Shown piece by piece: positions 1 through 56,593 of a stretch of DNA of 56,593 nt. Both the position numbers and the translations under genes were made by a program. The stretch's first letter is position 1, and each line of letters starts with the position of its first letter. Below the pieces are notes generated by a model. That model was given only the letters and a program-made list of their open reading frames with translations, was not told the origin of the DNA and searched no databases. Origin of the DNA: Octopus bimaculoides (Eukaryota); the NCBI RefSeq assembly GCF_001194135.2, contig NC_068985.1:36945177-37001769 (forward strand). The letters run 5' to 3'.

Positions 1-240
1 TGCATAAGTGTTCGTAGTCTATGTATGTGTGTGCGCGTGCCTTTGTATCAGTGTTCTTGTCAGTAGGTATATATGTATTTACGCATGAAAGCGAAATATT
101 TTATTGCAGAGGGTCTATGCGTGTGTATGTGTTGATGCGAATTTGTCCGCATATACGAAGGTATGTATAGATTATGTGGAAACGGAGCACGTTGTAACAA
201 TATACATACATGCACGCACACACACTCACACATACACATA

Positions 241-415
241 CGGAGATTGTGGCTCGTTGATTTTTGTTGTTGTCACTTCAAGCATGCGGAACTCATGCTC
301 CATACTTCTGAACCTTCCCATCGAGTGAAGATGCTTCTCTGTAGCAATGCGGGAGCATTCCATTTTCTCTGCCTGTTCCCTTGTCGTTTGACGAGAATTT
401 TCGTGCAAAAGTTGG
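241..415 (-). mobile_element. mariner transposase fragment (element B; HTH to WVPHxL region), pseudogenised
   Basis: Minus strand reads HENSRQTTREQAEKMECSRIATEKHLHSMG. After a 1-nt frameshift it reads KVQKYGA*VPHA*SDNNKNQRATIS, a decayed WVPHEL motif. Cut off by the N gap at 416-425. Confidence 0.75.
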
Positions 416-425
416 NNNNNNNNNN

Positions 426-1616
426 ATAGGATTTGACTACACCTCCATTTAGAGCACAGTTTAAGCTATCTTTTTCGTGGAAGAAGGTTTATGTTTCTAT
501 AACCTGTATTAATTCTGTAACCCTTTATAATGGAAGATAAGAAAGTTCATTTTCGGCACTTGATGCTTTTCTTTTTCCGTAAAGGGAAAAATGCCTCACA
601 AGCAACCAAAGAAGTATGCGCGGTTTACAGTGATGTTTCTTTATCCGAAAGAACTGTACGGAAGTGGTTCGCAAGGTTCCGTGCTGGAGATTGTAGCCTT
701 ATTGATAAAGAGCGATAAAGAGCGATCAGGCAGACCATCCACTACAGATGATGACCAAACCAAGTCATTGAGAATAACCCACATTGCACAACCCGAGAAT
801 TGGCAGAAAGCCTCAGCCTATCAAAATCCGTCGTTCACGAGCACCTGGTTAAGCTTGGGTACACAAATCGCTACGATGCTTGGATACCACATGAGTTGAA
901 TGAGAAGAACCATTTGGATCGCAATTGGCTTTATAAACGGAATGAAAACGCGCCTTTTTTAAAACAAATTGTGACAGGTGATGAAAAATGGATTATCTAC
1001 CGAAATATTCAGAGAAAGCGATCCTGGAGTAAGCGACATGAGCCACCCTTAACCACTCCAAAATCGGGTCTTCACCGTAAAAAAGTCTGGTGGGATTGGA
1101 AAGGAATTCTATACCATGAGCTTCTCCCAAGTAACCAGACAATTAATTCTGAGAAACACTGGACACAACTGGACGAGTTAAAAGCAGCAATTCAAGAGAA
1201 ACGTCCAGAATTGGCCAACAGGAAGGGTGTTTTTTTTCCAGCATGATAATGCAAAACCGCTCGTTTCTTTGGGAACCAGACAAAAATTGCTGCAGCTCGG
1301 CTAGGATGTGTTACTCCACCCTCCATATTTACCAGATTTTGCTCCTTCGGATTTCCACTTATTCAGGTCTCTGCAGAATAGTCTTAATGGTAAAAGTTTC
1401 AATTCCTTGGATGACGTAAAAAGATACCTTGATAAATTCTTTGCCATGAAACCACCTCAATCCAGGGAAGAGGGTATTTTCAAGTTAAAGGAAAGATGGA
1501 GATGCATTGTGCAACAAGATGGTTCATATGTGGTTGATTAAAAATGTAATGGCAAGTATTTATTGACCTTTTTCTTTCTTTTCAAAATAGGCACGAACTT
1601 TCCGGACAATCCAATA
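426..1616 (+). mobile_element. mariner (DD34D) transposon, element A, near full length
   Basis: Transposase remnants 530-1541. The 3' TIR ggcacgaactttccggacaatccaa is followed by TA (1615-1616). The 5' TIR is not visible and probably lies in the gap at 416-425. Confidence 0.9.
530..1541 (+). pseudogene. mariner transposase pseudogene
   Basis: N-terminal HTH (MEDKKVHFRHLMLFFFRKGKNASQA...), WIPHEL, catalytic motifs TGDEKW, HDNA (catgataatgca, ~1243) and YLPDFAPSDFHLF. Frameshifts include a 10-bp tandem duplication gataaagagc (704-723) and a poly-T slip near 1230. Confidence 0.9.
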
Positions 1617-1732
1617 GATTCCAAAATGATTCAAAAATAGAATTCTCGAAAAAAATAGATTCCAAAATTTAAAAATGCAATAATTTCCAAAATTTAAAAG
1701 AAAACGGCGGGAACTTAGTTGCCAGCCCAATA
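1617..1732 (-). mobile_element. 5' TIR and leader of a second mariner (probably element B)
   Basis: Reverse complement begins TA-ttgggctggcaactaagttcccgcc, a mariner-type TIR different from the element A TIR. It abuts the TA at the end of element A. Confidence 0.65.
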
Positions 1733-2280
1733 CATACATTCAAACACACATACATGCATACATACACACCCATCCACAAACTCTTGCGCATTATGTAAAT
1801 ACAAGCTTGTGAAATATAGCCTGGATAGATATGAAATTTGAATCTTATTTCAAATTACTCATTAAGCATTTTAGCAACCAGTGTTGAATATATATGATTT
1901 ATGCATGGGTTACGGGTGTATACATGTACATACAGCGTATAACCAGAAACTATATCTTTGAATTTGAATTTTTGTATGTGTGTAAACATGGGTGTATATG
2001 TTTGTGCGTGTGTATGAGTGTGTGTGTGTTTGTGTTTTGTGTATGTATGTGTGTGTCTGTTTTCGGAAATAGCATGAAATTCAAAATCGCTGCAAGCCGA
2101 TATCAGTTATAGAGAGCCTTAAACTCGTTTATCAAACGTTTCATGTCTTCTAGGCCGCTCCAGTAAGTACGTTGATCGCCAAGCGACTACATAAGCCCTA
2201 TGACGTCACCTTTCATTCAGATGTCATCTAATGACGTATTGCAAAAGCAACGACAACGACCACGACGAAGACAACAACAC

Positions 2281-2319
<39 letters not shown>

Positions 2320-2846
2320 TGGCAGCGAATATGGGTAACATCAACAGCATCAATCTTTCTACAGAATCAAATCTGAGTCATTCGGCAGCGAAATTTTGAG
2401 ACATTCCTGCGTCAGTAGTTATATTCCTCGCAAGATATTACAACTAACTCAATATAACCAAACGCTAATAGCACTATTCAAAGATCCACACACACACGCA
2501 CGCACGCACGCACGCACGCACACACGCACGCACACACGCACGCACACACACCCACACGCACGCACACACGCACGCACACACACCCACACGCACACACACA
2601 CACGCATACACACAGTTATACGTATATACAAACGTACATACGCTTACGCCTACACACTTTTCTTTGATGCACACATCTGTGACGGACAGTCTCTTTCTTG
2701 TTCTCTCTCCCTGTCTCACCTCTTCTTCTATATGTGTGTATATATGTATGCATGTTTTCGCGCGTGCATGTATGTGTGCGTGCGTCTGTGGTGGTGCGCG
2801 TATGTATAATGTATGAATTGTGCATATATATTTATGTACATGTATG

Positions 2847-2877
<31 letters not shown>

Positions 2878-3185
2878 GCATATACAGTATATATGTGTGT
2901 GTTTATATATATGCATACGTACTTGCATACATATATATATATATATACACATACACACAGACACACAGACACACATATGCATACACATATATATGTTTGT
3001 GCGTGTGTGTGTAGTTCTCTCTCTCTCTTTCTCTGTATATTTGTGTGTATGAGATAGATACATAGATAGATAGAGAGAGAGAGAGAGACGTGCTGGAAGT
3101 TTTCCTACCTTTATAAAGAAGAATTATTACTGAGTAGCGTTGCAGGATGTATTTTATGTGTAGATGCGATGCTCGCAATACTTAC

Positions 3186-3258
3186 CTGACTTTCTATTGA
3201 AATTATTTCAAGAGCTATTTGCTTCAATGCTTGCCGGCGAACAATTTTGTTTGATTTA
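3186..3258 (-). CDS. candidate coding exon (unassigned)
   Basis: Strong donor CAG|gtaagt at 3185, modest acceptor aaacag| at 3259. Open as t-KSNKIVRRQALKQIALEIISIESQ. No recognisable homology. Confidence 0.22.
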
Positions 3259-4977
3259 CTGTTTCAGACATTGAAATATTGAGTGAAATTGCGATGCTTC
3301 TCTATCAATCACAAGTTACTGCTATTTCATGTATCTAAATATCGGATTACATTTTCGACAATGCTCCAGCTTGTAGGAGTTTCAGTAAATTCATTGTCAT
3401 TCATATTTTAGACGTACTTGCTGAGGGTGAAAAAACTGGTGTGTTTTCACTGGATCTAAATGAGTGAGTGTGTTGTGTGTTTCTGATTTTAAAAGTATTT
3501 TACACGCAACGAGTGTAGGTCCCGCCTCTTATCGTCTTCAGATCTCTCTTTGGCATCACTCATGCAGATTGTAGAAGTCCATCATCGGCATAGATTTTTA
3601 CCACACTTGTTGGACTTCCAAAAGTTATGAGAGGAGCCCCTTCCTTCAGACTTAACTGTTAAGAAAGTTTGTCTAACACCATTACTCAAATTATTTTTAA
3701 ACAGCCTTCTTTTCTTTCTAGCAAAAAAATCAAGAAGTTGTCGATTTCAAGGTTTGATTCTTATTTTTCAGATTAGCACAAGTTAAATATGAATATAACC
3801 GATTTAATTAACCCTGGTACATGCCTAGGTTACATTTTATACATTCGGAAAAATGAAAGTCGAAGCTGATGCCGATGTGGCTTGAACTCAGAGTGTAGGG
3901 AACTATTTTCCTCTATAATTACTGCTTTTGGAATCAAATTCTTAATAGTTTCATAGCCAAACGATCTTTAAATCAAATACCCAATAAACCAGCATTTTAA
4001 CATTTTATCATCGATTACTTTCACTTTTGACAGCTACAGATCCGTTAGAATTAGTCGCCAAAAGCTCAAATCAGACAATACTGTCTTAAAAGAAGATCAT
4101 AATAAGGAATATGTATGCACGCTGTCTGAAAAATTAGAAAAATGGTCACTACTTGATTACCTTTGATCATAGAACTGCTGAGTAGGGATGATCTGTAGTT
4201 GACCACCAACATCTAGTCCCCACAATCCATAGAAACTAGCTTAAGTAATGGTGCAACACAATAGTATCGATGGAAATATAGAAACTGACAACTATTAAGT
4301 TGAGAAACTGACGCCTTTGCTCATGCCATATTATCTCACTTTAAACACAAGTATTCATAAACTGTCATATCTAATACAAAATCGCCTATAAGTCATTAGC
4401 ATATACATACAACTGACAAGATATGTTCAGTGAATGCTATTAGGATTCAATGAAAAGTATCGCCTCGAAGACTGGCTAAAGTTTCGTATTTCAAGAAGAA
4501 AATACCTTCTCAACAATTCATTTACGTATAATTACTATAGTGACATGTTTTCGACTTCGTCACCAAACAAAATGACAATGGCGAAAGAATGCTAACAGGT
4601 TTGAATACAAAGTAACAAACGAACAACTATTTCAATACAAATTCTAAAAGTTAAAAGTTTCAATAGACATTGCCTAAAGTAAAAGATGCTTTACCTGAGG
4701 CTTTCTTCTAAAGATTTCATTCTATATAAACATTTCAGAAATCACTGATAAATGTGGCGCTTATGGTGGAAGAATGAGCAGAATGTGAATGGCTGGAGAT
4801 TCGTTTGAGGAATGGAAACACGTAATATGGTTTTGTCGTCAACAATTTATATTCGCAATGATTGCTGCAGGGTGCTTTGCATTGGAAAAATTCGACTCAG
4901 ATGACCTTTTCCTTGCGTGCTGCGAATGTATTTACTGAGGTATATTGCGTAATATAAGATAACACTAATAGATATCT

Positions 4978-5047
<70 letters not shown>
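4978..5047. repeat. (TGA)n trinucleotide microsatellite, ~23 units
   Basis: Direct reading; source of the poly-I and poly-S ORFs. Confidence 0.95.
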
Positions 5048-5048
<1 letters not shown>

Positions 5049-5367
5049 GTGAAGTAAGCGTACTTGATGGGATAAGGATAGAAGTTATGATAATGATGGT
5101 CGTTATTATCAACTTCGTTGCTATCATTACAAGGATTATATTGAGAAACCATTATTAAAATACAACTAAGAATAATATAAAGCTCACAAAATAATGTTGA
5201 TAATAATGTTGATGCAGATTAAGAATGTAATGAAGCATTTATTTAGCAGATAAAACTATATCAATGACTCAGTGACTAAAAGCTTAGCTCGTTGATATGC
5301 AAACTTACACACATACATGCACAGTCACATATACATGCACACACATACACTCACGCAACAAACATAC

Positions 5368-5369
<2 letters not shown>

Positions 5370-5437
<68 letters not shown>

Positions 5438-5637
5438 CAGGAGAGAGAGAGTGAGAGCGAGAGAGAGAGAGAGCGAGAGCGAGAGAGAGAGAGTGAGTGA
5501 GTGAGTGAGTGAGCAAGAGAGAGAGAGTAGAGACAGAGTTTGAGTATGTGTGAGACACAGAGAGAGTGTGTGTGCGTGAGAGAGTCAGAGAGAGAGAGAG
5601 AGAGAGAGAGCGCGCGTATGAGAGAGTGAGAGAGAAT

Positions 5638-5693
<56 letters not shown>

Positions 5694-5695
5694 AT
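5370..5695. repeat. compound (AG)n/(TG)n microsatellite
   Basis: Direct reading; representative of many similar (CA)n, (TA)n, (AG)n and (TATC)n tracts across the window. Confidence 0.95.
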
Positions 5696-5920
5696 TCTAA
5701 ATCTCAGTTTAATTACTAATACTTGTAAATCCCTCATTTCCTTTATATTATTATTATTCTTTAGAAATTAATTATTGACACAACTACACTTTTTCTCCAC
5801 CACATTATACCAGTTAGATTAAATGACAACTGAAATGGAAAATCTAAATAAATCAATTCTACTCTGTCTCTCGATCGAAGAAAATTACTATTTTGAGTTT
5901 AAAGCTTTAAGCCAATTTTT

Positions 5921-5948
5921 CTCTGATGATTACAAGAAACTTCGTCAG
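5921..5948 (+). ncRNA. minimal hammerhead-ribozyme-like motif (stem II vestigial)
   Basis: ct-CTGATGA-ttacaa-GAAA-C-ttc-G-TC-ag. All invariant core bases and a GUC triplet are present, but stems I and II are only ~2 bp. Confidence 0.35.
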
Positions 5949-7739
5949 TAAGTAATTCGTCATCCGAGTTACCACAAGACACTTAGGTAGCTGTAGTGAA
6001 GTTGACTCTGCTGTATTTGGGTCAGATTTCCTGTCTAACTATATCTTACTTCTTCTCTTCCATCAAAATCGGAGTTCCTGAAGAACGGTCATGGTTGTTT
6101 CCCTTCGTTCTCCACCAAATCAATAAAAATTCTCTACACCTGGCTTACGCAAATACCTCGAAAAGACATCTCTAGCTAGCAACAATGAAGACACTCCAGT
6201 TTCCTATCTGTTTTTAAGGCAATACTTTTTTCCTGTAAGTTCAAATCTCACAATGGTTAAACATTGTCTTTCATCCTTCTATGTTCTATAAAATATGTAC
6301 CAGTTGTATAATGGCATCTATTTTATTGAGTGTAACCTTCACAAAATATAAATTCCCTTTAAGTATGCTATCGATTCACTGTTAGCGTAACACACCTTGT
6401 ATTTTAACACTTTAGGCTCAACCAGTGTCTGTAAATCCTGAAATCTTTTACCTCCTGTGCACTAAGTTATGGGACGTATACTTAATCCATCATCCGGGTT
6501 CCCACACAACCCTAGGGTAGATGTAATGAATGTGTTAAAAAAAACACATAATATATATAAGTACAAACAAACGGAAAGCATACATAGGATATTACCAAAT
6601 CCTCGTCAGTTATCATCCAAAAGATCGTAGCAATTTCACGCATTTGACGATAATATTGATTCTTTTTGGTGGTGTCAGTGACGAGAAGCCAACGGGAAAT
6701 AGCGAGCAAACGAACAAGGGAGCAAACACAACTGAAAGTGAACATACAAATATGAGAAAAATATGCAATAAGCAATACACACCATACAAACGAAATAATA
6801 TTCAAGACGAGACGAATGGCAAACGGACAAGGAGCAAAGACGAAAACAAACGCGACGGGATGTGGGCATAGAAAGAAAATGAAATAAACAGAATAAGGCC
6901 TTAGGGCTTAGACATGAGACGGAAATATGGTTAATGTCAGGAAGAATGTCCTAACGGATTAGAAACGAAGGAAACAATGGAGAGACTACAAAGCGTGTTG
7001 GTTGACCATTGCTTTTGGGCCAGGATTCCGGTTTGAGAATCATTTACTCTCTCCTTTCTATGAAACTCAGACGCCTTGAAGGATGTCATAGTTGCTCTCC
7101 TTCATCCATGAGCTAAGTAATTTTTAAAAAATTTGATAATTAGTAGGTTTAGAGAAAAGGAAAACTTGAAATTATTAGAGAAAACAGGCTGTTGGAATTA
7201 GATCCGTTTTTATGAAGAATTGTGAGATTACTTTGTTTCTCCAATAAATTCCCATTTTCTTGAAAAATAATCTCGTGCAGAGAAACAGTATTATCGGAAC
7301 TGTGTGAAGAACTGCCAACCAATCAATATCGTTGTAACCTTGCCGGAGCTTACAAATCACGCAAAACAAGATAAAAATATTGAAACCTTTCCAAATTATT
7401 TCGCTAAAAGTGCTTAAGTAATTATTTTTCCTTTTTCTTCCTCTTATTCTTCTTTTATCTTATTTTATTTTTAAAGAATGGACTGATCTTATGAAGAGAG
7501 TGTTTTTAACCAATATTGCTTAAGGTGACATGAGATGAAAAAAGATTGATAAATACTTTGTGCGGTGATGATGTCACACATTCTGAACTCGACCTCAAAT
7601 ATCAATCTTTTCCAATCAGCCATATATATATATTAATAGAAAGCCAAAGAAATACCGCTTGGCTGCACATGACAGCTGCGTGTTGTTCTTTTGTGTTGTT
7701 ACTGAAGATCTCATTGTAGTTCTCAATGACGTTATTTTA

Positions 7740-8262
7740 GCTGAGAGACAAATAAAAGATTGTCTCGTATGATGGGTGGCCGGCCACGAAAAACTTTCCG
7801 AGATCAAATCCTGCTGGTTAGGGTTTCTGCTTTTCCTTTTCTGAAGAGCGGGATTGAGAATAGTGACCAACAATTTCCGGTCGGGACAGAACGGACCGAT
7901 TTCTTCATGATAATGCGATGGCAAAAACAGTTGCTATATGGCAATTAGCTGAATAAGCTGAACTAAGTAGAAGTAGAGGACAAATTGCAACAGTGACTGA
8001 GAAATGCTGAACTCAAAGCTCTGGCTGAAGATTCTTGACTGCGAGACAGGATCATAGAGTTGCCATCAGAAATCATCCCAAGCATGTATTGAAGCGGAGT
8101 AAAATTAGTATCTGCAGAATATGTGGAGATGAGGAAGAAATAATTTATCCATATGATCTCTGGTTGTTCAGTGTTAGCCGAGAAAAAATACATTCAGAAG
8201 AATGACAGAACTGGACACATACATTGGAAGTTAAGCCAGCATTATGAAATACTAACAAAAGT
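7740..8262 (+). mobile_element. decayed non-LTR retrotransposon, RLE type (R4/Dong-like), C-terminal region
   Basis: Frameshifted reading LSRMMGGR...WLRNAELK...CRICGDEEEII/HMISGCSVLAEKKYIQKNDR..HWKL, i.e. the CCHC knuckle plus an RHD-equivalent position. Confidence 0.7.
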
Positions 8263-8266
8263 TGCT

Positions 8267-8480
8267 GAGCTGGCCGAATCACTATACGTCAGGAAAAATG
8301 CTCAATGGCATTTTTCCAGATTTACGTTCTGAGTTCAAATTCAAACGAGATCGACATTGCTTCTCATCACAAATGGGTCGATAAAATAGAGTACCAACCA
8401 AGTACTAGAGTCGATGTAGTCGACTTCCCCCTCTCGTCAAAACTATTGGCCTTGAGCCAAGATAAAAAAAGAATTATGAA
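8267..8480 (+). mobile_element. tRNA-derived SINE, family B (degenerate)
   Basis: gagctggccgaatc...ttacgttctgagttcaaattc...gtcgataaaatagagtacca; same layout as the copies at 16040, 52715 and 56120. Confidence 0.65.
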
Positions 8481-9031
8481 ACACTAACTGAAAAGAGATG
8501 GCACTGGTATATACCACTAATAATCTCAGAAAATGAGAAAGAGATCACGTTCTGAGATAAATAAGTACACAGAGACCTTTTGTCAATTCAACATGTCTGA
8601 TTTCGACCCAAATCTAGTATAAAAAGACACCTGTCCCGAATATCACTCAGATCGAGTACGAAATCTCATGATTTAGAACCAAATTTCTTACCAACCCGGC
8701 CATTACACCTGTAATGATAGACAACTATTCTGAAAGGAGACTGGAGCATTATATATAAGGATAGAAGAAATCAAGTTATAGCAGTATTATGATATATTAT
8801 TATTGTCAGGGCATTATCATACTGTATTGTTAAATGGGAACATTTTATATATGTTTTCCAAGCGATGCTCAATATTTCTATCTAAAGAAGTTAACTTTGA
8901 TATATTTCACAAACATTGATAATGAGAGAACAAAATAATAAAAAAAAGCCGTTTCTTCTGATTTAGCAAAAAATAGCCTTCAGTTATATTGGGAAAGGAA
9001 AATTTATTGCTATGATGCTCATAACATTCAC

Positions 9032-9147
9032 CCTAGTAGTATCAACTGCATCAATCTGGCCAATTTCGAAAAGTTTACGAAAGTAATGGGCAAAATTTCT
9101 AAGTCCCGATTAAAAGCTTTAACAAAATGAAGCGATTTTTCTAGCGC
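9032..9147 (-). CDS. candidate coding exon (unassigned)
   Basis: Good acceptor ttttcatttcag| and donor TAGG|gtgaat. Only frame 0 is open: ALEKSLHFVKAFNRDLEILPITFVNFSKLARLMQLILL-GG. Confidence 0.28.
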
Positions 9148-9693
9148 CTGAAATGAAAATAATTCCTACATTTCGGATTAGAATTAGTGAGAGCTCACCT
9201 TTAGGTATGGAAGCACAACTAAGTTTAAACATATATGAATACCAAGAGTAGAATATGTGACAAGTCCATACGGAGCACCCACGCCGTCAAGAAGAGAACC
9301 CAATAAAACCTTAAGTCCGATGTTCTGAAATAAATTTGGAAAATCACGACTGAAGGCAACTCAAGTTACAAATTGAATATTCTTTACTCCACACAGTCAC
9401 AAACAAATGTATTATGGCTCCATCTTCACATGTAGTTTTGTTGAAAACGAAAGAATTCATCAGAGGGAGTTCAGTTTTGAATTACAGTACATCTCATTCA
9501 GCGTAGCAAGAAGAGTGCAGAATGGGACTGAAGATTAATACACACACTCACACATACGCACGCACACATACACACGCGCGCGCGCGCGCACACACACACA
9601 TACACAGACACACGCGTGCGCATACATACATACTAATCGTATATATATATAATTAATCAAAGGACATATTAAGTATGCCTACCTGTTGGAATT

Positions 9694-9727
<34 letters not shown>

Positions 9728-11094
9728 ATNNNNNNNNNNNNNNNNNNNNNNNNNNNNNNNNNNNNNNNNNNNNNNNNNNNNNNNNNNNNNNNNNNNNNNN
9801 NNNNNNNNNNNNNNNNNNNNNNNNNNNNNNNNNNNNNNNNNNNNNNNNNNNNNNNNNNNNNNNNNNNNNNNNNNNNNNNNNNNNNNNNNNNNNNNNNNNN
9901 NNNNNNNNNNNNNNNNNNNNNNNNNNNNNNNNNNNNNNNNNNNNNNNNNNNNNNNNNNNNNNNNNNNNNNNNNNNNNNNNNNNNNNNNNNNNNNNNNNNN
10001 NNNNNNNNNNNNNNNNNNNNNNNNNNNNNNNNNNNNNNNNNNNNNNNNNNNNNNNNNNNNNNNNNNNNNNNNNNNNNNNNNNNNNNNNNNNNNNNNNNNN
10101 NNNNNNNNNNNNNNNNNNNNNNNNNNNNNNNNNNNNNNNNNNNNNNNNNNNNNNNNNNNNNNNNNNNNNNNNNNNNNNNNNNNNNNNNNNNNNNNNNNNN
10201 NNNNNNNNNNNNNNNNNNNNNNNNNNNNNNNNNNNNNNNNNNNNNNNNNNNNNNNNNNNNNNNNNNNNNNNNNNNNNNNNNNNNNNNNNNNNNNNNNNNN
10301 NNNNNNNNNNNNNNNNNNNNNNNNNNNNNNNNNNNNNNNNNNNNNNNNNNNNNNNNNNNNNNNNNNNNNNNNNNNNNNNNNNNNNNNNNNNNNNNNNNNN
10401 NNNNNNNNNNNNNNNNNNNNNNNNNNNNNNNNNNNNNNNNNNNNNNNNNNNNNNNNNNNNNNNNNNNNNNNNNNNNNATATATATACTTACATTCGTACA
10501 AACATACATAATAATGTAAATAAATACACAGGCGAATATCCTCATATACCTTTATACATAAACACACGTTAGTTTACGTAGCAGTTTGAAATCATATCGG
10601 TTCTTCGTTTTCTGTCGGATTGAACCATTCATCAATACAATTAATGTATTCTTAGCCCCCAACTTCTCAATAAGAACGGATTAAATAAACAAATGACTTT
10701 AAAACGAAAATCAAAACAAACAAAAAAAAAACTAAAAAAAAAACAACCAAGATAGTAACAAATAAACAAAATCGGCAAAAGCTAAAGCTCAATGCATAAA
10801 TAGCTTCCCACTCTTGTATACATGCAAAATTGCACGTTTGTGGATAGGCGCACAAAACTTTTACAGTATTTAATATGAATGGTCCGAAAGAATAAACACT
10901 TGGTAAAGCGTTGCGTGGTAATTCAAGTGTATATGAGTATGATATATACTCATGTAGGATTATATTTATACATATGTACGTACAGAGGTACATAGCTTCA
11001 CGCTTACACGTGCACACACACACGTGCACACACACGCGCACACACACGTGCACATACACACACACATACACACAGACATGTATACATACATGCA

Positions 11095-11146
<52 letters not shown>

Positions 11147-11555
11147 CATACATACATAAATACATATATACACACATATATATACACACACATATACGTG
11201 CATATATATTTCATATATATATATATATATATATAAATGTATGCATATGTGCGTGTATANNNNNNNNNNNNNNNNNNNNNNNNNNNNNNNNNNNNNNNNN
11301 NNNNNNNNNNNNNNNNNNNNNNNNNNNNNNNNNNNNNNNNNNNNNNNNNNNNNNNNNNNNNNNNNNNNNNNNNNNNNNNNNNNNNNNNNNNNNNNNNNNN
11401 NNNNNNNNNNNNNNNNNNNNNNNNNNNNNNNNNNNNNNNNNNNNNNNNNNNNNNNNNNNNNNNNNNNNNNNNNNNNNNNNNNNNNNNNNNNNNNNNNNNN
11501 NNNNNNNNNNNNNNNNNNNNNNNNNNNNNNNNNNNNNNNNNNNNNNNNNNNNNNN

Positions 11556-11650
<95 letters not shown>

Positions 11651-11692
11651 GTGTGTGAGTGTGTATGTGTGTGCGTGTGTTTGTGTGGGAGA

Positions 11693-11730
<38 letters not shown>

Positions 11731-11873
11731 TGAGAAACGTAGAAATATATGTATTCAGCCTTTCGCTTTTGGCAAATTATCTGTTCTAGCAGAAATGCCC
11801 CTCCAATAATATAACATCCGTTAGGTAGCGGGAAGAACCTGTTGATATATCATGCAGGAGGTGATTCAATTCA

Positions 11874-11928
11874 CCAATCATCTGTTACACTTTTGACACG
11901 GACAACAGATCAATCTTCCGCCATCTTG
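11874..11928. promoter_or_regulatory. CCAAT box plus YY1-like motif
   Basis: CCAAT at 11874-11878 and CCGCCATCTTG at 11918-11928 in unique sequence. Motif match only. Confidence 0.2.
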
Positions 11929-13075
11929 GCCAAACGAAATAAATATGAAAAATTTGAAAGATGGTTCGTTTGGACATGGAACGTAAAGAAAGCGTTTTCT
12001 CATAATGTCGCTCTCTTCATTTAATCAAATCGAAATTCTTCCAAAATCAACATGACAAATGTATTAAATTGTTGACTCATCATAGAATTTTTCGTCGTTT
12101 TATTATCATGTTTTTGAAATGAATAATAATAAAATTAATAATAACGATGATGGTGATGATGATTATAATTTTTAATATACAAAAGAACAACACAAACATC
12201 GGACAAAAGCAAAAGTAATAATAAAATTAATATAAAATACCAATAATCATATGTTGTTATTGTTGTTGCTGCTACTGCTGATGCTGTTGCTGCTACTGAT
12301 GATGGTGATGATGGTGTTGGGGGAAATTACAGTGGAAGCGTCGGCGGCGGATTTACTCGTGGTTTTTGTCGTGATGGCGATTGTGTTATCATTGTTGTTA
12401 CTGACGACGACGACGACGACGATGATGATGATGACTGTAGTGGTGATCATCCCAATATAATGTTAATGGCTATGATGTTGTTTATAATGCTAACACCAAC
12501 GCCATACCACAATGAACGCTATCACCATCACCTCCGTCATCATCATTTCCATCACCATCACCACCAGTATCAACACTGTAATCACTGTCACCAGCACCAT
12601 TAATGCCATCATCACCATCACCGCTACCATTAAGGCAACCATCACTACCACCACCACCACCACCACCACCACCACCACCANNNNNNNNNNNNNNNNNNNN
12701 NNNNNNNNNNNNNNNNNNNNNNNNNNNNNNNNNNNNNNNNNNNNNNNNNNNNNNNNCAGGAATACTATCCCCACCATTAACAACACAAAAAAACACAAGC
12801 AGTAACTGTAACTACAACAATAGCAACATCAATAACCACAACAAACAAATATAACCATATATTAATAGTGAATTTTGAGTCTTTTACAGACATTTTTAAA
12901 CAAATATTTACAAAACTGGCAGAAAATCCAATTCAAGTCTTAAAGTTAAAAAAGAAAAAAATCAGTTGGAGAGTAACTTACTTAGTTTGTTTGATAATTA
13001 CCTCCCCTGCCTCCTTGAATAACAAACATTCGCCATCATACCAAAATACACATTCAACATAATGTACAAGCTTAC

Positions 13076-13122
13076 CTCATTTATCAAACAGACGATGGAA
13101 TGCACAGGGCGTGTTCTGGGTT
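13076..13122 (-). CDS. candidate small exon (unassigned)
   Basis: Consensus donor GAG|gtaagc and acceptor tttttttgaatacccag|. One open frame: aa-PRTRPVHSIVCLINE. Confidence 0.25.
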
Positions 13123-13166
13123 CTGGGTATTCAAAAAAATAATTTTATTATATATGTCACTCTCAG

Positions 13167-13223
<57 letters not shown>

Positions 13224-13544
13224 GTCTGTCTGTTTGTCTCCCTGTCTGTCTGTCCGTCCGTCCGTCCGTCCGTCCGTCCGTCCGTCTGTCCGTCCGTCCG
13301 TCTGTCTGTCTGACTGTCTGTCTGTATCTGTCTGTCTCTGTCTCTCATTCTCACTATCTCTCTAACTGTACTAATGTTTGTTCCCACGGCGCGTTATATT
13401 GAAAACATTTTTACATAAAACTGAAGGATTATTCAATACTTTTTGTAGAGTACATTTTTATTATTGATTAACAAGAAAGAGCAATGTTTGATCAAGGCTA
13501 AGCAGGCCGATGGCACTGTCATCACTATTTCTGTGAAAGAAAAA

Positions 13545-13618
<74 letters not shown>

Positions 13619-14331
13619 CTCCGTCGAAGGCTTATACACCTCAATATTAGACTTCTTTAGCCAATACACATTATTATTATTATTTACAGAATTTTCTGTC
13701 GTAATCGCTTTTCCTTTTAACGCAGGACACATACGTTTGTTTTAAAAATGCACTATAAAAATATAACTCTTTAATCTAACAGAAAGGTGTGGGTGGGTAG
13801 TTTTGTGTATTCAGTTGGCACACTTATNNNNNNNNNNNNNNNNNNNNNNNNNNNNNNNNNNNNNNNNNNNNNNNNNNNNNNNNNNNNNNNNNNNNNNNNN
13901 NNNNNNNNNNNNNNNNNNNNNNNNNNNNNNNNNNNNNNNNNNNNNNNNNNNNNNNNNNNNNNNNNNNNNNNNNNNNNNNNNNNNNNNNNNNNNNNNNNNN
14001 NNNNNNNNNNNNNNNNNNNNNNNNNNNNNNNNNNNNNNNNNNNNNNNNNNNNNNNNNNNNNNNNNNNNNNNNNNNNNNNNNNNNNNNNNNNNNNNNNNNN
14101 NNNNNNNNNNNNNNNNNNNNNNNNNNNNNNNNNNNNNNNNNNNNNNNNNNNNNNNNNNNNNNNNNNNNNNNNNNNNNNNNNNNNNNNNNNNNNNNNNNNN
14201 NNNNNNNNNNNNNNNNNNNNNNNNNNNNNNNNNNNNNNNNNNNNNNNNNNNNNNNNNNNNNNNNNNNNNNNNNNNNNNNNNNNNNNNNNNNNNNNNNNNN
14301 NNNNNNNNNNNNTATATACACACACACACAC

Positions 14332-14381
<50 letters not shown>

Positions 14382-14677
14382 GTATGTGCGAGTGTGTGTG
14401 CGTGTGTTTGTCGAGGTACTTTTTGAGAAATTTCCTTTGTTCAAAAATTAATCTGGCTCCTTTCATTACTTCTAATGTGTTAATTCTACAAAGAAATGAA
14501 ATTAAGTGATTTCTCAGCTCTTAAATTGTGCATGCATTTTTTGAATACCTCGTATATTTATATATGCATATACGTAATACATACACACATACATATACAC
14601 GCACGCACATTTATACATACATACATGCATGTATTCAAACATACATACATACATACACACATTCATACATACATACA

Positions 14678-14710
<33 letters not shown>

Positions 14711-15104
14711 GTGTGTCTCAACGTGTGTAAGCAAATAGGTTTTTGCCTGCGCGTATATCGTATGTGCATCTGCCACGTTTATGTTATAACTTAACTGCAT
14801 ATTTTATTCTGAAGACGAATGACATGAGAAACATCGATTTATCATCCGGACCACTATTTCCCGATCTAACTTTTAGATATATTTCAATGTGATAAAGACG
14901 ATAACTCATACGCTCAAAGACTTCATTTGTCAGATTTTTGATACATCCTAGATTTGAGTATGGATTAAATGTTATCTTCTAACATGTAACCGAATTATAC
15001 ATACACACAGTTATACACTCATACATACATGGTTGCATACATACATACATACGTATGTATATATACATACAGACACGCACACATAAACAAACAGATAAGA
15101 AGCA

Positions 15105-15270
15105 CACACCTGCATGTTTGTGCGATTAAGCAGTGTGCCTCAAAACTGCGTAGTTTCGGGTTCTGTACAACTGCGCGGCATCTAGGAAATGACTCTTCTA
15201 TAGCTCCTGGGTGACTACTTTCCAGGGAGTGAACTTGACACATGGGAAATTGTGCCAAAACCAGTCTTAT
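15105..15270 (+). mobile_element. SINE family A, degenerate 5' half
   Basis: ttcgggttctgtacaactgcgcggcatctaggaaatgactcttctatagctcctggg matches the reverse complement of the 20662 and 22968 copies. Confidence 0.55.
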
Positions 15271-15271
15271 A

Positions 15272-15315
<44 letters not shown>

Positions 15316-15324
15316 CAAATATAC

Positions 15325-15619
15325 TGCACGACAACGTGAAGTATATTTGCCACTTAAATGTGGCTAACCACTAAGGGTGGATGCTACTGTAGCTTGTAGC
15401 CCCAGGAGAACACCTTCTCCAGAAACCCAGGTCCGTGCGTATCACGTCAGGTCGACAATGGGAAGCATGGCTTCCTTTTGCAAATGCCCATAGGGCACAG
15501 AAAGTGTGTCAATAGCCAGCTGGAGAAGGTGTTCTCCTGGGGCTACAAGCTACAGCAGCATCCACACTTAAGGGTTAGCCACATTTATGCGGCAAATATA
15601 CTTCACGTTTTGTCTTGTA
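15325..15619. mobile_element. MITE/foldback element with ~95-bp terminal inverted repeats
   Basis: Left arm ~15325-15422 (..aacgtgaagtatatttgcc...ccccaggagaacaccttctccag) and right arm 15520-~15619 are reverse complements with few mismatches. The spacer is ~97 bp and non-coding. Confidence 0.8.
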
Positions 15620-15857
15620 ATTTTATTTGTAACTATTAACTAAATCTATATATACGTACATATACCCCTTTAATTATTTTATGTAATTTCATGTAATTAA
15701 AAAAAATCATTTTAATATATAATGTAAAGTATATACTTCTCTCACTTTTATATAACTTAACTTTGTCCAACGTCGCACGTTTTGTGACACGTATGCAATT
15801 TTTTAATAATTGTACGTATGGATAGACTCCTGGCGGTAATAAAAAAGAAATTATTAT

Positions 15858-16238
15858 GATTAGAGCAATGGACAAGATGCTTAGAACCATTTCTTCCAGC
15901 TTTTTACCTTCAAATTCTGCCGGGATCGACTTAACTTTCACCTTTCTGGATCGATAAAATAAGTATCACTAAAATTGTTAGCATTCGGTACCATTATTAA
16001 TGGTACAAAAATTTGGTACCATTACTGATTTTGATGACAAGACTGCTGAATCGTTAACACAGAATGCTTGAAGAAATTTTTTCTGGCTTTACTCTTTGAG
16101 TTCAAATTCTTACGATGTCGACTTTGCCTTCATCTTTTGAGGGTCGATAAAATAAGTACCAGTTGAGCATTGGGATCGATGTAATCGACTAGCTCCTCCC
16201 CTCGAAATTTTAGGCCTTGTGTTTATAGTAGAAAGAAA
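15858..16238 (+). mobile_element. two tandem degenerate SINE family B copies (15858-15975, 16040-16238)
   Basis: Both carry ttcaaattc...gtcgact(t)...gtcgataaaataagta(t/c)ca. The second also has the tail gggatcgatgtaatcgactagc...ggccttgtg. Confidence 0.7.
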
Positions 16239-16361
16239 AAAAAAACTTATTGTTGTTATTTTTGCTTTTGCTCTTATTTTTCAGAAATTATCTTTACACA
16301 TCTTTAATTTAACTGACGTAATTTTATATCTTTATTACACGGAAAGAAGCACGCAACAAAA

Positions 16362-16409
16362 CACGTGACTTGATTGGCTATTTCATTGCATTGCCTAACT
16401 AACATGGCG
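16362..16409 (+). promoter_or_regulatory. E-box + inverted CCAAT + YY1-like motif cluster
   Basis: CACGTGAC (16362-16369), TGATTGGC (16371-16378) and AACATGGCG (16401-16409) within 48 bp of unique sequence. Confidence 0.3.
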
Positions 16410-17100
16410 AAAAGCTTGAACATGGAAACAAAAACTGATCGAATGAAATTACAGAAGTAATGAATGTTAAGTGGTCTGATCTGATTCCATCTTATCTAAT
16501 CACATCTCTTTTAATCTCATCTCATTTCATCACCCATCGCCTACTACGCGTTCGATCATATCGCATATTATATATGATTGCTTTTTTTCAATTATTTTCG
16601 TTAATTGTTTTGTAGTTGTATAATAAAAACGTTGTAGTTTTTCTTGCAATTATAGTTGTTATAGTTATTGATGCAGTTATTGATATAATTCTCTGTTATC
16701 ATAGATAATGGAAGCTGTTGCATGTCTAAAGTAGCTGTTACAGTTTAAATAATGATTCTCATTCTGATGGAATGGTTGTTGAGTATTTTACTTAAAAAAA
16801 AACTTATGCAAGTTTCTAAATATATTTGTTTTGTTAGTTTACATTAGGAATACAGTTAGGGAGAAATGTAACTCGAAAATCAATAGAATAAACACCAGTC
16901 TGAAATAAGTACTGAAGTCAACACTACCAAAAGATCTCATGTGGGCGGTGTTACAGCATGGCCGCTATCCAATGAATGCAAACCAATAAAATCACTCTCT
17001 CTCTCTCTCTCTCTCTCTTCATATATATATATATATATGCATGTATTATATATATATATATGATATATATATATATTAAATATATATATGAAATAATATG

Positions 17101-17142
<42 letters not shown>

Positions 17143-17224
17143 GCTGGGCCAAATTTCGCGTATCAAAACATTTGACATTTTATTTATGTTACGCTGTTTC
17201 ATATACGCAAAACAGATTAAACTG

Positions 17225-18215
17225 TTGGAAAAGAAAGTTCCTAACATCGGCCTACAACAAGTAATCGCCCTGAGTATCCTACCTGTCCCTAATCACACAG
17301 TTTTCTGGAGCTGAACTAAACTTGGTTTTATGCTTATTTCCTCTATCCATCTGTTTACATCTTTAGGGATAGTTCCTTCAGCGATACATTTCAAGCGCAC
17401 TTTCCACGGCCTTTGTAACGCAATCGCTAGGTCCTGGCACTTTGCTGCTTTGTCTATACCTTTCATAATGACTTCCTCATTATTTGGAACTGCATAGTCA
17501 ATTACCTGGCTCTTTCTATTCTCTTTATCTACTATATTAAATCAAGCCTTCTATTACTCTGTCAATCTGAATGCTAATGTCACCATATATTTCTTACTTT
17601 CATATATATATTACTTTCTAGTACTTTACTCGGTTCGAATTCATACCACTTATCAGTATGGTCAAATCCCAGCTATCTACATAACACTCAGTAGCTTACT
17701 CTTCCTAGGTTGTCATGTCTTTTCTTGTATTCTTTCTCTTCCAGTATGTCACATTCAATTACTATATGTGTAACAATTTCTTCTTTTGATTTACATAACT
17801 TACATTAGGAATTTACCTGTTTCTTGTACATCTTGGCTTTTGTCCAATTGGTCCTCAATTGATTTTGTGCTGCTACTACCAAACTTTCTATTTCTCTTCC
17901 TTTTGCAACCATAACCACGTCTCACTATTACTATTTCCTGTAACTAACTTTGCGAATATATCATGCAAAGCCTTCTCTTGCCAGTCAGATAATCTTTCTT
18001 CTTTCATCTGGTTTTTAACTTCATTTGACTTTTTCGTTTCTCTATACCCTATTGTGACTCTAGCAGCTCTTAAACTTTCTTTAGTATTACCTAAATAGGA
18101 AGCTATGTCTAGCTAACTCCTCACAGTCTTCTACTGATATTGAGCCACTACCACCTTCCTTTCTAGGTAAGTACAATCTTCCTAGACATAGGGAATTGGT
18201 GAATATGCGAGTCAG
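17225..18215 (-). mobile_element. decayed RLE-type LINE (R4/Dong-like), 3' part of ORF
   Basis: Minus strand reads RLYLPRKEGG...CKLCKSKEEIVTHIVIECDILEEKEYKKRHDN...DRVIE..DLI.VDKENRK..VIDYAVPN...GTIPKDVNRWIEEISIKPSLVQLQKT..GTGRIL, with stops and frameshifts. Confidence 0.85.
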
Positions 18216-18285
18216 TGTCTCCGTATACATATATATCAATATACTTACAATTGTGTAACGAATGCATGTTTATTTTAGTATACTC

Positions 18286-18326
<41 letters not shown>

Positions 18327-18440
18327 ATGGATATAGGGATGGTATTATTAAAATACCATCACGAGTGACTATTCGGTGGTACAGAAGTATTCTTGACTTC
18401 TATTTGTTAACGAAGTAGGTGCTCATGTAATGCCCTTGTG

Positions 18441-18509
<69 letters not shown>

Positions 18510-18926
18510 CATTCTTCCCGAGCGTCAAGCTAATAAAACAGCTATTTCTTGCCTCACCTATCTTCAGTTTTTATTTTCTGTAAATTTGAACTGTATATGT
18601 ATGTATGTATGTACGTATGTATGTATGTATGTCCTTTTCTCCTACTTGTAAGACTTTTCGGTGATTATGTACTTTATTTAGAATTACAGCTAAGACCTAA
18701 ACCTTTGACAAAGGATATTCTTGATCATCAGTATCATGATTATTATTTGACGTCAATTTTTCCGTTCCCGATACCTTTCCTGTAGCCAACCTTTAACTGT
18801 TTCCAAACAAGGTAATATTCCCATAACCAAACATATTTTTCACGGAAGAACGAAAATGAACAACACGCTGCTTTACATCAATTACATGATGTCAAGACTA
18901 GGGTATGCATAAATACGCACACACGC

Positions 18927-18969
<43 letters not shown>

Positions 18970-19030
18970 CACACACACACATACACACATACATACATAC
19001 ACGCACACACACGTATGTATACATATGCAT

Positions 19031-19185
19031 ACAATGGGTTTTCAGTACCAAATCCACTCACAAGACTTTATTTGGCCTGGGGCTATAGAAGAAGACGCTT
19101 GCCTAAGATGCCCTGCAGTGGGACTGAACTAAAAATCGCAATGTTGGGAAACATGCTGTTTAACCCCACATCCATGCCTGCGTCT
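19031..19185 (-). mobile_element. SINE family A, 5' half
   Basis: accaaatccactcacaagac...ggctatagaagaagacgcttgcctaag...gcagtgggactgaac matches the full copies. Confidence 0.7.
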
Positions 19186-19390
19186 ACAGCAGTCTTAAGT
19201 ATGCAACTATGTTTGCGCCTTTATACACATTATAACATAAATAAATAAGAACCTAGCTTTACATTCACTGTAAGAATAAAACAAATCTTTATATAGAGCT
19301 ATAGTAACTTTATTGTTAATTGTAAATATTAAATTCAAGAAGAAATAGGAGAAACATGACTATGAGTTATTCGTTAAAAGTTTGCATTTT

Positions 19391-19666
19391 TTATGAAGGA
19401 TGTTTAGCAGGGAAGATATCTGATACATCATATGATCCACATACTTCCTCATATTCAGGCTCTTTGAATTTAAATAAATCGTCTCTTCGAATTCGGAAAG
19501 GATAGAGTGGTATTCGGCGTTGATATCCATTTGGTTTGTCCATAAATGCATAGTTTTGAGATTCAACAGCACGATTTCTTGCATCTTCTGAAGATTCTGC
19601 AGACAATATCACTCCAGTACAACAGAAGGCAACAATTATTAAGTAATTGCTCAAATACTGCTTCAT
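19391..19666 (-). CDS. putative secreted peptide/neuropeptide-like precursor, 91 aa (orphan)
   Basis: MKQYLSNYLIIVAFCCTGVILSA|ESSED... is signal-peptide-like, with basic sites QRR and RIRR. A strong splice acceptor (tttcttttgtaatctttccag, AG at 19685-19686) lies 18 nt before an initiator context CAAC-ATG. AATAAA at 19309-19314 follows the TAA stop. Non-repetitive composition. Confidence 0.62.
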   Translation of the reverse strand: MKQYLSNYLIIVAFCCTGVILSAESSEDARNRAVESQNYAFMDKPNGYQRRIPLYPFRIRRDDLFKFKEPEYEEVCGSYDVSDIFPAKHPS

Positions 19667-20661
19667 GTTGTATTTTTATAAGAACTGGAAAGATTACAAA
19701 AGAAAAGTATATATTTTACTGACTATCATTAAATAGCTACTACATGTACATCAATCTAAATTATTCAAGCAGAAAGATAAAAATTTATTCATGTTCTGGC
19801 CTTGCTACATCTCTATGAACGCAGTTTGTTATACTGCAGGAAAAAAGACTTTGTCCAAGGTACCACACAATGAAATTGAATCCCAGAATTTATTCATGTT
19901 TTTATTAACATAGCATTTCATGTCAAAAGGTTGCTTACATACATCTCTGTTATTAGGAAATGAAGAGAACTTATTACCTAATATATATATATATGATGAT
20001 TATTGTTATAAATTACCATGTGACTATCTCCAACACTTAATATGGATATGAAGTTGAGGTGTAAGATATTTAGTAGAAATGAAGATTTAATGAGAAGTCT
20101 TGTCTCTCTGCAATAAGAAAAATATTAAAAAAGGTAAAAAGCAATGAAAATTAATAATATAAAGAAAACTGATGGTTTTAACGAAGTGACTTTGAATAAC
20201 GTTCTTTACTTGCATCAGAAAATAAATAAGAAAAAAAAATTAATATTACTGTCACGTCATTGATTGCCGTCAAGTTTGGTATTCCTGCTTCAAGTATACA
20301 TGCTGGCGTTTGCTAAAAATAAAAGTATATATGTTCGTGTTTTTATCTCTTATGTATTGACAACCAGTGAGTAGCTTTCACCTACATATTCCTGCTGTCA
20401 TCTCTACTTCCAGCATTTCGGCTGAGATTTCCACTTCAGCTGACCCTTTTCACACACTTCTCTTAATAAGTGCTATCATTGTCAGCACTGATTGCTGTTC
20501 ACATAGTAGTGATTGTGGGTTAAATGCATGAAAACTACCATCCAGTAAACTAGAAATGAAAATCTCTATAAACTGACAGAACCACTGATCTTTGCAACTT
20601 TTGCAGTTCAGTTTTTCAGTCAAGTTTTATCAATACACTGAGTGTGGCAATTTGGCTGAAG

Positions 20662-20868
20662 TTACTCTCTTACTTGTTTCAGTCATTTGACTGCGGCCAT
20701 GCTAGGGCACTGCCTTTAGTCGAGCAAATTGACCCCAGGACTTATTCTTTGTAAGCCTAGTACTTATTCTATCAGTCTTTTTTGCCGAACCACTAAGTTA
20801 CGGGGACGAAAACACACCAGCATACCAGCATCGGTTGTCAAGCGATGTTGTGGGAACAAACACAGACA

Positions 20869-20910
<42 letters not shown>

Positions 20911-21084
20911 TACATATATGCGACGGTCTTCTTTCAGTTACCGTCTACCAAATCCACTCACAAGGCTTTGGTCGGCTCGAGGCTATAGTAGAAGATACTT
21001 GCCCAAGGTGCCACGCAGTGGGACTGAACCTGGAACCATGTGGTTGGTAAGCAAACTACTTACCACACAGCCACACCTGCGCCT
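20662..21084 (-). mobile_element. tRNA-derived SINE family A, full length
   Basis: Head AGGCGCAGGTGTGGCTGTGTGG (box A) ...GGTTCAGTCCC (box B), an internal CA/TG microsatellite, and a 3' stem-loop CAGTC-AAAT-GACTG followed by an AGTAA-type tail. Confidence 0.9.
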
Positions 21085-22967
21085 ATTATTATTATTTTTG
21101 TGCATCTGTGACATAATTTGTATTTATTGAATTTATAATTTGATACCTACAAGTAAAGACGGAAAATTTCCAACATCATCAAATGTTTGGCTTCAGACAC
21201 CAATTTTTTTTTTAGGCAATTGAAAGAACTTAGATTATTACAAATTCAATCATCTGGCCTTGCTCCATCTCTATGAACGCAGTTTGTTATGCTGCAGAAA
21301 ACAAGACTTGTCCAAGGTACCACACAATGAAATTGAATCCCAAACCATATAATTTTCAATGTGTTATACAAATTATATATATATATATATATAAACACAC
21401 ACACACACACATATGTATGTATATATGTATATAATTTCTATAACACATTACAAATCAACTAAATATTTAGATATTATTACTGAGTTAAATGGAATGAACA
21501 TAAAGCTGTTATGTAACAAAAAACAATAAAATTACTTTATAATTACTTATTTTAAACAATTATATATTTTGGAGATATACGAATTTTATAAACTTACAAG
21601 AGTTGTGAAATAATTCTTTTTTGGAAGAGTGGATCTCTGGGCGCATAGAGCTATAGATAATGGCATGTACATATTGGGCTGGAAGACCCGTTTTGATGGG
21701 AAAGGTCAAAGAACGCCTGTGATTGAAGCATTGTCATACATACAGGATATGTGAATTCATATCCCATGGGTAGCTTTTGACTTTTCCTGTGCAAGAAGGG
21801 TTTTTATCGGCATAATATTTGTATGAAATTATTTGTGGCTTTATGTGTTTCGAGATACACTGTCCCCAAAAAAGAACGATATATTTGTAATTTAGATAAT
21901 GTTAAACTATAAAATGAAATAGTTACATAATCTAGAATCTTCAGTTACTGAATTTGTTTTGTATTTTCATTCAAATTTCAGACAAGCTTTTTTTCTTGTA
22001 TTGTTTTGTTGTTACGTCACTGAATGAAATGTAGGAAATGCTGAGGTTTGTGATGAATTGCTATAAAAAAACGTTTTGGTTTAACTGAAATTGAACTCTG
22101 ATATAAGTAAAAATTAACATACTGATTTTGGCTGCAGGTGGAAAGATGCTAAGATCAAACTGCTGAGATTTGTTATTTTTCTATTTCTTTGCCTTTTACA
22201 ATATTGCCGTGACTTTCCTCTTTTCTACTAGATTGTGTAGGAGCTTTTAATGAAAGTTCCAACATAGCTGATCTTTATATACATCTGTACAAGCATACTC
22301 CTCCCTTATAGAATAGCGCTTCTGTTTAATCCAACACCCTGCAGTTCATTTTAGTATATTTTTTACTGTCCATGTTTCCATACTGACACAGCAAGTATTC
22401 TATTTATTCTTCATTTGTTTCCACATCTTGTCACTACTTGTCTATTTAATAGGCTACACTAATCTTATTGAATAGAAACCTACAACGAATTTAGTTGATT
22501 TTATAGCTTAAATTGAATAAAAAAATCTTCATTTTTCTTCACATGCCCCTAATAATATTTTATGATACCAAACATTAAAATATTTTTATTGGTCTCATGA
22601 AAACAATAAAGTCTTTTAATCAAACTAAAATATCATAAAAACAAATTGCTTTTTTCAAATATCTAAATACACAGAAATATATAATGTCTTGGTGAAAGTC
22701 ATATTAAGCACATGAATTTAGGTAGTGGTCACTTTAATTTACATATGGTGAAAGTTCTCTTAAAGTTACATGTCATTTATACAATACAGGCATAGAATGT
22801 ATTTTCTTGGAGATAAACAAAGTTAAATGTCAGGTATCCCTAAATTCTTGAGATTTTCCCTTAGTTGACTTGTCTAATGGCAGTTTTGACATATATATTA
22901 GAATCCTTATCCATTTTTTAAAAAATAACATGATACTGTAATAAGTTTTCTATGACTTTCTCTTCTA

Positions 22968-23371
22968 TACTCTTTTACTTGTTTCAGTCATTTGACTGCG
23001 GCCATGCTGGAGCACCGCCTTTAGTCGAGCAAATCGACCCCAGAACTTATTCTTTGTAAGCCTAGTACTTATTTTATCGATCTCTTTTGCCGAACCTATA
23101 GGTTATGGGGACATAAACACACCAGCATCGGTTGTCAAGCGATGTTGGGGGGACAAACACAGACACATAAACATACTCACACACATATATATACATATAC
23201 ATATATACGACGGGCTTCTTTCAGTTTCCGTCTACCAAATCCACTCACAAGGCTTTGGTCGGCTCGAGGCTATAGTAGAAGACACTTGCCCAAGGTGTCA
23301 CGCAGTGGGACTGAATCCGGAACCATGTGGTTGGTAAGCAAGCTACTTGCCACACAGCCACTCTCACGCCT
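22968..23371 (-). mobile_element. tRNA-derived SINE family A, full length
   Basis: Highly similar to 20662-21084 over its whole length. Confidence 0.9.
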
Positions 23372-24405
23372 AGGAGATGGATTATGAAAAAAACAATTAT
23401 GAAATCTCTACACATCTTTACAGAATACCTCCAGAATCACCGATTAAAGCAGATCCATCTTTGGATTTAAGATGAGCGGTAGTTGATGGGTTTTTTTTTG
23501 TAACAAGTTGTACTCTTTTATTAAAGCTTACTTAGATATTAACAAATACGCTAAACCACAATTTCTCTTGCTTGATTTCTAGTGAATTCCTCACTTGGCA
23601 TTCCTGACGAGTTTAGTCAGTACTCTCCCCTACTGCCATGAATACAGTTTATACTGGATCACATGGTAGCAGCGCACATGTTTGTGATTTAACATACAAA
23701 AGACACACACTTATGAATTGTACATGTATACACATTGGAGACAGTTAACAAAGGACAGCAAAGCAACTCCGACAAAAAATGTGGTGAGGATGGCACAGTA
23801 GTTGTTGGTGAGCGGAGTTGCTTGTGGGTACATGGCTAACAGAATCAATGTTTTCAGTCAAATTAAAAAAAAAAAAAGTTGCATGTGCATACATGTCATT
23901 TTCAGAAGTAAAAAGTGGATTAATGTGTTATGTTTTTAGAAATGATTGAGTTATTAAGCTGGAGTTTTCCATTCTTAGTTTAAATATCATTCTATGACAT
24001 CGATGTTCATATGTATGTATATGTACATATATATATATGTAAATGTGTGTGTGCCGTGTATACTGTATGTATTTGCATGTGTGTATGTGCGTATTTACGT
24101 AATATATTCGTATCACAAAAATTAAAACTTCTTTTTTATTAGTGTAAGCACGTAAGCTATAAAATCAACAAGTGGGAGATTTTTGTGAACGCTGCAACGT
24201 ATTATTCGTTTTTATAGCTTGCATTATTTTAAAAGAATTCTTTTATAGTGCCAATAAAATAGTTGATCAAATGTCATTTAAATACTGTACAGTGTTTCAT
24301 TAAAACCCAAATGATATTAATGAGAAATCCTCATCACCTGCCAGCTAGAATTTGCATTTGCATTGCTACGATGACATGTCATATATTCTGCTCTATCAGG
24401 GATGT

Positions 24406-24544
24406 CGTTCTTTAAGTCCATCAGATGTCGAGGCACCTCTGTTCTCCATCAGTCTTCACTAAAGCCTTAAACAATGTTTAAAACCTTAGTGAAGACTGGT
24501 GGGGAGAAGAGGTGTCTCAACATCTGATGGACTTAAAAAAAACG
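24406..24544. repeat. long near-perfect hairpin (~55-60 bp arms)
   Basis: tttaagtccatcagatgtcgaggcacctct...cagtcttcactaa pairs with ttagtgaagactgg...agaggtgtctcaacatctgatggacttaaa. The loop itself contains ttaaaca-a-tgtttaa. Confidence 0.85.
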
Positions 24545-24572
24545 AAGTGTATATATATATATATAATTCTTA

Positions 24573-24605
<33 letters not shown>

Positions 24606-25050
24606 NNNNNNNNNNNNNNNNNNNNNNNNNNNNNNNNNNNNNNNNNNNNNNNNNNNNNNNNNNNNNNNNNNNNNNNNNNNNNNNNNNNNNNNNNNNNNNN
24701 NNNNNNNNNNNNNNNNNNNNNNNNNNNNNNNNNNNNNNNNNNNNNNNNNNNNNNNNNNNNNNNNNNNNNNNNNNNNNNNNNNNNNNNNNNNNNNNNNNNN
24801 NNNNNNNNNNNNNNNNNNNNNNNNNNTTTATATTTATATATTTGATCCTTTATATTGAACACTCAATATTTCATCTACATTCAATACTTTATTTCACGGT
24901 GCCATCCATTTTTATTTTATTTTATTTTATATTATATATTGTATATTATATTATATATGTTGTATATTCCATATTCTATACCCCACATTGGTTCTGCAGG
25001 AATATAAATAAAACATAAAAAACAGACAGTGTTGGAACTCTTTTAAAGAA

Positions 25051-25098
<48 letters not shown>

Positions 25099-25831
25099 TT
25101 CTTTATGTGAATTCGTGTGTTGAAATAAGTTTTGTTCTGGCTAGGGACAGTTATTTATTATGTCAATATAATTAACACACACACTGGTTCAATTCCATCC
25201 CTTTTCTTTATTATTTGTCGATTGGTAAAATATCCAGCGAACTAATTTTGACAAACAACAACAAAATATATTAGTTGGTTGGATATTTAACCAACTGACA
25301 TATCCTCTGACAGACGTCCGCGAGAGAGTCATGAAATGGCACATACTTAGATTTGTGGAATGTATTTTAATTCGTCCATATATTCACCTGATGAAAGCGG
25401 TTATTTTTCGCATGGTGTAATGATTCTACTCATCAATAAAAAAACATAACTGAAATAGTTGTAGTGAGTGAACCACTATCCATCTATTAATATATGGCTA
25501 TTATTCACCTTACCCGGAACCTACAATTAGCTTAGATCTGGAGCCTATTGAGTGCAGTACAATTGGTGCATTATTTGTACCTAGGTGCAGCTCTGGACTC
25601 GTGGTATATGCAGTCGGATGCTTCTGAATGTACATGCAACTGGAATATCCACCTTTACTTCGGTAAGTACGTATATTTTTTGTACACAATAGTGATTTTA
25701 TTGACCCTACCTTGGAGCTTTACTATGTAAAGACCTGATTCACCTAAATTCTGCTCATAACTTGATTGGGCGATCTACTAGCGGAAATTAGTCAAACGTG
25801 TTGACTGGATTATATATAAAGCTACAACTTT

Positions 25832-26030
25832 ATTAAGTTCGTCCAGAGTTGCTTCTCTTAGGTACATCTATTGACAAGAGTCTAAAAACTCGAAACATCG
25901 ATGTCTGGGAATCCTAACAGATGGCGACACTAAACGAACTGGGTGTTTTCACACCTTTTTACCAGAAGAGAAATGTATTTGCATTTTAGCAGTTGAAATA
26001 TGTGACAAACATATTTCAACTAACCTAAAT
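25832..26030 (+). mobile_element. structured hammerhead-bearing repeat, copy 1 (Penelope pseudo-LTR or retrozyme-like)
   Basis: Aligns with the reverse complement of 30039-30256. Contains a hammerhead motif and a 13-bp hairpin agttgaaatatgt-gacaa-acatatttcaact. Confidence 0.7.
25867..25909 (+). ncRNA. type I minimal hammerhead ribozyme motif, U3-A8 variant
   Basis: tcta | TTGACAA | GAGT-ctaaaa-ACTC | GAAA | CATCGATG | TC | tggg. G10.1-C11.1 intact, palindromic stem III (ACATCGATGT), GUC triplet at 25903-25905, 4-bp stem I with two G.U pairs. Confidence 0.65.
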
Positions 26031-26243
26031 TCTGCTCATACTTAAGCACTGTTTTGCGCCAATGCTTCGTTTTATATATANNNNNNNNNNGGATAGACCA
26101 CGGTTAAGCTCCAGGTTCGGAGGTTATGTCAATAAGGGGTCCAACGTAGGTCATATATCAACGTGTGAATATAAGGATTTACTTTTCGTAATGAGATAAA
26201 AGACCAAGGCTGTGTATAATATAGAACATTTATAAATAGAATT

Positions 26244-26289
26244 TCTTACAGCTGTTTCCAGGATATTTATTATATCCCTTCATCCGAGA
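26244..26289 (-). ncRNA. degenerate minimal hammerhead motif (Penelope-type)
   Basis: tct | CGGATGA | a-GGGATAT-aataa-ATATCCT-g | GAAA | CAGCTG | TA | aga. 7-bp stem II, palindromic stem III ACAGCTGT, GUA triplet; U4 is replaced by G. Confidence 0.5.
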
Positions 26290-28334
26290 CGGTGTAAGAG
26301 TACTACAGGACATTACTTACACCCCGGCGGGTCACCTCTTTCATCACTCAACATCTATTCTTTCCTTTATCTGATCACCAAAAAGGAATGTGTCACCGTG
26401 TGCAAAAGAGGAGACTGTTCTTGTTTGATCCTGTCATGCGGATGGCGCTTTTGTTCACCTTTAGTAACGTCACTCACTATCCCTCGCCGACCCCGACCCC
26501 ATATATTTCTGCCTTTCTCATGATATACATGATCCTTCCTCCCTTTCACCATTCCGACTTTTCTGCTGGCTTGTTACCTCTTTCCTATACTCTTCCTAGG
26601 TTACCCGGATAAAGGTACACTCCTTAGGCTATTGAGTACTTTCTACTCCTACTGTCCTTCTCAACAACCCATTTCTGGCCTGTTTACTCTTCCTTTATAC
26701 ACTATACATAGGTTTAATGAAGATGTAGCATCAACTGTATGAGAAAACACTCCTTCCTCTCTATGACATTTACCGAGATTTATAAATTTCTGTAAATATT
26801 TTATGTTGACTTGACAATGTAGGTCTCTGACCCTTGTTGTGACATTTATAACAATTTCTACATCTTTAAATGTAACGTCAAGCGACACAATACCTAAAAA
26901 ACTAAGTTGATGAATAAATATATTCCGATAGGGAATATTTTGTGGAATAGTGGGATCTAATCAAACACGTGTTAATTTGCAAAACATACTGCTCTACCCT
27001 GAGGCTGGTGCCTTCTATAGTCTCCTGGATTCTGATAGAAATCGATACAGTCTGGTGGCGTGCGTTGTAAAAGATACAGTTCGTCATATTTCGTAGTTGG
27101 TGCAAATACTACTAAAGGTTTTGACTTCATAACTTAAGATCAGACGAGTTGAACACATTGTTGTAAGATTCCAAAGCAGATTACATTGTGCCTGTAGTTG
27201 TATGGTACCCATCCACCCTATGTACACGAATTTTCACGATTGTCCCCTCTTGGCCTTGGATACATAATCTCTAAAAGCTGAATAAACGAAGGAATGAAAC
27301 GATTTTAGAGTTATAAACACATTATCTACATACGAGTGGTTAATTATTTAGCCTGTCAAATTGTACACTGAAGTCACTGAAGCTCTGCTATTGTCTTAGC
27401 TTTGAATCTGACATTTTACTGGTGCTGTTATAGTCATTGCTTATAGCTTAGAATCCCTACCGCCAAACATATGAGTTATCACTTTAAGAGTAAATTCTCA
27501 TTTATCATATTTAGCTGTGTTTATTATAGCCATGTGTATCAAGCTATAATTCATTACAGATAGCCAAAATGCATCTTACTCTTTCCTTCAAAATATATCT
27601 TTAGTGTACAAGAAAAGGGCAACTTGAAAATTGCAGCTTAGGAGTAAAAAAAAAAAAAAATTATCATAGCAAACGAGTTATTATATTCCGAGGTATAATT
27701 TTCTTATGGTTACAGAGAGCTATAAGTGTGGAAGAATAGCTAACCTACCGGATAAACACCAAAGTGGAGAGCTTTATCATGCCCGTTGTCTTATTATTCA
27801 AAATCTCAATTTAGCACCACTTAAATATCAATATATTATAGTTCATTCAACGAACTCTCCCAAATTCAATGAAATTATTTGTTGGATTAGTGAAAAAAAA
27901 TTACTGCAAACTGAATTATTTTGTTCCCGTGCATAAGCACAAGGCAGCCTCTTTGTTGGGTAAAATAATCAGTCGAGTTTCAAACACTGAACGACTGGAG
28001 CTTATTCTGTTGACCATTGAGGAAAATTGGTTAACGTAGTGATTGAACTGAATTAAAAATAGAAAATTGGAACTAAGAGCAAAACAAGAAAAAAGTTAAA
28101 AGAAAACGTAAATTTGTTTCATCTATGACCCATATATATATATATATATATGTATGTATGAATATATGAGTCAAGCTTAGTTGTGTTTATCTGCATCACT
28201 ACCTTCATATTAGCTCGTCTTGGATTTTTCTTATAGCCACTCTTGACACCACGGACCTAGTTCAGGATGAAGAATTCGAAGTTCAAATTCATTTGATCCT
28301 TGCTACGTGTTTTCTATACTACGTGTTTTCTATA

Positions 28335-28893
28335 CTTTTCGTCTGAGAAGAACCAAATGACATCTTTCTCTGCTGGGTTCTTAAGTTGGTTCAGGCGTCT
28401 TTTAGATCTGATTAAGCGATTTCCCTTCGCTGTTTCTGACATAAAATGACCTTTTCTCATCACATCTGATGTCTTTGTGGACAACATTTCGGATTGTTCC
28501 TTCTGACACATCGTGTTCTTTTCCAATCGACCTCGTAGATCTTCTGGGATTGTCATCAATGGTTTGCTTTACTTGTTGAATAAATTCGGATGTTCTAATA
28601 GCATCAGTGCGTCTACAATGTTTCTTACATTTTGACATTGGCTATACATTTCCGTCTTTAGCCTCCAACTCCTTGCGAGTTTTGTAGACGAAGAATTTGG
28701 CGACTTTTAAATATCATGGTGTTTCTAAATTGCTATGTTCAGCCTTTATAGCCACGATGACTGCGTGCCTCTTCCTTTCTTGTGTAATCATAGGGTCTGC
28801 CATTGATAATTCTGAAAAATGGAAAATATTAAGTTGATAAATATGCTGCTATAGTAAAATTAACATATGCCCTCAAATACCATACGCACCCTG
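28335..28893 (-). mobile_element. maT/DD37D-like (Tc1/mariner superfamily) transposon, 5' half
   Basis: Terminus CAGGGTGCG at 28893. From ATG 28803: MADPMITQERKRHAVIVAIKAEHSNLE..*..RTDAIRTSEFIQQVKQTIDDNPRRSTRSI..VSEGTIRNVVHKDIR, then VMRKGHFMSE..NRLIRSKRRLNQLKNPAEKDVIWFFSDEK (first catalytic Asp), then truncated. Family assignment is from remembered motif similarity. Confidence 0.8.
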
Positions 28894-28903
28894 CATATAT
28901 ATA

Positions 28904-30003
28904 TGTAAGAACGACCGTGCGAACTCAAAAAGGAGAAATGGTGACGAATGGAAAAAACAGAGGACTCCTTTTATTTAAACGTGTCACACGGTCGAACACA
29001 AAATAGTATATCAAAGATGATATACAAATAATTTTATACTTCGATAACATTAGTGAATTCGTAAATACCAGTAATGAAGAGACGATAGAAGGCAACCGTA
29101 TGAAATGAATAACAGAGATATTTATTGTGGCATTAAAGTGTATGTCTGTGTAAGAGTGTGAATGCGACATATAAGAACATAATCAAAGACAGGCCGTCGT
29201 ACAAAGAAAAGTATGTATGTGAGTGATACATGTATGTGTATGTAAGATATTACAGCAGATAGAAAGAGTCAGTAACACGTGAGCATTTATACCAGTTCTT
29301 GAGTACACATTAGGAAAAGTCTGTATGTGAGAGTAGTTGAGGCTGTGTGTGGCAGAGCTGATCACTAGTTGTGATGTTGTGGCATCGAGGCCGGGCCGTG
29401 ATTCTTGTTATACAGATNNNNNNNNNNNNNNNNNNNNNNNNNNNNNNNNNNNNNNNNNNNNNNNNNNNNNNNNNNNNNNNNNNNNNNNNNNNNNNNNNNN
29501 NNNNNNNNNNNNNNNNNNNNNNNNNNNNNNNNNNNNNNNNNNNNNNNNNNNNNNNNNNNNNNNNNNNNNNNNNNNNNNNNNNNNNNNNNNNNNNNNNNNN
29601 NNNNNNNNNNNNNNNNNNNNNNNNNNNNNNNNNNNNNNNNNNNNNNNNNNCTGTCGTGTGGTACACGGAACAGATCTCAAAGAGAACTGAACCGAGACGA
29701 ATTTGGCAGCCGAGTTAAAGCTATTTATAACAAACTATCGGCTCCCGAAGGCTTCAGAAAAATACTCTATCACGTGACCTTATTAGGGGCCGTGATTGGT
29801 CAGTTTGCGTTCTGGCAGGAACGGTTCGAAGAAGTTGCCGATTCGAATAATAATCAGTCACGTGATGACAAGGAATGGGTTCTCCGCTACGTCCGCGTTT
29901 GTTTATATTTAAATGAGAAGATTGTATGTAATGGCGATAGTAGTTTTGTATCTAATGGCGATAGGTAGTTTTGTATCTAATGGCGATAGGTAGTTTCGCT
30001 ACA
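28904..30003 (-). mobile_element. probable solo LTR (Gypsy-like), includes a 233-N gap
   Basis: TGTA...TACA termini and TATA on both flanks (28900-28903, 30004-30007). On the minus strand, in order: three ~25-bp tandem repeats (29929-29996), two TCACGTGA E-boxes (29858, 29770), CCAAT (29795-29799), TATAAATA (29722-29729) and AATAAA (29121, 28970). Confidence 0.7.
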
Positions 30004-30005
30004 TA

Positions 30006-30038
<33 letters not shown>

Positions 30039-30040
<2 letters not shown>

Positions 30041-30256
30041 TTAGGTTAGTTGAAGTATGTTTGTCACATATTTCAACTGCTAAAGGCAAAAACACTGCAG
30101 GTACCGTATAGAAAAATCTCTCTTATGGTAAAAAGGTGTGAAAACACCCAGTTCGTTCAGTGTCACCATCTCTCGGGAATCTCAGACATCGACGTTTCGA
30201 GTTTATTGACTCTTATCGATGAGATGTACCTAAGAGAGGCTACTCTGAACGAACTA
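30039..30256 (-). mobile_element. structured hammerhead-bearing repeat, copy 2
   Basis: Reverse complement aligns to 25832-26030, from agttcgttcagagtagcctctcttaggtac through aacatacttcaactaacctaaat. Confidence 0.7.
30179..30225 (-). ncRNA. type I minimal hammerhead ribozyme motif, U3-A8 variant (U4 replaced by C)
   Basis: ATCTCA | TCGATAA | GAGT-caataa-ACTC | GAAA | CGTCGATG | TC | TGAGAT. Perfect 6-bp stem I, 4-bp stem II, GUC triplet. Confidence 0.6.
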
Positions 30257-31097
30257 AATATGCTGAACTAGATAGGCTAAACGATTATATTTTGGGTGTC
30301 TGATAAATCTGCCTGGTTGTATTTGAACCTGAGATTAGTAAAAAACTGTTTTACATGATACTCTGTAGTTTTAATCAATACACAAGTAAATACATTTTTA
30401 AACTCAACGGATATCAATGAAACGCTTCCTAAAGAAAATTGTTAATCAATCGCTCACAGGAGGATACGTTCTGCAGAATGTCTTAAAGTCAATAATGTCT
30501 ATACTGGTGTATAAAAAACAATTGTCTAAAGAAAAAACAAAAAAAATCTGAAAAGCCTATTGTACAATATGAACTCACTTCCTGACAGCTTATGTATTGA
30601 TATATTATCTATTTGAACTTCCTTTTCTATCTACCTTGAGTGTATCGTCTGGGATTGAAACAAATAAAGAAAAATATTTCTAGAAGTATAGAATGAAATG
30701 AAATATAAGTTCGGTCCTTAGCCCATATTTTTCTCTCTTTTACTTTTCCATTTCTGACATTTTTTTTTTCTCTCAGAATAAATAAATACAATAAAAACGG
30801 TTTAGCTTCTTTTAGACGTTCGTCAAGCATTAAGCGAGGAACGATGGAGAGAACACAAAAACAGAATTGAATAGAAATAAATGCAGAAATTATGGGTTAA
30901 ATGTTAACTCGAGAGATTGGACGAGAAAATATCTCTAAGTTCATTTATCGAAGTTTTTTTTTCTTTCTCTTTCTTTTGTTTGTGAAAAACACAGAAATAC
31001 AGTCATTCACGCACATGCACAAACGCATAGATACAATATATACATACACACATGCGCACACACACATACGCACACATGTACACACACGTGTGTGTGG

Positions 31098-31136
<39 letters not shown>

Positions 31137-31155
31137 ATATGTATTATGCATATTG

Positions 31156-31249
<94 letters not shown>

Positions 31250-31419
31250 AATATACATATTTATATGTGTATATGTACAAATATACATACATATATACAT
31301 ACACATACACAGACATTTATATATATACATACATATATATATATACATACTTATAGATATATACACACATATAGATATATACATATATATATGCGCACAT
31401 ATACACACACATGTATATA

Positions 31420-31461
<42 letters not shown>

Positions 31462-32295
31462 AATACACACACAGTTATATATACATGCATATAAATACAT
31501 ACATAAATATATACATATATATATGTGTGAGTATATATATATATATGTATGCATACGCATTACATTTCTAGATATTCTACCACGAACACCATTCTAATTG
31601 ATTTAATGGTCACCTATGTTTCGTAGCGAGTGAGGTCAACCAGAGAGAAAATGGCTGTAGCATTCATCCAGCACTTGTGAATAACAACAATGCTTCTGAC
31701 TTTTTGCATGCCAGTCGCGGGGTTTCGATACCTTCCTATTATTTTGGCTTACTTCAAATGGCATTTGACAAGGTCAATGTTCTGTTGTAACCTTGGTCGT
31801 CCTTCTGCGAGTGCAGGAGATAGTTTTCAATAAAGATGATGTATTGAGTCAGGAATTAATACAAACACCAATCATATCCATAACACCTAGAGTTGACATA
31901 TTTATTACTTTTTTCTCCCCGGCGATACTGTTCGCACAGTACCACCTCCACTCCTTTAACTCCGTTCCAGAATATCGCTTCAGTTATTCAGGTGGCTCAG
32001 CCAGTGGCTATTGACGGGCGGATCGTGGTAAGAAGACTAGCATTAGAAGCTGCCATTACATGTGCATTACCTGATTAGAGTGTTTGGTAAAAAGGTAGAG
32101 AGGGAAGAGTGAGAGAGAGAAAGTGAAAGTGGGAGAGAGTGAGAGAGAGAGTGAGAGGGAGAATGTATGGGGGAGGTAGATAAAGATGAGAGAGGAAGGA
32201 GGAAGGAAGGATGGATGGAATGATATTAATGTCTGTCATATAGTAAGCCTGAGTGACAAAGAGCGTTAGTGAGCAAGTAAATATGTGTTCGTCAT

Positions 32296-32328
<33 letters not shown>

Positions 32329-32528
32329 GAGAGGGAGAGAGAGAGGGAGAGAGAGAGAGAGAGGGAGAGAGAGAGAGAGAGTGACAAAGACAGAGAGAGA
32401 GAGAGAAGGAGAAATGGAGGAGGAATAGAGAGGGGGAACAGCGAGAGAGCGTGGGTAGAGAGAGAAAGTGACAGTGGAGGATGAAAAAAGAGGAAAAGAA
32501 AGAGTGGGAGACAAAGAAATAAAGAATG

Positions 32529-32580
<52 letters not shown>

Positions 32581-32917
32581 AGAGTGAGAGAAAGGGAAAT
32601 GGATTTAGTTTCGAAAAGAATAGATGGAGGGCGAGTGATAATGTAATATTGAAAGAGTTATAAAAATTGAGAAAGTGAGAGATGTAGATTCACACACACA
32701 CACACACACACACACACGCTCACACGCGTGCACGCGCATGCGCATACACATACACACGTGGCACTCACACATGCGTGCGAACACGCGCTTGTACACATGT
32801 AGGTAGGCACACACATACGTACACACGCCTGTGTATGTGTCGGTATGTGCGTGCATGCGTGTGTGTGTGTGTGTGTGTATTTGTGTATATACAGACCACA
32901 CACACGACAGGAGAGAA

Positions 32918-32998
<81 letters not shown>

Positions 32999-33663
32999 AT
33001 AGATGTCATATATAAGTGAAGAAAAAAGTGTCAGAGAGTAAACAGGCAGGTATAATATATAGCGAAGGCGGAGGAATAGGTTATAGAGAGTCGTCCGAGG
33101 TAAGGAGGAATAGTCATTCAACAGCAGATGACGGGGTGTTATAGTGGAAATATTTAGAGAGTAAAAGAGAGGAAGAAAGAATTAACGAGAGTTAGAGGGG
33201 GGAAAATGCTAGAAAGAGGAGCAGTAAGAGAAGATTAGAAATAGAGACAAAAAGGTTATCAATTATATTAGTTATATCTTAGACACTGATCATATATAAA
33301 TAAAATAAATTTCGAAATGATTCTGTTCTTTTAATCGATGAGAAATTCTGAAACTGCTCAGGAAGCATGGAATTAACATTGATAGTACCACATTCCTGAA
33401 CAACTTCCAAAATGTATCTTAAATATGAAACATAAACCAAAAGAAAACACGGCTGCCAACGATCAAATTTCTGTTGATATTTTGTACACGTCACTGACTC
33501 AGTTGTAAACATACTGGTCATACAATACAACAATTTTATAGGACACGATTCTGGTGGTGTTTTTGAAAATTTTCGGAAAAAAGTTATTGACAGTCACCAA
33601 TTATCATAGTTGGTAATAATTCCAAGATGGACTTATGCGACGCATTGTTTGTGTCCTATGGCT

Positions 33664-34046
33664 TTCGTTGAGCCATGTAAATAGCTAAGTCACTGAAATC
33701 ACTTTTAACTTTCACTGAGCTGCATATATTATAATCAAGGCAGTTGGTTGTAGTTGGTTATAGGAAGTCTCCTGTAGACTTCACTGAGCTGTCTTCATAT
33801 AGCCAAGCTATTTGTAATCTTCACGGAGCTGTGTATGTAAAGAAGACACGTAACTCTATCGTAAATTTCATTGTGTTTATGGTTGGGACAGCTGCACCGT
33901 TCGTTGAGCTGTGTATAAGTCCAACACATTTAACTCTTTTGTGACCTTCTCTGAGCTGTATATACAGCCAGTACATCTAACTTTCTGATAATCTTCATTC
34001 AGCAGTGCGTTCAGCCAATATATTTAATTCTCATGTAATCTTCAAG
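33664..34046. repeat. degenerate 47-bp minisatellite, ~8 units
   Basis: The anchor ttc(a/g)(c/t)tgagc recurs at 33664, 33711, 33780, 33820, 33900, 33947, 33994 and 34041, giving spacings 47, 69, 40, 80, 47, 47, 47. Confidence 0.6.
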
Positions 34047-37000
34047 TAAACTTCCTCAGGTAATTCGAATAGTTCTAAAGAATATGTACACATTGTTTAG
34101 CTACGATTGCCTTGTAAGATCGATAGGAAAGAAATCATTAAACTCATTTGATTCGCTGAGCTCCAATTCTATGTCCTGTCGAGATCAACTTAATTTTCAT
34201 CTTTTCCGGGGAAAATAAAAACATAACGATTCAAGGCGCGGGAGATTGGCGAAATTGTAAAAATGTCAACCTGGATGCCTTGCAGTATTTGTTCTGGCAT
34301 TTTGCGTCCAAATACAACTTGGTTGGTTGATTGAATCCAATTTAACAACACCACTTGGTTAATGGACCAGGTGCCTTTAGAGGCACAGCAGAACCCACTG
34401 TTGCAAACACTCGGGGTAGGTCTCCGTTTTAAGGATTGTCATATTCCTCCCCACTATTATAAGAGGCCCTTCCTTCCCTCCTGACTAAAAAGGTAGCGTG
34501 GCATGCTCATTTGACACCAGAGCGAACACAAAGAAAAAAGGAGTAGAATATTATACCAACCTGAAATATGAAATCCTCGAGTGTTGGAACAGAGAAGTTA
34601 GCAAGGTCTTATACTACCGACTATCATTTAAGCTTTGGGAGGAAAGATGAGAGAAAAATCTGAGAAGAAACCTTAAAAATACTTGGTCTTATCTTAGGAG
34701 TTAGCGTAGAGCAGCAATCGTCTACTAGACTCAGTAATAATTATTCAGAAGTATGAACAAATGTGAAGAGCTGAAAATATTTTATTGAGAAGGTACAAAA
34801 TGCTCCTCATCTGAGACGACGATTTGTATTTCGATAAATTGAGTACAACGTTAATTATGTGAGAAACAGAACATAATAATGATGACGATGATGACGATTA
34901 TGCTGACGACTCTACTGTCGACGACGATGATGATAACGATGATTATTACAGCGACGACGGCAATGATTATAAATGATATTCTCAAAGGTTTACGCTTACG
35001 AAATTTATACATACAAACACGAATCAGTATTCAATGATTCTACGCTTCCAATTTTATATCAGTATTTCTTCTTACACTTCACATCTCTCTTAATACTTAC
35101 ACTGTATATTACGTATACACCTAGCTTATTAAAATTTATATCCCATATATACTCGAGTATATACACTTGTGATTTGTTGTAATGTTGAACGTTAAATGAA
35201 GGAAGCAGCTTAGGCAGTTGAGAGTATTTAATCACTTACTCGCTCTTGCTCTAAGTCATAAGTTAATGACTCGGTAGGCGATTGTACAAAATCACAAAAG
35301 AAGGAAAGATGATGATGGTAGCAATAGCAATAATGATAATGACGATAATAATGATGACGATGACGACGACGACGATGAGGATAATGATGACGAGCACGAC
35401 GATGGTGATGATGATGATGATGACGACGACGACGCAAAATCAGTGCGTCTTCAAAACTTTTATAGAAACATCTAAACACAGGCAAACATCGTGGGATATA
35501 AACACACACACACAAACACACACAAATAGAAAAGAAAAGAAAAGATCGCCCGGTCCTTAATGAAATCAATTGCGGGAAAACAGAAATATTCAAAATAGAC
35601 AAGAACTACAGAAATATAAAAAAAACAACAGAAAGAAATGAAGTATGTGGAGTCAACGAACGCCTGAAACAAGAGATCAACAGAAATGCTAGTCGTTATA
35701 AAATAAAAAAGACAACGGTCCTGCTTTTTATACCCATCTCCTATCAAAATTATTTTTAAAGAACTATTTAAAAATAACCAAGAAACCGAAGCAGCCCCAT
35801 TGGCTAGCAAAGCAGAAGGATTTTAAGGAAGAACATGAACAACGAATAATAAGAAGGCTAGAAGTAGCTCATGCGTTTCAAAGAAAATGAACAATTGGAA
35901 AACAACAGGATGTGAGGGAGTTTTAAACCTCAGGTTAAAATATTTAACAGACGCACGGAATGGTTGTAAAAATATTGAATAATTACTTGAATGGCTCACC
36001 GAGGGGTAAAACATCTTAATGTGCAAGAGCACAGAAACCATAAACCCTCAAACTAAATATTTATTATTTGGGCGTCTATAGTGTACGAAGCTTTAACTGC
36101 AGTAGTATCGCAGAGAATAAAAATTGAAACAATAAAATAAAAATAAAATGAAATAATTCACATCTATAAGAAGAGAAAGACTCATAAGAATTAATGAAGC
36201 CATAATCGAAAATTCGAGAAGAATGAACAGTCTGAAGCTGGCATAGGTTTTTGAGTGTAACTCAGTCGCAAATTTTGGAAAGATCAGTTATGAACGTAAC
36301 AGTTCTAACAAAATATGTCATGAAGAAGTACCGAAGATTTCTGTAGATATAAATAAAAATGGGATATATATTATACAAATAAAAATAGTATTAGAAAAAG
36401 AAAATTTCCACGATGACTCCAACTCTTACATTTCTTATCCGCTCAGGAGTGACCAATTTAAGTAACATACTAACCCTGATTGAATTTGGTTAGAAATAAT
36501 ATGAGAGAACAAGATGCCATTTTATGTGTATAGCTGATGTTTAATTTTAGATTTCAGATTACAAATAACTGGAAATATTAAAGACTGTTTATGATTCAAA
36601 TAGGACTGACATAAAATTTGGTTCTATAAAGTGAAGCAAGGCAATCTTGAGGAAATGAGAATTAAAAGAAACAACGCTAATATCATGTTAAATAAAGAAA
36701 GTGCTAAGATAACTAGTCAAAGACATATACATATAAAATCGTAAGAATTTTCTAAATAGACAGAAAAAGAAAAGATTTGCGAAGAATGTTATAAACGCAT
36801 CCTCTGTGCGATGATTTGCATGAGGTGGAGGTTGTCGTGGTCCGGATTTTCTGTCCGGATTTGCTGACCATATTACCGTCAGCAAGAGCCAAAATATTTG
36901 TTAGTACATAAGCATGAATCTTAAATTCTGCGTCTTTATGCTTTCGGATATATCAGGGTTTGGTAGCCGCATACAAAAATTCAGTTGCAGTCCAATAAGC

Positions 37001-37607
37001 TGAACATAGCAACCGTAAACTACACCCTTAAATAAATTAAAGAAATATAGCCTTAGATATGCGTTATATCAAGCATTATAGTTCCTGGCATACAAACGAC
37101 AAAATTGCTATGATTGGAAAGCCTTTTACAACAGTTTTTAATTATACTAGGTCAAGGTCTGCACAACAACACCAACGTTCACTTCAAACCAACGACGGAA
37201 AGATTGCACCGGCGTCCTATTTGATACATATAGCAACTATATATCACTCAAATCACAAGTTCCTCATCTGAAATTGGAAAAGTGTACTTTTAGGTCATCG
37301 ACGTCAGGAGTTTCTTTTTATATTCAGTAAGCGATAGTAAATATACAGTCAAATAATTATCTAATTTCTTCCCCATTCCTTTCCCCATGAGCTATTCTAA
37401 ACGACCGCCGATCAGCTATTGCACCCGTCGTACGAGCGAAATAGTTTATTTATTAACCTTTTAATAAATGAAAAATTGTCTGTCGATAATAGCAAAGTAC
37501 CCAATAATGAATATATTAGAAAACACTAGAAAATGTAGATCCATCCATCCATCCATCCATCCTTACATACATACATACATACATATGTGTGCGTGTGTGT
37601 GCATTTA

Positions 37608-37678
<71 letters not shown>

Positions 37679-38204
37679 NNNNNNNNNNNNNNNNNNNNNN
37701 NNNNNNNNNNNNNNNNNNNNNNNNNNNNNNNNNNNNNNNNNNNNNNNNNNNNNNNNNNNNNNNNNNNNNNNNNNNNNNNNNNNNNNNNNNNNNNNNNNNN
37801 NNNNNNNNNNNNNNNNNNNNNNNNNNNNNNNNNNNNNNNNNNNNNNNNNNNNNNNNNNNNNNNNNNNNNNNNNNNNNNNNNNNNNNNNNNNNNNNNNNNN
37901 NNNNNNNNNNNNNNNNNNNNNNNNNNNNNNNNNNNNNNNNNNNNNNNNNNNNNNNNNNNNNNNNNNNNNNNNNNNNNNNNNNNNNNNNNNNNNNNNNNNN
38001 NNNNNNNNNNNNNNNNNNNNNNNNNNNNNNNNNNNNNNNNNNNNNNNNNNNNNNNNNNNNNNNNNNNNNNNNNNNNNNNNNNNNNNNNNNNNNNNNNNNN
38101 NNNNNNNNNNNNNNNNNNNNNNNNNNNNNNNNNNNNNNNNNNNNNNNNNNNNNNNNNNNNNNNNNNNNNNNNNNNNNNNNNNNNNNNNNNNNNNNNNNNN
38201 NNNN

Positions 38205-38246
<42 letters not shown>

Positions 38247-39420
38247 GAGAGAGATAGAGAGAGAGAATAGGAATGTCTGAAAGGGAAAAGTAAAATGAGA
38301 AAAATAAACACGAACAGAAATAAATGGAAGAAAAAAATGTCTGAGTAGACGATGTAATTGAACAAAGCAGTACTGAATATGAAGATCGGAAATGCCATTT
38401 TAAAAATGTTGAACCAACATTCAACGATATGGATTGCGAATCAGTTATTTTCCCTCTCCTTAATACGTATCGTCTGCTTCAGTCATTATCTTCAATTTGT
38501 GCCGGTTGACATTTCGCCCTTAGGACAGCATTTTTCAATTCGAGAAGAATTAGCAAGAATCGCACTAGCGACTTCTTTTTGCAAATGAATTATATGAGTT
38601 TATCCGACCAGCACTTGAAAAATGTCTGTCGGTAACAGTTTCTATAGAGAAAGGACAACATTAGACCATAGTTCATTGTTGGCTTTTATTGTGAATGATT
38701 CATCTCAAATTTATCAACGGATCCATTTTGTTGCAATTGATGTTAGAAATGGCGTTGGCCAAAAATAGTGCGTGCCCAATACACACATGCGCACGCACAA
38801 GGCATGCAAACACACACACACACATGCGCACACAGACACAAATGTACGTATGTGTTTATATATATATATGTACATGTGTGTGTGTGTGTGTGTGCGTGCG
38901 CGCGCGCGCATGTACACGTGTGCAAATGACAGGAATAGTCTCTGACGTGCTTGTGGAGTGATGTGAATGTTAGTGGTCATATTCAGAGCGTGTACAGTAT
39001 TAAAGTTGATAGTTGTGGTGGCGGTGGTGATGGTAGAGGTCGTGGCTATTGTCGTTTACATTTCGAAATCGTATCAGCGGTAGGGGTTGACAAATGAAGT
39101 TCATAGTTGTGTAAGTGGTTGTTGCGTTGAGGCAAACATAGTAACGTTCGTAGATATGGCGTTGCCGTTGATTTTGCTGTAGTAGTAGTAGTAGTAGTAG
39201 TTGTTGGTGTTGGTGGTGGCGGTGGCGGTGATAATGTATTTGGTGCTAATGGTTATGGTGGTGGTGGTGGTGAGCTTGCAGTAACTCCGATATTTATTGG
39301 TGGTGTTAATGTTAATGGCAATAATTATTCTTTACACCAGAACAATGTAAGAAGTTTGGAGTAATTTCGAAATAAGTGGATTAGCTCAACTGAATCAGCT
39401 ACTGTATAAATCTTGTATTT

Positions 39421-39458
<38 letters not shown>

Positions 39459-39699
39459 AGAAACAAAGAGAGAGAGAGAGAGAGAGAAAGAGACAGAGAG
39501 AAACAAAGAGAGAGAGAGAGAGAGAGGGAGGAAGGGAAATTTGTTGTAAGTTGTCTGCACTCCCACTGACCTTTTAGTGATGATAAGAATAAATTCTTTA
39601 GACAAGGGGACACAAAAGTCTGATATTGCAGGGGTAGATGTGTTGTCAATTCAATTGAGATTCCTGTCCTACTGGTACATATTTTATGGATCATGCAGA

Positions 39700-40440
39700 T
39701 ATAGAACGGAAAGTAGCTGCCGGCTGGGTTTCAATACAGAACGTAAACATGTATGTATTACACACACACACACGTTCGCGCGCGCACATGGATATTCTAT
39801 TCCTTATTATTTGAAGTCTACTTGTAAAGTTTCTAATAAAGATAGCTGCAAACCTCCATCATTGGAATCTAGATTAAAAACTGTTACATGTTGAGCTTCA
39901 GAAGAGTCATGCATGTCTTTACTGTTTTTTGCTTACAGATTATATTTGTCATGAGCGTATTAGCTGGATGATTTCTTCCAATGAAGATCTTAGCCTTTCC
40001 ATATTGTCACTTAACCATTTACTATCCAAACCAAGTGCACTAATTATTATTGGTATAAATTTGAATTTACAATCAGGCTACAGAAACTGGAGATTTAGAA
40101 GCAGTTGTAAGTACTTGTTCTCTTCCTCTTTGATTTTCGTAGATATATTCACGCCAGCAGGGTGGCTGGCCTCCATGACGGTACATACTTTTTCTAGTCG
40201 TCTCAAATAACTATATCTGGCCTGTTATCTTTACAGTTGGTAGAAACTTTTAATGAGAATGTTCCAATATTTCTTGTTTTGATGTTTATGTATGTATTCA
40301 AAAGCAGGTGCATTCTCCAAATTTATCTCGAGGATAGTTTTGTATTTTTTTGAGATGGCATTATATATAGTTTTAGCGACAGCGTCATGTCGCATTAGGC
40401 AGCATCTACAACACGGTACCACCAACATCAGGCGTGTAGT
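39700..40440 (-). mobile_element. decayed RLE-type LINE, endonuclease end and 3' UTR
   Basis: Minus strand reads RHDAVAKTIYNAI...NRPDIVI*D/LEKVCTVMEASHPAGVNI..K..EENKY..L...FIPIIISALG; ORF stop at 39884-39886. Confidence 0.8.
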
Positions 40441-42138
40441 TGTAGAAGGCCGTAAAAAAATGACTTTTTGAACGTTATCTTCTACAATTATGTCGACTCT
40501 TCCATTCTAAATCAGTAACTGGTTTATTTCTTCTGTTTAGAAATAAACGAAAACACCTTTTACGTACTAGCTTAGTGTTATTTAGACCACAGTACAAAAT
40601 ATATCTTGCATCACAGGGAATTTCACTTTCACGCTCATGACTGATATTGATACCGACACCGCTAACAACACAAGCAGTATTACAACAACTGTGAGTTATT
40701 TAACACGACGTAAGTCTCCCACCCCTTTTGGTCTTTAAATTTAAATCAGGATCTACTTCGGTACTTTGAAAAACTCCGAACTAGCTAAAATAATACTGGG
40801 ACGAAGCTCATCTAAGCTGAAACTACTTTTACAGCTTAACAGTTTCGACAGTAAGCATATTCCTTTGTAAAAAAAAAAAAAAAAAAAAATATCTTTGTGA
40901 TTGTCATTCCAGCTCTCGCGATGATAATCAATCTTCTCAAAACACTGAGTATCAATCAAAATCTGCCGTTGGCAAGATCTAGTAAATAGTGTATGCAAAC
41001 CGCTACTGCCATCACTAAACTCTCATATATCTGCACTGGTTCGACAGAGACAACTGTGGAATATAATGAACTTAAGAATAATTTGAAATCGCAGTTCCTT
41101 AAGAAGAATTTTCCAGTTTTTCTAAGCTGCCATTGTGCGACAGGCCATTCTTAATGAGATGAAAGAAAAAAAAAAACTGTTTTCATGTTAAAAGTTATTG
41201 ATGTCGCTGCATACATGTGATTTTAACTACTGAACAACTAATATTTTTTCTATGTACTACAGCTATTACTATTAAAAAAAAAAACACATGGGAGAACCCT
41301 GCAGTGCATGCGCTAATGAGATTAGTAAATGGAAACAACCTATTTATTGAGTCTTTTCCACCAAGTTGGCAGAAAACTATAGGACAGATGGACAACAAAA
41401 CTGGAAGAAAAACATGAACAATCTGCACTGACATATTGAATGGTTAACCAAGATAATAAAATGTAAGGAAAATAATGAGTTAAAATTTCACCAATTACAT
41501 CTTATGCAAAATAACAAAACTTTACAGCAACTCTTCACGCGAAGCTCTTGAGGGAAAATGAATGACTTTGAAGCTCGAACTCAGGATGCTGAGTGAAAAA
41601 CTTCGCTATCGTAGAAAATAACCGAATGAATCAGTATTAATCCTACATTGGTTTCCAATATAGATGCATTATGCTTAGAAAAACATTACCGCAAAGAAAA
41701 CTCCTTCTTGGGAAGATCTTGAATCATTCTGGTCTAAGATCTAGAACGAAAGGAAAGATTTCAACCAGAATGCTTCGTAGCTAAGTACAGTTAGTACCAG
41801 CATCAACTGTAAGAAATACACAAGTGACCCTGAAAATTTTACCATAGTTGTAAGTAAATATAACAGGAAGATACAGGGAAGAGACCTCATAATTGGATAC
41901 TGGTATAAGAACTTAGCTTTCTATAAAAAGTCATTAATATGTATCTTCAAAAAAACTATTGGAGACCAGATTGACATACCAAGTTGCCTTGGTATATCAA
42001 AAACGATTCTTGTAACTATGACAAAATCCACCAAGTTGGCAGAAAACTATAGGCATATTGTTTTCCACTTGTGTACATTCTTTATACAAGCTGTTTTAAC
42101 TTACCACACAGCCACGCCTGTGGTCGATGCTATATTTT

Positions 42139-42209
42139 TCCTCGGTAGTATAGTGGTAAGTATCTCCGCCTGTCATGTGGAGACCGGGATTCGATTCCTC
42201 ACCGGTGAG
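42139..42209 (+). tRNA. tRNA-Asp(GTC) pseudogene / tRNA-derived head
   Basis: TCCTCGGTAGTATAGTGGTAAGTATCTCCGCCTGTCATGTGGAGACCGGGATTCGATTCCTCACCGGTGAG is close to metazoan tRNA-Asp. The anticodon stem pairs, but the T-stem has two mismatches, the acceptor stem one, and the variable loop is 1 nt short. Confidence 0.8.
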
Positions 42210-42299
42210 GAGATATGTATTCACTGGCTGTGTCCGAACATGGCCACAGCCTTTGGGCTGAAACGTAAAAGAATATGTATGTGTGTGTGTGTACCAGGC

Positions 42300-42414
42300 T
42301 TAATAAAAAAAAGAGAAAAAAGTACTGGAGTCGATTCGTTGGATTAAAATTCTTCAGAGCTGTGCATCCGTATGACCGCAGTCTAATGATTGAAACAGGT
42401 AAAAGATAAAAGCT

Positions 42415-42415
<1 letters not shown>
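42300..42415 (+). mobile_element. SINE 3' fragment
   Basis: agtactggagtcgattcg...gaccgCAGTCtaatGATTGaaacaggtaaaagataaaag, the shared SINE tail. Confidence 0.65.
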
Positions 42416-42452
<37 letters not shown>

Positions 42453-44007
42453 CGTGTGGTAATGTGTGTGTATACCTGCATGCATATAGTCTTGTGGGTA
42501 TATCAGCATGTAAGCATCTAAATATATCTCTGTAAGCATGAATGTATGTGCACACATGTATATAAATAAATAAGCATATATGTGTGTATGTATATATTTA
42601 TATTTATTATTAGCAACAACAGATATCATTTATGAAAACCGGAATTGCACACAGACAATGTAATCATTTCATATACAGATTAATATCTGTACAGTTATTT
42701 TCTTAGTGGTAAGAAAAAAAAAAAACTTATCTTAAAGAACTTCTGTAACATAAATAGAAGTTGAAAGCTAGAATCGGTTGAATCAAAATTGTGTTATCGT
42801 AGTTATGTTGTGAAACATTTGCTGGTATATCATAAATTAACATCTGATAAAATCGACTTCCAAGTTCAGCATTTTTTTACTAAGTCTGTCTGAAGTTTTC
42901 TTTTTTTCTTTTTAAATTTTGTGTATATTTTCACATCGATTTTGTTTTTAACCCGCGGAAAAAAATTTGATCGTGAACATAACATTTCCCTTCATTATTC
43001 TGATGGACAANNNNNNNNNNNNNNNNNNNNNNNNNNNNNNNNNNNNNNNNNNNNNNNNNNNNNNNNNNNNNNNNNNNNNNNNNNNNNNNNNNNNNNNNNN
43101 NNNNNNNNNNNNNNNNNNNNNNNNNNNNNNNNNNNNNNNNNNNNNNNNNNNNNNNNNNNNNNNNNNNNNNNNNNNNNNNNNNNNNNNNNNNNNNNNNNNN
43201 NNNNNNNNNNNNNNNNNNNNNNNNNNNNNNNNNNNNNNNNNNNNNNNNNNNNNNNNNNNNNNNNNNNNNNNNNNNNNNNNNNNNNNNNNNNNNNNNNNNN
43301 NNNNNNNNNNNNNNNNNNNNNNNNNNNNNNNNNNNNNNNNNNNNNNNNNNNNNNNNNNNNNNNNNNNNNNNNNNNNNNNNNNNNNNNNNNNNNNNNNNNN
43401 NNNNNNNNNNNNNNNNNNNATATATATATATATATATATATACACACAAGTATATGTGGGCACAGGACGTCATGAAATGAGTACAACAAAAACTACGAAG
43501 CACGAGCACATCGAACATAAATTATTCTTTCGAACAACGAAAGACACAAATGGAAAACAAAACAAACAACATAAAGAACGACCCTTCATTAATTGTTGGT
43601 TGTTTTTCTAGTCTTGTATTTCGAGCATTTAACAATAATATACGCTTTCGATAAAACAATTGCTCCCGCAAAGCAAATTAAATAAAATTTGGGATTTTGC
43701 GGAGGGTCAAAGCAGGTAACACAAACAGGACAGCGAAAGCAAACAGGAAGGGCTGCTAAGCCTAAACGAGGTTGTGGTGGTAACACTGCCCACTCATTAA
43801 ATCAAGTTATAAGTGGTTGAGTATTCCTCAGACACAGGTACCCTTAAAGTAATCTCAATTGTGAAATACTATGTTGAGTCTGAATTTCAGCGGGCTGAGT
43901 CTAGGCTATGGCAAAAGTACTTTCCAAACGTGTCACATTTGTGAGATCGAACTGAGGAACTCACCATTGTAAAGTGAACTTCGTAACACATTTAGATCGT
44001 TTATATA

Positions 44008-44345
44008 TTTTACTTGCTTCAGTCTTTGAATTTCAGCCATGCTGGAGCACTGCTTTAAAGGTTATATTCGAACAGATTAACTCCATTTCTTATTTATTAA
44101 GTCTGATATTTATTTTGTCGGTCTATTTTACCGAATCGCTAATTTACGGGGACGTGTTGGCGGGATAAAGACACATACCCATATACGATGGGCTTCCACG
44201 TAGTTTCCGTCTACCATTTTCACTCACAAGACATCGGTCAGCTCGGAGCTATAGTAGAAGACACTTGCTCAATATGTGGCGCGCTGGGACTGAACCCGAA
44301 ACTACGTGGTTACATAGCGAGTTTCTTAACTACAGAACCATCCCT
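44008..44345 (-). mobile_element. SINE family A, old degenerate copy
   Basis: ttacttgcttcagtc...ccatgctggagcactg...cactcacaagac...gctatagtagaagacacttg...gggactgaacccg. Confidence 0.7.
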
Positions 44346-44927
44346 ATCTTGTACACTTGTCATCAGACAAGTGTACAAGATAAGCTTAAATTAGATTTTT
44401 AAAAAATGAATAACAGAAAAGCAATATTTGTAAGCTTATTTCTATCTCAAGTTAAGCCATTTATTTTCAAAAAGTATCAGAAATTATCCTTACGTTTGAT
44501 AACGTACGATTTTAGATTGGAAATGGCGTAATACAAATATAAACAGCAGACATTTAAGAATATTTAAAAAACAAAAAAGCTAGCCTCTACAAATAATAAT
44601 ACAAGTGGGATGATGTCAGTATTTCTAAGAGAAATATTCACTCTCATCGCTCAGGAATATTTGGCATTTTGTACAATGTGATTTTATATATCTATTGTAA
44701 CAGAGTTATGTAATAATCTTTATCACTTCTCTGATATCATCTGCATTTCTTCTATTTTACGAATGAATTAGCAAATTTGTGTTTACTCAGCTTATTTCCT
44801 TTTGGAGAAATTAATTCAAATGCAGATTGTGATTTAAAGAAAAAAAATTACGAGAGGCAAGAGCAACTGCTAATGTATTAGCAACTGCACACAAACACAC
44901 GCACACAGACACACGCACACAGACACA

Positions 44928-44968
<41 letters not shown>

Positions 44969-45075
44969 ACACACACACACATGATTATATGGAAGACTGT
45001 TCAGAAAAATCATAAAGCAGTAAAACAGAAACGTAATATAACCATAGATATATGTATATATACATATATATTCCG

Positions 45076-45153
<78 letters not shown>

Positions 45154-45392
45154 CATTTATACATATAAGTATACGTGGATATGTGTATATATTAGCATAT
45201 GTCTACACATGTATACAAACATACATACATACACATACACCCACACACGCACGCACACTCACACACTTAAATGCATGTATAGGCATATATTTATATGCAT
45301 ATATACTTATACAAGCATACATACATAGATGCACACATGCGCACACACACACGCGCACACACACATGCACACGCACACGAGCACACACACAA

Positions 45393-45427
<35 letters not shown>

Positions 45428-45536
45428 TATATATGTATGTATGTATGTGTGTGTATATTCAACATCAATAATACCAAGCAGTACCAAACTGAACAATGCA
45501 CTTAGAATGAAAAACAATAAAGTCCTAAGAACAAAA

Positions 45537-45537
<1 letters not shown>

Positions 45538-45598
<61 letters not shown>

Positions 45599-45889
45599 AA
45601 CTACTACTACTACTGCCNNNNNNNNNNNNNNNNNNNNNNNNNNNNNNNNNNNNNNNNNNNNNNNNNNNNNNNNNNNNNNNNNNNNNNNNNNNNNNNNNNN
45701 NNNNNNNNNNNNNNNNNNNNNNNNNNNNNNNNNNNNNNNNNNNNNNNNNNNNNNNNNNNNNNNNNNNNNNNNNNNNNNNNNNNNNNNNNNNNNNNNNNNN
45801 NNNNNNNNNNNNNNNNNNNNNNNNNNNNNNNNNNNNNNNNNNNNNNNNNNNNNNNNNNNNNNNNNNNNNNNNNNNNNNTAAGAACAAAA

Positions 45890-45951
<62 letters not shown>

Positions 45952-46000
45952 AACTACTACTACTACTGCCACTACTACTACTACTACTACTGCCACTACT
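45538..46000. repeat. (CTA)n microsatellite duplicated on both sides of an N gap
   Basis: The same taagaacaaaaa-(cta)n-caa-(cta)n-ctgcc string lies before and after the gap. Confidence 0.85.
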
Positions 46001-46840
46001 ACAAACACATTAATGCAATAGAGCTTTATTACATGATAATAGTCATAACAGTGAGGAAACAAAATAGAACTTAGAAAACAATAACAACAATAACACCACC
46101 AACAACAACAACAGCAATAACAACAACAACAACAGCAACAGCAACAGCACTACTATAAAAACTACTACTACTTCTAGGACTAAGACAACAACAAACACCA
46201 TTTACAAAATAACATTAACTGCAAAAAATCACTTAATACAAGTATAATAATCAGACTTAAAGAATAATTTTAAAAAAAGTGAGCACCAAACAAAGACAAA
46301 TAATAATAATAAATACAAGGAATTAAATAAAAAAATAAAAATATTATATAAAGTATTTTCAGACAAGATACACATACATTTTTTTCCGAAATAACAAGAA
46401 AGTTTTTAAGAAATATAAAAATAAAATTAAAGAAAATCACAGACGAGAAAATGGTCTGAACAAAGAAGAATACATTGGAAACTACATCAACAATAACAAT
46501 AAGAGGAAAGGAAAAAAAAACCCTCAAAAAAACAAACAAACAAAACAATGAAGTAAAGTTCCATACTAATGGAAAAAGCAATGGTTGAGGAGCCGATATT
46601 TTAGCTCTTGGTTCCACACTAGCTCATCCATCAACTTAACGAAGCTAACATCTCCTTGTTACTTAAACCAGAATAACGGACAAGGCAAATTTATCAATAT
46701 CGCTTTACAACTTCTCATATTAAACGGTAATAATTATATACATAACCACATATATAGTAACCTCTCTCTGTTCTTCTTTCTTTCTCTGTTTATGTGTATT
46801 ATACATACACACATACATACATATACACATACATAATACA

Positions 46841-46876
<36 letters not shown>

Positions 46877-46877
46877 C

Positions 46878-46961
<84 letters not shown>

Positions 46962-47439
46962 GAATATATGTGTGAATGGATTAACATATAATGTATATGT
47001 ATGGATGGATATATATGTAATAGTGTGTATGTATACTTGCATAGATATATCATGTATACATATTTTTGCATACGTACTTGCATATATATTATACTATACA
47101 ATTCCATACTATAAAATTATAGACATACATAAGCTTACACATTTTAAATATATATATGTGTGGGCGTGTGTGTGCGTGTGCGAGCACGCACGTGTCTGTC
47201 AGTGTGTGTATGCGTGTGTAACTATGCATTCATAATATGTATATATATACCCCAGTATGGCCGTAGCTCTCGATCGAAAACTAGTTAAAGAGTTAAATAG
47301 TTATATACATTTATAAACTTACAATTATGGGGAGGGGAAGAGAGAAGTAGATACATACGTACATACACACGCACACACGCACGCACATTCATTAAAATGT
47401 TCTTGTTGCAGAGAGTTATGTATACAAATTGAATTTCTG

Positions 47440-47494
47440 TCTCGACTCGAGTTTCACGGCAACGCGATCTTCAGTTCTTAGCTGAAGATCGAGA
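47440..47494 (-). ncRNA. disrupted hammerhead-like motif
   Basis: Minus strand: tctc-[16-nt insert gatcttcagctaagaa]-CTGAAGA-tcgcgttgccgt-GAAA-CTCGAG-TC-gaga. Palindromic stem III and GUC; stem I forms only if the insert is removed; stem II is weak. Confidence 0.3.
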
Positions 47495-47546
47495 TCTTCA
47501 TATCTTGACTTCTGTGAAACTGGAGTAGCGAAGAAAAAACTTCATG

Positions 47547-47627
<81 letters not shown>

Positions 47628-47797
47628 TCTATGTAGGTAAACATATGTTTATATGTTTCTGTATGTATCATACATATATATAATTATGTATGGATATGTG
47701 CACGTCTATACGTGCATAAATTTGTATGCGTAGGTGCATATATATATGTGTGCGTGCACGTGTGTGTATGTGTGTGAGTGTGTGCATATGTGTGTAT

Positions 47798-47844
<47 letters not shown>

Positions 47845-47944
47845 CGAATATATACATACATACGCACATGCATATATATATATGCCATATGAGTTTGTAT
47901 ATGTTCTTGCAACTGTTTGCGTGCGTGTGTTTGTGTGTGCGTAT

Positions 47945-47988
<44 letters not shown>

Positions 47989-50133
47989 GTGTGCATTATG
48001 CACTCATGAGATGTACGCGTGCTCAGTAATATATCCTTAAACATGCGTATGCATTCAGACAGACGTTAATTCTGAGATAGTCGCATACGCACTTCCATGA
48101 GTACACGCATGCGTATTTATTTAGAAATTGTTTATTTCCATTATTTTAATATAGCATTTTCTCTTGCTCAATTAAGTTGTCACTTAATTTGAAAACCCTG
48201 TTTACAAATAAATGACACAAGGGGCTACTGAGGCAACCTGCCCTGTGAACTCAATTTCTCCTGTTCCCATTTGAATCACGACAAAACTAAAAAGAAATAA
48301 TGCAAACCACCCCCTAAAAACAAAGAAGGAAAAACGAACACTAACGTAACAGCATCATTAGCAACAAAAGCTAAGAAGTAAGAATGAATGTCAAATCTTT
48401 TTGCTATGCTTCCATCCATATCTGTTACGTTATTTCATGAAAGGAGACATTAACTTTCACGTGAAGACGACAGAATTGTCTCACAGCGAAGCGCATTCCT
48501 TATAAGAGAATACCTATGTCAAAATCAACCTCCGAGGTCAATTTTGAACATTACACAAGATTTCTGTCTCCGCTTATACAGTCAACAACATTCTTCTGAC
48601 AGCTATAATACTCTTTCTATACCGCACATCTCAAACCGTCATCTTGCATATTAAACTAAATTTCTGTATGAATAGCAAATGTTATACTAGACAGACAGAT
48701 TCACCATTCATTTTCATGATATTTTTGATTTTTATTTTTAACCAGATGCAAACGCATTAAATTTTATGGATGCAGGAAAATAGGATGATGTAATATTCAT
48801 GCATTTCCCCAAAATCATTTGCAACGGAAGTGAAACAAAATTGATTCAACTGAAAATGGAATCCAGATTGAGTTCATGATAGGCTAAGAGGCTGCATCTT
48901 ATATTTATTTTGTCGACTCCGGAAGGATTTGAACTTGCATTATATTTATTGATAAGCTTTAACATATAAATATAATGACAATAAATTCAAAAGTCGTCAA
49001 TACATTTATGAAAGTCATTTGCTATGTAAACAAAATGAATTATCTTTTACTGAGTACTGAAACCAAGTTATTAACTTAGCCAATCAGTAGTTCACCTCTT
49101 CAATACAAACAGATTTTACTTCAACATTAGCTTTGATTTTTTACTATGCACATGGTGGTCAAATCAGAAACACACCAACCCAAAATATACTATGATATTT
49201 GGTGGTTACGTCTATTGACGGTCTGTTTTCAAATTCCAACTATATCGAGTTTATGTTTGAGCCTTTCACTTTGAATAAAAATTATTTACTGCGTTGTAAA
49301 AGACTTATAAGTAATATGACAAATTCTATTTGCTTTACTCTATTGCAGTGTTTTCTATTGACCTACTCATTTCAGTTGCCACAAAGCACTAAAGATAGAA
49401 TTATCTCTACAACTGACACAATGTTCTTTGAAATGATTAAATTATTCGAGTGTATTTTGGTGAACGTTGCATAAACGACAGGATTTAACCTTAACAAAAA
49501 ATAACTACAGTATGTATATATATTGCAATTCGTATTATTATTTTATTATAATGTTATATAATATAATAGTGTTGTAATGTAATGCAGTATAATGTAGACA
49601 TGTAGAGATGAAATCATTCTAGTATAATAGCCAGCTAGTGAGTTCTGTTTATTTGAATACATCTTAGATATTTTTTTCATATCGTTCTAATTGATGATGT
49701 CCATTTCTTTGTGTAAAGTTGAGTGTCGTAACACATTACTTACTTAGCAATTCTCGTGAACCCACACATACCTCCCATACATACACAACACACACTCATA
49801 CATACACGCACACAATTATACATACATGGACACACACGCACATACAAGCACACACACGCACGCACACACAGAGTAACGTACATTTACTCCACAGACACAA
49901 CCTCACGCGTACACACATATCTATACGTACACACACATACATACACACACACACTACATATACATACACATACTTCAAACTACCAGTTAAAAACCTTTCT
50001 ATTGACCATTCTCCTACGCATATGTGTAGGGAGACACAACAGACAGCAACTCCTACCAAAATTCTTACTATAAACTCTTCCTATGACCTTAAACGACGCT
50101 AGTCCAACCACACACATACAAAATAGCCATAAC

Positions 50134-50167
<34 letters not shown>

Positions 50168-50364
50168 TACATGTGGTATCATTACACGCACACACACACA
50201 CAGACCTGCGCGCACGCACATACCCACACATACACACACATACCTCCTTCTCTTGAACTCTCCTGTCTTTGAAAGAACTTTTCTTCACCCATTCCCTTCC
50301 TGTCATTTCAATATGTGACCGCGTGTGTATATCGTTGGAGATTTTCTTTCTCCGTCTTCCCTTT

Positions 50365-50515
50365 GGATTTTTTCTATATAGCTGATGAAGAGCTCTGCTC
50401 GAAACGTGAAATCCTCTTTCTTTTCCTTCCTTTCAGGAGCCTTCAATAACACTGTACTTATTCCAAGTCCTCGCGTTGTTGTTTTTTCTTGCTTGTTCAT
50501 ATTTGGATTATATAT
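50365..50515 (+). mobile_element. Penelope-like terminal repeat fragment with degenerate hammerhead core
   Basis: CTGATGA-a-GAGC-tct-GCTC-GAAA-CGT-G (50382-50408) followed by a pyrimidine-rich tail. Position 17 is G (non-cleavable) and stem I is not contiguous. Confidence 0.4.
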
Positions 50516-50693
50516 ATATNNNNNNNNNNNNNNNNNNNNNNNNNNNNNNNNNNNNNNNNNNNNNNNNNNNNNNNNNNNNNNNNNNNNNNNNNNNNNNNNN
50601 NNNNNNNNNNNNNNNNNNNNNNNNNNNNNNNNNNNNNNNNNNNNNNNNNNNNNNNNNNNNNNNNNNNNNNNNNNNNNNNNNNNNNNNNNNNNN

Positions 50694-50729
<36 letters not shown>

Positions 50730-51757
50730 TACATTATCAGAATGAGATAAAAAATCCAAGGCGGTGAATAGTTTTCAGAACATTTATAATACATGACCTA
50801 CGCTGGACTCCTCATTCGTATCATTATCGAACCTGGAGCTTAACTTTAGTCTGTACATAGCACTTACTCAGCAATACCTGACACCTTTGGGTTTTATTGA
50901 CACCAATATCTCTCATACCCTTGATATATATATATACACATACATGCATACATACATACTATTGAATTGTTTATTCGGTATTTCCCTTACTTTTTGAGTG
51001 TGTGCAATAAGCAAGCTGTTTCTTTCCAATTAATGGTCCTATTTTGTACTGCACTGAAGCTGTTTCTTTTACAAATGTATAAAACTTCAGAAGCATTTTC
51101 GTTATGGTTTCTACTTCCCTGCTATCTTTCGTTATTGTTCACTCGCTTTCATGAGAGCATTTTATTTTACTTTCAATTTCCATAAATGCCATTCTTAAAT
51201 TGGTTTATTCCTGTCGATGGTTTGTCCATTTAAGCAATTTGAGAGCATTGTTCATCGCATGAAAATGTTTTTGTCCCTGGAAATGATATATTTCTAAGCA
51301 TTGGTCTTCCCATCTGTAGCATTTTTAATGAATATAGCTGGCTTTGTTGACATAAATTGCTTCAGTTTCAAGTCAATGTCTTTCATAGAGAGTACTCTGG
51401 GCCAGTTCTGTTTTGCAGAGCTCTTTCTTAATTGATTTCAAGTAAGCCTAATGGAAATCTAAGCTGTGGGGTTGAGTTAGACATACTTTTGACCCATATA
51501 TTGTTAGTTCTACTACAATATGGAAAAAAGACTAGTGTTCAGAAAATAGTCATGAATATATTTTAATTGATAGCAGAGAGTCTCCTACCTTTCTACTGAT
51601 CAGATTCTAGAAATGTTTTAGTAGTGATGGAGGGACAAATAGAGTATGAGAGAAAGAGAATGAGAGAGAAAAAAGAAAGAGAGAAATGGGAGAGTAAAAA
51701 AGGAAGAGAGAAAGAGAGAAAGAGAGAGAAGAAGAGAGAGAGAGAGAAAGATAGAAA

Positions 51758-51826
<69 letters not shown>

Positions 51827-51954
51827 CAAGAAATACAAATGATCAAATGAAAAGTAGAGAAAAAAGATTGAAATGAACAGAGAGAGAAAGAGAGATAAAG
51901 AGAGCGAGATGAAGAGAGAGAAAGATAAAGAGAGAGAGATAGAGACAAACAGAG

Positions 51955-52006
<52 letters not shown>

Positions 52007-52714
52007 AAAGCAGATGAAAAGTGGAGAAAAATTGAAATGAAGAGAGAGGGGGCAGGCGGAAGTAAGAGAGACAAAGCGAGAAGGGGTGGGAGAGAATGTG
52101 TGAAAGGGTGGAATAGAAGGGCAGTTATTTGCTGTAAGACTGAACAAAAACAAGACAGAGTAAAAATGAAAGCTACGTATACAACTTCGTGAGATGTGAA
52201 GTATCTGCTAAATTACGAATGACATACAAGAGCAAATGGAACAAAAGATAGTTCTCACTCCCGTTTTCTAATTTTTTTGTTCAGGCTACTGCTACAAACT
52301 ACTAAGCTAACTAACTACCAAAGCAAATAGCTGACCATTCGACACCAATGCCAAATTGAACAAAATGAAGAACAAAAACAAAAACAAAAACAAACTTAAA
52401 TAAATAAATAAAGCAATAAAAAGTAGAAGAAAGACAACATATATATTTTGTATTAATGATAGTCTGTCTGCATTGGATTCATCACGAGCCCTTTGCATAG
52501 AGTGGAATTATATCCCCTCTATGTAGATTTTAATTATCAAAGGATGCACTTCAATTCCCCCTTCTTTGTCATATTTTTGACCTGGACTGAATTATTTATT
52601 TTCCTTCCAATCCGGCATTCTTTCAATATTTACATAGCATAATTTCCTATAACGCAAGAAAAGCTCTATCTTAATTTCCACACTGGTACTGTTACGTTAT
52701 TTTCTGAGTCATTA

Positions 52715-53160
52715 GATCGTTGGACAAAATTCTTAGCGGTATTCCTTCCGACTCATTACGCTCTGACTTCAAATTCTACTGCGGTCAAACTTCGCCTTTC
52801 AGCCTTCCGCAGTCTATGAAATGTAAGGAAGTGCCAAAAAGTTCCTGGCTTTGGGTAAAAGAGAATACAGGAGGATTAGTTAATTAATTCAACATATTCC
52901 TCTTTCAGATTCACACACTTACTGCAGCGGTTCTTCGATTTTTCTAAGCCATGTATAAGAACTTGGAAGGTTGGGGCCTAAACTAGGCCTTTCGCACTAT
53001 TCTTAAAGACAGGAACTATTCATCTGCCCCAGTATAATATCAGTACAGCACTGGGGTCGATGTAATTGGCTAACTCCTCACTCACAAATATCGTCTTATG
53101 CCGATATTAAATATAGCCCAGCATGGCCACAGCTCATGAGCTGAAACTAGATAAAATAAA
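52715..53160 (+). mobile_element. SINE family B interrupted by a mariner-type MITE
   Basis: The SINE 5' part ends ...gtctatgaaatgta (52825) and resumes ...tcagtacagcactggggtcgatgtaat after 53034; tail ccagcatggccacagctcatgagctgaaac. Confidence 0.7.
52826..53032. mobile_element. mariner-type MITE (~207 bp)
   Basis: Imperfect TIRs ...aaaagttcctggcttt / aaagacaggaactatt..., flanked by TA at 52824-52825 and 53033-53034. Confidence 0.7.
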
Positions 53161-53745
53161 AAAAATAGTGTCATATATATATGTATGCATATATATATAT
53201 AATATATTATCCATATATTTGCCTATGTATAAGTATATTATAATGGAGAAGATTACTTAATAATTAGTTGTATGTAACCTTTACTAAAAGGAAACAAATA
53301 TTAATGGCTGCGTTGCGTAGTAAATTCTGGTTTTAACATATATTTTTTATCAAAATGCCGTTTTGAAGTTGCTTATATTATTGAATATTCCCTGTATACA
53401 CATGCTTCCATCAAAATTCACTGCAACATTTCAATTTACTCTGGCGCAGTTAGTTTATATTTCTGGAGATATAAACGTTGCCCAACTATTTGTAGCGCTA
53501 CTTTCTACAAATGATAAGTTTAATTAAGCGTCTATCAAATTATGGTGATTCCAGTATTCTTTCATATTTGTTGGGTGTTGCTGAAGAAATAGAAGTTGAA
53601 TAATATAATTTGGGTCAGTTACTCATGTCTACACATGTATATCCCAACTCCCAAATCTTGTCTCCTCATAACTTTCCGGAAAATGGGTATCTTTTAATGA
53701 AAATTTCTACAAATGTCTTTTAGATATTGTTGATTACGATAACAT

Positions 53746-55110
53746 TGGAAGGCGGAGGTGGCGAACACGTACATCGCATCTGTCATCTACTACCACCTGA
53801 CCGTCGTGCCTTGTCCCGACCCTACCATCACCAAACTGGAACGCATTCTTTTCCGCTTCTTGTGGAAACAAAGCGTTCCGATGGTCAGGCGATCCGTTTG
53901 CTGCCAACACCCGTTAAAAGGAGGGCTAGGCACGCCGCCGATGATGCGCAGACATGCGCTGAGACTGCGATATCTCCGGGTCTACGTAGACGACGGTGAA
54001 CAGGTGTGGTCGCCATTTGTGAGGCGCGCTTTCCCGCACCTCGTCTCCATGCCCGAACTGCAGTCGTGGATCAAAAAGAGGCAGAGGAAGGGCGTATGGC
54101 ACCACGAGTGTCAAGTTGCTCTCGAGCAACTATGCCGTCCTGGGTCGACCTTGAGCGACTGCACCACCACCAAAGCATTCTATAGGGTATTTGTGGAGGG
54201 GAGGTTGGACGACGATCTCGGGGTGAACCTGGGCGTCGACGAGGAATACCTGACCCGCCTGTTCAAGACGACTTTCGGGCCGGGCCCTATGGACAACCTC
54301 CAGCGATCCCTGACCTAGCAGTGCTATCGAGAAGCACTACTCGTTCGGGATAAGCTCTACAGACATGACTCGAGAAACACGGGGCCGACCTGCCCGAGAT
54401 GCAGTCAGAGCGACTAAATAGTTCTGCACGTACTCGTATAGTGTCCAACCATTTCCAACCTGTGGGCCTATGTCGAACGACTGCTATCGCGTGTGGGACG
54501 AGTCAGTTTATCAACTGAGTCTATCGTGAATGTTGTTGCGCCTCCTTCATTGAAACGGGAGGGAAAAGCCATTTTCATTGTACTTGTGGCTATGGCGAAA
54601 GAATGTGTATGGTGGACGCGTCTGAAAGGTCTAGAGACAAACACTTTCCTCTCTGGCGAATCTCTCATCAACTTTTTCAAGTATCACTTGAAGCGGAAGG
54701 TAAGAGTAGAGAGGGAAGTTCTGTCTACTGAATGTTTCAAAAAAAGATGGGTATGTGTAGCAAGGATGGTACGTGTGAATGACAGAGCCACCTGGAGCAT
54801 AAACCTATGAACCAGAAAAAGAAAGGAAAAAAGAGAGTCACTTACTGTAATGTGTTTTTTGCATGACATTATTGCCCGAGGCTACCGTGGTCTTTTCCGT
54901 AGGCTTTTCTTTCCACGGATAAACCTAATCTGTTTCCCCTTTTACATTATGACATTTCTGTGATACACGATCCCTATTGATCGGCTTCCTTTTTTCTTCC
55001 ATGATCCCTTTTGATCGAAATTCTAACCCTCCTTTTTTTTTCTTTCCTTCCCAGAAAGAAAAGCTCTACTTTATATTTTGTCGCCTCTGTATTCAGCCCT
55101 GTGTGCCTAA
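53746..55110 (+). mobile_element. 5'-truncated Tx1/L1-clade LINE (RT thumb to zf-RVT, plus 3' UTR)
   Basis: One continuous frame 53758-54810 with three in-frame stops: ANTYIASVIYYHLTVVPCP...LFRFLWK...RRSVCCQHPLKGGLG...CPRCSQSD*IVLHVLV*CP...AKECVWWTR. A T/C-rich 3' UTR ends near AATAAA (~55109). Visibly GC-richer than its flanks. Confidence 0.85.
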
Positions 55111-55148
55111 TAAAGAAGCATATCTATCTATCTATCTATCTATCTATA

Positions 55149-55211
<63 letters not shown>

Positions 55212-55266
55212 TTATACATGCATGCATACATACATACATACATACATACATACAAACATATATACA

Positions 55267-55302
<36 letters not shown>

Positions 55303-56076
55303 TATATATATGCATACATACNNNNNNNNNNNNNNNNNNNNNNNNNNNNNNNNNNNNNNNNNNNNNNNNNNNNNNNNNNNNNNNNNNNNNNNNNNNNNNN
55401 NNNNNNNNNNNNNNNNNNNNNNNNNNNNNNNNNNNNNNNNNNNNNNNNNNNNNNNNNNNNNNNNNNNNNNNNNNNNNNNNNNNNNNNNNNNNNNNNNNNN
55501 NNNNNNNNNNNNNNNNNNNNNNNNNNNNNNNNNNNNNNNNNNNNNNNNNNNNNNNNNNNNNNNNNNNNNNNNNNNNNNNNNNNNNNNNNNNNNNNNNNNN
55601 NNNNNNNNNNNNNNNNNNNNNNNNNNNNNNNNNNNNNNNNNNNNNNNNNNNNNNNNNNNNNNNNNNNNNNNNNNNNNNNNNNNNNNNNNNNNNNNNNNNN
55701 NNNNNNNNNNNNNNNNNNNNNNNNNNNNNNNNNNNNNNNNNNNNNNNNNNNNNNNNNNNNNNNNNNNNNNNNNNNNNNNNNNNNNNNNNNNNNNNNNNNN
55801 NNNNNNNNNNNNNNNNNNNNNNNNNNNNNNNNNNNNNATATATATCCCTTTTTCCCATCTATTTACATCTCACTGAAACTGGACGAAAATTTCGGAAGGA
55901 CAGACGTTAAAACCGAGTTCGATGTCCTTAGAAACGAGAAAAAAAATAACCCCTAAGAAGCAGAGAATATTAAGAATAAGAAGCACATCTCGATGAAAGA
56001 AGCACATCTCGATGAAAGAAGCACATTATATTATACTTCTGCTCCTGCTGCCACAATAACAACAACAACAACAAAA

Positions 56077-56116
<40 letters not shown>

Positions 56117-56119
56117 ATG

Positions 56120-56331
56120 ATTTCAAATTTTGGTACAAGGCCAGCAGTTTTAGGGGAGGAGTGACTCGATTACATCGATCCCCAGTACTCAGCTGGTACT
56201 TATTGTATCGACACCAAAAGGATGAAAGGCAAAGTTAACCTCGGCAGAATTTCAACTCCAAACATTAAGACGGACGAAATGCCATCAAGCATTTTGTCCG
56301 GCGTACCAACGATTCCGTTAGCTCGCCGCCA
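56120..56331 (-). mobile_element. tRNA-derived SINE family B, near full length
   Basis: Head GGCGGCGAGCTAACGGAATCGTTGG..., body ...gcctttcatccttttggtgtcgatacaataagtaccagctgagtactggggatcgatgtaatcgagtc, ending at a simple-repeat tail. Confidence 0.85.
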
Positions 56332-56342
56332 TAATATTGCTC

Positions 56343-56593
56343 TTTACTCTTTTACACTTTTACTTGTTTCAGTCATTTGACTGCGGCCATGCTGGAGCAC
56401 CGCCTTTAGTCGAGCAAATCGACCCCAGAACTTATTCTTTGGAAGCCTAGTACTTATTCTATCTGTCTCTTTTGCCGAACCGCTAAGTTACGGGGACGTA
56501 AACACACCAGCATCGGTTGTCAAGCGATGTTGGGGAGACAAACACAGACGCACAAACATATACACACACACATATATATATATACGTATATAC
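56343..56593 (-). mobile_element. SINE family A, 3' half (runs off the window)
   Basis: Near identical to 22968-23200. Confidence 0.9.

Follow-up and report, generated by a model that had tools for sequence, protein, structure and literature searches.

NKY-2 neuropeptides as the closest described system

Neuropeptide KY (NKY) is among the few neuropeptide families that are present in every molluscan class, and its receptor and physiology are unsettled (PMC8557429). A relationship of the family to the RY/RFamide peptides is assumed (10.1101/712687). The published NKY-2 consensus reads G[YF]WIWMPAQG (PMC6425005), and the oyster NKY peptide, Cg-NKY, reads GGIWIWMPAQGYVSVP...LLRY-NH2 (bioRxiv 10.1101/712687). 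A C-terminal Tyr followed by Gly, which gives the RY-amide end, is a further feature of NKY-2 (PMC4200219, 10.1101/712687). NKY genes have also been recruited into cone-snail venom (bioRxiv 10.1101/2025.09.26.678268).

The gene described here lies on the minus strand of a 56,593-nucleotide stretch of Octopus bimaculoides DNA (contig NC_068985.1, hereafter the window). It is labeled A and is an octopus-lineage paralogue of NKY-2 (neuropeptide KY type 2). The original prediction had presented it as an orphan secreted peptide precursor of unrecognised family. A signal peptide, basic sites, and one coding exon that follows a 5'-UTR intron bear out the precursor architecture. The orphan status does not hold, as orthologues, a sister paralogue (A'), and the parent family NKY-2 were found. 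With a probability of about 0.65, A is read as a translated, secreted, neofunctionalised NKY-2 duplicate of the octopus lineage with a single coding exon.

Structure of gene A

The open reading frame (ORF) runs from 19666 to 19391 on the minus strand and comprises 91 codons and a TAA, all of which are present in the sequence as predicted. An in-frame TAA lies 4 codons 5' of the ATG in the window, which fixes MKQY... as the start of the A protein. The gene is composed of the following features:

22123..22224, minus strand: candidate non-coding 5'-UTR exon, assigned to A by homology to the NKY-2 5' exon
21598..21690, minus strand: possible alternative 5'-UTR exon, homologous to the first exon of the RefSeq model for O. 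sinensis (5' boundary approximate)
19685..22122, minus strand: putative intron that separates the candidate 5'-UTR exon from the coding exon
19667..19684, minus strand: 5' leader of the coding exon, 18 nt long (TTCTTATAAAAATACAAC) and carrying the in-frame TAA; the same leader is found in A', B1, and B2
19598..19666, minus strand: signal peptide, residues 1-23 (MKQYLSNYLIIVAFCCTGVILSA), from the hydrophobicity/charge profile; near-identical to the NKY-2 signal peptide
19514..19597, minus strand: conserved pro-region, residues 24-51 (ESSEDARNRAVESQNYAFMDKPNGYQ-RR), with 2 amino acid differences from O. vulgaris; homologous to NKY-2 AVATRDNALMAPPSGYQGR
19496..19513, minus strand: variable hexapeptide IPLYPF, residues 52-57, which differs in the orthologues, A', and NKY-2
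19484..19495, minus strand: predicted furin/prohormone-convertase-type site RIRR, residues 58-61, conserved family-wide
19394..19483, minus strand: acidic, hypervariable C-terminal peptide of 30 residues (DDLFKFKEPEYEEVCGSYDVSDIFPAKHPS), which corresponds in position to the NKY peptide
19391..19393, minus strand: stop codon TAA, where O. vulgaris and O. sinensis have TGA
19309..19390, minus strand: 3' UTR through the poly(A) signal AATAAA (19314-19309); the signal is conserved, and the UTR contains an 11-nt indel

The strong AG acceptor and its 18-nt leader are as predicted (...ATCTTTCCAG/TTCTTATAAAAATACAAC/ATG, first exon base 19684), and the AATAAA follows the stop codon at a spacing of 76 nt. 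The hydrophobic leader is seen as a 21-residue uncharged run after MK that ends in ILSA/E, and the N-terminus reaches a maximum Kyte-Doolittle score of 2.76 (11-residue window). Cleavage sites were called by eye and by conservation. Both predicted basic sites are present, RR at residues 50-51 and RIRR at residues 58-61, and the 30-residue C-terminal peptide is acidic as proposed (net charge -5). AlphaFold places a helix only at the signal peptide, at low confidence (pLDDT 56); no folded domain beyond this helix appears in the model, as expected of a propeptide.

The candidate 5'-UTR exon (22123..22224) ends in the donor AATCA/GTATGT, with the GT at 22122-22121, and begins after a possible acceptor AG at 22226-22225. 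Its donor is conserved between the window and the O. vulgaris and O. sinensis loci. The exon has homologues in L008 (nt 370-411), a contig of a spliced NKY-2 transcript, and in O. vulgaris NKY-2 gene models (L011:40062-40148 and L009:~36806-36847). The possible alternative exon has a conserved donor, CTCTT/GTAAGT. In the window, ACG stands in place of the ATG that the O. sinensis model uses, and indels interrupt the frame, so that this exon is non-coding there. The final ~110 nt of the intron (19798-19685) are unusually conserved, with 4 mismatches in 110 aligned nt against a background of ~8%.

Relationship to NKY-2

A profile of the three orthologous A proteins, searched against 1.8 billion proteins, matched Argonauta NKY-2 at E=5.3e-7. 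A tblastn search of A against the O. vulgaris NKY-2 exon gave 4e-13, and hhalign of the A-type and NKY-2 pro-regions, with signal peptides removed, gave 89.7% (E=1.9e-6). The family profile matched proteins from O. vulgaris, O. bimaculoides, and Argonauta that end in ...EPNWIWMPSHGYVPVPEPSN...GSTILRYG and agree with both the NKY-2 consensus and the oyster NKY peptide. The NKY-2 precursors used for comparison are O. vulgaris CAI9722526.1, O. bimaculoides A0A0L8HY72/HY98, and Argonauta hians GAB1602875.1. Two repeat proteins (P0007 and P0009, 1252 and 1595 aa) gave weak profile matches and were set aside as probable compositional matches. Pfam scans of the A ORF, A', and canonical NKY-2 returned no family, a PDB sequence search returned noise only, and a literature text search for the peptide motifs or LOC118763463 returned NKY-2 papers only.

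A and NKY-2 share a homologous signal peptide (MKQY[LF]S.QLIIF.FCCIGVIL), the pro-region A-V-x-[ST]-x-[ND]-x-A-[FL]-M-x2-[PS]-x-G-Y-Q-x-R-x-P-x-Y, and an RxxR site at one position. This site, at residues 58-61, is the only basic or processing site that is common to all members (RIRR, QIRR, KYRR, RTQR). Both are encoded by one coding exon with an acceptor 18 nt 5' of the ATG and the same leader; acceptor and leader are identical in A, A', B1, and B2, and in a distant cephalopod the acceptor lies 9 nt 5' of the ATG. Upstream of A lies a homologue of the 5'-UTR exon whose donor is conserved, and the L008 contig proves the junction between this 5' exon and the acceptor for NKY-2. In O. vulgaris, both genes lie on one chromosome, ~7 Mb apart. 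A thus has its architecture in common with a genuine neuropeptide gene, from which it is inherited.

The two types differ in several respects. A lacks the 12-residue DKNLLSLITR segment and the WIWMP[AS][QH]G core, and reads KEPEYEEVC-GS where Octopus NKY-2 has REPNWIWMPSHG. It ends in ...IFPAKHPS directly before the stop codon, without a Gly amidation donor or RY, and stops ~20 residues earlier than NKY-2. A has gained a dibasic RR, one Cys, and an acidic character, and it shows a dN/dS of at least 1 compared with about 0.1 for NKY-2. Mature NKY-2 peptides are characterised by an N-terminal Lys; in the alignment, a Lys of A (FKFK-EP) faces LKR-EP of NKY-2, but the predicted cleavage of A lies upstream at RIRR. 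Compared with the RF/RYamide peptides of the NPY/NPF and sNPF/LFRFamide types, A has no RF/RY-amide end, and no sequence similarity was detected.

The original prediction had named IPLYPF as a product, which finds no support in conservation: the segment reads MLPHLL in the orthologues, IPSHPL/IPFHPL in A', and MPSYYI in NKY-2. The RR that precedes it in A is GR in canonical NKY-2. This variability, together with the missing dibasic site in NKY-2, makes a conserved bioactive hexapeptide unlikely. Tyrosine sulfation of the C-terminal peptide is likewise not supported by conservation, as the proposed Tyr residues are Phe in A'. A and A' both keep the one Cys, which neither the L004 type nor NKY-2 has. 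A and A' have the C-terminal skeleton P-x-[YF]-x3-C-x2-3-[YF]-x-[VI]-S-x2-[FL]-[PS] in common.

Orthologues and paralogues

Intact orthologues of A, annotated as "uncharacterized," are found at syntenic loci in O. vulgaris (CAI9722653.1) and O. sinensis (XP_036359008.1). These loci share with A its ORF, start codon, stop position, acceptor, and AATAAA, and the two independent gene models use exactly the acceptor of A with GT..AG introns. Conservation in related species had been proposed as a check on the ORF, and the intact copies in both species indicate that it is more than chance. In total, A is called by three independent annotations. Tandem paralogues were found neither in the window nor within +-10 kb of the orthologues.

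A second intact A-type paralogue, A', is located at L011:10001-10264 in O. vulgaris and has an orthologous Logan contig (L003). It is fused into the O. vulgaris model CAI9722527.1, which joins the A' exon to the downstream NKY-2 gene. Like A, A' lacks the DKNLLSLITR segment, carries the QRR and [RQ]IRR sites and a single Cys, and has a [FV]-S/L-x-x-F-P tail without RY-Gly in an intact, fast-evolving ORF; the two loci align over >1.2 kb at 74-78% nucleotide identity. In contrast to A, which lies 7 Mb off, A' is situated within the NKY-2 cluster beside B2 and Selenoprotein S. Protein identity between the two is 58-63%, and the C-terminal peptide of A' is shortened by a 4-codon deletion. The neighbouring copy C is decayed, with a stop at codon 8.

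Several other candidate relationships were rejected. L003 is not the A orthologue of a distant octopod, as its DNA identity is 85.5% to A' compared with 75.7% to A. L008 and the Argonauta protein are both canonical NKY-2 rather than A orthologues. L008 is ~95% identical to O. vulgaris B1/B2, which points to an Octopus-like species and not an argonaut. A position of A inside a Selenoprotein-S intron was also dismissed, since that neighbourhood belongs to the NKY-2 copy B2. In a tblastx comparison of the Argonauta locus with the window, the ORF alone matched.

That A belongs to a larger protein as its first coding exon, or is merely an ORF embedded in a non-coding RNA or a regulatory element, is highly improbable. 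N-terminal extensions do occur in the O. vulgaris and O. sinensis models, and CAI9722527.1 is a case in which an A-type exon is joined to another gene. However, the extensions are drawn from different, non-conserved exons, and the window closes them by the in-frame TAA, the ATG-to-ACG change, and indels. The stop codon and AATAAA are conserved, no coding exon follows A, and no further conserved coding sequence was found nearby. These findings speak against the possibility, raised with the original prediction, that A is the first exon of a known larger protein. The conserved block 19798-19514 crosses the intron/exon border, which would fit a non-coding or regulatory element, but no signal of RNA structure was found behind the synonymous conservation of this region (z=-0.59).

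Evolutionary rates and maintenance of the reading frame

The two halves of A evolve at different rates, with a nucleotide divergence of 3.3% versus 23% (Fisher p=4e-7). Residues 52-91 differ between A and O. vulgaris at 28 of 120 nt, and in an empirical scan 1.9% of the flanking 120-column windows were equally diverged. In rate comparisons that cover only two lineages per gene, the C-terminal half yields a dN/dS of 3.1-3.5 among the A orthologues (dN 0.31-0.34, dS 0.10, flank mismatch rate 0.08) and of 1.6 among the A' orthologues (dN 0.25 versus a flank mismatch rate of 0.12). The excess of dN over flank divergence is significant in a binomial test (P=5e-8 for A, 0.015 for A'), and dN in this half reaches about 2-3 fold the divergence of the non-coding flanks. 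A Fisher test of nonsynonymous versus synonymous changes alone is not significant (p=0.12; one-sided 0.06 with A and A' pooled). Purifying selection on the mature region, which is a trait of NKY-2 (dN/dS 0.07-0.14, and 0.07-0.2 across canonical copies), is seen neither in A nor in A'. The overall dN/dS of A is at least 1, a value that is also produced by relaxed constraint.

The last point bears on the reading of A as a decaying or non-functional NKY-2 duplicate, either an unprocessed pseudogene or a transcribed relic, whose ORF survives by chance or gene conversion and yields no functional peptide. Both the orthologue and the paralogue comparisons give dN/dS values of at least 1, and A has lost the WIWMP core and RY-Gly end by which the active NKY peptide is defined. 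The family also makes pseudogenes, as illustrated by copy C and the fragments in L011. Searches returned no A transcript, junction read, or peptide, and no Logan assembly with this protein; the sole spliced contig found, L008, is canonical NKY-2. Moreover, the N-terminal half of A is conserved at synonymous sites too, and this conservation continues into the intron, so that coding constraint does not fully account for it. Some of the signal may thus lie at the DNA level, in a regulatory element or in gene conversion with paralogues, which could also help to hold the ORFs open.

Decay is nevertheless unlikely. ORFs of 87-91 codons are open in two lineages each of A and A', which keep the same start, RxxR site, and Cys/aromatic skeleton, and all differences in CDS length are in frame. 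The A CDS contains 0 indels, compared with ~8 gap openings per kb in the 3' UTR and flanks. In neutral simulations on an A/A' tree, the lengths of which are the author's estimates, all four ORFs stayed open in 0.3% of runs when indels were left out and in <0.005% once the empirical indel rate was applied, which puts neutral drift at P 0.003 or less. Nor does drift alone yield a dN in the C-terminal half that is 2-3 fold above non-coding divergence. Disabling mutations are absent: neither the window copy nor its O. vulgaris and O. sinensis counterparts show a defect in the start, frame, stop, acceptor, or poly(A) signal. The stop position is identical among the A orthologues, the 5'-exon donor is conserved, and all three annotations call the gene.

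Proposed processing and function

The ORF with its signals, its orthology, its paralogy to NKY-2, the common exon structure, the contrast in rates, and a persistence of the ORFs above neutral expectation are demonstrated. For the reading of A as a neofunctionalised NKY-2 duplicate, we infer transcription of the A copy, secretion, the actual cleavage sites, the active fragment, the tissue, and the target. At least one non-coding 5' exon (best candidate 22224..22123) would be spliced to the acceptor at 19685/19684, and translation would begin at the ATG at 19666. The 23-residue signal peptide, a near-unchanged inheritance from NKY-2, would direct the 91-aa prepropeptide to the secretory pathway. 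There, a furin/prohormone-convertase-type enzyme is predicted to cut at RIRR (58-61) and possibly also at the A-type-specific QRR (50-51). The products would be a conserved 26-aa N-terminal pro-peptide, the variable hexapeptide, and the C-terminal peptide. The latter would comprise 30 residues, be acidic and non-amidated with one Cys, and sit at the position of the NKY peptide. Without the NKY core and RY-amide and with its very fast evolution, it most likely has a new function and a new target and is not an NKY ligand.

Conserved signal and pro-regions that precede a hypervariable product are the pattern of conotoxin-type genes. A special case of the preferred reading is an exocrine or external role, in which A has been recruited to venom or to a reproductive or chemical secretion aimed at other organisms; an arms-race-like evolution of the C-terminal peptide would follow. 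A resembles Conus NKY-derived doppelganger toxins in being a neuropeptide-gene duplicate in which the signal and pro-region are ultra-conserved and the mature region evolves at an accelerated pace, with a dN above the neutral level. The cone-snail recruitment of NKY provides a precedent, and cephalopod salivary glands are described as expressing many short, cephalopod-restricted secreted proteins of unknown function (bioRxiv 10.64898/2026.02.02.703354). Such a role is improbable, however. That survey of cephalopod venoms, which included NKY among its molluscan queries, reports no NKY mimic (10.64898/2026.02.02.703354), and no report of an NKY recruitment in cephalopods comparable to that in cone snails was found in the literature. 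In contrast to the doppelganger toxins, A does not retain the pharmacophore (WIWMP core, RY-amide end), so that its peptide is not a mimic. Its 5' UTR is inherited from the parent gene instead of being swapped, and one gene with one paralogue does not form a large tandem array.

Neofunctionalisation of A can tentatively be extended to an octopus subfamily of A, A', and perhaps the L004 type. Its members may have kept the parental signal, pro-region, and convertase site and replaced the NKY ligand with an acidic Cys peptide under diversifying selection, which might act on a new, possibly external target (prey, mate, or conspecific). They would then be a cephalopod case of peptide genes with a conserved signal and a hypervariable product that originated from a neuropeptide gene.

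Significance

The analysis provides a name and a testable gene model for loci that are called "uncharacterized protein" in three Octopus genomes, and it draws attention to N-terminal extensions that are mis-annotated and to a chimeric model in the NKY-2 cluster. A duplicate in which the secretory and processing scaffold is kept and the ligand is rebuilt would offer a natural experiment on the origin of new signalling peptides, or of toxins, from genes for neuropeptides.

Gene structure and orthologs

The gene studied here, called A together with its Octopus vulgaris and Octopus sinensis orthologs, lies at 19309-19706, where the original prediction placed an orphan secreted peptide precursor candidate. 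Its acceptor, ORF, stop, AATAAA, hydrophobic leader, and RR/RIRR sites had been described accurately and were each found in the window:

minus strand, acceptor and leader of A: ...ATCTTTCCAG / TTCTTATAAAAATACAAC / ATG
19666..19391, minus strand, ORF of A, 91 codons, ending in TAA
19314-19309, minus strand, AATAAA after the ORF

The protein begins with MK, followed by 21 uncharged, strongly hydrophobic residues up to ILSA/E. RR occupies residues 50-51 and RIRR residues 58-61, and the 30-aa C-terminal peptide has a net charge of -5 and a single Cys. The AlphaFold model (seven-sequence alignment; pLDDT 56, pTM 0.24), in which only an N-terminal helix is formed, fits a flexible propeptide. A second copy of A is absent from the window.

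In a large protein search, the nearest relatives were Octopus proteins, and an identical protein is present in UniRef. The orthologs CAI9722653.1 (O. vulgaris) and XP_036359008.1 (O. sinensis, LOC118763463) share 76% identity with the window protein, and both are annotated “uncharacterized.” Collinearity of their loci with the window extends for >20 kb, with identities of about 86-91%. Both gene models have two exons and GT..AG introns that enter the predicted acceptor exactly. The ORF is conserved in both species: the start is kept, the stop falls at the same codon (TAA in the window versus TGA), AATAAA is retained, and an 11-nt indel in the 3′ UTR compares with zero indels in the CDS.

The N-terminal extensions of the two models derive from two different upstream exons and are not conserved. 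In the window, the homolog of the O. sinensis model exon has ACG instead of ATG and a frame broken by indels, and an in-frame TAA stands four codons upstream of the A start (TCA in O. vulgaris and O. sinensis). Because these changes close the upstream extensions, MKQY... is the conserved start. The models CAI9722525.1, CAI9722653.1, and XP_036359008.1 all carry nonconserved extensions that bury the signal peptide.

The surrounding DNA is AT-rich and eukaryotic, with microsatellites, a mariner transposase fragment, and 13 runs of N that add up to 3965 N:

800-1246, plus strand, mariner-type transposase ORF fragment (Pfam Transposase_1, E=3.9e-20)
22964-23372, 20663-21085, 56353-56593, roughly 400-bp interspersed repeat
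near 44.0-44.3 kb and 18979-19128, weaker copies of this repeat
9730-10477, 11260-11555, 13828-14312, 24606-24826, 26081-26090, 29418-29650, assembly gaps
37679-38204, 43011-43419, 45618-45878, 50520-50693, 55322-55837, further assembly gaps

The gaps are mostly bordered by microsatellites, and the small one at 26081-26090 sits where exon 1 of the O. vulgaris A model would map. One repeat copy lies just upstream of the candidate 5′-UTR exon of A and another inside the A intron; several more are present at the loci of O. vulgaris and O. sinensis.

Relationship to neuropeptide KY type 2

An exhaustive profile search and a second search with a family profile recovered 112-aa proteins from O. vulgaris, O. 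bimaculoides, and Argonauta hians, together with a contig from a more distant cephalopod (MKQYFSSQLIIFTFCCIGVILSG...DKNLLSLITRAAVATRDNALMAPPSGYQGRMPSYYIRTQRELKR-EPNWIWMPSHGYVPVPEPSN...GSTILRY-G). They match the published neuropeptide KY type 2 (NKY-2) consensus G[YF]WIWMPAQG (PMC6425005) and the oyster NKY peptide GGIWIWMPAQGYVSVPRDEVGGASNKGSSSNLLRY-NH2 (bioRxiv 10.1101/712687), and are therefore cephalopod NKY-2 precursors. NKY occurs in all molluscan classes and comprises two subtypes, and its receptor assignment is debated (PMC6425005; bioRxiv 10.1101/712687; PMC8557429). NKY-derived venom peptides have been reported in cone snails (bioRxiv 10.1101/2025.09.26.678268), and a cephalopod venom-gland survey lists numerous short secreted families whose function is unknown, but no NKY mimic (bioRxiv 10.64898/2026.02.02.703354).

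A and the NKY-2 precursors have in common a signal peptide, an RxxR site, the acceptor with its 18-nt leader, and a pro-region in which AVESQNYAFMDKPNGYQRRIPLYPFRIRR of A aligns to AVATRDNALMAPPSGYQGRMPSYYIRTQR (hhalign E=1.9e-6, signal peptides removed). In a spliced NKY-2 transcript contig (L008), a 5′ exon (L011:40107-40148; L011 is O. vulgaris OX597818.1:24305291-24380885) is joined to the coding exon. A clear homolog of this exon with a conserved donor lies upstream of A, and the orthologous sites of O. vulgaris and O. sinensis have it as well:

22224..22123, minus strand, candidate 5′-UTR exon of A, donor AATCA/GTATGT

A distant cephalopod NKY-2 gene likewise has its acceptor close to the start, 9 nt upstream of ATG. 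Since acceptor, leader, and 5′-UTR exon are shared, the architecture of A was inherited from NKY-2. The predicted gene type, a small peptide precursor behind a 5′-UTR intron, was thus right, but “orphan” does not hold, as A has orthologs and a parent family by profile searches, hhalign, and common exon structure. Nucleotides 1-369 of L008 have no counterpart in the 130 kb of cluster sequence compared from O. vulgaris. Several upstream AUGs occur in this stretch, along with an in-frame TAG across which the gene caller extended the reading frame; it may represent exons located far upstream or a chimeric assembly.

Family layout in Octopus

An O. vulgaris cluster of roughly 105 kb (chromosome OX597818.1, about 24.27-24.37 Mb, also covered by locus L009) holds the canonical NKY-2 copy B1, the intact 87-aa A-like gene A′, the pseudogene C (stop at codon 8) with accompanying fragments (L011:25511-25868), and a second canonical copy, B2, which adjoins Selenoprotein S. 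The O. vulgaris A ortholog sits about 7 Mb away on the same chromosome. A and A′ loci share 74-78% nucleotide identity versus 85-87% between orthologs, so their split predates the divergence of O. bimaculoides and O. vulgaris.

The Logan contig L003 is an A′ ortholog from another species. In three others (L004-L006; SRR11869384/85/91), a third, more divergent A-like ORF is intact (82 aa; MKQYLSNQLIIFVFCCIGIIQTAESS...RKYRRAMKQVDDDDERKEYYYVSDPFPNF). It shares only 39-44% identity with A and A′, is followed by an NKY-2-like 3′ UTR, and may be a paralog or a distant ortholog.

The model CAI9722527.1 is a chimera that leaves the A′ ORF right after RIRRNG and enters the 5′-UTR and coding exons of B2. 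Two proteins from ENA contigs (P0007 and P0009, 1252 and 1595 aa) consist of roughly 60-aa repeats (...GKPPGQEKRFLTHQQRMSVDSGMKFPRIFGNAPQN...) with five stretches matching the family profile (E=5.6e-6), probably through compositional or dibasic-site resemblance.

Evolutionary rates and divergence from NKY-2

Across 15 kb of flanking noncoding DNA, the window and O. vulgaris mismatch at 8.0% of positions, and gap openings number about 8 per kb. Codons 1-51 of A differ at 5/153 nt (3.3%) versus 28/120 nt (23%) in codons 52-91 (Fisher p=4e-7). Among orthologs, the C-terminal half of A gives an omega of 3.1-3.5 (Nei-Gojobori; dN 0.31-0.34, dS 0.10) and A′ 1.6, compared with 0.07-0.2 in NKY-2 copies, where the minimum lies in the mature peptide. 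For both genes, dN is higher than the local noncoding divergence (P=5e-8 for A, P=0.015 for A′).

Two caveats apply to these rates: taken by itself, the nonsynonymous-versus-synonymous comparison gives weak evidence (p=0.12; pooled one-sided 0.06), and 1.9% of the 120-column windows in the flanks match the divergence of the C-terminal half of A. In neutral simulations on the A/A′ tree, all four ORFs stayed open (80-105 codons) in 0.33% of runs when indels were left out, in 0.035% when they were set to 0.05 per substitution, and in 0/20,000 at 0.1. We conclude that selection keeps the reading frame of A while the C-terminal peptide diversifies; relaxed constraint with lucky survival of the ORF is a less likely alternative.

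The slow 5′ part extends beyond the ORF. Divergence is about 3.5%, versus about 8% in the background, across a block of roughly 280 nt (19798-19514, minus strand) that runs from the final 110 nt of the intron through the leader and the half of the CDS encoding the signal peptide and pro-region. dS in the 5′ versus 3′ half of the exon is 0.19-0.29 versus 0.65-0.88 among NKY-2 orthologs and 0.04-0.14 versus 0.5-0.75 between A and A′. A search for an RNA-structure signal found none (z=-0.59). The slow rate could stem from constraint on splicing or regulation, or from gene conversion.

Three parts of NKY-2 are missing from A and A′: the DKNLLSLITR segment, the WIWMP[AS][QH]G core, and the C-terminal RY-Gly. 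Both proteins end about 20 residues sooner and have acquired QRR (where NKY-2 has GR), one Cys, and acidic character. The skeleton P-x-[YF]-x3-C-x2-3-[YF]-x-[VI]-S-x2-[FL]-[PS] is left, which can be aligned to ...EP.W...GYVPVPEP of NKY-2. A search of the available papers found neither the A-type motifs nor LOC118763463. The predicted product of A falls outside the published definition of an NKY peptide (core motif, C-terminal Tyr-amide); by descent, the gene is an NKY-2 paralog. Judged from its sequence, A is a previously unnamed, fast-evolving paralog derived from NKY-2.
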